The position numbers were made by a program, and so were the translations under genes. The notes beneath the pieces are model-generated. The model searched no databases. It was not told the origin of the DNA and worked only from the letters and a program-made list of their open reading frames with translations. 64,000 bases of DNA from Malacoraja senta. Its lineage: Eukaryota. Where the stretch lies: contig CM075993.1 in NCBI GenBank assembly GCA_038087875.1, positions 7,938,001 to 8,002,000 on the forward strand. The letters run 5' to 3'. Positions 1 through 64,000 of the stretch are shown here, one piece after another; the first letter of the stretch is position 1, and each line of letters begins with the position of its first letter.

Positions 1-11
1 AAAACCCCGTC

Positions 12-3000
12 AATTACAAGGTTAATTCCCGGGATGGCGGGACTGTCATATGCTGAGAGAATGGAGCAGCTGGGCTTGTACACTATGGAGTTTAGAAGGA
101 TGAGAGGGTATCTCATTGAAACATATAAGATTGTTAATCATGGGGGACTTCAATTTTCATATTAATTGGGCAAACCAAACTGGGCAGGGTAGACTAGAGG
201 AAGAGTTTATAGAATGTATTAGAGACGGGTTCCTAGAACAGTATGTCACAGAACCGACAAGGGGGGAGGCAATCTTGGATCTGGTCCTGTGTAATGAAGC
301 AGGATTAATTAAAAATGTCATAGTTAGGGACTCGTTGGGAACAAGTGACCACAATATGGTCGAATTCCATATTCAAATAGAAGGGGAGCAGGTTGAAACT
401 CAGGCTAGGGTACTTAGTCTAAATAAGGGGGATTATGAAGGTATGAGGACTGAGCTGATCAAAGTTGACTGGGATAGCAGACTCAAGAATAAGACGGTAC
501 ATGAGCAGTGGTGTACGTTTAAGGATCTACTGTATAACCTTCAAGAAAAATGTATTCCTATGAAGAAAAAAAGGGGTAAGGGAAAGAACAGTCAGCCATG
601 GCTCAGTAAAACTATAAAGGATAGTATTCGGCTGAAGGCAAGGGCATATAAGGTAGCTAGAGATAGTGGGAGGGTAGAGGATTGGGAAGCATTTAAAGGT
701 CAGCAAAAAATAACTAAGAGATTAATTAAGACGGGGAAAATAGACTATGAAAGGAATTTAGCGAACAACATAAAAACTAATAGTAAGAGTTTTTATAGCT
801 ATATAAAAAGAAAAAGGGTGGCTAAGGTGAACGTTGGTCCATTGGAGGGTGAGACTGGAGAGTTGTTGGTGGGGAACATGGAAATGGCAAAGGCATTAAA
901 CGAGTATTTTGTATCAGTCTTCACCATAGAAGACACAAAAAATATTCCAACGCTGGATAAACAGGGGGCGGTAGGAATGGAGGAGCTAAATACTATTAAG
1001 ATCACCAAGGAGGTGGTATTAGGGAAATTAATGAGACTGAAGGAGGATAAATATCCTGGGCCTGATGGATTACATCCAAGGGTCTTGAGGGAGATAGCGG
1101 TGGGGATTGTGGATGCATTGGTGATAATTTTCCAAAACTCCCTGGAGGCAGGAACGGTCCCAGTGGATTGGAAAATGGCCAATGTAACACCTATATTTAA
1201 AAAAGGAAGTAAACAGAAGGCGGGTAACTATAGACCGGTTAGTCTAACATCGGTGGTGGGTAAAATGTTAGAGACAATTATTAAAGAAACACTAACGGGG
1301 CACTTGGATAAACATGACTTCATCGGACAGAACCAGCATGGTTTTGTGAAGGGGAAGTCCTGTTTAACGAATCTGCTCGAATTCTTTGAGGAAGTAACAA
1401 CCCGGGTGGATAAAGGGGAACCGGTGGATGTGGTATACTTGGACTTCCAAAAGGCTTTTGACAAGGTGCCACATAAGAGACTATTGCTAAAAATAAAAAA
1501 TTATGGGATTGGGGGTAATATATTAGCATGGGTAGAGGATTGGCTAACAAATAGGAAGCAGAGAGTGGGGATAAATGGTTCATACTCGGGATGGCAACCG
1601 GTAACTAGCGGGGTTCCGCAAGGGTCGGTGCTGGGACCCCAGTTGTTCACAATTTATATAAATGATTTGGAGGAGGGAACCAAGTGTAATATATCAAAAT
1701 TTGCGGACGATACAAAAATGGGAGGAAAAGTAGGGGATGAGGAGGATAGGAAGAGTCTGCAAAAGGATATAGATAAGCTAGGTGAGTGGGCAACAACTTG
1801 GCAGATGAAATTTAATACTAATAAATGTGAAGTCATTCACTTTGGGAAAAAAAATGATAGGGCAAGTTATTTTCTAAATGAGGTGGAGCTGCGTTGTAAT
1901 GCAACGCAAAGGGATCTAGGGGTAGTAGTACATGAATCACTACAAGTTAGTATGCAGGTGCAGCAAGCAATCAGGAAGGCCAATGGAGTTGTGGCCTTTA
2001 TTGCTAGGGGGATTGAGTATAAAAACACGGAGGTCTTGCTGCAGCTGTACACAGTATTAGTGAGACCACATTTGGAATACTGTGTACAGTTCTGGGGTCC
2101 ATACTTAAGAAAGGATGTACTGGCCCTGGAGGCAGTGCAGCGAAGGTTTACAAGATTAATTCCTGCAATGAGGGGATTGACATATGAGGAAAGGTTAAGT
2201 AGGCTGGAACTCTACTCTTTGGAGTTTAGAAGAATGAGAGGCGATCTCATTGAAACATATAAGATCGTGAGGGGCCTTGATCGGGTGGATGCACCGAGGA
2301 TGTTCCCAATGATCGGGGAAACTAGAACTAGGGGACATAGTTGTAGAATAAGAGGGGGCTCTTTTAAAACTGAGATGAGGAAGAACTTCTTCACCCAGAG
2401 GGTGGTTAATTTATGGAATTCACTGCCCCAGGGAGCAGTGGAAGCAGAAACATTAAATATATTTAAGTCTAAAATAGATGGTTTTTTAGCTGCCAAGGGG
2501 ATAAGGGGCTACGGGGAGAGGGCAGGGATATGGACCTAGGTATGGTTAGTATAGTAAGACCTGAGTGATCTCCTGGACAAGTGTCGATCGCCTGGATTGG
2601 GGTCGGAGAGGAATTTCCCGGATTTTTTTCCCGAATTGGACCTGGGTTTTTATCCGTTTTTTGCCTCCCCCAGGAGATCACGCGGTTCTTGGGGTGGAGA
2701 GGGGTGATAGCGATATAAAGGGGAGGGTAGTGTCTTGTGTTCTGTGTCTTGTGTCTACTGTTTGTGGGTAAGGGTGTCTGTTTAGTGTTCAGCCATGAGC
2801 GAATGGCGGTGCGGGCTCGATGGGCCTGGTGGTCTACTCTCGCACCTACTTTCTATGTTTCTATGTTTCTATGTTAAGGGTTTGGACACGCTAGAGGCAG
2901 GAAACATATTCCCGATGTTGGGGGAGTCCAGAACCAGGGGCCACAGTTTAAGAATAAGGAGTAAGCCATTTAGAACGGAGACGAGAAAACACTTTTTCTC

Positions 3001-3234
3001 ACAGAGAGTGGTGAGTCTGTGGAATTCTCTGCCTCAGAGGGTGGTGGAGGCAGGTTCTCTGGATGCTTTCAAGAGAGAGCTAGATAGGACTCTTAAAAAT
3101 AGCGGTATGGGGATATGGGGAGAAAGCAGGAACGGGGTACTGATTGGGGATGATCAGCCATGATCACATTGAATGGTGGTGCTGGCTGGAAGGGCCGAAT
3201 GGCCTACTCCTGCACCTATTGTCTATTGTCTATT
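12..3234 (+). mobile_element. Older CR1 3' fragment split by the young CR1 insertion (pieces about 12-137 and 2872-3234)
   Basis: ETYKIVK|GLDTLEAG... reads continuously when the insert is removed; ends in a (CTATTGT)n tail. Confidence 0.88.
135..2874 (+). mobile_element. 5'-truncated copy of the same young CR1 family (ORF2 from GDFN to the stop at 2539, 3'UTR and tail)
   Basis: Nearly identical to 32835-35573, with 4 amino-acid differences seen; TGTTAA at both junctions (132-137, 2872-2877). Confidence 0.95.
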
Positions 3235-4940
3235 AAACATCCATTTACACAGGCATAGATTTGAGTGTTACTTCGATAATACAGTGGTAAATGAGGTATT
3301 GCCGTTAATTAATCACTCTGGTTATTTCAAAAACGCGTAAATCAAACAGGTGTAGAAGGTGAGATGCTGTTTAAAGACAGGAGATGCAAGAGTATCGAGA
3401 GTTTATCATGAACGGGATCAGGAGTAGTTCTGCATCAAGTCCGTGAATGTTGGCCTCAGCTCCACTTCCCGGCTGAACTCAACCGTTGATTCCCCTGTAG
3501 TCCAGAACTCCAGCAATCCCAATGTGCTTGACTGTAGTTAATGACCCAGGATCCAGTCATACAGATGCAGCCCCCATCAGCTACACCTGATTCCCAAGTC
3601 TTTAGTTCCATAACTTTATCCAGTCATTGTTTCTCTTGAGATAAAAGACACTTAGACAGGTACATGGAGAGGAAAGTTAAGAGGGATAAGGCACGAATGG
3701 GACTAGTTTAGATAGGGCATCTTGGTCGGATGGACGAGGTGGCCTGTTTCTGTGCTGTATGCTTGCCTGCATGTTTTATTTCAACCAAACATAATCTTTC
3801 CTTAGTTAGCCACAAAGAGTGAAACACAAAGTGCTCAACTTACTCAGTGGGTCAGGCAGCATCTATGGATGGGATGGATGGGTGAGGTTTCAGGTCTGGA
3901 CTCTTCTTCAAACTCCAGTGTGAAGAAGGGTCCCGACCTGAAACGTCGGCTGTCCATTCCCTCCAGAGATGCTGCCTGACCCTTCGAGTTATTCCAGCGC
4001 TTTGTGTTTTACTCAAGATTGCAGCATCTGCAGTTCCTTGTGGAGACATAGATCATTTTTACTGGGGCCCTTTCTATTCAATATGATGCATCTTGGTGGA
4101 GGATAAAACAAATATTTAAATAGCTACCACTGTAACATTTAATCTAATTCTCAGATTCACCTCACGGAGAGGTTGTGTAAGCTGGGTCTCTATTCCTTGC
4201 AGTGCAGGAGGATGAGGGGTGATCTTACAGAGGTGTATAAAATCATGAGAGGACTAGATTGTGAAGATGGGCAGTCTCTTGCCCAGAGTAGGGGAATCGA
4301 GAACCAGAGGACATAGGTTCAAGATGAAGGGGAAAAGATTTAATAGGAATCTGAGGGGTAACTTTTTCACACAAAGGGTGGTGGGTGTATGGAACAGGCT
4401 GCCAGATGAGGTAATTGAGGCTGGGACTATCCCAACATTTAAGAAACAGCTAGACAGGTACATGGATAGGACAGGTTTGGATGGATATGGGCCAAATGCA
4501 GGCAGGTGGGACTAGTGTAGCTGGGACATGCTGGCCGGTGTGGGCAAGTTGGGCCGAAGGGCCTGTTGACTCTAGTTCTATGACTTTAGCCAACTATTCC
4601 TTTCGTACCCAAGGAGCTGCCTTTGTTCAAGTTTAAGACCTAAATTAAAGCAGCGAGGGGAACAGCAAGATGCAGAAAAGCACAGAGGCAAAAGAGAATT
4701 GAGACATTACACATTAATTCACACAGTAACAGCAAGAGAAGAGAAAACCAAACTAGAGAGTTAGAGATTAGTAAAGGGGGAGACAACACAACCCCCCCTG
4801 GACAAAGATACACAGTCAGAGCCTTCTCCCTCCCAGGGTGGAACTGTCAACGATTAGCTTCAAGGTGAGAGGGGCAAAGTTTAAAGGAGTTGTGTGCGGC
4901 AAGTTTTTTTTTAATGGAGTCTATAAAGTTTTAATGCAGT

Positions 4941-5260
4941 TTAGTTTAGTTTAGAGATACAGTGCGGATACAGGCCCTTCGGCCCATCGGGTCCGCGCCG
5001 ACCAGCGACCCCCCCTCACTAACACTATCCTACACCCACTAGGGACAAGTTCTACATTTACCAAGCCAATTAACCTACAAACCTGTACGTCTTTGGAGTG
5101 TGGGAGTAAACCGAAGATCTCGGAGAAAACCCACGCCGGTTACGGGGAGGAGGTACAAACTCCGTACAGGCAGCACCCGTGGTCGGGATCGAACCCGGGT
5201 CTCCGGCGCTGCATTCGCTGCAAGGCAGCAACTCCACCGCTGCGCCACCGTGACCACCCA
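4941..5260 (-). mobile_element. HE1-like tRNA-derived V-SINE (representative of about 18 copies, e.g. 6612-6855+, 8930-9245-, 20760-21030-, 27140-27410-, 35940-36200-, 41953-42245-, 42580-42900-, 44115-44420-, 55230-55515-, 56660-56905+, 62290-62545-)
   Basis: tRNA head with A box TGGCGCAGCGG and B box GGTTCGATCC, V-domain-like core, and CR1-type 3' tail ending (CTAAA)n. Confidence 0.85.
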
Positions 5261-5759
5261 TTGCTTTAATGGAGTAATGGACTGGAGTCTGAATGGTGGG
5301 GGCCGGGAATGCACTGCCAAGGGTGGTGGGGGTGGAGGCAGATACGAAGGGGGCATTTTAGATACTAGAGGCTTTTAGATAGGCGCATGGATATTCAGGG
5401 AAAGGAGGAATGTGGATCACATGCGTACACAGGAGATTAGTTTACCCTGACATCACGTTGGGCAAATACATTGTGGGCTCAAGGGTTTGTTCCTGTCAAT
5501 AGACAATAGGTGCAGGAGTAGGCCATTTGGCCCTTTGTGCCAGCACTGCCATTCAATGTGATCATGGCTGATCATCCTCAATCAGTACCCCGTTCCTGCC
5601 TTCTCCCCATATCCCCTGACTCCGCTATTTTTAAGAGCCCTATCTAGCTCTCTGAGGCAGAGAATTCCATTGTCCTGTTATGTTCTATGTATAGGAATGT
5701 GTAGGAAGGAACTGCAGATGCTGGTTTAAACCGAAGATAGACACATAAAGGTGGAGTTA

Positions 5760-6047
5760 AGGCCCTGTCCCACTTTCCCGAGTTACTCACGAATCTTCCC
5801 GGGTTTTCCCCTTGATTCAAACTCGGAGAATGTCCGTAGGAGCCCGTAGATATTTCGTAGCGGCTCGTAATGCCAGCCGTAGGTACTCGGGGCATCAGGT
5901 AAGTCGGGACGTTTTTTTCAGCATGTTGAAAAATGTCCACGAGTAAAATAAATAGCCCCGAGTACCTACGGCTGCCATCTCCGAGTTTGAATCAAGGGGG
6001 AAACTCGGGAGAATTCATGAGTAACTCGGGAAAGTGGGACAGGGCCT
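5760..6047. mobile_element. PIF/Harbinger-type MITE inserted into a Penelope-derived repeat
   Basis: Long TIR AGGCCCTGTCCCACTTTCCCGAGTTACTC; TWA flanks (TTA/TAA). Confidence 0.8.
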
Positions 6048-6320
6048 TAACTCAGCGGGACAGGCAGCATCTCTGAAGAGAAGGAACGGGTGGCGTTTCG
6101 GGTCGAGACCCGAAACGCCACCCGTTCCTTCTCTCCAGAGATGCTGCCTGTCCCGCTGAGTTACTCCCGCTTTTTGAGTCCATCATCTGCTACGTTCCAT
6201 GTTCTACGGTGAAATCAATAAAAGATGAAGCAGTAACAACACAGGGTGACGCTGGTGAGAGAAAGGATGCAGATACTTCTCGATAGAATGAAGTATCTTA
6301 ACCATGTAAGTCATAATTAC

Positions 6321-6403
6321 CTGCACAGTGACAATGACTGGATGTGGTGGGACCATGGGGCTGGTCACAGTGGCAAATCCTACACTGGGTACCTTTATCA
6401 AGG
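6321..6403 (-). CDS. MAN2C1: MAN2C1 exon (about exon 17): ALIKVPSVGFATVTSPMVPPHPVIVTVQ; the gene continues beyond the left window edge
   Basis: cag|...|gtaatt, 83 nt; similar to human ALVTVPSMGYAPV...PVFVVQ. Confidence 0.9.
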
Positions 6404-7489
6404 CTGCAAATGACATAGAATGAAACGGCAGTATCACAAAACTTGCTCTCTGCTCCCTTATGCTGTAACGTGCTCGAGTATCCATCAAAATAAAGTGCTC
6501 AACAGATGTGAAAAAACCCATAATTCTGCGTCCCGCAAGCAGATCAATCAACTTGGAACTGGTGCACGCGGATAATTTCAGCTGAACTCTGAGGAATCGC
6601 TTTCTGGGAGGCAGAGAAGTTGCTGCCTTACAGCGCCAGAGATCCTGACTATGGTTGCTGTCTGGACGGAGTTTGCACGTTCTCCCTGGGTAGGTTTCCT
6701 CCCACATTCCAGACGTTTGGTTTTGTAGGTTAATCGGCTGCTGTAGATTGTCCCTAGTGTGTAGGATAGAACTAGTGTACGAGTAATTGTTGGTCCGCAC
6801 GGACTCGGCGGGCCGAAGGGCCTGCTTCCACGCTGTATCTCTACACTAAACTAAAGAAGGGAATACTGTCTTGAACAGAGGCTGGAATGTGAAAAGGAGG
6901 CAGTGTGGATAAGACAAAATGTTTGTGGACACTGAACGCAAGGGTATATTAGTATTTGGATATATTCCAGAGCCAAGCCCAGAGGAGCGATCAATTCAGC
7001 AGAGAGAGAGAGGTCAGAGGAAAGCAGTCAATGTGTGGGTAGGTTTGAGAGCTGGAATCTGTTGCCTTAGCACTGATGAGCAGGCACAATGCCAATGGGG
7101 TGAAAGTGGAAAATCAATCCTGGGAAAATGAAGTGCCCTCCAACCTGACTCTCCCAATGGAAAAGTCAGTCCAGTCCACATGGGAAGCACAGCACTCTGC
7201 CAGTCAGGTGGATCGGGACGAGAGAGAGACATAATTAACCGCAGGATCGGGCGGGCCTCCAGTGAGTTTAACATGACTGAAGGAATCATCGCACAATGAG
7301 CCAGATATCCACCCATCATTATTTCTGAACAATCAGACTGTAGATTATCAGATCAGATGTGCAGGAAGCAACTGCAGATGCTGGTCTAAACCAAAGATAG
7401 ACACAAAAAGCTGGAGTAACTCAGCGGGACAGGCAGCATCTCTGGAGAGAAGGAATGGGTGACTTTTCGGGTCAGAACCCTTCTTCAGT

Positions 7490-7517
7490 CTGAAGAAGGG
7501 TCTCGACCCGAAACGTC
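7490..7517 (+). ncRNA. Minimal hammerhead motif, right arm of a palindromic Penelope-derived repeat (about 7360-7575)
   Basis: CTGAAGAAGGGTCTCGACCCGAAACGTC, with a second degenerate copy on the minus strand at about 7461-7488. Confidence 0.75.
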
Positions 7518-8055
7518 ACCCATTCCATTTCTCCAGAGATGCTGCCTGTCCCGCTGAGTTACTCCAGCTATCTGTGGATTATCAGAGTTTTACTGTATTC
7601 TGAACTATTGCCATTTAGATTGATTGAGTTGTTGATAGATGCAGCATGGATTTGTTGTACGGTGAAGCTGGTCATGTCAGAACACCCCTACGAGATGGGG
7701 TTCCAGTCAAATGGAGCCCCTGCTGCAAAGACTTGGTCTCCTTCAGTGACTTGATCAGATATTAAACAAACATGAAATAGGATCACCCAAATCTTAATCT
7801 GGCCTTCAAAGGACACAAAGTGCTGTAGTAACTCAGTGGGTCAGGCAGCATCTCTGGAGATACATGGAAGAACAGTCTCGACCCAAAACGTCATCGATCC
7901 ATCTTCTCCACAGAAGCTGCGTGACCCGCTGAGTTACTTCAGAACTTTGTGTCCATCTTAGGTATAAAACCACATCTGCAGTTCCTTTTTATTACATTTT
8001 GACTGCTCCAATGCAAAATGTCTTCAGGGTATGTCTACTTTGAAACAGTTACTCC

Positions 8056-8463
8056 CAAAGATCCTATAGCGGAGCAAGATAGACCACTCCTTCTAAATGC
8101 AATGGGCTGACGTGTAGTACGCAACGGAGCGGAACGTGGGCCTTTTTTCCATCCATTTCAGTAACCCGACCCGACCCGACTCGCAGTGTAATCAACGTTG
8201 CGGGGGAACAGTTTGTGTTAATAAATTATAATTCTGAAAATGAGGTGAAGATTTTTATCAAATAACTTTTTATTTTTACGAGGATGTTTCCGTAACCGGC
8301 TTCCGTCTCCGCACTAGTATCTTTGCTCCACTATGACAGGATCTTTGGTGCGGAGACGGAAGCCGGTTACGGAAATGGGGCCGAAAATTACCCATGAATC
8401 TGCCCATGACCGTACTACGTCTTTTTCGTCGAGTGATCGATCTTGCTCGCTATAGGATCTTTG
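8056..8463. mobile_element. Non-autonomous DNA transposon with 8-bp TSD (P-element-like or hAT-like)
   Basis: Roughly 33-bp TIR CAAAGATCCTATAGCG(G)AGCAAGAT..; perfect TSD GTTACTCC (8048-8055 / 8464-8471). Confidence 0.85.
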
Positions 8464-8600
8464 GTTACTCCAGTATTTTGTGTCCTATTGTGTATTGGCC
8501 AGCATTCGTAGTTCTTTGTTTCTATACTCTAAAGGACAATTACTGCACATGTGTAGATGAAGCTGAGGTGGATATCTTTAAGGCATCCACTGGTACATAC

Positions 8601-8762
8601 CTAGAACCTCCTCGCCCTCCAACCGTGGCATTGAGATGACCTCCGTCCGCTCCCACGGCAGGGTGTTGAGCACGTTGACGTTTCTCCCCGTCTCTTGCAC
8701 GCATCCACCCAGGAGACACTGAATGGCCTCTTTAAGAAGTTTGTCTCCATTGCTCTGAATTT
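8601..8762 (-). CDS. MAN2C1: MAN2C1 exon: EIQSNGDKLLKEAIQCLLGG...VLNTLPWERTEVISMPRLEGEEVL
   Basis: tag|...|gtatgt, 162 nt; NTLPWxR motif. Confidence 0.93.
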   Translation of the reverse strand, partial: KFRAMETNFLKRPFSVSWVDACKRRGETSTCSTPCRGSGRRSSQCHGWRARRF

Positions 8763-11741
8763 CTACAAACAATGAACAAAGTCAAGAAGAAAATAAAGTG
8801 TCAGATCAAGGAAAGGAGAATTCTCATTCAGTGAATGCAGGTCAGGTGCTGGGCACAAACGGAAACCGATTAGACAAGAGTCCCCTCCACTCTGCTGATT
8901 CATGGCCTCACTAAAGCAGTGCCCTCAGCTTAGTTTGGTTTAGAAATACAGCATGGGAACAGGCCCTTCGGCCCAGCAGGTCCATGCAAACCATCAATCA
9001 CACGTTCACACGAGTTCCATGTTATCCCACTCTCTCATCCACCAGCTACACATATTTACAGAAGCCAATTAACCTACAAACCCGCACATCTTTGGGATGT
9101 GGGAGGAAACCGGAGCACCCGGAGGGAACCCAAGGGGTCATCGGGAGAACGTGCAAACTCCACACGGACAGCGACCGAGGTCAGGATCCAACCCGAGTCT
9201 CTGGCGCTGTGAGGTAGCGGCTTTACCAGCTGCGCCACCGTGCTGCCCCTAAATCCTTGCCGACAAAATCCCCAAGAAGGGAAATTAAACTTCACGCACA
9301 GACTGCTTGAAGTGAGAGATTAACAATCAATCAACAACCACAGCTTGAGCTCAAATGTGAAAAAAACTATTTTAATTATCAAACCCTTCTCTTAGTTCAG
9401 CGTCAAGTTTCATTCAATAAAGTATCCGTGAAAATGTCCTCCTAAATTCTATATAAATGAAAGTTAGTACCCTTCATATTATTTGACATATGTGGTCAAC
9501 ACCCCTTGATTTTTGTGCTCTGATTCAGCCCCTCTCCATTTTGGTGCAGGTTGACTTCTTAAAGAAATGCATTTTTAAATTATACTAAACCAAGTGGTCC
9601 CGTCCCCTCAACGAGCGGTTGCGGGAGGGGGGGCGGCCTGCGGCTTCATACACACACTAACCACCCCCCCCCCCCCCACACACACACAATAACCACCCCC
9701 CTTGATATATTAATATTATTCATTGGCTCCTTTCATGCCATCCCCGCCCCATCCACTGACGCATAGCCCCCAACTCGCTGGCGCGTCTAGAAAGGGAGGG
9801 GGGGGGTAGAGGGAGAGAGCACAGAGAGGGAGGGGCAGAGTCAGAGAGAGAGAGGGGCAGAGACAAAGAGAGAGGGGCAGTTCTTCCGTTTCAGTACATA
9901 AGACAATGAAACACGCTTGACTCTCTTATGTAGGATCAAGACACGTGGTTCTAAAACACTTGACTGCCAATGAAGTAGTTATGAGATGCAGCCAGTGTGG
10001 TGACTGCTGACCTTGTCCACTGAGCTCCCAAAAGTAGAAAAACAAGGCAACGAAGAAAGGTCCTGACCCCAAACATTAACTATCCATTTTCTCCAGAGAT
10101 GCTGTAGAAATAAAGAACTGCGGATGCTGATTTATACCAAAGATAGACACAAAGTGCTGGAGTAACTCAGCGGGTCGGGCAGCATCTCTCAGTCTGGAGA
10201 AGGATCCCGAACTGAAATGTCACCCACCCTTTTTCTCCAGAGATGCTGCCTGACCTGCTGAGTTATTCCAGCATTTTGTGTCTATCTTCTCCAGAGATGC
10301 TGCCTGACCTGCTGAGTTATTCCAGCATTTTGTGTCCATCTTTGATATAAACCAGCATCTGCAGTTCCTCTTTATTACATTTTGACTGCTCCACTGCAAA
10401 GTTTCTTCAGGGTATGTCGACTTTGAAGAAATTCCCTCCTCTCTCTGACGGGAGTTCAGCGGGCCCCTCCCTCACTGCTCCCCCTCCGTGATTCCTGCTA
10501 TTATTCAGATCCAACTATCTACCAGGCAACCTCCTCGCCTGAAGTCATTTGTAGTCAACCATCATTTGTCCTGCCTCTTTTCGCTTCCAGTTTTCTCCCC
10601 TAATCACTCTGAAGAAGGGGGTCCTGATCTGAAATGTCACCTATCAATTTTCTCCGCAGATGCTGCCTGACCCACGGAGTTACTCCAGCATCTTTGGTAT
10701 AAACCAGCAACTGCAGTTCTTTTTCACTGTAAATGGATTGGTTGTAATCATGTGCAAGAAGGCACTGCAGATGCTGGTTAAAACCAAAGATAGATGCCAA
10801 AAGCTGGAGTAACTTAGCGGGATAGGCAGCATCTCTGGAGAGAAGGAATGGGTGACGTTTCAGGTCAGACAGATTGTAATCATCTATTGTCTTTCTGCTG
10901 ACTGGCTAGCACGCAACAACAAGTTTTTCTCGGTACATGTGGCAATAAACTAAACGGAACTTTCTATTTGATCGGATAACCTGCTTGGATATCGCTTGGG
11001 GGAATGAATATTCATCAGGATTCTAGAGGTAATTCCCATGTTGTCCTGCAAAATAGCTCTGTCGGACCTTTGATGCCAAGCTCAGAGGGCAGACAAAATG
11101 CAAGTCAAGACTCAGACGTCTCCAAAGACATCAACAGTGAACCCGAGCAACTATTTGAGAAGACAGCTCCACAATCAGTATTTGATTTTTTTTGCTCAAA
11201 TGAGATTTGAACTCACCACCTTCAGAGTCAGAGGCAGAACGCCTGTTAAATAATGCAGACATGATTAGCATCCGTTCATGGATAATCTGCAATCTCCCCA
11301 CTGTAAGACTTAAGCCATTATATTCAGCTACGCCGCAGGCTCTTGCTTGAAATCCCACCTCAGCCACTGTGTCAAGGTGTCCCGACATTTTCACCATCTC
11401 TGTATCTCACTCCATACGAAATCTTCACCCATATAAAGTGCAATATTAAACCAGAGACACACAAGGAACTGAAGATGCTAGAATCGTTACCAAAACACAA
11501 AGTGCTCGAGGAGGTCAGCGGGTCAGGCGACAACTGGAATGACCAGGCAACGCTTTGGGTCGAGACCCTTCTTAAGACTGATTGTAGTAGGAGGAAGAAC
11601 GCTGGAAAAGTGGTGAGGGCAAGACAAAATATGTAATAAGGAACTGCAGACGCTTGTTTAAATTGAAGATAGACACAAAATGAGTGCTATTCATGTGTGT
11701 ATATATTTATATAATGATATATGGACACACTGATCTGTTTT

Positions 11742-12220
11742 AGAAACATAGAAACATAGAAAATAGGTGCAGGAGTAGGCCATTCGGCCCTTCGAGCCTG
11801 CACCGCCATTCAATATGATCATGGTTGATCATCCAACTCAGTATCCCGTACCTGCCTTCTCTCCTTACCCCCTGATCCCTTTAGCCACAAGGGCCACATC
11901 TAACTCCCTCTTAAATATAGCCAATGAACTGGCCTCAACTACCTTCTGCAGCAGAGAGTTCCAGAGATTCACCACTCTCTGTGTGAAAACAGTTTTTCTC
12001 ATCTCGGTCCTAAAGGATTTCCCCTCTATCCTTAAGCTGTGACCCCTTGTCCTGGACTTCCCCAACATCGGGAACAATCTTCCTGCATCTAACCTGTCCA
12101 ACCCCTTGAGAATTTTGTAAGTTTCTATAAGATCCCCCCTCAATCTCCTAAATTCTAGCGAGTACAAGCCGAGTCTATCCAGTACAAGCCGAGTCTATCC
12201 AGTACAAGCCGAGTCTATCC
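11742..12220 (-). mobile_element. CR1 3' fragment (representative; others at about 4165-4580+, 14475-14915-, 15117-15435-, 21925-22290-, 25955-26460+, 36350-36670-, 40200-40385-, 60545-60990+)
   Basis: YSLEFRRLRGDLIETYKI...FTQRVVNLWNSL followed by the CR1 3'UTR and short-repeat tail. Confidence 0.9.
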
Positions 12221-13146
12221 AGTCTATTTTGTAGTCAATGCCTACTATGTTCTGTTGTGCTGAAGCAAAGCAAGAATTTCATTGTCCTATCAGGGACACA
12301 TGACAATAAACTCTCTTGAATCTGGAAAATGCTGGAGTAACTCAGCGGGACAGGCAGCATCTCCGGAGAGAAGGAATGGGTATCGCTTCGGGTCCAGACC
12401 CTTCTTCAGGCTGATGTCAGGGGAGTGGCAGGTACCTAGATAAGTAGGTGTACAGATAAGGAAGTGTAAGGTGTGAAAACAGGACAAAGGGAATGGAGAT
12501 CAAGGAACATGTAGAATAGATCCGTTAGTTGGGAGAAAGTAACAACAAAGCAAACAGAGATGAAATGTAGTCGAAGACAGGAAGAGTGGGCGGGGAACTG
12601 GGAAGGGGGAGGGGATGGAGAGAGAGGGAAAGCAAGGGTTACGATGTTAGTGAAGTCAATAGTCATACCACTGAGGGCTAAACAAAGCCTGACAAGTGAT
12701 AGGTGGATGCAGGTGAGGGGGGGGGGTTGATTCACAGATAGGGTGGAGTAAGAGACAAAGGTGAAAAGGAGACAAAAGAGTGTCAGATAAGGAGAGAAGA
12801 GGAGTGAAAAATAAATATAGAGATATAGGTGGAAGTGGACCTGGGTCGAAGGGGACAAAGCGGGAGCTACTGGGAGGAAGAGAGGCAGAATAGTGGGGGA
12901 AATGGGTGCACTCGGGATGTGGGAGCACAGGGAAGAGAGAAGGGGTAGAGGGATTGTACTTAAAATTGGAAAATGTAATGTTCCTACCAAAGATACACAC
13001 AAAGTGCTCAGTGGGACAGGCAGCATTTCTTATGCAAGCAATCGCAATAGGAATAGGACGTATTCCTAACAAATAACAAAAATGCCCGGATTGCCATAAC
13101 TATGATTGGGCAAATCTGCATTATACAAGATGAGAGTGGGCCTTAC

Positions 13147-13232
13147 CTTCATAGTACTTGACAGCATCTTCCACGACAGACTGAATACAGGTGCCAGGCA
13201 GTACATCATGGAACTGATTAAGAAGCAATAGT
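13147..13232 (-). CDS. MAN2C1: MAN2C1 exon: [28 protein letters not shown]
   Basis: cag|...|gtaagg, 86 nt; NQFHD motif of the GH38 middle domain. Confidence 0.96.
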
Positions 13233-14039
13233 CTGTGAAATGTCAGAATCTGTTTCAATAACATAGAATTGACCCGCCCAGTTGATATCAATATTTACTG
13301 GGATATTGAAACCTCTTCCCACTCCTCCTCAAGAAATCTATTCCATCCCTAGGTAGACAAAAATGCTGGAGAAACTCAGCGGGTGCAGCAGCATCTATGG
13401 AGCGAAGGAAATAGGCAACGTTTTGGGCCGAAACCCTTGGGTTTCGGCCTGAAACGTTGCCTATTTCCTATTTCCTATGCTCCATAGATGCTGCTGCACC
13501 CGCTGAGTTTCTCCAGTACTTTTTGTCTACCATAGAACAGTACAGCACAGGAACAGGCCCTTCAGCCCACAATATTGTTGCTGAACATGACGCCAAGTTA
13601 AACTCATCTCACCAGCCTGCACATGATCCTTCTATTCCCTGCTATTCCACGTGCTATCTAAAAGCCTTTAAAACATCACTATCGCATCTGCTTCCACCAC
13701 CACCCCTGGCAATGCGTTCCAGGCCCCCGCCAGTCTCTGTGTTTAAAATATTAAACGTTTCGGCCCGAAACTTTTCCCATTTCCCTCGCTCCCTAGATGC
13801 TGCTGCACCCGCTGAGTTTCTCCAGCATTTTTGTCTACCTTCGATTTTCCAGCATCTGCAGTTCCTTCTTAAACACATCTATTCCATCCCTTTCTACATC
13901 AAGCATTTCTTGATTCATCTTAAGTTCTAGAGGGTACCAGCGGTTTGGAAAAACACACCGATGTAACAAAGAAGGGGGAAACAAATGGGGTAAATTATAA
14001 ATCTGTCATCTTAAAATATGCTGACTGGAAGATGATAAG

Positions 14040-14460
14040 AGTCTATAATCAAGGAAGAACTCGCCATTTAGAGAAGCTTAGTGCAATCAACATGGATTTG
14101 TGAAAGGAAAGTCACGTTTGGCCCATTTGCTGGTGGTCTTTGAGGGGATTCTGTAGATGTAATGTATTGGATTTCCAGAAAGCATTCAATAAGGTGCCGG
14201 CTGATGGTATTGGGAGAAGACCATGAACATGGATGAAAGACAAATTATTAAATAGAGGACGGTTGGAATAAATCACACTGGAACGATGTAATTAGTGTAG
14301 CATCCCGAGACTAAGTTCTGGGCTCCCAACTATTACTGATCATGATTATGACCAGTTAACAAATTTGAGGAGAGAGTAGAGTGAAGGATATTCAAACAGT
14401 ACAAAGCTGGGTGGGAGGAGATGCTGCACTGAGAATGACCTACATAATGGGGGATTTAAA
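14040..14460 (+). pseudogene. Ancient degenerate CR1 reverse transcriptase fragment
   Basis: QHGFVKGKS, DFQKAFNKVP and LGSQL remnants with frameshifts. Confidence 0.7.
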
Positions 14461-15486
14461 CAAATATCTTATAAGGTCATAAGTGATAGGAGCAGAATTA
14501 GGCCATTTGGCCCATCAAGTCTACTCCGCCATTCAATCATGGCTGAGCTATCTCTCCCTCCTAACCCCATTCTCCTGCCTTCTCCCATAACCCCCGACAA
14601 CTGTTCCAGAACAAGGGGTCACAGTTTGAGGATAAGGGGGAAGTCTTTTAGGACCGAGATGAGAATTTTTTTTCCACACAGAGAGTGGTGAATCTGTGGC
14701 ATTCTCTGCCACAGAGGGTGGCTGAGGCCAGTTCATTGGCTATATTTAAGAGGTAGTTAGATGTGGCCCTTGTGGCTAAAGGGGTCAGTGGGTATGGAGA
14801 GAAGGCAGGTACAGGATACTGAGTTGGATGATCAGCCATGATCATATTGAATGGCGGTGCAGGCTCGAAGGGCCGAATGGCCTACTCCTGCACCTATTTT
14901 CTATGTTTCTATGTTTATGGCATCCAAGTCGCGAGAGTGGGCGATGGAGGTAAATGTGGCAAAACGTGAAACGTTTAAAGCCATTAAAAGAGTCTAAGTA
15001 TTTCATCTGTGCCACAGTACTTATCATAGTTACAAAAAGCCTGAGCAAGAGCTCAACTACAAGCATCTTAACTAAGATGTTGACATGTCATCGAGAAATC
15101 TAAAAGAGATGTATACAGTCATAGAGTGATACAGTGTGGAAACAGGCCCTTCGGCCCAACTTGCCTACACCAGCCAATATGTCCCAGCTACACTAGTCCC
15201 ACCTGCCAGCGCTTGGTCCATATCCCTCCAAACCTGTCCTATCCATGTTCCTGCCTAACTGTTTCTTAAACATTGGGATAGTCCCAGCCTTAACTACCTC
15301 ATCTGGCAGTTCGTTCCATTCACTCTTTGCGTGAAAAAGTTACCCCTCAGATTCCTATTAAATCTTTTCCCCTTCGCCTTGAACCTATGTCCTCTGGTCC
15401 TCAATTCCCCTACCCTGGGCAAGAGACTCTGTTCATCCAGGTGTGGATATTAAAACTCAAATGAAATCCCATGAAATAAGTATTAC

Positions 15487-15608
15487 CTCCATAGTTGCTG
15501 CAGTTGGGAACTTGGATACTGGAACCCATCCTTCTGGACGGCAGCCAGGCTGCTCACTATTTCAATACTACGGAGGATGCATTCACATTTACGATTACCT
15601 TTCTTAAT
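15487..15608 (-). CDS. MAN2C1: MAN2C1 exon: IKKGNRKCECILRSIEIVSSLAAVQKDGFQYPSSQLQQLW(R)
   Basis: tag|...|gtaata, 122 nt, in phase. Confidence 0.95.
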
Positions 15609-16447
15609 CTAAAGCAAATGAAAAAGAATTTAGGAAAGAAAATGTAGAATCACTGCTTCACAGCCAGAGATCCAGGTGAAATCCTGACCTCGGGTGCTGT
15701 CCGTGTGGAGTTTGCACGTTCTCTCTGTAACAGTGTGGGTTTGCTCCAGTTTCCTCCCACATCCCAAAGACATGTGGGTTTGTAGTTTAATTGGCGACTG
15801 TAAATAGCCCCTAGAGTGTAGGACTGTGGTGGAATCTGGGAGACTTAATCAGAAAGTGGGGAGAATAGAAACTAGGGTTAATGTAGGATTATTGTATAAG
15901 TGCAGCCAATATTTGGCGCTGACTCAGACTGAGGTCCTGTTTCCGTGCTGTAGCTCCGCAATGTCTTGCCTCATCTCCAGCCCATTAATTTTCATCTGCA
16001 GTTTCTCTTCCCCAAAAACTTTTCGGACACAAAGCATTAAATAAAAATCTTAATCATGGAATAAACCTGCTGCCCACTCTTTGTTGGAATTTATGTAGGT
16101 ATGTGATTCCATGCTCTGAACAAGCAGCTGAAGCCTCGACTTTTGACAGGAGTTGGGGAACTACAGGTGACATTTTAAATGACATTAAAAGACACAAAGC
16201 CCGCTCACTGGGTAAATTAGACAATTTTGGTTTCACTTTAATTCTGAACATTGTAAATTTCATCCAGGAAACAAGCCTCACCTTTTATGAAAGAGCAATT
16301 TAAGTGATTGAGCGGTTCATCAATAGTTTTGGTTAACTATTTACACAAGGAAACTCAATTATAAGTGAATACACAGATTAAATGTTAAATATTAACACAA
16401 TGCACACTCAAATCATGGCAACAGGAAGAAAGGTGGGTGCATGGCTA

Positions 16448-16715
16448 GTGTGTGTGTGTGTGTGTGTGTGTGTGAGTGAGTGTGAGTGTGAGTGTGAGTG
16501 TGAGTGTGAGTGTGAGTGTGTGTGTGTGTTTGTGTGTGGATAGATATACACACACACACATTCACCCACACACTTTTAATACTTTTATAAAATGTTATTT
16601 TTCTTTTTATGTTTTTACACACAGCTTATTAATTTTGAATATATATTTTATATATATATATATATATAAAATATATACACACACATATATATATATATAT
16701 ATGCATACATACAGA
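16448..16715. repeat. Compound microsatellite (GT)n/(GTGAGT)n/(CA)n/(AT)n
   Basis: Directly visible. Confidence 0.95.
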
Positions 16716-16963
16716 CACATAACTTTTCTTCTGTTTATTACATAGTTCACAGTGTACTATGTTTACATATTCTGTTGTGCTGCTGCAAGTTAGAATGTAA
16801 TTGTTCTGTCTGGGACATATGACAATAAACCACTCTTGACTCTTGAGGCAGTGGCACACTTATTTTGCAATTCAATAAATTAGATTTGGCATGGACTGGC
16901 CTTGGGAACTAGAGAATGATCGACACTGGAGTTGCAAAGGACGCCAAAGAGAAGAGCACGCAC

Positions 16964-17087
16964 CTTGGCCTGTGTGGTGTAGGAGCCATTGTGTAGTTCT
17001 AGGAAGAGCTCGCCAGCCCAGGTACACAGCATGGTGGTGTCACCTTCCAGCGCGGAGAAGAAGGTGTCTGGAGTGGACATTTGCACC
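16964..17087 (-). CDS. MAN2C1: MAN2C1 exon: [41 protein letters not shown]
   Basis: cag|...|gtgcgt, 124 nt; [10 protein letters not shown] motif. Confidence 0.96.
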
Positions 17088-18467
17088 CTGAGATAGAAAA
17101 TATTCATCAGTACCAGGTACCATAACGGCTGACCTTTCTAACATAACTTTGCCTCAAATGCATAAGATAAAGGTGGCCAAACATTGCCAGACTTTGCTCT
17201 AGTTTAACCATTAACTGAACTCTCATAGGTCTCTACTACCACATACGTTGCTGCGTAGATCCTCAGTCATTAGATGTGCCAAATGCAACTGCTAACTTCT
17301 TACATAGGCACAAAAAGCTGGAGTAATTCAGCAGGTCAGACAGCATCTCTGGAAAAAAGGAATAGGGTCTCAATCCGAAAAGTCCGGTCTGAAGATGGAT
17401 CTCAACCTGAAACATCACCTATTCCCTTTCTCCAGAGATGCTGCCTGTCCCGCTGAGTTACACCAACTTTTTGTGTCTCTCTTCAGTTTAAACCTGCATC
17501 TGCAGTTCCTTCAGACACATCTTTTCTGCTATTTTCTTACATTTCCCGACAAAATAGATTTTCACAAGGAACTGCAGATGTTGTTTAACAAGAAAAAAAA
17601 CACACACAGAAGCGCTGGAGTAACTGAGCGGGTCAGACAGCATCTTTGGAGAGCGTGGATAGGTGACGTTTTGTGTCGGGATCCTTCTTCAGACTGATTG
17701 TAGTGGGAGGGGGGAGAGTTGGAAAAGAAAGGTAGGGGTGGGACAAAGCTTGGCGAGTGATAGGTGGATACAGGAAAAGGGGAGGGGGACTTGATTGGCA
17801 GGTGTTTGGACAAAGGCCAGAGATGAAGAGACAAAAAGTGTGAGGTCAGAGAATTGTGAAGCTAGAGGAATGATTGTAGGTGGAAGGGGGCGGGGGGGGT
17901 GGAAGAGGAGATGTGCGTGTGAATCCAGGTGGGGCACAGGGAGGAGACGGGGGGAATGGGGTGGAGGGGGGGGGAGGAGGGAAGGGGGGAGGAGGAGGAT
18001 TTGCTTGTAGGTTAGTTACCTACATTTTCCTGGGGATGGTTTGAAGGGGATATTTGAGAGCAGTTGGTCATCAGCCACGATGCTACCTTTAGATCAGTGT
18101 TGTCCAGTAACATCTGTCCAGTAACATCTGACCAGCCACATCTGCCGACTGCAATTCTTTTGGAATCGGAATCTTTTTCCAGAAAGGAACAAAGGAAGAC
18201 CCGGTGTGGGGGGACCACCAGGAGGGAGAGGGAGAACAAAGGGGGACCTGACACGGGGGTACTTTGTAAGCCCCCTTTATGGGCGACTATTTGCATATCT
18301 AAGATATGCAAGCAAAGAATTTCACTGTGACTTGTAGACACAATAAAGCATCCATTCATTCATTCAATTCAGTTTTAAACGGAGAAACTAATTTTTGTAG
18401 AAAACACTGCACACACATTTTCAACGTCAGGGGTCATTGTGGCCCATCAAGTGTATGTTAACTCTAA

Positions 18468-18830
18468 AGGGCCTGTCCCACATGGGCGACCACAGGCGGT
18501 CGCGAGTCGTCTCCTCAGTCGCCCAAAGAGTCGTAGCATCTTTCTAGTCCCCGCTGGATTTTCAACATGTTGAAACATTTTCGGAGACAGTCGGCGACAG
18601 TGGGTTTGACGCCAACGAGCGTAGCTTGACTTCTCCTGACGTAGGTGCTGTCATAATTGTCGCCAGGTTAACGTAGGTTGTCGCCGGTGCCGACTTTGGT
18701 TTTGTTTTGTTGTTAAAGTAATAATTCTATTTCAGATTTCATGTCGAAGGGGGGTCCCAGTCGCCGGTTTTTCGGTGACCTGCTACAACTATGACAGTCG
18801 CCTAAAAATAGCCTAAGTGGGACAGGCCCT
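18468..18830. mobile_element. PIF/Harbinger-type MITE
   Basis: TIR AGGGCCTGTCCCAC, TSD TAA. Confidence 0.85.
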
Positions 18831-20334
18831 TAAGAGCAATCTCATTTCCCCATGAATACCTCCTGTAATCTATTCTCTTCTAACTCTCATTGACTGCTTC
18901 CAGCGCCCATTTTCACAACCCCCCACAGTGATCCTTAACCTATGAACAGAACACAGCGAAGGCCCGCACTAATCCAACTTAATGCTGATCAATTTACCGT
19001 TCTTGGCAGTTCAAGAACAGCTGCTCACCCGGAACTTGACTGAGAAATCTATCAGGTGACACTGGGAAATGTGATCCAGATTGTTATACAAGATGCAGAA
19101 TATAATCGCTGGAAGAAACATGAACTTTGCAAGAGGAATGGGTGAAAAGAAATAAAAGTCGCACAACATTAATCTGTATTGGTCACGCCCAGGACAAGTG
19201 TGTACTTGTTAAAGTGAATCAGGTCCAATAACTGACCATCAGATAAAGAAGAGACTTGTAAGCTTTGCTGTGATAATGTAACATGTTATGGATTATATAT
19301 AATCGGTTTAGTTTAGAGATACAGCACGGAAGCAGGCCACTCGGCCCACTGTGTCCGCCCCGACCAGCAATCCCAGCACAATAGCACTATTCCACACATA
19401 CTAGGGCCACTGTACAATTATACCAAGCCAATTAACCTACAAACCTGTATGTCTTTGGGTTGTGGGAGGAAACCAGAGCTCCCAGAGAAAACCCACGCAG
19501 GTCACGGAGAGAACGGAGAATGTTCGTTTCCCCCCGTGACAGTGTGGGGTTCCTCCGGGTGCTCCGGTTTCCTCCCAAATCCCAAAGACCTGCGGGTTTA
19601 ATTGGTCGCTGTAAAATGTCACCTAATGTGTAGGGAATGAATGAAAAAGCAGGATAGCATGGTAGTGTGCTCAATGGGCCAAAGGGCTTGTTTCAAGGTG
19701 TATTTCTAAACTAAACATTGCACTGGTGGAGCAGCCTAGATAGAAGGCCTAGTCACCAATACATGGAACATCTAACCCAGAAAACATTTTCACACCTTAC
19801 CCTTCCTTATCTCTGTGTCTCCCTCTCCCGACTCTCAGTCTGAAGAAGGGTCTCGACCCACGAAGCGCTACCTATCCCTCCTATCCAGGGATGCTGTCTG
19901 TCCCGCTGAGTCCCTCAAGCATTTTGTGTCTATCTTCGGTATAAACCAGCATCTGCAGTTCCTTCCTACACAGATTCCATAAGTGACCAGGAACCTGGGT
20001 TCCCAACTTACTGCACTTGTTAGTCACACAGTTCATAGTCATAGAGTCGTAGAGCAGAAACAGGCCATTCTTCCCAACTTGCCCATGCCGACACTAGTCC
20101 CACTCGCCCATGTCTCTCTAAACCATTCCTCTCTATATACCTGTCCAAATGTCTTTTAAATGTTAAATGTTGCTTAACATTTAAAGGTTATATGAAGGAT
20201 TTGGTAATCGTAGTACAAGCAGATGTGATCTATTTCATTTAATGATAATGAAAGCAGAGTACTGAATCTCACCGGGTCGACCTGCAGTGGGAGGTTAAAC
20301 AGATATGTGCAAGCCTTTTAAACAAAGTGCTGAC

Positions 20335-20480
20335 CTGGGAAGTCCATCTGTGTCCTGCATTCTGTGCAGTCGGTCCAACATATCTTGTGTAGGTCCTCCT
20401 CCCCCGTCGCCAAACCCAAAGAGGAATGCGCTGTGATTAACGCGACCTTTGTCCTTGTTATTTTTAACTGTATTCAGCAG
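20335..20480 (-). CDS. MAN2C1: MAN2C1 exon: [48 protein letters not shown](R)
   Basis: cag|...|gtcagc, 146 nt; GDGGGGP motif. Confidence 0.97.
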
Positions 20481-22571
20481 CTGCAGCAGAGGAAAGAAAG
20501 GATTTATTACGGTGGTGAAGTCAGAGTCACACAGCCCCGAACCAGTTCCTTCAGCCCACCAAGTCTGCACTGACCATCAAGCACCCATTACACTGACCCA
20601 AAACGTCACCTATCCATGATTACATGATTCTCAATTGTAATCATGTATTGTCTTTCCGCTGACTGTTTAGCCAGCAACAAAAGCTTTTCATCTCTACACG
20701 TGACAATAAACTAAACTCAACCTAAACTCCAGAGATGTCGACCCATTACACTAGAGACACATCGTGGAAACAGGCCCTTCAGCCCACCAAGTTCATGCCG
20801 ACCAGCAATCCCCGTACGCCAGCACTATCCTACGTACTTGGAACAATTTACAATTTATACCGAAGCCAATTACCCTACAAACCTCCATGTCTTTGGAGTG
20901 TGGGAAGAAACCAGGGCACCTGGGAAAAACCCACACGGTCACACAAACTCCATACAGGCAGCACCCATAGTCAAGATCGAACCCGGGTCTCTGGCAGTGT
21001 AAGGCAGCATCTCTACCGCTGCGCCACCCTGCCATTATACTGAAGAAGGGGTCTGACCTAAAACATCACCTGTCTCTGTTCCTCGGAGATGCCAACTGAC
21101 CCACTGAGATACTCCAGCACTTTGTGGACACCCATTACATTAATCCCAATTTTTTTTTTAAATTCTCACGACTTTCCTGCTAACCCCATCTAGATTCTAC
21201 CACTCACCTGCACACAAAGAGCAAGTTACACTTGTGAATTAACCTACCAACCTGCAGGAATTTGGGATGTGGGAGGAAACTGGAGTGCCCGGAGGAAACC
21301 CACGCAGTAAATATTAAGTAAATTAAAATGAGAAAAGGTTGGGGGGGGGGTGGATTTCCATAGGTTAGGACCCAGCCAGCAGAAGCACTGCCTGACACTG
21401 ATGGGGTAAATGAAGAGAGGGTTCTACACAAGATGCCAGCCTTGTTATAGAGCTAGACAACATGGAACAGAGACACATGGAACTGCAGATGCTGGAATCT
21501 AGAGCAAAACACAGTGCTGGAGGAACTCAGCAGGTAAGAATTTGATTGTCCCGTCCAGGATATGACAATAAAACACTCTTGACTTGACTTGAAATGGAGA
21601 GACCTGTCTTTTTAATGAAAATGTCATATTTTCAGAAAAAAATGGTGATGAAAAATCTTTAAAGATACAATAATTTGATATTTACACAGGTGTTCATCAT
21701 TGATAAATTTTAAATTGCATTTAATTTTAAAAAACTGTAAAGTTATATAATTTAATTTATAGCTAAATTGCCATTTGTAGGACAACTCTCATTACAGGTT
21801 TAGCTATCCCCGGGGGGAAATCTAATGTCATAAAAAAGTAACGGTAAACATCCTTGAGCTGGAAATGAAATGTCAGCGTAGTTCATGGAGCAGGTCACTA
21901 GGCAAAATATTGTAGCTGCACCAATAGACAATAGACAATAGGTGCAGGAGTAGGCCATTTGGCCCTTCGAGCCAGCACCGCCATTCAATCTGATCATGGC
22001 TGATCATCCCCAATCAGTTCCTGCCTTCTCCCCATATCCCCTGATCGCTATTTTTAAGCCTTATCTAGCGCTCTCTTGAAAGCATCCAGAGAACCTGCCT
22101 CCACCGCCCTCTGAGGCAGAGAATTCCACAGACTCACAACTCTCTGAGAGAAAAAGTGTTTCCTTGTCTCCGTTCTAAATGGCTTACCCCTTATTCTTAA
22201 ACTGTGGCCCCTGGTTCTGGACTCCCCCAACATCGGGAACATGTTTCCTGCCTCTAGCGTGTCCAAACCCTTAACAATCTTATATGTTTCAAATATATCC
22301 CAATAAAAAACAAGTATAAATATATCCCAATTTAGTTCTTCCTCTGGTATAAAATACAATAAGCAATGGGCCGCGGCAATAAGCAAATACAACACGTGAC
22401 AAAACATAGGCGGCATTGTGGAAGGGTATCTCAATTAACCATGGCGTGGTGCAGTGGTGGAGTTGCTGCCTTACAGCGCCAGAGACCCAGGTTCGATCCT
22501 GATTATGGGTGCCGTGGAGTTTGTACGTTCTCCCCGTGACCGCGGGGGTTTTCTCTGGGTGCTCCGGTTTT

Positions 22572-22972
22572 CAGAGTGAGGCTAAACATAAATTGGAGGA
22601 ACAGCATCTCACATTTCGCGTGGGCAGCTTACAGCCCAGTGGTATGAATATTGATTTCTCTAACTTCAAGTAACCTCTGCATTCCCTCTCTCCATCCCTC
22701 CCCCACCCAAGTCGCACCAGCTTCTCGTTCTCACCCAGCAAACCGTTAACAATGGCCCGTTTTCCTTTATCATCGTTGCTTTGTTGCATATCTTTCATTC
22801 ATTTGTTCTATATATCTCGTTCCCTTTTCCCCAGACTCTAGTCTGAAGAAGGGTCTCGGCCCAAAACGTCACCTATTCCTTCTCTCCACAGATGCTGCCT
22901 GTCCTGCTGAGTTACTCCAGCATTTTGTGTCTATCTGCAGTTTAAACCAGCATCTGCAGTTCCTTCCTACAC
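22572..22972 (+). mobile_element. Penelope-like element 3' fragment (GIY-YIG endonuclease C-terminus plus pseudo-LTR with hammerhead motif)
   Basis: Translates QSEAKHKLEEQHLTFRVGSLQPSGMNIDFSNFK*, resembling the PLE C-terminal E...L.PxGxN motif. It is followed by the abundant CTGAAGAAGGGTCTCG... repeat. Confidence 0.8.
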
Positions 22973-24023
22973 GTTGTAACGAAGGATGGGAGCTCCGTGA
23001 GACAGCTCACTGCTGCACTCTGGTGGCAAAAGAGGTGAACTTTTCTTGCAGCAATGCAACAGCATGGAAGAAAATAGCTGATCCACTTTAAGTCTGCTCA
23101 CAGAACAACTTTACCAAGTGCTGCTGCCAGAATAAATTCTACCCGACTTGAAAGCTAAGGGGGATGAAAGCACCATTTTTTCTCCCAAAGAAACTTTGCT
23201 TTCCTCACCGGTCACACTGTCCTTCTTTGATCCGTTTAAGATCCCAATCCACCAGCTACTCAAACACATCACCCCAGTACAAATCCCTCATGGCTTCACC
23301 CACATTTAGGTCTTTAGAGATACCGCACAGGAACAGGCCCTTCCACCCACCAAGTCCGCGCCGACCAATGATCACCCCGTTCACTAGAACTGTTCTACAC
23401 ACTTGGGACAATTACAACTTTACAGAAGCCAATTAACCTACAAATCTGTTCATCATTGGAGCGTGGGAGGAAACTGGAGCATCCGGGGAAAACCCACCTG
23501 GATTGTACCCGGATCTCTGGCGCTGTAAGGCAGCAACTTTATCCCTTTATTCCCCCCCACATTACCACCACCCCCCCTTCACGTTCTACCAATCACCTAC
23601 ACATTTGGGACGATTTACCAGGACATTTTTGGGAGGAAACCAAAGCAGTCTCGCACTATCACAAGGAGAACGTGCAAGCTCCACACAGACAACACTGGGT
23701 GGCGGGACGGGAACCGGGTCTCTGGCGCTGTGTGGCTTGTGCTGCCACAGGTTCCAGAGCCGACATCCGAGTCTAACGCTGGCGCTCACTGCAAAATATC
23801 TGATGCCCTCGTGAAGCTTTGATGTGGATGGTGTGGCTATCACGTTACTCTGCTCCAGGTTTAAGCCATCTAATGATGAACTCCACAGCCAACAAGAACC
23901 GTCAACAATCACCAAGGCACACTGTACCAGGGCCGAGTGTGAACCAAGGTTGCTCTTGGATAGACACAAAATGCTGGAGTAACTCAGCGGGACAGGCAGC
24001 ATCTCTGGAGAGAAGGAATGGGT

Positions 24024-24051
24024 GACGTTTCGGGTCGAGACCCTTCTTCAG
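24024..24051 (-). ncRNA. Minimal hammerhead motif, sense to MAN2C1
   Basis: The minus strand reads CTGAAGAAGGGTCTCGACCCGAAACGTC. Confidence 0.75.
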
Positions 24052-24632
24052 ACTCTCTTGGATAGATCGGTGTCCATTGCCTGCTTGAGGTGGGTGGGAA
24101 ACATCAGCTAGTTTACAAGCCCCTCAGGCAGGGTCAAGCAGGCATTACTTTACCAGTTATATTTCTGAGGATCCAAATCTTCCAAGTCTATTTCAAAAGG
24201 CAAAGGAAAGCCAGGAGCTTTCTTAAAAATATATTATTTCCCCCCCCCCTCCCCCCCCGAAGTGCCCCAATATAAAAAGTCACTTAAATGGAGACAAAGT
24301 GCAGGAATAACTCAGCAGGTCAGACAGCATCTCTGGAAAAACAGCGGATCAGGCAGCATCTCTGGAGAAAAGGAATAGGTGACGTTTCATGTCGAGACTC
24401 TTCGGTTTAAAGCAGCATCTGCGGTTCCTTCCTACACATCCCTGGAGAACATGGATGGGTGTGTGTTGGGTGGAGATCTCACCGATCCACGTGCTCCAGA
24501 GATGCGGCCTGACCCGCTGAGTTACTCCCGCACTTTGTGTCTTTTTTTTTTTGCAAACCAGCATCTGCAGTTCCTTATTTCCCTCCCACCCTTATTCTGA
24601 ACATCCGAGGCCAACGTTCGGTCCATACTTAC

Positions 24633-24728
24633 TTCCTCAACCTTGCAGTGCATTTCGTAGGAATTCCCCGGTGGAAAGTGGGAGAGCACCCTGGACCCAT
24701 CAATTCCTTCCCAAAAGAAAGTGTGATG
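24633..24728 (-). CDS. MAN2C1: MAN2C1 exon: [32 protein letters not shown]
   Basis: cag|...|gtaagt, 96 nt. Confidence 0.96.
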
Positions 24729-25159
24729 CTGTGAGGGTAGGAAAGGTAAGAACAAAGGTACAATTTTTACTTGGCATGAAATGGAACGGACCACAACACA
24801 GTGGTTTCCAATTCAATATCTCTTGTTGACACGAACACAAAGTATAACAAAACCAAGGGCATCGGTTGAAGGAATCAGACAGGATTTGCTGCATATGCTT
24901 TAATCCGTGGTGCAATGACAAGCTTCTTGCACACCTCAAAAAAGCTAATTTCAGACATACAGCGAGGCTTGCAAAGTAGCAAGTATATTTCTGTTCAAAA
25001 GGTCCAATTTTCATCTTGAGTCCCTCAACTCCAGACAATTTCTCAACAGTTATTCTATGAAATTGTTACCATTTTAAACACCTCATCCTTCCTCCCTCTC
25101 TCCCATTCACAGGAATACTAGCTTGGGTTTGTGAAATCTCTCCTCATCACAACTCTCCA

Positions 25160-25290
25160 GGGGTGGGAGATTGCAACCTTGACGTGGTCCACCCTGTCTC
25201 GACTAATGCAATCAACCCGACGTGCAGAAAGAAACAGATCAAATAGAACAAGTTGACCTGCAACGTTCGGCATACGCAAGAAGAAGAAGA
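25160..25290 (+). mobile_element. HDV-ribozyme-headed short retroposon, copy A (ribozyme 25160-25213, with an L3 C>G variant)
   Basis: TSD ACAACTCTCCA (25149-25159 / 25290-25300); (AAG)n tail; P1, P2 and P3 pairings intact. Confidence 0.85.
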
Positions 25291-26786
25291 CAACTCTCCA
25301 AGCCCAAGTACCATTATGGATTCTCGGTCTGTGACAAATCAGATAATTTAAAACAACTTTCTTTAAATCGGACCTTGTTAAGGAGGGCAAATTGAGCCGA
25401 GATCCGAGCTCTGATCAAGATAAAATTGGACTCTAATGTTAACCCAAGCATTTAATAAACACCTGCGTTGAGTAATTAGAAGACGATGGCTGAGTATATA
25501 TAAACAGATTTGATTAATAAATACCACTAGTTAATTATTTATACTGTACAAAGATTTGTTTTCCAGGTTTTATGATCTCTCAAGCTCTCGCGACTAGATT
25601 GAAAACTGCTCTTTTTCACAGCTTAGTTTGCTTTCATGGGAACACATCATGAATATGATTTATATCCTCCGTGAACAAACTCAGTCACTGTCTTACCTGA
25701 CTGCTCATGAATCATCAAAGAGGCAGTTTTATTAGCAGCGTGCTTTTTAAACATCTTCTCTGTAGATAGAGTGACTGACATCTTCATCTTTGCTCCTAAC
25801 ACAAGGCTTTCAAGTCTTACTCTGAATCTCATCCATAATGCCGCAGTTTCTTATTTCTTAGCTTCTTTTTTGATTGCCATATTTAGTTCAATTTAGGAAA
25901 GCCTTTTGTTGCAAAACATTATTGCAATACAGTGAGGTTTGACTGTTAATACTTGTGATTGAGGCAGTGTAGCGTAGGTTCACGAGATTGTTCCCTGGGA
26001 TGGCGGGACTGTCATATGAGGAAAGATTGAAAAGACTAGGCTTGTATTCACTGGAGTTTAGAAGGATGAGGGGGTATCTTATAGAAACATATAAAATTAT
26101 AAAAGGACTGGACAAGCTAGATGCAGGAAAAATGTTCCCAATGTTCCCAATATTGGGCGAGTCCAGAACCAGGGGCCACAGTCTTAGAATAAAGGGGAGG
26201 TCATTTAAGACTGAGGTGAGAAAAAACTTTTTCACCCAGAGTTGTGAATTTATGGAATTCCCTGCCACAGAGGGCATTGGAGGCCAAGTCACTGGATGGA
26301 TTTAAGACAGAGTTAGATAGAGCGCTAGGGGCTAGTGGAGTCAAGGGATATGGGGAGAAGGCAGGCACAGGTTATTGATAGGGGACGATCACAATGAATG
26401 GCGGTGCTGGCTCGAAGGGCCGAATGGCCTCCTCCTGCACCTATTTTTTATGTTTCTATGCCTTATATAGGTATTGATGCTGTATACAAAACTCCTGTCA
26501 ACAATAACCTTGCCAGAGGAATGACTCGCGAGTGATTGATATTAAAATTGATTTCTCTAACTGCAAGTACCTTGCATTCCCCCTCTCCATCCCTCCCCCA
26601 CCCAAGTTGTACCAGCATCAAAGTTGTCTTGTTGAGTCTCATTGTCTGTAACTCATTCTCACCTAGCCCACAGCTAACAAGGGCCTGTTTCCTTTATCAT
26701 CATTACTTTTTTTGTATATCTTTTATTAATTGTTCGAAATCCCTCTACATCACCGTCTGTATCTCTCCTTTCCCCTGACTCTCAGT

Positions 26787-26814
26787 CTGAAGAAGGGTCT
26801 CGACCCGAAACGTC
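26787..26814 (+). ncRNA. Minimal type I hammerhead ribozyme motif in a Penelope-like pseudo-LTR (26535-26860)
   Basis: CUGAAGA-A-GGGU(CUCG)ACCC-GAAAC-GUC; palindromic ACGU helix III. Confidence 0.75.
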
Positions 26815-28472
26815 ACCTATTCCTTTTCCCCAGAGATGGTGCCTGACCCGCTGAGTTACAGGTGAACTGTTCAAAGTGGGAGAGGAGTGCAAGCTGTCAA
26901 TGGAATTCTGCCAAACTAACAAACGGGTCCCTCTTTCAGAAATTCAAATGAATTGAATGCAAACGCAATAGTTATCCTGTTCAGAGATTACACAAAATGC
27001 AACAGTTACAGGCAGCAGGCAATCAATATATATATAATATAATATAATATAGGGGAAGAATTAGGCCATTCAGCCCATCCGCTCTTCTCTGCTGATTTAT
27101 TTTCCCTGTCTACCCCATTCTTTAATTTTACTTTTAATTTAGAGACACAGCTTGGAAACAGGCCCTTCAGCCCACCGAGTCCGCGCTGACCAGCGATCCC
27201 CGCACGTTAACACTATTCCACACACACACACTAGGGACAATTTACAATTTTATCAAACCAATTAACCTACAAACCTGAAGTGTGGGTAGAAACCTGTGCA
27301 GGTCACAGGGAGAACGTGCAAACTCCGTACAGACAGCACCCTTGGTCAGGATGGAACCCGGGTCTCTGGCGCTGTGAGGCAGCAACTCTACCGCTGCACC
27401 ACCGTGCCGTCTGCACCTCTCCCCAAACATATCTATATGTTTGCCACATTTATCCAATATGGGATCCACACAAAGCTCAAATCACAGCAGTCCTTGACTG
27501 CCATAAAGCATTAGTGCCAACCCAAGTCCTAATGAGATTACAGCATGAAATGGTCTCAATCTGTTGGCCTCACTCAGAAAAAAATGTTTCTGACGAGCGT
27601 CAGGTCCGCAGCTGAAAGGCGATATTCTGAGTACAGAGTGTCCCCTGGCCATGCATGTCGCCTCTATGTACAACTTCCATCTTTTACTGATGCCTTGCCT
27701 TTTACTTCACTGAACACCACCATTTAAGTCAATATCAGTGCGACAATCCCCCAAGGTGGATGGAACTGAATGAAGTTCAGCCACAAACAGTTAGTAGTTG
27801 CACTGTCCTCAGAATCACAACAGTAACATACACACACACAGACAAACACACACAGAGGCCGTGGTGCCCGCCCGGAAGCACCCGAAGGGCCACCAGACCA
27901 GTTACAGGAGGGACGCTGGACACAAGGAGTGGACTGGGCGGAAGGTGAACCGGGGTCATGTCTCCAGTGCCTTCAAGGTCGGCTGCAGGAGGCGCCCCCG
28001 GGATACAAAGATGGCCGGGCAGGGAGAGGGACGTTGATCACGGGCCAATCCAGTGGAGGGCGATGGAGGAGGCCCCGCGGGAGCCTGGGGCTTAGCGGGA
28101 TCGGGAGCCGCTCCTGTAGACCAAGCGCGTGGGCGGACCGGACTTTGGACTGTGGAAAGGGCGCCAAGACATGGCGGCGCCTGCATGTGTCAATATGCAA
28201 AAATAATGTCACTGTGCAGTTGCACATGTGTCAAATAAAGCTCCATTAAACCATTAAAACTCCACTTGTGTGGTGATGGTGTGTGTGGTGTGTGGTGATG
28301 CAAGGCATTCACATGACAGGAAGACTCCAAATGTTAGCGGCTGGAATTAAACCATCGCAATGATTCTCCTAGCAGACTGTAAATCACTTGCTCCGATTCC
28401 ATCCACTCAATGTTATGAAGGCATTGGAAATAGCAAAGTCTCAACCCTCCGACAGTGATGTGCTGTACGTCA

Positions 28473-28646
<174 letters not shown>

Positions 28647-28980
28647 TTAGCTCCACGCACAAGTCAGTATGTAAATTGTATTAATACAGAATAATTAAAG
28701 GGAATAGAGTAGGAAAAAAGAATTGCAGGTGCCGAGTTACAAATGAAGATGCAGAGTGCTGGAGTAACTCAGCGGGACAGGCAGCATCTCAGGCGAACAT
28801 GGATAGGCGACGTTTCAGGTTCATAAGTGATAGGAACAGAATTAGGCCATTTGGCCCATCAAGTCTAATCAGCCATTGAATCATGGCTGATCTATCTTTC
28901 CCTCTTAACGCCATTCTCATGCCATCTCCCCATAGCCCCTGACACCCGTACGAATCAAACTGAACCCGAGGACACAATGC

Positions 28981-29118
28981 TTCTTCTTCTTGCGTATGGC
29001 GTGCACAGCCTAAAGTTGTAAGACAACTTGTTCTGTTTGATCTTCTGTTTGTGCACGCCAGGTTGATTGCATTCGTTGAAACAGGGTGGACCACGTGAAG
29101 GTTGCAATCTCCCACCCC
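28981..29118 (-). mobile_element. HDV-ribozyme-headed short retroposon, copy B
   Basis: TSD GACACAATGCT/GACCCAATGCT (28971-28981 / 29119-29129); (AAG)n tail. Confidence 0.87.
29065..29118 (-). ncRNA. HDV-like (CPEB3-type) self-cleaving ribozyme, intact, sense to MAN2C1
   Basis: GGGGUGG-GA-GAUUGCA-ACC-UUCACGU-GGU-CCACCCU-GU-UUCAA-CGAA-UGCAAUC: P1 with G1-U wobble, P2, P3, L3, P1.1 and catalytic C in CGAA. Confidence 0.85.
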
Positions 29119-31300
29119 GACCCAATGCTGAGTTGGTACGATTACCCTAATAGGTTTGAGAGAACGAGAATCCAAAGGTCCCGTTTGCTTTCTGAGGAAG
29201 TCTAGTGGTAAGAGTCACGTGGACGTCAGTGAAAACGGTGAACCGCGACCAGTTTGTGATATATCACTTGAATATATTTCAAGATGTAGGAAGGAACTGT
29301 AGACGCTGGTTTGAAGAAGGGTCTCGACCCAAAACGTCACCCATTCCTTCTCTCCAGAGATGCTGCCTGTCCCGCTGAGTTACTCCAGCTTTTTGTGTCT
29401 ATCTTCGAACATATTTCAATACAGCAACAAGCTCAGCTACAAGGTATAGAATCAATGAGGAGGAATGTTCATGTGGGCAGAGGCAAGAGAAGGCTCCAGC
29501 ATGGACAATACTCCAGCATGGGGACCACCATAAACAATGAAGCGTTGCAGAACTCCATGCCCTAATCCTCACTGCCAGCTGTATTGGCAGCTTGGTTTAC
29601 AGTCATAGTCACACAACTAAGAAATGGACTCTTCGGCCCATCATATCTATGCTGACCTTTTTGTCCATCGACACGAATCCCATTTGGCCCAGGAAAGCTG
29701 CAGCAAGTTCATAAATTCTAGGGTCAGAATTAGGCCATTCGGCCCATCAAGTCTCTACTATGCCATTCAATCATGGTTGATCTATCTTTCCCTCTCAACC
29801 CCAAGTATATCCAACAAATCTAATTTCTCCAGAGCCGAACAACTGGATCACCTGCTGACTGCCAAAAACTCTGCCCGTCTTAGACTAAAGCAGTAAATGA
29901 CTTCTCCACATACGACATCTAACAAGGGGCCGTTGTCGGCAGCAGAATGAACCAAGTGCATGAGACAGTTTTCAATTTAACAAATACATGGACAGTACTG
30001 GAGGGACCAGGAATGAAAAGGATGATCATGAGCGAGAAGAAAATAGCAGTCAATTTAAAAAGGGAACCCAAAAGCCTAATTCAGGTGTGGATATGTTATG
30101 TGGGGAGCAAGACGGCAGGTGGGGCTAACTGTGGATAAAGGTGGTCTTCAATCACAAAGGCAAAGTATCAGCGGACATTGGGACCTGATGCACGGAGGTA
30201 GCAGGCACATAAACAGTCTGGTGAAGGGTCCCGACCCAAAACATCACCAATCCATGTTCCCCCAGAGATGCTGCCTGGCCCGCTGAGTTACTCCAGCACT
30301 TAGTGTCTATCCAGAGCACATAGACAGTTAATTAGTAAGGCAAATGGGATCTCAATGCTCATAAATAGAAGCACAGACTCCAAATATAGAGACGTTATTT
30401 GGAACTTGTAAAGGACACTATTAAGGACACAAGTGCAATGTGACATCCAACGCTGGAATCTCACTTTAGGAATGAATGCAGAAAAGATTTATTATGGGTT
30501 GAAGATCAAAAGTGGTTAGATTGACGAGGTTGATTTCCATCGTAACCAGATAAGAGTGAATAGGATAGTGCTGCCATTGGTTGGTGCAAAGGACAAAGGA
30601 GGATGAGAGGAATTTTTTGTTTTTGTTTTATGCTAAAAGATAAGAGTATCAATGAACGCTATCAAAAGGCAGCAAAAGACCAAGTAGGTCGGGACCCTTC
30701 TTCAGATACACTTCTTTCAGTCCCGATCTGAAACATCAACCCTCCATTCTCTCCACAGATGCTGCCTGACCCGCTGAGTTCCTCCAGCACTTTGTGTTTT
30801 CCCTCAGATTCCAGTATCTACAGTTTCTTGTGTCTCTGTCAAAAGGGACCTGGATAGAGATCTGAGATGGAGCATCATTTGCAGGACTGTCGCGAAGAGC
30901 AGGGGGTCCGGAACTGAAGATTTAATGGGCTGAATAGCCTCCTGTGCTATGACTACACTGAAACTTTACAGATAAATTGCATTTAGTGGAAGTTGTGAGG
31001 AATTCTAATTTTGATAGAGCAAACGTGATTTATTATTCAAAGACAAGTAACAGGTGGTAGCAATTGGCGGCTCGAGAGGCTAACAGGGGCTAAGAATTAG
31101 GCCACGCACTGCAAGGGAGCAGTGGACCAGACAGAAAGAGCGGACGGAATTACCACTAGACAGCCAAACCAGTAGGTAATTTACGGCTGGGGTAAGTACT
31201 TTCCCATTTATAGGAGGTAGGATTATATAAATAAGGGGTGTTTTAATACAGTAATCCGGGTAGGGGATTCTTAATAGGACCAGTTAATTACTTATATAAG

Positions 31301-32254
31301 ATGGGCGGCCAGGAGATGTGCCAATACTGTGAGATGTGGGAAATTGTCGACACCATTGATGTAGATGATCCCTACAGCTGCAGTAAGTGTTTGAGGCTAG
31401 CGGAACTCGAGCTCCGCATTGATGAGCTGGAGACCCAACTTCATACGCTGCGGTGCATCAGGGAGGGGGAGTATTACCTGGATGTTTTGTGCCAGGGGAT
31501 GGTCACACCGACCAGTTTAACTAATTCAGTAGTTAGTGAGCAGGGAAAGGAAGGTGTGGCCATAAGCGAGGCAGGTAGGGGGAACCAGGAGGAGATGCGG
31601 CAGGAGCCACAGCCCTTGTCCCTGACGAGCATGACCGAGGCTCTTACTCAATGTGAGGACGGGATCAGGGGCTGTGGGAGGGATGAGCAACCTGGCTGCA
31701 GCACCGTGGATCAGGGGGCCATTCAAGAGGGGGGAGTTAGAAGAAATGCCGTTGTGATAGGGGATAGTATTATTCGGGGGGTAGATAAGGTTCTCTGCAG
31801 CCAGCAGAACATGTCCCGAAGGCTGTGTTGCCTACCCGGTGCTAGGGTTAAGGATATCTCTGCGATGCTGGAGAGAAATTTGCAGAGTGAGGGGGAGGAT
31901 CCAGTGGTCGTGGTCCATGTGGGGACCAATGACATAGGAAGGACGAGGAAGGAGGATCTGCTGAACGAGTTTGAGCAGTTAGGGAATAAATTAAAAAGCA
32001 GAACCTCGAGGGTACTGATCTCCGGATTGCTACCTGAGCCACGGGCCAAATCGGCGAGGGTACGAAAAATTAAAAAGCTGAATGCGTGGCTCAAAGACTG
32101 GTGTGGGAAAAATGGGTTTGGTTTCTTGGGCCACTGGCACCAGTACTGGGACAGGGGGGATCTGTTCTGTAAGGACGGACTTCACCTGAACGGTGCTGGG
32201 ACTGGGGTCCTGGCAAATCATATAACTAGGGCAGTAGAGAGGTCTTTAAACTAA
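31301..32254 (+). CDS. CR1 ORF1p: N-terminal CxxC..CxxC zinc finger, leucine-zipper-like segment and SGNH/GDSL esterase domain
   Basis: CQYC...CSKC; LAELELRIDELETQLHTL; esterase blocks VIGDSII, PGA, HVGTND and DGLHLN, an architecture known for CR1 ORF1. Confidence 0.92.
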   Translation: MGGQEMCQYCEMWEIVDTIDVDDPYSCSKCLRLAELELRIDELETQLHTLRCIREGEYYLDVLCQGMVTPTSLTNSVVSEQGKEGVAISEAGRGNQEEMRQEPQPLSLTSMTEALTQCEDGIRGCGRDEQPGCSTVDQGAIQEGGVRRNAVVIGDSIIRGVDKVLCSQQNMSRRLCCLPGARVKDISAMLERNLQSEGEDPVVVVHVGTNDIGRTRKEDLLNEFEQLGNKLKSRTSRVLISGLLPEPRAKSARVRKIKKLNAWLKDWCGKNGFGFLGHWHQYWDRGDLFCKDGLHLNGAGTGVLANHITRAVERSLN

Positions 32255-32343
32255 GTAGCGGGGGGGAGGTATCAAGGGGGGTAATAACGGCAGGGGTAGA
32301 GGAAATAGAGCAGGGTATCAGTGGGGAAACGGAAAATCAAAAT

Positions 32344-35238
32344 GTGACAGGAGGATCCAGAATGTGTGAAGATAAAGCTCTAGATGTAAAAGGGGCAAAA
32401 ACAGAAAGGAAGGGTAGTAAAAATCATCTGAAAGTGCTGTATCTAAATGCACGGAGTATTCGAAATAAGATAAATGAATTAACGGTGCAATTAAGTACAT
32501 ATAGTTATGATATCGTGGCCATTACGGAGACATGGCTGCAAGGGGATCAGGATTGGGAGTTAAATATAGAGGGGTACTCGACAATTAGAAAAGATAGACA
32601 GGAAAGAAAGGGAGGAGGGGTGGCCCTTTTAATAAGGGAGGGAATAACGGCAATAGAGAGGAAGGATATTGCGTTGAAGGATCAGGATAGTGAAACAGCT
32701 TGGGTACAGATAGAGAATAACAAGGGGAAAAAAACACTAGTGGGTGTAATTTATAGACCTCCAAATAGCTGTGACGCTGTTAGTCAGAACATAAATTTGC
32801 AAATAGTTGACGCATGTAAAAAGGGAACTGCTGTAATCATGGGGGACTTCAATTTTCATATTAATTGGGCAAACCAAACTGGGCAGGGTAGACTAGAGGA
32901 AGAGTTTATAGAATGTATTAGAGACGGGTTCCTAGAACAGTATGTCACAGAACCGACAAGGGGGGAGGCAATCTTGGATCTGGTCCTGTGTAATGAAGCA
33001 GGATTAATTAAAAATGTCATAGTTAGGGACTCGTTGGGAACAAGTGACCACAATATGGTCGAATTCCATATTCAAATAGAAGGGGAGCAGGTTGAAACTC
33101 AGGCTAGGGTACTTAGTCTAAATAAGGGGGATTATGAAGGTATGAGGACTGAGCTGATCAAAGTTGACTGGGATAGCAGACTCAAGAATAAGACGGTACA
33201 TGAGCAGTGGTGTACGTTTAAGGATCTACTGTATAACCTTCAAGAAAAATGTATTCCTATGAAGAAAAAAAGGGGTAAGGGAAAGAACAGTCAGCCATGG
33301 CTCAGTAAAACTATAAAGGATAGTATTCGGCTGAAGGCAAGGGCATATAAGGTAGCTAGAGATAGTGGGAGGGTAGAGGATTGGGAAGCATTTAAAGGTC
33401 AGCAAAAAATAACTAAGAGATTAATTAAGACGGGGAAAATAGACTATGAAAGGAATTTAGCGAACAACATAAAAACTAATAGTAAGAGTTTTTATAGCTA
33501 TATAAAAAGAAAAAGGGTGGCTAAGGTGAACGTTGGTCCATTGGAGGGTGAGACTGGAGAGTTGTTGGTGGGGAACATGGAAATGGCAAAGGCATTAAAC
33601 GAGTATTTTGTATCAGTCTTCACCATAGAAGACACAAAAAATATTCCAACGCTGGATAAACAGGGGGCGGTAGGAATGGAGGAGCTAAATACTATTAAGA
33701 TCACCAAGGAGGTGGTATTAGGGAAATTAATGAGACTGAAGGAGGATAAATCCCCTGGGCCTGATGGATTACATCCAAGGGTCTTGAGGGAGATAGCGGT
33801 GGGGATTGTGGATGCATTGGTGATAATTTTCCAAAACTCCCTGGAGGCAGGAACGGTCCCAGTGGATTGGAAAATGGCCAATGTAACACCTATATTTAAA
33901 AAAGGAAGTAAACAGAAGGCGGGTAACTATAGACCGGTTAGTCTAACATCGGTGGTGGGTAAAATGTTAGAGACAATTATTAAAGAAACACTAACGGGGC
34001 ACTTGGATAAACATGACTTCATCGGACAGAACCAGCATGGTTTTGTGAAGGGGAAGTCCTGTTTAACGAATCTGCTCGAATTCTTTGAGGAAGTAACAAC
34101 CCGGGTGGATAAAGGGGAACCGGTGGATGTGGTATACTTGGACTTCCAAAAGGCTTTTGACAAGGTGCCACATAAGAGACTATTGCTAAAAATAAAAAAT
34201 TATGGGATTGGGGGTAATATATTAGCATGGGTAGAGGATTGGCTAACAAATAGGAAGCAGAGAGTGGGGATAAATGGTTCATACTCGGGATGGCAACCGG
34301 TAACTAGCGGGGTTCCGCAAGGGTCGGTGCTGGGACCCCAGTTGTTCACAATTTATATAAATGATTTGGAGGAGGGAACCAAGTGTAATATATCAAAATT
34401 TGCGGACGATACAAAAATGGGAGGAAAAGTAGGGGATGAGGAGGATAGGAAGAGTCTGCAAAAGGATATAGATAAGCTAGGTGAGTGGGCAACAACTTGG
34501 CAGATGAAATTTAATACTAATAAATGTGAAGTCATTCACTTTGGGAAAAAAAATGATAGGGCAAGTTATTTTCTAAATGAGGTGGAGCTGCGTTGTAATG
34601 CAACGCAAAGGGATCTAGGGGTAGTAGTACATGAATCACTAAAAGTTAGTATGCAGGTGCAGCAAGCAATCAGGAAGGCCAATGGAGTTTTGGCCTTTAT
34701 TGCTAGGGGGATTGAGTATAAAAACACGGAGGTCTTGCTGCAGCTGTACACAGTATTAGTGAGACCACATTTGGAATACTGTGTACAGTTCTGGGGTCCA
34801 TACTTAAGAAAGGATGTACTGGCCCTGGAGGCAGTGCAGCGAAGGTTTACAAGATTAATTCCTGCAATGAGGGGATTGACATATGAGGAAAGGTTAAGTA
34901 GGCTGGAACTCTACTCTTTGGAGTTTAGAAGAATGAGAGGCGATCTCATTGAAACATATAAGATCGTGAGGGGCCTTGATCGGGTGGATGCACCGAGGAT
35001 GTTCCCAATGATCGGGGAAACTAGAACTAGGGGACATAGTTGTAGAATAAGAGGGGGCTCTTTTAAAACTGAGATGAGGAAGAACTTCTTCACCCAGAGG
35101 GTGGTTAATTTATGGAATTCACTGCCCCAGGGAGCAGTGGAAGCAGAAACATTAAATATATTTAAGTCTAAAATAGATGTTTTTTTAGCTGCCAAGGGGA
35201 TAAGGGGCTACGGGGAGAGGGCAGGGATATGGACCTAG
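32344..35238 (+). CDS. CR1 ORF2p: APE endonuclease plus reverse transcriptase (first ATG about 32362)
   Basis: YLNARS, ITETW, GDFN and SDH (APE); SPGPDG, YRPVSL, DFQKAFDKV, GVPQGSVLGP and FADD (RT); uninterrupted 964 aa. Confidence 0.97.
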   Translation: MTGGSRMCEDKALDVKGAKTERKGSKNHLKVLYLNARSIRNKINELTVQLSTYSYDIVAITETWLQGDQDWELNIEGYSTIRKDRQERKGGGVALLIREGITAIERKDIALKDQDSETAWVQIENNKGKKTLVGVIYRPPNSCDAVSQNINLQIVDACKKGTAVIMGDFNFHINWANQTGQGRLEEEFIECIRDGFLEQYVTEPTRGEAILDLVLCNEAGLIKNVIVRDSLGTSDHNMVEFHIQIEGEQVETQARVLSLNKGDYEGMRTELIKVDWDSRLKNKTVHEQWCTFKDLLYNLQEKCIPMKKKRGKGKNSQPWLSKTIKDSIRLKARAYKVARDSGRVEDWEAFKGQQKITKRLIKTGKIDYERNLANNIKTNSKSFYSYIKRKRVAKVNVGPLEGETGELLVGNMEMAKALNEYFVSVFTIEDTKNIPTLDKQGAVGMEELNTIKITKEVVLGKLMRLKEDKSPGPDGLHPRVLREIAVGIVDALVIIFQNSLEAGTVPVDWKMANVTPIFKKGSKQKAGNYRPVSLTSVVGKMLETIIKETLTGHLDKHDFIGQNQHGFVKGKSCLTNLLEFFEEVTTRVDKGEPVDVVYLDFQKAFDKVPHKRLLLKIKNYGIGGNILAWVEDWLTNRKQRVGINGSYSGWQPVTSGVPQGSVLGPQLFTIYINDLEEGTKCNISKFADDTKMGGKVGDEEDRKSLQKDIDKLGEWATTWQMKFNTNKCEVIHFGKKNDRASYFLNEVELRCNATQRDLGVVVHESLKVSMQVQQAIRKANGVLAFIARGIEYKNTEVLLQLYTVLVRPHLEYCVQFWGPYLRKDVLALEAVQRRFTRLIPAMRGLTYEERLSRLELYSLEFRRMRGDLIETYKIVRGLDRVDAPRMFPMIGETRTRGHSCRIRGGSFKTEMRKNFFTQRVVNLWNSLPQGAVEAETLNIFKSKIDVFLAAKGIRGYGERAGIWT

Positions 35239-35626
35239 GTATGGTTAGTATAGTAAGACCTGAGTGATCTCCTGGACAAGTGTCGATCGCCTGGATTGGG
35301 GTCGGAGAGGAATTTCCCGGATTTTTTTCCCGAATTGGACCTGGGTTTTTATCCGTTTTTTTGCCTCCCCCAGGAGATCACGCGGTTCTTGGGGTGGAGA
35401 GGGGTGATAGCGATATAAAGGGGAGGGTAGTGTCTTGTGTTCTGTGTCTTGTGTCTACTGTTTGTGGGTAAGGGTGTCTGTTTAGTGTTCAGCCATGAGC
35501 GAATGGCGGTGCGGGCTCGATGGGCCTGGTGGTCTACTCTCGCACCTACTTTCTATGTTTCTATGTTTCTATGCAGAAATTACAGAGAGATGAAGATCTG
35601 GTTCCTACGCCTCAGAACTCACTCAC

Positions 35627-35719
35627 CTCAGCACAATGTCTTCCAAACTCCTGCTGGAAGAACGTTTGACCCTGGAGGAACTGCCGGACCATGGATTCAC
35701 CGGAGGGGAGGTTTCCGTC
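35627..35719 (-). CDS. MAN2C1: MAN2C1 exon: [31 protein letters not shown]
   Basis: cag|...|gtgagt, 93 nt. Confidence 0.96.
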
Positions 35720-36728
35720 CTGTAGAACTGGCACATTAGTAACTTCTAATGGACAACTGTATGATCCCATAACAATCCCAATAGTCCCAACAGCAGCAGA
35801 AACAATGTGGATTTCCAAACACATATTAAATAAATGTAACTCCCCTGCTATTTCTTCCAGCTTATACAAGATTGCCGCCATCAGCATTCCTTCTCCCTCC
35901 TCACCCGTTTCAGCATTTCACACAGACCACTCCAGTCATGAATCCCACCTTCGGCCCACCGAGTCCTCACTGACCAGCGATCCCCGCACACTAACACTAT
36001 CCGACACACACACACTAGGAACGATTTACAATTATACCAAAGTCAATTAACCGATTGTGGGAGGAAACCCGAGCACCCAGAGAAAACCCATGTGGTCACG
36101 GGAAAAATGTACAAAATCCGTACAGACAGCACCAGTAGCCAGGATCGAAGCCGGGTCTCTGGCGCTGTAAGGCAGCAACTCTACCGCTGAGCCACTGTGC
36201 CGTCCAAGGATGGCATCTAGACCAGACAGCACTCCCTCGGTACCACACTTGAAATATGAGCCGAGGTTTCACCTCAAATCCCAAATAAGAAGCAATCACG
36301 TAACCTTTAGACTCATCACCGGCAAGGATAAGCTGCCGTTTAATGTAATATAGAGTAATACAGAGTGGAAACAGGCCCTTAAGCCCACGCCAACCAATAT
36401 GCCCCATCTACACTAGTCCCACCTCCCTGCATTTTGCCCATATCCCTCCAAACCTTCTACCCATATACCTGTCTAAATGTTTCTTAAACGTTGTGATATC
36501 ACCTTCCTCAATTACCTCATCCAGCAGAACATTCCATATACCTACCACCCTTGTGTAAGAAAGTTGCCCCAGGTTCCTATTATATCTTTTCCCCCTCACC
36601 ATAAACCCATGTCCTCTGGTTCTCGATTCCCCTACTCTTAGCAAAAGACTCTGTGCCTTTAGCCTATCTATTCCAATAAGGCCAAGTAGGGCATGCAGTA
36701 TTTTCTAATTATAGCTCTGATACTTTAC

Positions 36729-36839
36729 CATTTCCACCCAGGTGCCTCCCACAACGATGAATTGTCCTTTCTCAGCAAACTCCTGGATTTCTGCGTACAA
36801 TCCCGGGTACCAGCTCTTTACCCACTCCAACTGCTGCGC
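36729..36839 (-). CDS. MAN2C1: MAN2C1 exon: [37 protein letters not shown]
   Basis: cag|...|gtaaag, 111 nt; GGTWVEM motif. Confidence 0.96.
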
Positions 36840-37026
36840 CTGTTAAAAGGGTGAAAGAAAGTGTGAAAGAAAGTGTGAATGATTGTGACTAATTTAGCAC
36901 TGATCATTCCTTAAGTGCCAGAGAGCTTCACAAGATTATGCATTTATTTAAATTTTGTCCGATTATGCTCTTATGAAGTGGCTAGGGTTTATTTGCTACA
37001 TCACCAAATCAAAGGTTTGTAGGTTA

Positions 37027-37559
37027 AGGGCCTGTCCCACTGCGGCGACCTAATCCGCGAATTCTGGCGAGTTTGCCCTCGACTCATACTCGCAGCATGG
37101 TCGACACGAAGTCCTAGGTGGTCTTCGTAACTCTCCTTCATGCTCGAGAGTGGTCCCCGCGTACTCGAGGCCTCAGCTAGGTCGCAGCGTATTTTTCAAC
37201 ATGTTGAAAAATGCCTGCGAGTAAAAAAAGGTCGCCATGGAAAAAATCGATACTTTTTATATTCGTAGGTTTAGTCAAAGTAGGTAGGGCGGCATGTTAG
37301 TCGTAGGTAATCGAGGGTAGTCGAAGGTAGTCAAAGGTGGTCGAAGGTAGTCGTAGATAGTCGTAGATAGTCTTCAACATAGTCGAAGGGAGGTCGAAGG
37401 AGATCGAAGGAGGTCGTCTTCACTCTCCACTATTCGGAGTCCAATTTTCCCGAAGCTAGTCGAAGCTAGTCTTCAACATAGTCGAAGGAGGTCTTCAACA
37501 TGACTTTTTTCAAACTCTCCTAAACTCGCCAATTAAGTCGCCAAAGTGGGACAGCCCCT
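37027..37559. mobile_element. PIF/Harbinger-type MITE inserted into a V-SINE remnant; internal roughly 10-bp tandem repeats (GTCGAAGGTA-like)
   Basis: TIR AGGG(C/G)CTGTCCCAC, TSD TTA; the host sequence GTAGGTTA|ATTGGC is restored on removal. Confidence 0.85.
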
Positions 37560-39084
37560 TTAATTGGCCTACATAAGTTGCCCTTAATGTAATTGTCATA
37601 CAGCACGGAAACAGTCTCATCGGCCCAACCAAGGTGCCCCCTTTACACTAGTCCCACCTGCCTACGTTTGGCCCATATTCCTCTAAACCTTTCCTATCCA
37701 TGTACCTGTCCAAATGCCTTCAAAAATTGGGGTTATTGATTTTAGAGAAATATGCTTAAAGATTTCCACACCGATGCAAGAATGACAGATTGGCAGACCA
37801 AGAGGGCAGGCACTTTTAAATGTTTTTGCTCCCCAGAAAGTCGTAAGCTCCAGGGCAGACTAACCATATGTTAGACACCAACTTTCTAAAGGAGACAAAT
37901 GAACTGCCGATGCTGGAAGCTTAGGCAAAGACAAAGTGCTGGAGTAACTCAGCGGGTCTGGCAACATCTGAGGAGGGAATGGACAGATGACTTTTTGGGT
38001 TGGGACCAATCTTCGATGAAGAAGTGTCTCGACCTGAAACGTCACCTATCAAGAATCTTCGAAGAGTCCTGATCTTCGAAGAGTGATCTTTCTAAAGTTT
38101 TGTGGCGCAAGGCTAACCCATGTTGATGAGCTAGAGGTGATAGTGAGGTCGTTATGAGAAGCTTCCTTTGGGGAAGAACATTTTAAATTCATTTTTCTTT
38201 CTTCCCCAGACAATTTTTCATGTCAATGTTCCATCAACAGTGGGTGTGGATGTGCTCATTGGTCTTTCCCCATTTTTGGTTCATTTATAATTGCAACAAA
38301 AGTCCCAAAACATCACAATCAGTTCCTTACAAATGCTACAGAGAGTCATGCAGCACCAAAGCAAACCCTTCAGCCCACCTTGTCCATGCCAAGCAAGTTT
38401 ACATATTGGGCTAGTCCCATTGCCCATTTTGTCCATAGCCCTCTAAACCTTTCCTATCCACTTATCTGTTCAAATGTCTCCGAAAAGGTCATAATTGTAA
38501 CACATGGATGGCTGCTGTGGAAATGAGGGTTTGTTGTCACTTGCATGGGGTGCACTGCTATAGTTGAATTTGATATGCCGTGCTGGAGCAGAGTACAAGG
38601 AGGTTAGGCTCGGCTAGGCTTCCACCCAGTCTATGCTGTATGTGACCTAATAATATTGCTCTTTGACAGAAAAAGACACAAAGTGCTGGAGTAACTCAGC
38701 GAGTCAGTCAGTAATCCGCCCCCCCCCCCCCCTCCTCCAACGTGTCCCCATTTTACTGCTCCACTGCAAAATCTCCTCAAGGCACGCCTACTTTGAGGAA
38801 GTGCTCCTCTTTCCGGCAGGAGTTCTGTGAGACCCTCTCACACTGCCTCAGACATGACGAAGGGTCTTGACCCAAAACGTCACCTATCAAGAGTTCTTCA
38901 GACTCTTCTTCAAAGTCCCGATCTAAAACGTTACCTATCCCCATGTGCTCCAGAGATCCTCCCTGTCCCACTGAGTTACTCCGGCATTTTGTGTCTATAT
39001 TCGGTGCAAACCAGCATCTGCAGATCCTTCCTACACATTTAGTCTACAAACCCATGCGGACTTGGCTCTTGGGAAAACGCCAAG

Positions 39085-39410
39085 GCACACAAACACACAC
39101 AGAGACAGAGACACAGACAGACACACACACACAGACAGACACACACACACACAGACACACACACACACAGAGACACACACAGACAGATACACACACACAC
39201 ACAGACACTCACACACACAGAGACAGAGACACACACACAGACAGACACACACACACACATTGACAGACAGACAGACAGACACACACACACAGGCAGGTAC
39301 ACACATAGACAGGCACACACACACACACACACAGACAGAGACACACACACAGACAGACACACACAGACACTCACACACAGAGACACACACAGACAGACAC
39401 ACACACACAC
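39085..39410. repeat. (CA)n/(CAGA)n compound microsatellite
   Basis: Directly visible. Confidence 0.95.
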
Positions 39411-39943
39411 GAAGGTCAGAATGAACCTGGGTCAGTGGAGCTGAGACAGCATCTCTACCAGCTGCACCACTGATGATTAGAAAAAGGGCACAAAGTGCTG
39501 GAGTAACTCAGTGGGTTAGGCAGCATTTCGATCATCAACGATGAGGAAATGCTAATACATTTCAAAGTCAATGCAGTGTGAAATAGGAAGGAAAGCTGCA
39601 GAGGGTATTGCCTCATGTGTAAGAAGGAACTGCAGATGCTGGTTTGAACCGAAGATAGACACAAACCACTGGAGTAACGCAACAGGTCAGACAGCAGGGT
39701 CTGAAGATGGGTCTCGACCCGAAACATCACCTATTCCTTTTCTCCAGAGATGCTGTCTGTCTGAGTTACTCCAGCTTTTTGGGGGCATTGCCACCTTTGT
39801 CCTTAATGCTGGTGCATGTCTTGGGTACAGGAAGTGTTATGGAAGTCAATGGGGGGAAAATAATTTCCTTTTTTCACGCTCCCTCAGCTTTCACTCTACA
39901 AGATTTAAAAAAGACACGAGAATCAAAATAAGAGAAATTTTAC

Positions 39944-40050
39944 CTGTGAGCAAGTGAAAACGAAGCTTGGGTTTTTCTCCATTAGTCGCAGCACAGACAC
40001 CCAGCTCCGAGCACACTTTCGGATGGTCTCTTCATATGGCCATAACCACG
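39944..40050 (-). CDS. MAN2C1: MAN2C1 exon: [36 protein letters not shown]
   Basis: cag|...|gtaaaa, 107 nt; AWLWP motif. Confidence 0.96.
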
Positions 40051-40389
40051 CTGTTCAATGGGAGAAACACTTTAATAAATGAAATGCAATCATGCAGGAA
40101 ACTGACTGACCGACCGACCTCTCCAGCCTGTCCTAGCAATCGGTTGAAACTGCTCCACACACAACATCGAACATCGAACAGCACCAGACCCTTCAGCCCA
40201 CCATAGATACATAGATACATAGAAAATAGGTGCAGGAGTAGGCCATACGGCCCTTCGAGCCTGCACCGCCATTCAATATGATCATGGCTGATCATCCAAC
40301 TCAGTATCCCGTACCTGCCTTCTCTCCATACCCCCTGATCCCTTTAGCCACAAGGGCCACATCTAACTCCCTCTTAAATATAGCATGTC

Positions 40390-40936
40390 TGAAGAGGTTT
40401 AAATGCTTTTAAATATATAAAAGATACATAGTGGAATACTTGACTAGGTTGTCGCTTGCAATTCGTCTCAAGCAGTGGATGATAAGAGAGAGATACAAGC
40501 CCAGACTTGTCTCAGTGATGTATATTGAGACAATGACCGATGCCTTTGAAATGTCTCGTCCCGAAAGTATCTGATAAGAGACAGATGCCTTTGAAATGTC
40601 TTGTCTTGAAAGTACCAACTGATAAGATGCCTTTGAAATGTGTCTACTAATTGACAAGAGACAAGCTCAGGCGCGTCCTGTGGTAATGTGTATTGACTGT
40701 ATCCTTGACCATGACTAACATCTTTGGAATGTGACTAAGTGACACACACACACACAGTATAAAACACCATGCAACTCTTTGTTCATTGAAGTGGTGGCGC
40801 GGGGGAAGTCAAGTATCTGTGTTGCATACTTGACTGGCGTATCCCCGTCACTTCCCGGTCGATGATCAGTAAAGCTTGAGTTGGTCTACTTAAAGTTTTT
40901 GTGAGTTGTCTGTTTATTAAGAAGTGAACCTTATCA
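40390..40936 (+). mobile_element. Solo LTR (ERV/Gypsy-like)
   Basis: TG...CA termini with an imperfect 10-bp inverted repeat (TGAAGAGGTT / AACCTTATCA); 4-bp TSD TGTC; TATA-like GTATAAAA at about 40757; three GATGCCTTTGAAATGT repeats. Confidence 0.75.
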
Positions 40937-41142
40937 TGTCCACACCAACCATTGCAACCACCAATGCCATAGAACAGCACAGACCCTTCGGCCCACCGTG
41001 TCCATGCACCAATGCCATCGAACAGAAGAGCACAGCGCTGTCCCACAATGTCCGATCCCAACATGATGTTGTTAAATTAATCTCGTCTGCCTGCATGTGA
41101 TCCCTCTCACCTCAATGCCATCTAGTCTAGTTTTTGTCATAT

Positions 41143-41461
41143 TGTGGCGGCATCCGGTGGTTGGGCCACTTGCTACATTACCTCAGCAGTCGGGGGTAGG
41201 GTCACGTGGCTGGGCATGGCGGGGAGGAATTGTCACGGGGTGTGTCCGAGTAGATATGACGAACCCCGGGTCAACCATCTCTCTCTCTTCCTCTTCCTCT
41301 TGCTTCACGTGAGTGTCCTGCCACCTCAGCAGGAGCTCAGCTCGAACCCACGAGGCAGCAGCAACAACAACTCTGTGTTAGAGGACCAACGTTCATGTAT
41401 TTCGAACCTATTATGCCTGAATAAGGTAACCCGTTTATTCACGACGTTTGGTTCCTCTACA
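41143..41461. mobile_element. Probable second solo LTR (Gypsy-like)
   Basis: TGTGGCGG...CCTCTACA termini; imperfect 4-bp flanks ATAT/ATGT; CpG-rich interior. Confidence 0.55.
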
Positions 41462-42301
41462 ATGTCCACTTTCTGTCAACTGGGCTCCAACTATTTGTCT
41501 TGGTTCTATGCACATTACATAGATAAAAATCTGTACTGAAGCTTCAACTTGACATCTGCCTCAATTGAGGATTCCCACAGGGGAAATACTGTCCCTCCAT
41601 TAATCGTCCAAAACACTGCAAACACTCAGGTGGTCAGACAACATCAGTGGACAGCAAAACAGAGTTAATGTTGGACCTTGTGTAGGAAGGAACTGCAGTT
41701 GCTGGTTTAAACCGGAGATGGACACAAGCATCTCTGGAGAAAATAGGTGACATTTCGGGTTGAGACCCTCTCTCCAGAGATGCTGTCTGACCCGTTGAGT
41801 TACTGCAGCTTGTTGTGTCCATTAAGGTTGAACCCAACTCAATGCCCCGATCTATGAAAGCAAGCATAGCGTATGCCTTCTTTGCCACTCTCTCTACTTG
41901 TGTTGCTACTTTCACGGAGTTCCAGATTTGGACCGCAAGATCACCTCTGACAGTTTAGTTTAGAGATGCAGCGCGGAAACAGGCCCTTCGGCCCATCGAG
42001 TCTGCACCAACCAGCAATCCCCGCACACTAACACTATCCTACACACACTTGGGACAATATTTTATAATTTTTACCAAGCCAATTAACCTACAAACCTGTA
42101 CGTCTTTGGAATGTGGGAGGAAACCGAAGATCTCGGAGAAAACCCACGCGGTCACGGGCAGAACGTGCAAACTCTGTACAGACAGCACCCAAGTCTCTGG
42201 CGCTGCAAGCGCTGTAAGGCAGCATCTCTCCCACTGCGCCACCTGGTTCATAAATGTAAATAACTGTATCGATGCCACATGCATGTAAAATCTCTTCTGA
42301 C

Positions 42302-42491
42302 CTGAATCGATATGGCAATGTCCCATCGCGTGCACCACATGTTGGCTCGCCCCATTCTTTTGCTGAAGAAAAGCATCGGCAAATCTGTGAGCTTCTGCAA
42401 AGGTGGCTGGGTCTGCTACATCACAGGCATTTACCATCTTATTAGCCGTGTACAGTGCCTGATAGCTGCGCTGATTCTCATTGCCGATGTG
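42302..42491 (-). CDS. MAN2C1: MAN2C1 exon: HIGNENQRSYQALYTAN...HAMGHCHIDS
   Basis: cag|...|gtcaga, 190 nt; GH38 metal-binding HxD motif (GHCHID). Confidence 0.96.
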
Positions 42492-43909
42492 CTGGGCAGG
42501 AGGGAAAGTAAAGGTGAACAAGGAGATATTAATACCATAACTATCATTCCATCAATCACTCTTAAAATCAGGAGTACTCGTTTAGTTTAGTCTTTAGTTT
42601 AGAGATACAGCACGGAAACAGGCCCTTCGGCCCGCCGAGTCCGTTCCGACCAGCGATCCCCGCACATTAACACCATCCTACACAAACTAGGGACAATTTA
42701 CACTTATACCAAGCCAATTAACCGACAAACCTGTACCTCTTTGGAGTGTGGGAGGAAACCGAAGATCTCGAAAAAAAAACACGTGGTCACGGGGAGAACG
42801 TACAAACTCCGTACAGACAAGCACCCGTAGTCAGGATTGAACCAGGGTCTCTGGCGCTGTAAGCGGTTTAAATCAGCAATACTACCGCTGTGCCATGTGC
42901 CACCTCTATGTTCAGCCAGAAGGAATTTTACACAAAATCTTACTGAAAGTAATATTTCCTTTTTTTTTCCTAAAAGAAAGTCATTTATTCCATTTCTCGG
43001 GCTCATTCAAATACCTTGAGCACATGAAATGCAAAAGCAAGCGGGTTAAATGTAGTGAGACATTAGCTCATGACAAAAGATACAACTAGACTTGGCATTT
43101 TTCTTTCCTAATTCCACCACTTGAGGGCAACTTGCGTGCGTGCAAGGCACTATCTACATGCATGACTATTTTCTATATTTTTATACATTTCATGTCCCAA
43201 CGTGCTCTTCAAACAAAAATATACCTTTTGTGAAGCAATTTCATATCCATCAGGAGTGAGGTAAGTAATCAGATAATCTATTGCTTATCTGATGTTGCCA
43301 AGCTGGAAAGAGTGCAGAGAATAGACACAAAAAGCTGGAGTAACTCAGCGGGACAGGCAGCATTTCTGGGGAGGAATGGATGACGTTTTGGGTCGAGATC
43401 TTTCTTCAGAAGGGCCTCCACACGAAATCTGAAGAAGGGCCTCCACACGAAACGTCACCCATTCCTTCTCTCCAGAGATGCTGCCTGTCCCGCTGAGCTA
43501 CTCCAGCTTTTTGTGTCTATCTACGGTTTAAACCAGCATCCTTCCTACACAGGAGTGAGGGAGAAGATTCACGAGGATGTTGCCAGGACTCGAGAGCCTG
43601 AACTATAGGGAGAGGTTGAGCGGGCTAGGACTCTATTCCCTGGAGCGCAGGAGGATGAGGGGTGATCTTATAGAGGTGTACAAAATCATGAGGAATAGTT
43701 CGGGTAAACGATGCTGCCTGACCCATTGAGTTACTCCAGCATTTTGTGTCTATCTTCAGTGTAAACCGGCATCTGCAGTTCCTCCCTACACTATAAATTT
43801 TCAGAAGTCCAGTATTGAAGGCAAGGCTTCTTACAACTACTTACTTTTAGCCAGTATTGTTGCTGCCTTTACTAAACAATTGGAAACAAGCAGTCAAAGC
43901 AATCCATAC

Positions 43910-44087
43910 CTTTGCCATATCTAGGATGATTTCGAAGTCGGTCAGCAGTTCATGGACATCTCTGTTGAAGACCACCAGCTCAGCCTTGTGGAGAGTGAAC
44001 TTGCGCTGTGGGTCAGGGGGTGCGATCATAGAGCCCTGACCTGCTCCGAACAACCCATTGCATGCCAGCTCCACGTACAGCTCCACG
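43910..44087 (-). CDS. MAN2C1: MAN2C1 exon: [26 protein letters not shown]...EIILDMAK
   Basis: cag|...|gtatgg, 178 nt; conserved ACNGLxGAG motif. Confidence 0.95.
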
Positions 44088-45367
44088 CTGCAGAGTAACA
44101 AAACAAACACGGTAGACTTTAGAGATACAGCGCGGAAACAGCCCCTACAGCCCACCGAGGCCGCACCCAACCAGTGGTCACCCTGTAAACCAACACTATC
44201 CTACACACTAGGTACAATGTACACTTTTTTTTTAACCAAAGTTGGTTAACCTACAAACCTTATGTCTTTGGAGTGTGGGAGGAAACCAGAGCACCTGGCG
44301 AAACTCCACGCAGTCACAGGGAGAACGCAAATGTTCTGTACAGACAGCACCCATAGTCAGGATCGAATCTGGGTCTCCGGCGCTGTGAGGCAACAACTCT
44401 ACCGCTGCGCCACTGTGCCACACCTAATAGGTTTAACAACTACCCCAGCAAATCCAGGTAACTATTACAATTGCAGTAACTGGATACCTGGAATCTGGCA
44501 GCTAGTTGCAATTGAAGACCCATTTTGGCCATATTTCATCTCATAACTAACATTGGGAGAAGGGTACAGGAACAAAGAAGCATGGGTTCAAGGTTCAAGA
44601 ACAACGTCTTGGCATCAACCATCAAGCTCTCGAACACTGCACAACCCTACCCCAGCAACCCCAGGTGTCAGGGGTTATGGGGAGAAGGCAGGAGAATGGG
44701 GTTAAGAGGGAAAGACAGATCAGCCATGATTGAACGGTGGAGTAGACTTGATGGGCCGAATAGCCTAATTCTGCTCCTATTACTTATGAGCAAAGATCTA
44801 CACAGACCTTGTTTAGTTTGCACTATGTACTCCCGCACCCTTATGGTTTAGTTTAATTTAGAGATACAACATGGAAACAGGCCCTTTGTCCCAACGAGTC
44901 AACGCCGACCATCGATCACCTTGTGTTATCCTACTTCTCATCCACTCCCTACGCACTCAAGGCAATTTGGAGGCCAATTCACGTACAAACCTGCACGTCT
45001 TTGGCATGTGGGAGGTGCTGTCTGTACGGAGTTTGTACGTTCCCCCCGTGACCTGCATGAGCTTTCTCCGGGTGCTCCAGTTTCCCCCCACACTCCAAAG
45101 TGAACAAATTTACGCCTGCTACTGCATTAAAAGATGCCGACCAATATTAACGTGGATTAAAAAGAACCTATAGAAACAGAGGGTGAAACTGTGGGGGAAG
45201 ACAGAATTATGTTTTTACAAAACAAACGAGTGAAAAGCAACAGCTCTGTGGAGGAAACATAACTGCTGCACGTCCTAAAGTTATCATGTTACTCATTTCA
45301 ACCTTTTCCTAAAGGGGTACTAATACCAAATCTCAAGAGAATCCTAAACCATATAAAGGTTTTCTGC

Positions 45368-45421
45368 GGGGTGGAAGATTGCAACCTTCACGTGGTCCGC
45401 CCTGTTTCGACGAATGCAATC
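45368..45421 (+). ncRNA. HDV-like (CPEB3-type) self-cleaving ribozyme, intact
   Basis: GGGGUGG-AA-GAUUGCA-ACC-UUCACGU-GGU-CCGCCCU-GU-UUCGA-CGAA-UGCAAUC; the P1 variant keeps pairing as U-G. Confidence 0.85.
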
Positions 45422-45514
45422 AACCTGGCGTGCACAATCAAATAAGATCAAATAGAACAAGTTGTCCTACAACTTTAGGCTGTGCACGCCATACGCAAGA
45501 AGAAGAAGAAGAAG
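45368..45514 (+). mobile_element. HDV-ribozyme-headed short retroposon, copy C
   Basis: TSD GTTTTCTGC(GG) (from 45359 and from 45514); (AAG)n tail. Confidence 0.87.
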
Positions 45515-45542
45515 TTTTCTGCGGTTGGGTAAGGTTGCTGAC

Positions 45543-45613
45543 CTGTGAGGTTCTTCATCTGTTAGATTCTCTGAGAGAATGTAGCTCATCTTCTCCCCTT
45601 CTTTCGTAAGGCC
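45543..45613 (-). CDS. MAN2C1: MAN2C1 exon: GLTKEGEKMSYILSENLTDEEPH(S)
   Basis: cag|...|gtcagc, 71 nt, in phase with both neighbours. Confidence 0.93.
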
Positions 45614-46702
45614 CTGAGGATAAATTATTTGTTGAAAAAAAAATAAGATAATGCAAGAAACACTGACTCCCCTTCAATTAACATTTCGGCTTTGGTACAG
45701 ATTAAACTAATATAATTTCTTGTGTGATTTTCAGCATTAGGGTTGGCCTGGCTCGCCTCAACGGAGCTGCAGGTCTAAAAGACATACGACAGAAGAAGAA
45801 GAAGCATTAGGGTTGAACAGTGTTCAGCATTAGGGGTGAACAGTGCTTTGATTACTCACCATCTACTTAATGCTATCTAATACTAATACAATCCCCTACC
45901 CGAGTCACCCTGCTAGTTTTACTGTTCATATCCTCTCGTTATCACCTCCTCCACAGCCAAGAGAGAGGGAGTTAAATTTAGCTCTAAGGGCTAAAAGAAT
46001 CAAGGGATATGGGGGGAAAAGCAGGAACGGGGTACTGATTTTAGATGACCAGCCATGATAATATTGAATGGGGATGCTGGCTCAAAGGGCCGAAAGGCCC
46101 ACGTCTGCACCTATTTTTCTACGTTTCTATGTTTCAGTACTGTTGTCATCCTCCTATAATTCTATGGATACTCGTCCTTTTAACTGCAGTGCTGTGAATT
46201 ACTATCCTCTCAGACAGCTCCCGATTTCCCTAAAAGGACACAGAGTGCAGGAGTAACTCAGTGGATAAGGCAGCACCTCTGGAGAAAAGGAATAGGTGAA
46301 TTTCGGGTCGGAGGGGAACAAAGATGAGGCCTCTGTTGAGGACAGACCGTTCTGTATCGGAAAGGAGGTTAGGGGGGTATGGTGGAGACACAACGGTGGG
46401 GGTGTGTGTTGGGGTGAAAGAGGGGCAGGGGAGTGGATGGAGGAGAGGTCCTGCATCCTTCTTCAAACCTCTATATTAAATGCCTGGTGTTTGTCTGTGG
46501 GGTCATAGTCAAGGGGTTGTTATGAGGAGCTGGTGCCTGGACTCAGCATGCAGGTGCAAGGTCCCGAGGGTAGCAGGCCGACATGTGTGGTCCACGAGGA
46601 GGGTGAATGTTGGAGACAGGAGGATTCCCGTTCTGGGCAGAGATATTGGAGTTTCTGCATGAAGGATTGTGCTACAAAAACAGCTGTGTAAATCTATCGT
46701 AC

Positions 46703-46826
46703 CTGTACTGGTGAGCTGTTCCTCCAAACCATCGCTTCCCCTTCGCTCTCCCACATAAAGTGCACCTCTTTGCCTTTCCATTCCTGTGGAATGCTGAAGG
46801 TCACCCTGAACCAGGAGGTCCACCAT
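46703..46826 (-). CDS. MAN2C1: MAN2C1 exon (about exon 3): [41 protein letters not shown]
   Basis: tag|...|gtacga, 124 nt; matches human MAN2C1 [35 protein letters not shown] as recalled. Confidence 0.95.
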
Positions 46827-47045
46827 CTACAGCGTAAACAAAATGTCAATTTAACAAATGGTATACAATTAGAATAAACGTTAGAGTTCATGGATTGACA
46901 CACAATGGTGGAGTAACTCAGCAGGACAGACAGCATCTCTGGAGAGAAGGAATGGGTGACATTTCGGGTCCAGACCCTACTTCATGGGTTCTCTCATTTT
47001 CCAAGTGTTGGATCATCTTCCCCAATATCATATCATAATCATATT

Positions 47046-47785
47046 ATGGCAGGCCTCGCCAAAGGTTTGTCTGTCTTTTCATCTTTTTTGTTATTTTTAG
47101 TGTGTTTTAAAAAGTAAGTGTTAATGTTCTCTAGTTTGTTTTATGTGGAGGGTGGGCGGGTTCGGGGGAAACTTTTTTCTCAATCTCTTACCTTGCCGGA
47201 GATGCAATGTTTTTCCTGATCGTACCTCCGGTCGCTCTGCGGCCTAACATCATGGAGCTGGAGGCCTTGCTCGAGACTGACTTTGAGCCCCACCGCGGGG
47301 GCGTGGACTTACCATCGGAGCCGACGATCCCTTACCTGGGATCGACGCTCCAACTGCGGCCTGCAGATTTCAACATCGAGGAGCTCAAGGTCTCGGGTAG
47401 AGACCGATGTCAGGAAGCTCCAAAGTCGCAGGAGGTTCAACTAGCCCTGACCCGGGATCTGATCGCCCCGCGCGGGGAGCTGAGATCTCCCTCCCCCCCC
47501 CCCCCCCCGATGCGGAGGGCCAGACCGCCAGCTAAGGGAGTCAAGATCGCCCCGACAACGAAGGCTCGAGGCCCCCGACCGCATGAGAACAAAGAAGGGA
47601 AGAGATTTAACTTTTTTTCGCCTTCCATCAGTGAGGAATGTGGAGGAGTCACTGTGGTGGATGTTTTTGTTAAAATGTATTTTGTGCGTTTTGTTGCTTT
47701 TCATTGGTATGACTGTATGGCAAATCAAATTGTTCGTATGTTGCAAAACATACTTGGCTAATAAAGTATGATTATGATTATGATT
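47046..47785 (+). mobile_element. Non-autonomous LINE-associated repeat (L2/Rex1-like tail); a related copy is inverted at 50361-51055
   Basis: The two copies share about 600 bp; AATAAA followed by a short tandem tail. Confidence 0.6.
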
Positions 47786-48176
47786 TTGATATCTTTTGAC
47801 TAAAGGCCTGAGCTATTGGTGGAGGTTGAACAGGCTGGGACTTGCAGCTGGTGAGGACGAGGAATGATCTTATACAGATGTACTGTGTAAATAAATGTAT
47901 AAGATCATGAGGGGGATAGAAAGAAAACACAGTTGTTTACTGGTTGGGGAATCAAGAACAAGGGAGGTTTAAGTTGATAGGGAAAGATTTAATACAAACC
48001 TGGGGCAACTTTTTCCACACAGCTGCCAAAGGAGGTAGTTGACGCAGGTACCATAACAACATTTAAAATATATTTGGACTGGTATATAGGAAAGGTTCAG
48101 AGGGATATGGGCCAAACACAAACAGGTGGGACTAGTGTAGATGGGGCAATGGTCGGCATGGGCAAGTTGCACCAAA

Positions 48177-48376
48177 NNNNNNNNNNNNNNNNNNNNNNNN
48201 NNNNNNNNNNNNNNNNNNNNNNNNNNNNNNNNNNNNNNNNNNNNNNNNNNNNNNNNNNNNNNNNNNNNNNNNNNNNNNNNNNNNNNNNNNNNNNNNNNNN
48301 NNNNNNNNNNNNNNNNNNNNNNNNNNNNNNNNNNNNNNNNNNNNNNNNNNNNNNNNNNNNNNNNNNNNNNNNNNNN
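48177..48376. other. Assembly gap (200 N)
   Basis: Run of N. Confidence 1.
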
Positions 48377-49986
48377 CTGGACATAAGCCAGGAGCTCGTT
48401 TCTCATCCCCTCCTCCCGCTTATAGACAAGGTTACAATTTATTAAAAATTCATATTAGTATGTTAGTTCATTATTTTTTTGTTTTTTTTGTTAGTATTCT
48501 AATCTAACCTGCATAACTTTTAAAGTTGTTAATAGGATAAGTTCTTACAATTGGTTATAACATTTTAATCAATAAGCAATTATTTTCTAATTCGTATCCC
48601 GTTATAAAGTTGTTTACACGTTTTGAACAGAAAATGTCCTTGCTTCAACATTCCGGAGATAACAGTGTAACTATCCCCAGACAAAACATAGCTGAGAATT
48701 ATTCGGATCTGCCAAAGCTCCCTTTTATTTCTGTCTTTCAACAATCGTTTGGGCATATTTGAAAGCGTCTTCAGGCTTAACAAATGACTTTTCAAGACCA
48801 TTAAAAGAAATACGCATTTTAGCGGGATAAAAAACCCCGAATCTGACCCCTTCTCTCCCTCTTAAAAGATCTTTAACCTTATCAAATTTGTTTCTTTTTT
48901 GCACAATTTCATGTGGGTAGTCCCTGAATATCTTAATAGTGTCTTTGTCCAGCCGTAATTGTACACCATATTTGATATGGGTCATAACATATTCCAGTTC
49001 TGCAGTGTCTCGAAATTTCACTATAATATGTCGTGGATAAGCTTTTCCCGCATCAAATCTTTTTCCAAATCTTGGGACACGATGAGCCACTTCGATTTTC
49101 GGTTCCTTGGGAAGATTCAACAGTTGTTTCAACAAGCCCATGGCAAATTCACGTACCTGTTCCCCTTCTGCCCCCTCTGAAACACCAAGAATCCTCAGAT
49201 TCTGGCGTCTAGAACGAGCTTCCAGGTCCAGGCATTTGAATGAGACTTTCTCTAATTGAGTCCCCATTTGTAGTGATGCTTGTTCGTTTTCTCGCCTCAT
49301 TTGCTCATGTTCTTGCCTCAATTTCGCCATGTCTTCAACCAGTCGTGCCGTATTTTTCTCCAATTCCGTGATTGTCTGCATACTTGCAGCTACTGTTTCA
49401 AGTACAGCCGTGAACTTATCCGTAGTAATTACATCCATCTTATCCATTTTCTCTGATAGTCCATCTTTCACCTCATCAATTCGTTTATTCATAGTGTCCA
49501 GTAAATCCGTCATATTCTTCTGGTTACCAGCATTTAAATCCTTCATCATCTTCTGCATTCCTTCCATCATTTTTGCCGAATTTTCCTTCATTTCCTTCTT
49601 ATCTTCCACCCTATTATCCGAGATCTCATCTTTCAAATTTTTCATTGATTTTTTCAAGTCATCAAAGTCTTTCTTAGATCTTGTATCCATTTCTGCAGCC
49701 ACTTCAGAGACTTCAGAGGTAACTTCAGTTTCGAACTGTTTCGACAGTTTATTCACAGCTCTCTGAGGGCTCACAGCTGGAGTCAATTTACTCATTTAAA
49801 GGGCTTCAAACCACCGTTTAAAACATCGCGTTTAACGATGACGTCATCAGCGCGGTAACCAGAAACTCCGGTAAGGTTTTTAAAAACAATCCCGATTTTC
49901 GGACCCGTTTTACACGATAAATCGTGAAGTTTTTCGGGAGAGGAGCTGGGTGCACGTCTGTTAGTCTAACATGACGCCACCGGAAG
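48377..49986 (-). mobile_element. 5' part of an L1-clade LINE (CpG-rich 5'UTR, ORF1 and inter-ORF region) running into the assembly gap
   Basis: Intact ORF1 plus a 5' end starting CTTCCGGTGGCG. Confidence 0.88.
48725..49795 (-). CDS. L1 ORF1p (coiled coil plus RRM/CTD)
   Basis: 356 aa; long coiled coil followed by DLEARSRRQNLRILGVSE, AHR, PRHIIVKF, IFRD and FGVFYPAKMRI, typical of L1 ORF1. Confidence 0.9.
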   Translation of the reverse strand: MSKLTPAVSPQRAVNKLSKQFETEVTSEVSEVAAEMDTRSKKDFDDLKKSMKNLKDEISDNRVEDKKEMKENSAKMMEGMQKMMKDLNAGNQKNMTDLLDTMNKRIDEVKDGLSEKMDKMDVITTDKFTAVLETVAASMQTITELEKNTARLVEDMAKLRQEHEQMRRENEQASLQMGTQLEKVSFKCLDLEARSRRQNLRILGVSEGAEGEQVREFAMGLLKQLLNLPKEPKIEVAHRVPRFGKRFDAGKAYPRHIIVKFRDTAELEYVMTHIKYGVQLRLDKDTIKIFRDYPHEIVQKRNKFDKVKDLLRGREGVRFGVFYPAKMRISFNGLEKSFVKPEDAFKYAQTIVERQK

Positions 49987-50360
49987 ATCAAGTAACTCTT
50001 TCAAAGAAAGTAATTTCTTGCTCCCCCCCCCCCCCCCCCACCAACAGTTGTCATACTAGTTCCACCATTCACATCCTTGTATCCCTCTCACTAACACACC
50101 TTCCCCAGCCAACAATGGGCCTTTATGGACTCCTCTTCCTAGGGTCAAGTGTTGCTGGCACTGAATTCCTTCTTGCCTTTCTTCCCCATCCTGTCCCCCA
50201 GTTCCCCTACCCCACCCTACGCCCCCACCTCGGCTTTCAGTCTAAAGAAGAGTTCCGACCTGAAACATCACCCATTCCTTTTCGCCAGGGATGCTGCCTG
50301 ACCCGTTCAGTTACTCCAGCATTTTGTGTCTATCTTGACCCTTCGTGGTTCATCCATTCA

Positions 50361-51055
50361 TTCAAGGTTTCAAGGTGAGTTTATTGTCACATGTACCAAT
50401 TAAGGTACAGTGAAATTCAGATTGCCACATAGTCATACCAATAAAGAGCAACAAGACGCCCAAATACATTTTTGACATCAACATCTACCACAGCGACTCC
50501 CCCACATTCCTCACTGTGATGGAAGGCACAAAAAGTTCATCCTTCTTCCCTTCTTTGTTCTCCTGCGGTCGGGGCACTCGAACCTTCCGTTGTTGGGGCG
50601 ATCTTGGTTCCCACGACCTGCGGTTGAGCCCTCTGCATCGGGGTGATCAAGCTCCCGCATCAGGGTAGAAATCTCAGTTCTCCCGCGCCGTGCGATCGGA
50701 CTCCCGAGTCAGGGCTGGTCGAACCTCCTGCGGCTTGGAGCTTCCCGACATCAGTCTCTACCCGAGACTGCGAGCTAATCGATGTTGAAATCCCAGGCAA
50801 GGGATCGCAGGCTCCAATGGCAAGTCCATGGCCCCGCGGTGGGGCTCAAAGTCAGTCTCGAGCAAGGCCGTAGAGCGACCGAAGATACGACCCGGAAAAC
50901 AATGGTATCTCCGGCAAGGTAAGAAATTGAAAAAAGTTTCCCCCGACCCCCCCCACGAGAACATTAACACATGCTTTTTAAAACACACTAAAAATAACAA
51001 AAAAGACGAAAAGACAGACTGTAGGCGAGGCTGCCATCACTGACGGCACCACTAG
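50361..51055 (-). mobile_element. Second copy of the 47046-47785 family
   Basis: Shared 5' region ATGGCAG(G)CCTCGCC...; tail CAATAAAC...(CCTTGAAA)n. Confidence 0.6.
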
Positions 51056-52469
51056 AGCTACAGGTCCAACTAAAACCTTCCTTACAATTTTTAAATTTAG
51101 CTATCTCTTTTCATGTCATCATCGTTTCATTGTAGTCCCGAGACCCATCACACAATTCTGCAGTTCAATCAAAGTGCCTGCACAAAGTACACAGACTCCC
51201 TCTTGTGTTCAATGTTTTTATTTTATGATCAGATCGCCTGTCTGATGCAAATGATACATCGGACATCAAACGCTATTAATAATGTTGGGCATTGTATACA
51301 TTAGGCAGTGTTCCATGTAGTTCAAGTTCAAGTGAGTTTATTGTCATGTGTCCCTGATAGGACAATGACATTCTTGCTTTGCTTCAGCACAACAGAATAT
51401 AGTAGGCATTGACTACTATTATATTAGCAAGGCTAATATAAAAATCGGAGGGGATTTTAATTTATAGACTGGCAAACTCAATTAGCATCTGCAGTGGCTT
51501 ATGTCTGGATTAACACATCTGGTGCCGGGTGCCAGCAACAGTAGAACTGCACAACATCATAATCTGCAAAGTTAGTCTGTCTTAGTCTTACTCTCAATCC
51601 CATCCAGGAGAATGGGATTGAGCGGGAAAGATAGATCAGCCATGATTAAATGGCAGAGTAGACTTGATGGGCTGAATGGCCCATAACATACGAACGTACG
51701 AATCATCGTCAGGGCACTTAGACACAAAAAGCTGGAGTAACTCAGCGGGACAGGCAGCATCTCGGGAGAGAAGGAATGGGTGACGTTTCGGGTCATCAGA
51801 CTTGAAACAGCACCCATTCCTTCTCTCCCGAGATGCTGCCTGTCCCGCTGAGTTACTCCAGCTTTTGTTGTCTAACTCTTCATCCGCTAGCACAGGGAGT
51901 GTACCATCACCACATAGACTGCAGCGGTTCACAAATCAGACTATCTATTACCCTCCAGAGGGCAATTAGGCCTGGACAATTAAGTGACAGCCTTGTCAGC
52001 GATGCCCTCAGTCTGCAAAAAAATAAAAAAAAGGGTGAAAATGATTATCTGATCATGAGAGATTTCTCACATCCAAAGGCACTAAATCAAAGCATTCTAC
52101 ACTACTCCAGCTTTCCTTTATTCCTCAAATATTTCAATATTCTCTCCATCCCTCCCACAACCCATTTAGCCGACCGGACTGTGTCCTGATTAAATTTTAT
52201 ATTTGTATGCTTCGTTATCACCTGCCCCGAGCTAGCAATGATCGATTCTACATTTTCCTTGAGCCTCATCCCCTTTGATGCCTCATTTTCACACCTTACC
52301 CTTCCATTTCTGTCTCCCTCTCCCTAACTCTGCCTGAAGAAGGGTCTTGACCCAAAATGTCACCCATTCCTATCCAGAGATGCTGCCTGTCCCGCTGAGT
52401 TACTCCAGCATTTGGCGTCCATCTTCGGTATAAGCCAGCATCTGCCGTTCCTTCCTACACATTGCAATC

Positions 52470-54956
52470 TTTTATTCAAGTCACTGATCATGTGGTGCAA
52501 CTGATTCTAAAATCTGTCTTGACTTTGATTTGTACTCCCTGATATTTTACAATATTTGGGTACCAGATATTCTTACGCAAACGGAGATGATCTTTGATCT
52601 CCATCCAGATGAAAAAGCGATGAGTTTTATTTTGAAGTCTTGAAATGGCAGCAGTACAAGAAATAATAACCTGCCTCTGGAGTAATGAGGATAGCAGTTT
52701 ATGCTTCCAATCTAAATACATTATCATTTTTATTACTTATTTGAAATTATTCAATGGGGTCAAGGAAAGATCGTTCACGTCGCGGCCCTGTTTCCACCAA
52801 TCTTTCCACCACCACGCATAAGAAGCGACAAGACAGACACCATTGTATGCAGATGCCGAGAAGTGTGTTCAGCTCTGGCTGAACCACTTCTAATCTTGTG
52901 TGTGCGCTCGATAAGAAGACGTAGTTATTCAATGATGAAGGAAATAATACACTTCACACAAGACAGCCAGATTTCAGCCCTGGCGATATTTTAATGGGAA
53001 ATACTGAACTACAAGTCAAGTGTACAACTTCTGTATAGAAATCACACGTGGGTGGCTAAAGATCACAGCACAGAATACAAAAAGCAATATATATGCATTG
53101 TACAAGCTGGCTTAAAAGCCCTGCCTCTTATACTTTACAAAGTGAAAATAGAGAGGTTGCTGGGGCAAACTGTACAAATCAATCTCTGACATTGTCGGAT
53201 CACAATGTTGTGGAGCACAGTGGCTATCTGAACAGTTGCAACAATCTCAATGGACAATTGGAGGTTTAAGACAACAGCCGGGTGAGTGGTTGAGCAGAAA
53301 ATAGTTTTAGGATTTTTCTTTTCAGCTGCCGTTAGCCAAATCTTGCCTTGATTAGATTGGCTGTTCTAATACTTGCCAAACCACTACTCGGTTTGTCCTA
53401 GGGAAGCAAAAGCCACTGACCCACGTCAGTAGACGGAGAGGGGAGGGCAGAGAAAATAATTTACCTGATTTACAAAGAAATCTGTAAGATGGCAGAACTT
53501 CTTGAGTGGAGCGTTTTCACCCAATTACCAGTCTGCTGTTGTCAACAAAAAGATCATTCATTTCCAGGAGTAATTGGGGGAAGAGAGAATAGTAACAAGT
53601 CCAAAATATGTTCGAATAGATGCGCATAGAGAAAAAACAAAACAAGAAGTGTGGCTGCTGACCAGACTCATCAAAAAGAAAACCTCAAAACTTAAAAAAA
53701 CCTGTTCCAACAAGTAAAAATAATCTTAAAAGCAGATGAAGGCAGAAGGGGCTAGGGGAGGAAAAGGGTATTATTAAATGTATAAAACTGATTTCCAGAG
53801 GCATCATAATTAACAGTCATGTGTTTCAGACATTAGAGCACTTTCAATATACGACAGACATCAGTGAATGTTCTAGCCAACAAAACTTAAGGCTCATAGA
53901 AAGTCTTTCAAAATTCAGCTAAGCTTTTTTTGTGTGACATGTGTTTTTTTTAAAAACACCTGATGTGTTTCACTGTCTTCTAATGGTACCAATTGTGTTG
54001 GTAAGAGGCTTCGAATGCTAGTCAAAATGCTTCAACAAAGAAATGTTCAAAATAAAATGCCCAAACCATGAAAAATCTCTTTTTTCCTGTAACTTGTAAA
54101 AAAAAAAGCAGCACGAAAAGTTAAGGACTGTGTCAATCGCAACTGAATTAGTAACCGCTGATGGATGTCTGGAAATAAAATTGGATGCTGCAGTGTGAAG
54201 GGATTGTGACTGGTCAGTTGACATATTAGTCCGTCAGTCAACCACTTGCTCATTAATGTCTTGTAATACCTGAAGCTACAATTCCACAGGGTCGAATACT
54301 GTATAAAACTGGAACCAGCAGTCTATCAGACTTCCAAAAGGAAGCAAATTGTGTTTGGAAGACTAAGGCAGGTTGTTTTTTTTTAAAAAAAGGTCTTGGG
54401 TAAGTTACCCTCAGAGACCCAGAGTTCAATGTTTCCATAAAGAAAGAAAAGGTGATCGGACAGTTTAAATAACGTCTGCCGTGAAGTTTGGTCCAGTTGT
54501 TATAGACGAGCAAACTTGAATTAAAACTTAAAACAAAAAGGGCAAAATACACTATGTAATGGCATGCTGCACATGGACACTTAATGATGCAAGTGTTCTG
54601 TACATAAAGAAATATCTTTTCACTAACAGAAATTCACATGTAAAGAAAGCTACAATTACTCTGAAATCCCTTTGGTAAAAACTTTAATAATGGTGCCTCA
54701 TTTTTCCATATCAACTAACTTCAAGCCACCTCATACTATGATACACAATAAGCTAGTAAGTGATGCTAGCACATTGATGCAGATTGTTTCTCCTTTAAAA
54801 AAAAAAAAAAGTCTGTTGACAATATGTACAGAGTATTTACAAAAAGATAGCAGTGTTTAATTTTGTTGTTGTTGTTGTCGGAGCTGGTGAATGGCATTGG
54901 ACGAGATGCCAGACGCGGGCACACTGAACGACAGGAGGACATGGTGTGTGGGTAGG
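52470..54956 (-). other. SIN3A: Probable SIN3A 3'UTR (AU-rich, no recognisable TEs)
   Basis: Follows the stop codon and is the longest repeat-free stretch in the window. Candidate AATAAA on the minus strand at 52729-52734, 52626-52631 and 52471-52476. The true 3' end is unknown. Confidence 0.65.
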
Positions 54957-55187
54957 TCATGGCCCCTTGAACAATGCACTGTATTTCACCCTGTACTTGT
55001 TGATTTTCATGAAGTGCAGCGTTTCCTTTTCGCAGGTGGTCGTGCAAGGCACCATGCCCTCCAACCTCTCGCCCATTAGCCACTTGCTGGACTCGGCAGC
55101 CATCTCGCGAGTCACGTGCTCTTTGCTCCATTTGTCCACCCAGGCCTGGAACCGCTGGTGTAGCCGCGTGCTGACCCGCTCGTGGGA
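54957..55187 (-). CDS. SIN3A: SIN3A last coding exon: [20 protein letters not shown]...[15 protein letters not shown]
   Basis: tag| acceptor at 55188-55190, then 76 codons plus TGA; matches the SIN3A C-terminus. Confidence 0.96.
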
Positions 55188-55762
55188 CTACATTTCAAAG
55201 AGAGAAGAAAAACACGGCGTCATTAGACTTGACTTTAGAGAAACACGCCCTTCCACCCACCGAGTCCGTGCCGACCAGCGATCCCTGTACACTAGCACTA
55301 TCCTACACACTAAGGACAGATTACAATTTACAGAAGCCAGTTAACCGCACAAACCTGTACATCTTTGGAGTGTGGGAGGAAACAGGAGCACCCGGAGAAA
55401 ACCCACGTAATCACAAGAACGTACGAACTCCGTACAGACTGCGCCTGTAGCCAGGATCGAATCAGAGTCTCTGGCGCGATAAGGCACCAACTCTACCACT
55501 GTGCCACTATGCCGCCCCAATACCCATGAAACTTACAGAATCAGAGAGAGAATTGAGTTTCATGAGACAAGCCACTTACCGCAAACACCAAGGTAAGATT
55601 TTCAATGTGCAAGACAAAATGTTCTTGGCTCTGGGTGATGGTTGGGGTGAACAAGCAGTCAATAAATATTTTCAGCCTATCTTTTCCCATTTGTTTTGTG
55701 TCTTTTTTTAAGTTCCTGGGGTGGAGGGTTCATTGGATGAGGAGAGGTTAAACGGACTGGCT

Positions 55763-55799
<37 letters not shown>

Positions 55800-56009
55800 T
55801 ATCTGAATGCTAAATAATATAACTAAACCAGACAAAATTGGTATGGATCATGCCAGGATAAACACTGGATTGATGATTTCCCTGGCTGTCATGTCCAAAA
55901 CTATGGTCACATGCTCAAAATAAAGGTTTGGACATGAGGAGAGGGATAAGAAGAAATGTCTTCACTCATAAACCTCTTTGATAGTAGAGGCTCAGTTTCT
56001 GAGTACATT

Positions 56010-56300
56010 CTAGATTTAGGTTTAGGTTTATTATTGTCACATGTACCGAGGTACAATGAAAAGATCAAATAAACCATAGATAACCACAATAAAGTCAAAC
56101 TCAAGTATAATAGATAGAGCAAAGGGGAGGATGCAGAGTGTAGAATATAGTTTTCAGCTTTGTAACGCAACAGTACCAGAAGTCCGATGTCCTCAATGGG
56201 GTGGAGGTGAATCGGACAATATCCTAGCTTATGGAAGGACCGTTCAGATGTCTGATAACAGAGGGGAAGAAGCTGTTCCTGGTGGTGTGCATTCTCAAGC
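56010..56300 (-). mobile_element. Rex1/Babar-like LINE 3' fragment
   Basis: TTRNSFFPSVIRHLN ORF-end motif, then AATAAA and a (CCTAAA)n tail. Confidence 0.6.
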
Positions 56301-57198
56301 ATTTGTACCTTCTGTCAGTCAGGAGCAAGGAGGAGGAGGAGGAAATGATCAGGGTAGGACAAGCGAGAATTTGATAGATTTTTAGATAATAAGGAAAACA
56401 AGGAACTTCAGGATAGTGCAGGAAAATGGTGCTGAGGTAAAAGATCAGCCATCATTTTATTGAGCAGGTATAAGGGAATCTTACTAACATACCCAATAGA
56501 AGGCAGAAACATTCAAGCATCATCTAAGGGGGGGGGAGCAGAATCTTTTATAGCTAAAATGTAATCAACCTGAAACTCTAGACCTGCAATTCCCCTCCCA
56601 ATATCCGTTGCTTTTAGATGTCTGGTTCCTAGTATCCACAGTGCGGTGGGCGACACAGCCTTACCGCACCAGACCCGGGTTCAATCCTGTCTGCAGGGAG
56701 TTTGTACGTTCTCAATGTAACCATGTGGCTTTTCCCTGGGTGCTCTGGTTTCCTCCCACACTCCAAAGACGTACAGGTTTGTAGGTTAATTGGCTTCGGT
56801 AAAGATTGTACATTGTCCCTAGTGTGTGGGATAGCGCTAGTACTGGTTGACGCGGACACGATGGGCCGAAAGGCCTGTTTTTGCGCTGTATCTCTAAACT
56901 AAACACATCGTCTTGTTTAAGAAGGAACTGCAGATGCTGGAAAATTGAAGGTAGACACAAATGCTGGAGAAACGCAGCGGGTGAGGCAGCATCTCTGGAG
57001 CGAAGGAACTAGGCAACGTTTCGGGTCGAAACAGTCTGAAGAAGGGTTTCGACCCGAAACGCCGCCTATTTCTTTCGCTCCATAGATGCTGCCTAACCCG
57101 CTGAGTTTCTCCCACATTTTTGTCTCCCTAAACACATATCTTGCTTTTTGTATCCTCAAAAGATGCAATCCCACGGAGCCTGTAACGAGTGTACTGAC

Positions 57199-57406
57199 CT
57201 GCCGAGCCCTAAGCAGTGCAGTCCTCCTGTACATGTAGTCTTCTGATTTGAAGACATACACCATCTTGTACGAGTTGAGTTTAAAATTGCACTGTGCTTT
57301 ATCATAATTCTCCGCATTCTCCATAGATTTCTTATTGCTGCATTCCTTCCCTTCTTTTTCTTGTTGCTCCCGACCCCGTTGGCACTTGCGAATTCGGCGT
57401 AGATTC
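57199..57406 (-). CDS. SIN3A: SIN3A penultimate coding exon: [15 protein letters not shown]...[31 protein letters not shown]
   Basis: 208-nt exon, cag|...|gtcagt; conserved Sin3 C-terminal motif [21 protein letters not shown]. Confidence 0.96.
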
Positions 57407-58739
57407 CTGTTAAAAGCGTAATTGTACAGATGAGTGCTTCAGTTGGCTGCAATTAAACATAAGAATAGTGTGGGGGGAAATCCATAGGAAATATTCTACA
57501 GCTGCCAGGCACAAACTTGCTTTTTCTTATTACATCTTCCTCTTAATAATCCCCTAATTCCATTTAACTAAACATAATTATTGTAAGATTAGTAATGTCA
57601 CCATTTGGAGGGGAGATGATATGTGTACAGTGTTCTACATGTGAAGTACAGAACTGAGATATTGAAGAAAAGCTAATCATGGAATTTGTGTGATGTAGTT
57701 GCTGGAGGAGGTAGTTGAGGCAGGGACTATCGCAACGTTTAAGAGGCAATTAGACAGGTACCTGGACAGGAAAGGTTTAGAGGGATATGGGCCAAACGCA
57801 GGCAAGTGGGACTAGTGTAGATGGGACATGTTGGTTGTATCTAGACGGAGATACGTGCAGCATGGAAAAAGCACCTTGAACGAGATACCGTCAGCCACCA
57901 TTCATTTTACACTAATCCCATCTTTTTTTATTTTCTCCAGAACCTCATCAACTCTCCCCAAACTCTACCATTCACATTCACACTGAGGACCTTGTCCAAC
58001 CATCTGCCTATCAAACCACTCCCCCACCTGTATCCACCTATCACTCACCAGGCTTTGTCCTGTCCCATCTCTCCTCCAGCTTTCTTCCCCTCCCCCACCA
58101 CAATCAGTCTGAGGAAGGATCCCAACTCAAAACATCACTTCTCTAGATTCCCCAGAAATGCTGCCTGAGTCGCTGAGTTCCTCCAACACTTTGTCCTTTT
58201 TTTTGTAAACCAAATCTGCAGTTCCTTGTGCAGGAAGGAGCTGTAGACGCTGGTTATATGCCGACGTTAGACAAAAGGTGCTGGCGTAACTCAGCGGGTC
58301 AGGCAGCACCTCTGGAGAAAAGGCGTTTCGAGTCGGGACCTTGTAGTTCCTTATTTCTTGCAATTTTCAGTGGCCAATTAACCTACCAACTCACCATCTT
58401 AGGGATGTGTGAAGGAAACTGGAAAACCCGGGAGAAATCCACACAGTCAAAGGGAGAATGTACAAACCTCACACAGGCAATACCAGAGGTCAGGATTGAA
58501 CCTTGGGCTCTGGCGCCATGAGGCAGCAGGTCTACCAGCTGTATGTACCGCAGTGATAGTAATAGCACTATCAGAAAGAGTAAGCATAAGCCATAGTAGG
58601 TGGAGTTTCAGCCATATGTATCCAGGCCAGTTTCCTAGTGATGACTAATGAACCCGAAGTAATCGCTACAATGGATAAAGAGTTGTGTGCAATTTTGTGC
58701 AAAAGCAACTGGCAAAATCTCCAAAATAATGTTGCTTAA

Positions 58740-58913
58740 AGGGCCTGTCCCACTTACGCGATTTTTTCGGCGACTTGCCGAAAAATTTCAACATGTTGAA
58801 AATCCAGCGGCAACCAGAAAAAGGTACGACTCTTTGGGCGATTATTCACAACCAAACAGGCTTCACCCTCACGACATGTCGCCGAAAAAAATTGCGTAAG
58901 TGGGACAGGCCCT
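58740..58913. mobile_element. Short PIF/Harbinger-type MITE in a SIN3A intron
   Basis: TIR AGGGCCTGTCCCACTTACGC, TSD TAA. Confidence 0.85.
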
Positions 58914-59365
58914 TAAGTCCTTTATAATGGTGTACTGTTTACCATTAAGAATGATTTGCATTTCTATGGTGCTTGCCACAACTTCAGGTCATTCCATTTT
59001 ATAGCCAGAAGCTCATTTAAATTTAGTCACTGATGTAATGCAGGACTCAATTTACACACAGCAAAATGACGGCTGCGGAGGCCAAGTCAATGGATATTTT
59101 TACGGGGGAGATTGACAGATTCTTGATTAGTGCGGGTGTGAGGGGATACGGGGAGTAGGCGGGAGAATGGGATTGAGAGGGAAAGATCGATCAGCCATGA
59201 TTGAATGGTGGAGTAGACTTGATGGGTCGAATGGCCTAATTCTGCTCCTACAACTTATGAAACTTCCACAACACCAAAATTATAATTACTTGACTATCTG
59301 CTTTTGGTTGTATTAGGACTTGTTATGTTAGGACTTGATCTAGGAAGTCAACAGAGGAGCCTTAC

Positions 59366-59460
59366 CTTGGCAGGAACACAGGTTTCTGTGCTAGATGTTC
59401 CCGTAGTTCAGGAGAGGTAGAATCTGAATTCATATAACGATCCATAAAGTCTGACCAGCG
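59366..59460 (-). CDS. SIN3A: SIN3A coding exon: [31 protein letters not shown](R)
   Basis: 95-nt exon, cag|...|gtaagg, phase-compatible with its neighbours; SIN3A motif [15 protein letters not shown]. Confidence 0.95.
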
Positions 59461-59824
59461 CTGCGAACAGAGAAGTGTCATTCAAAAATCATCAGCAAAA
59501 ACAGGTGGATATATTGCTCATAAAATGTGTTCTACTTTAGTTGGTCTAACTTCCACATATACTTGTAAATTCCTTCCAATGAGGATGGGCATGGGGAAAA
59601 AATCCTTTGAAGGTTGCTCTACCTTCATGTAAAATGCCACCATGTGATGATTTTGCCCATCTCTGCTGAGACAGAGGCGTAACAGCGAGAGAATTTTTGT
59701 TTAAATATTAATTTTGTTTAATTTATGTTAAAAAAAGGTTTGCCTTTATATCGCGCCATTCATGATCTCCAAATGCCCCAAAATATTTTACACCCAGTAC
59801 TTGTGAAGTATAATGTAATAATAA

Positions 59825-60115
59825 TGGTGTCGTAGTGGTAGAGTTGCTGCCTCACAGCGCCAGGGACCCGGGTTCGATCCTGACTATGGGTGCCGTCTGT
59901 ACAGAGTTTGTACGTTCTCCCCATGACCGTGTGGGTTTTCTCCGAGATCTTCGGTTTCCTCCCACACTCCAAAGACGTACAGGTTTGTGGGTTAATTGAA
60001 CTCGGTAAAATTGTAAATTGTGTGTAGGATAGTGTCAATGTGCAGGGATTGCTGGTCGGCGCGGTCTCGGTGGGTCGACGGGCCTGTTTCCACGCTGTAT
60101 CTCTAAACTAAAGTA
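59825..60115 (+). mobile_element. HE1-like V-SINE nested in an older Deu-domain SINE
   Basis: Complete head, V core and tail. Confidence 0.85.
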
Positions 60116-60204
60116 AACGCAACTAAGTATGGCAGGCAATATGCACACAGCGAGGTCCAGCAAACAGCAGTGTAAAAGTAACCAGTAGCTTTGTTTTAAA
60201 ACCA

Positions 60205-60370
60205 TGCTGGTTGAGGGATACATTTTGGTCAGAACAGGGCGACATCTCCCCAGTCTTCTTCGAAATGATGCTGGAGATTCTTTACATCGACCTGAGAGGG
60301 TAAACGGTGTCTCAGATTGGCGTTTCATCCGAAAGATGACACCACCAATACCTGACACCAGCAATATGGC
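60205..60370 (-). mobile_element. Deu-domain SINE remnant (SacSINE1/AmnSINE1-like); a weaker copy lies at about 10995-11140
   Basis: The plus strand GTTGAGGGATA...TCTTCTTCGAAAT...CCTGAGAGGG...TCATCCGAAAGA resembles the reverse complement of the Deu domain as recalled. Confidence 0.6.
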
Positions 60371-62618
60371 ACGCTTAAATCAGGATGTATCTTAATTTTA
60401 ACATATCCAAGCTTCATCAAAATACGAAAACAAAGATAATGACAACAAAATCTGATTCACGAAGATGTAGCTGTACAGCCCAACCAGTTATGTTGAATTA
60501 TAATCTCCAAATGGGTATAATCTTTAATCCCAATAAAATAAGAATGAGCCCAGGAATGATTGGGTTAACATATGATGAGTGATTAACCGCACTGGGCCTG
60601 TACTCGCTGCAGTTTAGAAAGGGAACTCATTGAAACTTACCGAAGAGTGAAAGGCCTGGATAGAGTGAATGTGGAGAGGATGTTTCCACTAGTGGGAGAC
60701 TCTAGGACCAGAATCCATGGCCTCAGAATAAAAGGAGATGAGGAGGAATTTCTTTAGCTAGACGGTGGTGAACCTGTGGAATTCATTGCCACAGACGGCT
60801 GTGGAAGCCAAATCGATGGATATTTTTAAGGTGGAGATTGACAGATTCTTGATTAGTACGAGTGTCAGGAGTTATAGGGAGAAGGCAGGAGAATATGGTT
60901 GAGAAGAAAAGATAATTCGGCCATGATTGAATGGCGGAGTAGACTTGATGGGCCGAATGGCCTAATTCTGCACCTATAAGTTATGAACTTATGAAAACAG
61001 TGAATTTGACAGAACTTCAGTCAATGGCAGAATATTTAGGCAGTAGCTGATTCATACTAAGAGGCTGATCTTGGCTCTAATTAGAGAAATATTTTATCTG
61101 TTTTTTCCCCCAACCACATCAAAGACATGCAAGTTATCTCCAGTCTCCATGGGCTCAGGCCTCTATTGCCAAAGGAGCATTTAGGCATTGCACTCCCACA
61201 TCTCTGCCAAAAGCCAGTGTATACAGCTGTGAGGAGTTGGGAGGCGTCCAAACTCATTTCTGAATGATAGTAACATCATACAAAACACTCAACACACAAG
61301 GATTTGAAAAATCAAGGTCTAATTAGCTATCGTAAAGGAAGCTTCAAAGAGTGGCTGAACACATCAACCCAAACAAGGCTAGAATGTAAGTGAGCTCAGG
61401 CTCATACACAATGTCTTCTTCAACCAGGATTGGATGCCATAAATGGTAACTGGCACAGTACTTTAAAACAGATTAAACAAAATGAAAATATATCTGTTAT
61501 TTACAGCCCAGTATCAATTTCTGCATTATAAAATTTGCCTTGGATTCTGATACCCGACTCAGCCGGGCTTATGTGATGACCCACAAACCTGGAAATGGCT
61601 GTTAAGGAAAGGAAAGAGGAGGTAGTTGAGGCTGGGACTATCCCAACATTTAAGAAACAGTTAGAAAGGTACATGGATAGGGACAGGTTTGGAGGAATAT
61701 GGACCAAATGCGGGTAGGTAGGACTGGTGTAGCTGGGACATGTTGGCCAGTGTGTGCAAGTTGGGCCTGTTTCCACGCTGAGTGACTCCATGAGTAGCAA
61801 CCCTAAACATCGGCATCAATGGGATTCTATGAGCTACCAGTATGATAATTGCTAACCTCTTCAATCTGTGGCTTCACAGCCCAAAGTAATCCTCGCCTCA
61901 GTTTGTCATCAAGCTAGAAGATCAACCTTGATTCAATAAGGCGAGTGTAAAGACCATGCCAGGAACAGCACATCTTGGAATGAGATGCTGAGTGAAGTTT
62001 CCACATGTGAACTAAAGAGAAACGCTGAAGCCATTGGCAGAGCCGCAGTGCCCGACAAGTAACGGAGCAAAGTAAAGTATCACAATCTCATCGCTTGTTA
62101 ATCAGCAACAAGAGACCATGAACAAGAGGTGCAAAGAAGGGCTCCAACCCAAAACGTCATCTATTCCTTCTCTCCAGAGATGCTGCCTGACCCGCTGAGT
62201 TACTCCAGCATTTTGTGTTTATGTCTGCTGTAAAGCAGCATCTGCAGTTCCTTCCTACACTCCATAAACAGCCCTTCCTCAAACACTAGTGTGGAAACAG
62301 GCCCTTCAGCTCACCGTGTCTGCGCAGACCAATGATCACCCCGTACACACGTTCTACTTAACGCACAAGGGGCAATTTAACTATGAACCTGCACGTCTTT
62401 GGAGTGTGGGAGGAAACTGGAACACCCGGAGAAAACCCACGTGGTCACAGGGAGAACGTACAAACTCTGTACAGAAAGCACCTGCGGTCAGGATCAAACC
62501 CCGGTCTCAGGCACTGTGAGGCAGCAACTCTACCGCTGCGCCACCCTCTATTGTTGGTACATATGACAAGTATGCACCCTTGACTGATTTAATCTTAACT
62601 TCAACGTGTTGCGCTTAC

Positions 62619-62711
62619 CTCTGCTTCCACGGGACCATCTGAGTTTTCCTCTTCAGTGTCCAGCAGGTCAATAGTCAACGACACTTGTTCTCGGCTGTGT
62701 ATGAATGTAAG
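62619..62711 (-). CDS. SIN3A: SIN3A coding exon (4th from last): [31 protein letters not shown]
   Basis: 93-nt exon bounded by cag| and |gtaagc. The translation matches the vertebrate SIN3A C-terminal region as I recall it ([31 protein letters not shown]). Confidence 0.95.
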
Positions 62712-63279
62712 CTGGGAGCAAAGGATAGGAACATTGTAGAGTTGAATGGTTTTAAGTATACATAATTCCTGCATACTTATATAAGTATAATATATTTGCA
62801 ACTAATATATTTGATCTGACAACACATCCAGCAAATGTCTCTTTTTCAACACTATAATAAAAACTTTAATAGCGTACAAAAGCCCACCTCCCTTGTCCCA
62901 TCCATAAACAAACGTGAATTGGATACTTTCCCCTCTACGTCCTCATCAAAAGTATTAAAAATAAAACTGGAAAAGTTAATACATTTTGGCTCGAAGATAG
63001 ATACAAAAAGCTGGAGTAACTCAGCAGGTCAAACAGCATCTCTGGAGAAAAGGAATAGGTGATGTCTCGACCCGAAACGTCACTTATCCCTCAACTTGAA
63101 GAAGGGTCTCGACCCGAAACATAACCTGTTCCTTTTCCCCAGAGAGGCTGTCTGACCCCACTGAGTTACTCCAGCTTTTTGTGTCTATCTTTGGTTTAAA
63201 CCAGCATCTGCAGTTCCTTCTTATACATTTTGGCTCAATCCTTAGAGCAGAAATAAATGGACTGCACAGAACAGAATTA

Positions 63280-64000
63280 AGGAAGAGGGGAGTTTCCCAA
63301 ATTGCTAATCATAAAAGCGGAATCAGCAAACTTAATATCATATTTGTACAATATTATCTTAAATGCACAAATACCATCTACGGAGGGTATCAGAAGAGAC
63401 TGGGAACAAAAGTTAGCTATTAAAATTTCAAAGGAAAGTTGGAATGAATACTTATTAAAAGTGCATAAATGCTCGATTAATGTAAGACACACTTTAATAC
63501 AATTTAAAATTTTACATAGATTATATTATTCAAAAACTAAAATTCATAAAATTTTCCCAAACGTATCATCTATTTGTGATAAATGTCAATCCCAAGAAGC
63601 AACTATAGCGCACTCATTTGTCTTCTGTACAAAAATTCAAAAATTTTGGAATGAAATTTTTGAAATCTTTACAAAGTTATTTAAAACAAGACTGATACCC
63701 AAAGCAGAATGGATTATCTTCGGAATAACGGAAGATGATCCAGAACTAAATGTGTTTCAAAAGAAATTAATGGATTATGGGTTAATAACTGGAAAAAAGC
63801 TAATTCTAAAATTTTGGAAGAAGGCTCCAATACCAACTATAAATATGTGGATTTCAAATATGTTTGAAACATTACACCTTGAAGAGATAAGACTCCTCCT
63901 AGCAGGTAAACCAGATCACTTCCACCTGACGTGGTCTGCATTTATAGAATTATTACAAACATAGGGTGCAAAAGTACTTTAAAAAAAATAAAAAATTGAG
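63280..64000 (+). mobile_element. 5'-truncated L1 3' fragment (ORF2 C-terminal Cys-rich domain, 63302-63964), antisense in a SIN3A intron
   Basis: QFKILHRLYY...CDKC...HSFVFC.KIQKFW, the CCHC-type L1 ORF2 end. Confidence 0.88.

What the first reader, a model, noticed from the sequence alone, without database searches (positions are those of the whole stretch)
45368..45514. A SINE-like retroposon family headed by a minimal CPEB3/HDV-like self-cleaving ribozyme
Seen in sequence: three dispersed copies of about 140 bp (25160-25290+, 28981-29118-, 45368-45514+), each flanked by a 9-11-bp TSD and ending in (AAG)n. All three start at the same nucleotide. The first 54 nt fit the HDV double-pseudoknot fold: P1 GGGGUGG/CCACCCU with a G1-U wobble, P2 GAUUGCA/UGCAAUC, P3 ACC/GGU, L3 UUCACGU, a GU junction giving a 1-bp P1.1, a vestigial P4 (UUCGA), and J4/2 CGAA or CUAA holding the catalytic C. 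The 3' half forms a long stem (TGGCGTGCACA/TGTGCACGCCA) enclosing an AAGTTGT/ACAACTT hairpin. No Pol III A or B boxes are visible. Established: L3 UUCACGU, the CU-GU junction and CGAA match the mammalian CPEB3 ribozyme core as I recall it, and HDV-like ribozymes define the 5' ends of R2 and some RTE elements. Inference: this is a promoterless non-autonomous element that cuts itself out of read-through transcripts at G1 and is mobilised by an RTE-type LINE. I do not know of it being described in chondrichthyans.
Basis: partly seen in the sequence, partly recalled or inferred. Interest (0 to 1): 0.92.

Follow-up and report, generated by a model that had tools for sequence, protein, structure and literature searches.

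The report
Ribozyme-headed SINE-like retroposon of an RTE-type LINE
A short retroposon present in thousands of copies begins with a miniature HDV/CPEB3-like self-cleaving ribozyme fold and ends with the tail of an RTE-like LINE, so it probably cuts its own 5' end out of host transcripts and borrows the LINE's machinery to spread.

Summary
The window has three copies (25160-25289+, 29118-28981-, 45368-45514+), each with TSDs and an (AAG)n tail. Their 29-nt core occurs 7,654 times in the 1.94-Gb genome.

The first 54 nt fit an HDV-type double pseudoknot without P4, starting at the first base of the element. Rfam alone is weak: best 20.6 bits against a cut-off of 50. Copies within the family show no covariation.

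Relatives give the decisive support. The last ~40 nt of the SINE equal the final codons, the ~20-nt 3' UTR and the (AAG)n of a LINE. That LINE's full-length relatives are ~1,000-aa EN+RT ORFs on ~3.3-kb contigs, which is RTE-like architecture. Such relatives in metagenome contigs carry P4-bearing HDV-like ribozymes just upstream of the ORF, and two of them score best with Rfam's CPEB3 model.

I built a covariance model from those seven ribozymes only. In the window its top three hits are the three SINE heads (E 1.5e-6 to 6e-5). Its fourth hit is a second ribozyme-headed SINE-like family at 52756-52924. Across this set, 13 of 17 pairs covary.

Not shown: cleavage, read-through transcription, and the 5' end of the partner LINE in this genome. 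The host taxon is unconfirmed. I rate it a new variant of a known kind.

The parts
45368..45514 (+). SINE-like copy 3 (family 1, 'B-type': G8A, CCGCCC, CGAA). TSD TTTTCTGC at 45360-45367 and 45515-45522.
   Evidence: Empty site: a contig of run X7 joins 45358 to 45514, skipping 155 nt, with 8 letters that fit both sides.
45368..45421 (+). 54-nt P4-less HDV/CPEB3-like ribozyme fold. P1 is 45368-74 with 45397-403, P2 is 45377-83 with 45415-21, and P3 is 45384-86 with 45394-96. L3 is 45387-93. The putative catalytic C is at 45411. The predicted cleavage site is 5' of G45368.
   Evidence: Descriptor. Rfam RF00094 20.6 bits and RF02682 14.4 bits, both below their cut-offs. Model R1 built from RTE ribozymes: 34.4 bits, E 1.7e-6.
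45422..45514 (+). 3' domain: a long stem (TGGCGTGCACA / TGTGCACGCCA) enclosing the hairpin AAGTTGT/ACAACTT, then ATACGC(AAG)6. From about 45462 onward it is identical to the 3' end of the partner LINE: the codons CAA CTT TAG, a short 3' UTR and (AAG)n.
   Evidence: Fold z = -4.31, 0 of 200 shuffles as good. Alignment to the LINE ends in L012, L023 and L047.
25160..25289 (+). SINE-like copy 1 ('A-type', CTAA; it has a 10-nt deletion in the 3' stem and L3 C>G). TSD ACAACTCTCCA.
   Evidence: R1 28.3 bits, E 6.2e-5 at 25160-25214.
28981..29118 (-). SINE-like copy 2 ('C-type', TTTCAAC, CGAA). TSD GCATTG(G/T)GTC. The ribozyme is 29118-29065.
   Evidence: RF02682 15.9 bits. R1 34.7 bits, E 1.5e-6.
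52756..52924 (+). Copy of a second ribozyme-headed SINE-like family. The ribozyme is 52756-52807: P1 GGGGTC/GGCCCT, P2 GGAAAGA/TCTTTCC, P3 TCG/CGC (GCG in most genomic copies), L3 TTCACGT, GT, TTCCA, CCAA. TSD TTATTCAAT at 52747-55 and 52925-33.
   Evidence: R1 24.4 bits, E 5.9e-4. Sequence. 1,040 + 1,097 genomic hits at <=3 mismatches, control 0.
45746..45804 (+). 59-nt 5'-truncated copy of another (AAG)n-tailed RTE-like LINE (ORF end ...SMELQV*, then AAGACATACGACAG(AAG)4). TSD CATTAGGGTTG. It shows that LINEs with (AAG)n tails have been inserting in this genome.
   Evidence: 588 + 546 genomic hits at <=3 mismatches. ORF end read in L095.

Best explanation
Family 1 is a non-autonomous retroposon of about 140 nt built from two borrowed ends.

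Its first 54 nt are a P4-less member of the HDV/CPEB3-like ribozymes that head RTE-type LINEs. Its last ~40 nt are the last codons, the ~20-nt 3' UTR and the (AAG)n tail of an RTE-like LINE in the same genome. Between them lies a SINE-specific segment that pairs with the LINE-derived tail to form a stem-loop.

Inferred life cycle: a copy lying in any transcribed region is co-transcribed. The ribozyme cleaves 5' of G1 and so sets the RNA's 5' end. The LINE's reverse transcriptase recognises the shared 3' end and primes on (AAG)n at a nicked target. Reverse transcription to the cleaved end gives full-length copies that start at G1 and are flanked by 8-14-nt TSDs.

Shown here: the element's anatomy, copy number, uniform 5' end and empty site; the 3' end shared with a LINE; and the kinship of the fold with RTE ribozymes, with covariation.

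Inferred only: catalysis by the P4-less form, co-transcription, and which LINE protein does the work.
For: Uniform 5' end:
- Of 30 copies sampled by their tail alone, 28 reach the head.
- In 23 of those 30 the TSD ends at G1 (11 copies) or one base into it (12 copies).
- In 4 runs the contigs' loose 5' ends pile up at 45368 (232, 544, 266 and 68 contigs) with random flanks, agreement about 0.35.

Fold:
- The strict descriptor hit 0 loci in 60 simulated windows.
- Rfam's HDV models align end to end from G1, with P4 deleted and no non-canonical pair flagged.

Kinship:
- Model R1, built from 7 RTE-relative 5' ribozymes and no SINE, ranks the 3 SINE heads first in the window, at 34.7, 34.4 and 28.3 bits.
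- R1 also hits the SINE heads in the loci taken from this genome.

Covariation across the 13 distinct sequences of A6:
- 13 of 17 pairs change on both sides.
- 91.4% of cells pair, against 65.7 +/- 2.4 in shuffles (0 of 500 reach it) and 37-48% when the partners are slid.
- P1 was not part of the model's structure, yet it has 4 of 7 compensated pairs and 94.4% pairing.

Common variants inside the ribozyme keep pairing or lie in unpaired positions:
- G8A lies in J1/2.
- C31U turns G-C into G.U.
- G32A turns U.G into U-A.
- G42A lies in the linker.
- G45A/U is the second base of J4/2.

Partner LINE:
- LINE copies in L012, L023 and L047 end ...STLD(L/P)QL* with CAACTTTAG GCTGTGCACGCC(ATACGC)(AAG)n, which is the SINE tail.
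- Relative P0003 is 83% identical and reads through into the same tail.
- Full-length relatives are 958-1,037-aa Exo_endo_phos + RVT_1 ORFs on 3.2-3.4-kb contigs.

Other points:
- The RTE-relative ribozymes lie 27-90 nt upstream of the first ORF residue matched.
- No A or B box was found, and Rfam gave no tRNA, 5S or 7SL hit at E <= 10.
Against: - No Rfam family reaches its gathering score on the SINE: 0 matches in the window at that threshold. The best scores are 20.6 against a cut-off of 50 and 15.9 against 44. The CPEB3 model gives no hit on the SINE at E <= 10.
- Within the family there is no compensatory change: 0 of 18 pairs, and the shuffles do equally well.
- The nested MFE of the 54-mer is ordinary (z = +0.3). 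That calculation ignores pseudoknots.
- P4 is missing. I have only a search listing and abstracts as support for the activity of minimal natural HDV-like ribozymes.
- No RNA ends could be examined. All runs are assembled contigs, and contigs break at repeat borders in any case.
- The 5' end of the partner LINE in this genome was not seen. The one 261-nt piece I could still fetch held no ribozyme.
- Of about 19 metagenome loci that reach the ORF's N-terminus, several have no ribozyme hit: L101, L103, L107, L115, L118, L120 and L138.
- R1's E-values are rough because calibration was shortened. A6 is also fitted to P2 and P3, which favours those helices.
Confidence: 0.78

Rival explanations
1. 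Relic head. The 54 nt descend from an RTE ribozyme but no longer cleave after losing P4. The 5' end at G1 is then set by transcription initiation, either from an internal promoter within the head (as Pr77 of L1Tc is both promoter and ribozyme) or by Pol III.
For: P4 is absent, and the scores fall below Rfam's cut-offs. A uniform 5' end is equally expected from a fixed start site. The dual promoter/ribozyme precedent comes from the abstract of PMC3383444 in the listing.
Against: No A or B box. One subfamily carries a T5 run in its body, which would terminate Pol III (L010, L011 and L030). Two independent families (7,654 and 2,137 core hits) both kept every helix, the catalytic C and the L3 sequence while differing in P1 and P2. 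Loss of function would not predict that.
Confidence: 0.15
2. A chance fold at the start of an ordinary SINE.
For: A loose descriptor finds about 3.4 chance loci per 64 kb, and it found 4 non-SINE loci in the real window.
Against: The strict descriptor hit 0 of 60 simulated windows. The fold begins exactly at nt 1. An independent model built from RTE ribozymes finds it at E about 1e-6. L3, the junction and J4/2 match Rfam's CPEB3 consensus.
Confidence: 0.02
3. The CR1-type LINEs that appear to sit between a SINE head and a SINE tail (L061, L062) are the autonomous partners and share both ends with the SINE.
For: Both 3.4-kb units start with the head, end with the tail and are flanked by TSDs (CTAGTTGGCC and ATCAGAAAAG). 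L062 has an intact 1,035-aa EN+RT ORF.
Against: Each head/LINE junction occurs only once in the genome: 1 hit, and 1 exact hit among 234. Each LINE keeps its own 3' microsatellite tail just before the SINE sequence resumes, and the SINE is simply split. The two LINE bodies are barely alike. Ordinary copies of these LINEs have GDSL-esterase ORF1s, a repeat 5' UTR with no head, and (TTTCTATG)n-type tails. The simplest reading is that LINEs have nested into older SINE copies.
Confidence: 0.03

Closest known systems
HDV-like ribozymes at the 5' ends of RTE and other non-LTR retrotransposons. The primary papers (Ruminski et al. 2011; Webb et al. 2009) were not held; I saw them only as cited in passages of the review PMC6765202.
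   Same: A ribozyme at nt 1 of a promoterless element, thought to free it from co-transcripts. I found ribozymes of this kind upstream of RTE-like ORFs in metagenome contigs, and they are kin of the SINE head.
   Different: The element here is a ~140-nt non-coding derivative. The ribozyme has no P4 (54 nt, against 69-85 nt in the RTE relatives). The host is a vertebrate-type genome holding thousands of copies.
R2 SIDEs and R2/R1 hybrid SIDEs of Drosophila (PMC3414825; abstract and passages read).
   Same: Short internally deleted elements made of a LINE's 5' HDV-like ribozyme joined to a LINE's 3' recognition end. They are not Pol III SINEs and are mobilised in trans.
   Different: SIDEs are few in number and confined to rDNA target sites. 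This family is dispersed genome-wide with >= 7,654 core copies, and its ribozyme is far smaller.
NARTc, SIDER and TbRIME of trypanosomatids, which share the L1Tc Pr77 ribozyme (listings and abstracts; a passage).
   Same: High-copy non-autonomous elements that share the autonomous LINE's 5' HDV-like ribozyme.
   Different: Pr77 is also an internal promoter. The LINE clade (ingi/L1Tc) and the hosts (protists) are different.
Mammalian CPEB3 ribozyme (Rfam RF00622; NMR paper PMC4836649, passages read).
   Same: Core letters. The consensus printed reads GCGUUCACGUCGCGGCCCCUGU...CGAA. Family 2 reads GCGTTCACGTCGCGGCCCTGT...CCAA, the same stretch with one C fewer. Family 1 shares UUCACGU, CCCUGU and CGAA. 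U20, C22, A23, G25 and a 4-nt J4/2 that begins with the catalytic C fall at the same numbering as in CPEB3. P1.1 would be one C-G pair plus a U.U pair, as described for CPEB3.
   Different: CPEB3 is a single-copy intronic ribozyme with a P4 helix. The RF00622 model does not hit either SINE head at E <= 10, although it does hit two RTE relatives at 27.6 and 26.5 bits against a cut-off of 35. These heads are not orthologues of it.
Minimal HDV-like and theta ribozymes (abstract of bioRxiv 10.1101/2023.06.13.544163 in the listing; the Riccitelli 2014 work is recalled, not seen).
   Same: HDV fold with a reduced or absent P4.
   Different: Those occur in phages and microbiomes next to tRNAs. This one heads a eukaryotic retroposon.

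Membership tests
HDV-like self-cleaving ribozymes | Nested double pseudoknot: P1 (6-7 bp), P2 and P3, with P3'-P1' contiguous. | tested here: met
   The descriptor hits all 3 copies from nt 1. 13 of 17 pairs covary across the SINE heads and the RTE relatives.
HDV-like self-cleaving ribozymes | Cleavage site 5' of G1, with a G1.U wobble closing P1. | tested here: met
   G1.U36 is present in all 3 copies. Pair 1-38 is G.U in 8 of the 13 distinct sequences of A6. The cleavage itself was not tested.
HDV-like self-cleaving ribozymes | Catalytic C at the start of J4/2, followed by NAA, directly before P2'. | tested here: met
   C44 is followed by GAA, TAA or AAA in the subfamilies. C45411>T does not appear among variants at >= 10% in 4 runs.
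HDV-like self-cleaving ribozymes | P4 helix. | tested here: not met
   Only 5 nt (UUCGA) lie between J1/4 and J4/2. Rfam aligns the SINE with the 35 P4 positions replaced by 5 nt. From recall, P4 is held to be dispensable in minimal variants.
HDV-like self-cleaving ribozymes | Score at or above an Rfam gathering threshold (RF00094, RF02682, RF00622, RF01787/8). | tested here: not met
   0 matches in the window at gathering thresholds. Best scores: 20.6 against a cut-off of 50, and 15.9 against 44.
HDV-like self-cleaving ribozymes | Mg2+-dependent self-scission. | not testable with these tools
   This needs an in vitro transcription and cleavage assay.
Mammalian CPEB3 ribozyme (RF00622) | Match to the family model and an orthologous position in a CPEB3 intron. 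| tested here: not met
   No RF00622 hit on the SINE at E <= 10. The element is a dispersed repeat. Only the core letters are shared.
SINE in the strict sense (Pol III retroposon) | Internal Pol III promoter (A/B boxes, or a 5S- or 7SL-type head). | tested here: not met
   The best A-box and B-box matches have 3 mismatches in 11 positions. Rfam gives no tRNA, 5S or 7SL hit at E <= 10. The element is therefore better called SINE-like, or a SIDE.
LINE-dependent non-autonomous retroposon | 3' end shared with an autonomous LINE, TSDs, and dispersed copies. | tested here: met
   About 40-46 nt are shared with the LINE ends in L012, L023 and L047. TSDs of 8-14 nt. An empty site.
RTE clade (for the partner LINE) | Single ~1,000-aa ORF with APE + RT, an element of ~3.3 kb, and a very short 3' UTR ending in a short-unit repeat. 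| tested here: met
   Relatives are 958-1,037-aa ORFs with PF03372/PF14529 + PF00078 on contigs of 3.2-3.4 kb. The stop codon lies ~20 nt before (AAG)n. That these traits define RTE is my recollection.
RTE clade (for the partner LINE) | Placement of the RT domain within RTE in a phylogeny with reference LINEs. | not tested
   No reference LINE sequences were at hand, and no full-length copy from this genome could be fetched.

The most novel reading that the evidence does not exclude
The P4-less 53-54-nt heads of both families are active ribozymes, the smallest natural HDV-type ribozymes in a vertebrate-type genome. They belong to an RTE-borne lineage from which the mammalian CPEB3 ribozyme itself descends. 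On this reading CPEB3's intronic ribozyme is a domesticated 5' end of an RTE or SINE insertion, which would explain why RTE 5' ribozymes score best with the CPEB3 model and why family 2 shares a 21-nt core with it.
Probability: 0.3. Interest if true: 0.85.

Novelty: new variant of a known kind. Interest (0 to 1): 0.68.

Why it matters
Ribozyme-headed LINEs and a few low-copy derivatives are already known. According to the papers I could search, they come mainly from insects, rDNA elements and trypanosomes.

Here the same strategy has produced at least two high-copy, genome-wide SINE-like families in a large chordate-type genome. Their ribozyme is trimmed to 53-54 nt. That gives three things:
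- a natural test of how small an HDV-type ribozyme can be;
- thousands of potential RNA-cleavage sites scattered through introns and UTRs of host genes;
- a concrete, testable route to the unexplained origin of the mammalian CPEB3 ribozyme, whose core letters these elements and their RTE relatives share.

Tried and rejected
- A DNA search of the own genome with the whole element found nothing, because the tool skips very common words. I used pattern searches instead.
- I first read L061 and L062 as autonomous partners or template-switch chimeras. I rejected this because each junction occurs once and each LINE keeps its own tail, so they are nested insertions.
- The 5' ends of ordinary copies of those CR1-type LINEs hold no head.
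- The exclusion pattern HNVNHNBACCTTCACGTGGT, meant to find a second family with the same P3/L3, gave 15 hits against 11 in the control, so nothing. Family 2 escaped it because its P3 differs.
- Two exclusion patterns meant to find a LINE with the SINE tail gave only SINE indel variants (101 and 39 hits). Their design was flawed, because they also excluded the letters that the true partner shares.
- The look-up of sequencing runs gave only assembled contigs and no raw reads. RNA 5' ends therefore could not be examined, and X15 is probably DNA.
- The search of earlier findings by sequence returned nothing.
- The tandem pair of tails in L095 is a local duplication, not a full element.
- The piece L096 (261 nt), upstream of a near-full-length RTE copy, showed no ribozyme. 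That copy is probably 5'-truncated.
- R1 on 87 loci of the own genome found only SINE heads and no P4-bearing RTE 5' end.
- Ruminski 2011 and Webb 2009 are not held.
- Literature searches for an HDV-like ribozyme combined with CR1, shark, fish, RTE or SINE found no description of this family. Dfam and Repbase could not be searched.
Full report
THE OBSERVATION

Each is flanked by a target-site duplication:
- copy 1: ACAACTCTCCA, 11 nt;
- copy 2: GCATTG(G/T)GTC, 10 nt with one mismatch;
- copy 3: TTTTCTGC, 8 nt, or up to 10 if the adjoining G's are counted.

Each ends in (AAG)4-6.

HOW COMMON IT IS, AND WHERE IT STARTS

The window lies in a 1.94-Gb assembly.
- A 29-nt core of the head, at up to 2 mismatches, occurs 3,847 + 3,807 times; the reversed control occurs 0 times.
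- A 33-nt piece of the tail occurs 4,112 + 4,107 times; control 0.

I sampled 30 copies by their tail alone, which is unbiased with respect to the head. Of these, 28 reach the head. The other two (L033, L040) are 5'-truncated. In 23 of the 30 the upstream TSD ends at G1 (11 copies) or one base into it (12 copies). The remaining five with heads fall within -6 to +4, mostly where G-rich targets blur the border.

I laid contigs of four coded runs (organisms A, C, E and D) on copy 3.
- 15,855, 20,529, 20,041 and 1,270 contigs matched.
- The unmatched 5' parts of contigs pile up at 45368 (232, 544, 266 and 68 contigs) with random upstream letters.
- The 3' ends scatter over 45503-45511, as expected for a tail of varying length.
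- One contig of run X7 joins 45358 to 45514, skipping 155 nt, with 8 letters shared by both sides. This is an empty site, so copy 3 is a recent or polymorphic insertion.

THE FOLD TAKEN ALONE

The first 54 nt read as follows:

P1 GGGGUGG / J1/2 (G/A)A / P2 GAUUGCA / P3 ACC / L3 UUCACGU / P3' GGU / P1' CC(A/G)CCCU / GU / UUCGA / C(G/U/A)AA / P2' UGCAAUC.

My own descriptor finds all three copies from nt 1. I then ran it on 60 simulated 64-kb sequences (Markov order 1), with these results:
- the loose form gave 3.4 chance loci per window;
- with P2 >= 7 bp it gave 0.57 per window;
- with P2 >= 7 bp, at most 2 G.U pairs and G1.U it gave none.

Rfam is weak.
- Nothing in the window reaches a gathering score.
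- In permissive mode the HDV model gives 20.6 bits (cut-off 50, E 0.45).
- The F. prausnitzii HDV model gives 14.4 and 15.9 bits (cut-off 44).
- These alignments do run end to end from G1, with P4 deleted.
- There is no CPEB3, tRNA, 5S or 7SL hit at E <= 10.

The nested minimum-energy fold recovers P1 + P3 but is no better than shuffles (z = +0.3). The 3' domain, in contrast, is clearly structured (z = -4.3 and -4.7). No A or B box comes within 2 mismatches (the consensus is recalled).

Among 30 heads (28 distinct) there is no compensatory change at all. Individual copies carry pair-breaking mutations, as expected for neutral decay after insertion. By itself, then, the family can neither prove nor disprove the fold.

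The common variants (>= 10% of contigs, or >= 3 of 30 copies) are all harmless to the fold:
- G8A lies in J1/2;
- C31U and G32A exchange a Watson-Crick pair and a wobble pair;
- C41U and G42A lie in the linker;
- position 45 is the second base of J4/2.

A FALSE TRAIL

Two 3.4-kb units (L061, L062) begin with the head, end with the tail and are flanked by TSDs. One has an intact 1,035-aa EN+RT ORF. I first took them for the partner LINE. That reading fails for four reasons.
- Each head/LINE junction is unique in the genome.
- Each LINE keeps its own microsatellite tail immediately before the SINE sequence resumes.
- The two LINE bodies are different families.
- Ordinary copies of these LINEs extend about 1 kb further. 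They have a GDSL-esterase ORF1 and a repeat 5' UTR without the head. The window's own copies end in (TTTCTATG)n.

They are CR1-type LINEs nested inside older SINE copies.

THE REAL PARTNER

A fourth (AAG)n site in the window, at 45746-45804 with TSD CATTAGGGTTG, is a 59-nt truncated copy of a LINE. Its ORF ends ...SMELQV* only 14 nt before (AAG)n, and it has 1,134 genomic hits.

I used that C-terminus in a tblastn of everything held. It found related ORF ends in L012, L023 and L047 that read ...AVLAWMSTLD(L/P)QL*. There the codons CAA CTT TAG are the SINE's CAACTTTAG. They are followed by GCTGTGCACGCC(ATACGC)(AAG)n, which is the SINE's tail. About 40-46 nt are shared. The upstream coding sequence is not in the SINE.

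In public protein sets:
- The closest relatives are P0003 (83% identity; its read-through end ...AVHAIRKKK translates the same tail) and a record named from the teleost Synaphobranchus kaupii (82%).
- Longer relatives number 47. Most are 958-1,037-aa ORFs with Exo_endo_phos + RVT_1 on contigs of only 3.2-3.4 kb, and several are from insects.

A single ORF of that size, an element of ~3.3 kb and a ~20-nt 3' UTR ending in a trinucleotide repeat are, as I recall them, the hallmarks of RTE. No RT phylogeny was made. The genome holds very many such ORFs: 124,184 first-look candidates, of which 45 were scored.

RIBOZYMES OF THE RELATIVES

The one 261-nt piece I obtained showed nothing.

Instead I scanned metagenome contigs with an alignment of eight of the long ORFs. 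The scan found 162 stretches, 92 of them relatives, and 80 loci were kept.

Just upstream of the ORF, 27-90 nt before the first matched residue, I found HDV-type folds with a P4 helix:
- L124, 721-797
- L125, 853-932
- L108, 200-272
- L099, 303-371
- L097, 954-1021
- L100, 1387-1471
- L117, 1365-1435 (L121 is the same)

Rfam on these relatives:
- L099 scores 41.6 bits with the F. prausnitzii HDV model (cut-off 44).
- L097 scores 30.3 bits with the same model.
- L124 and L108 score best with the mammalian CPEB3 model, at 27.6 and 26.5 bits (cut-off 35; E 0.0032 and 0.0077 over 58 kb).

Several loci that reach the N-terminus show no such fold: L101, L103, L107, L115, L118, L120 and L138.

THE INDEPENDENT TEST

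I built a covariance model, R1, from those seven sequences only, with P2 and P3 as its pairs.

With filters off, its best hits in the window are:
- 29118-29064: 34.7 bits, E 1.5e-6
- 45368-45422: 34.4 bits, E 1.7e-6
- 25160-25214: 28.3 bits, E 6.2e-5
- 52755-52808: 24.4 bits, E 5.9e-4

The next hit scores 19.5 bits, and the rest are noise (E-values are rough).

Over the window plus 67 of the 80 metagenome loci, R1 also finds L141/L142 and L105, again just upstream of the ORF. I left out 13 loci whose table rows duplicated others.

On the resulting alignment of 14 sequences (13 distinct), with P1 added as a pseudoknot:
- 13 of 17 pairs change on both sides;
- 91.4% of cells pair, against 65.7 +/- 2.4 in shuffles (0 of 500 reach it) and 37-48% when the partners are slid;
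- the covariation score is 0.694, against 0.209 in shuffles and 0.08-0.13 when slid;
- P1, to which the alignment was not fitted, has 4 of 7 compensated pairs and 94.4% pairing.

One caveat applies: the alignment is fitted to P2 and P3, and the family-2 row is one column out of register in P1.

A SECOND FAMILY

The fourth hit is a 169-nt element at 52756-52924, with TSD TTATTCAAT on both sides. Its first 52 nt read:

GGGGUC / AA / GGAAAGA / (G)CG / UUCACGU / CGC / GGCCCU / GU / UUCCA / CCAA / UCUUUCC.

Its core occurs 2,137 times at up to 3 mismatches. Most copies have GCG, so P3 is intact in them. The window's copy has a G>T change there.

The two families thus share the unpaired core and the missing P4, but they differ in P1 and P2 in a compensated way.

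THE CPEB3 LIKENESS

Rfam's CPEB3 consensus, printed, reads ...GCGUUCACGUCGCGGCCCCUGUC[P4]GCGAAUUCUGCU.
- Family 2 has GCGUUCACGUCGCGGCCCUGU, the same 22 letters minus one C.
- Family 1 shares UUCACGU, CCCUGU and CGAA.
- The NMR paper on CPEB3 (passages) places U20, C22, A23, G25 and a 4-nt J4/2 beginning with the catalytic C at the same numbering. It describes P1.1 as one G-C pair plus one U-U pair. C22-G37 and U21.U38 would give exactly that here.

This is a likeness of the core only, not membership. The CPEB3 model does not hit the SINE heads, and CPEB3 is a single-copy intronic element with a P4 helix.

WHAT IT MOST LIKELY IS

It is a short, internally deleted derivative of an RTE-type LINE, or a hybrid of an RTE ribozyme with an RTE tail. 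It keeps only the self-cleaving 5' module and the 3' recognition end.

The closest described things are:
- the ribozyme-headed RTE and baggins elements (review passages);
- the R2 and R2/R1 SIDEs of Drosophila;
- NARTc and SIDER of trypanosomes.

The review already states that some non-autonomous SINEs use HDV-like ribozymes, so the principle is not new. Three things are new:
- the P4-less 53-54-nt form;
- the scale, with two families of thousands of dispersed copies;
- the chordate-type host, judged from the kin of its LINEs, and the closeness of the core to CPEB3.

I found no paper that describes this family. Dfam and Repbase could not be searched.

WHAT REMAINS OPEN
- Catalysis by the P4-less form.
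- Whether source copies depend on read-through transcription.
- The 5' end of the partner LINE in this genome.
- The partner's clade by phylogeny.
- The host taxon.

Noticed in passing
window 52756-52924 (+): A second SINE-like family with a 52-nt P4-less ribozyme head. It uses different P1/P2 letters, and its tail ends ...GATAAGAAGACGTAG. TSD TTATTCAAT. It has 2,137 genomic core hits. Its core is one C short of 22 letters of Rfam's CPEB3 consensus.
   Followed up: partly
window 45746-45804 (+); L095 1-121 and 3205-3412: 5'-truncated copies of another RTE-like LINE that ends ...SMELQV* AAGACATACGACAG(AAG)n, with 1,134 hits at <=3 mismatches. L056 (710-895) holds a third relative that ends ...LEI* ...CATTCGC(AAG)n.
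   Followed up: partly
L061 245-3640; L062 123-3524: CR1-type LINEs of two different families are nested inside SINE copies, one of them with an intact 1,035-aa ORF. At first sight they mimic an autonomous element that shares both ends with the SINE.
   Followed up: yes
window 31247-35238 (+) and 104-2539 (+): CR1-type LINEs. One looks full length, with a GDSL-esterase ORF1 (335 aa) and an EN+RT ORF2 (1,002 aa). Both end in (TTTCTATG)n after an identical ~330-nt 3' UTR.
   Followed up: partly
L012 about 1485-1905; L023 about 1484-1950: In two independent loci the G1 end of a SINE head abuts, in inverted orientation, a 5'-truncated 3' fragment of the partner LINE (starting near ...EWRR(A/T)WKDANTNNG). 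This could be chance nesting, a preferred target site or a twin-priming-like event. It is unexplained.
   Followed up: no
window 45422-45495: The SINE-specific middle segment is complementary to the LINE-derived tail (TGGCGTGCACA with TGTGCACGCCA, and AAGTTGT with ACAACTT). It looks as if the body arose as an inverted copy of the tail interrupted by an A-rich loop.
   Followed up: no
window 45358-45514 in run X7: An empty-site contig lacking copy 3, with otherwise near-identical flanks (one G>C at 45550). The insertion is therefore polymorphic or lineage-specific among the sampled organisms.
   Followed up: partly
P0004: The only named close relative of the partner LINE's C-terminus (82% identity) is a record from the deep-sea eel Synaphobranchus kaupii. 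This either hints at the host's affinity or at horizontal spread of this RTE lineage.
   Followed up: no
genome places listed: Internally deleted mini-variants of the SINE, for example a head fragment joined directly to CATACGC(AAG)n, appear among the 39 hits of an exclusion pattern.
   Followed up: no
window 63281-63964 (+): The C-terminal part of an L1-like ORF2 (weak zf-RVT hit, E 1.7e-4), followed by an A-rich tail at the edge of the window.
   Followed up: no
L010/L011 (=L052/L053), L030: A SINE subfamily in which CAAATAGAACAAG is replaced by a small hairpin, GTAGTTTTTCATGCTAC. Its T5 run would terminate Pol III.
   Followed up: no
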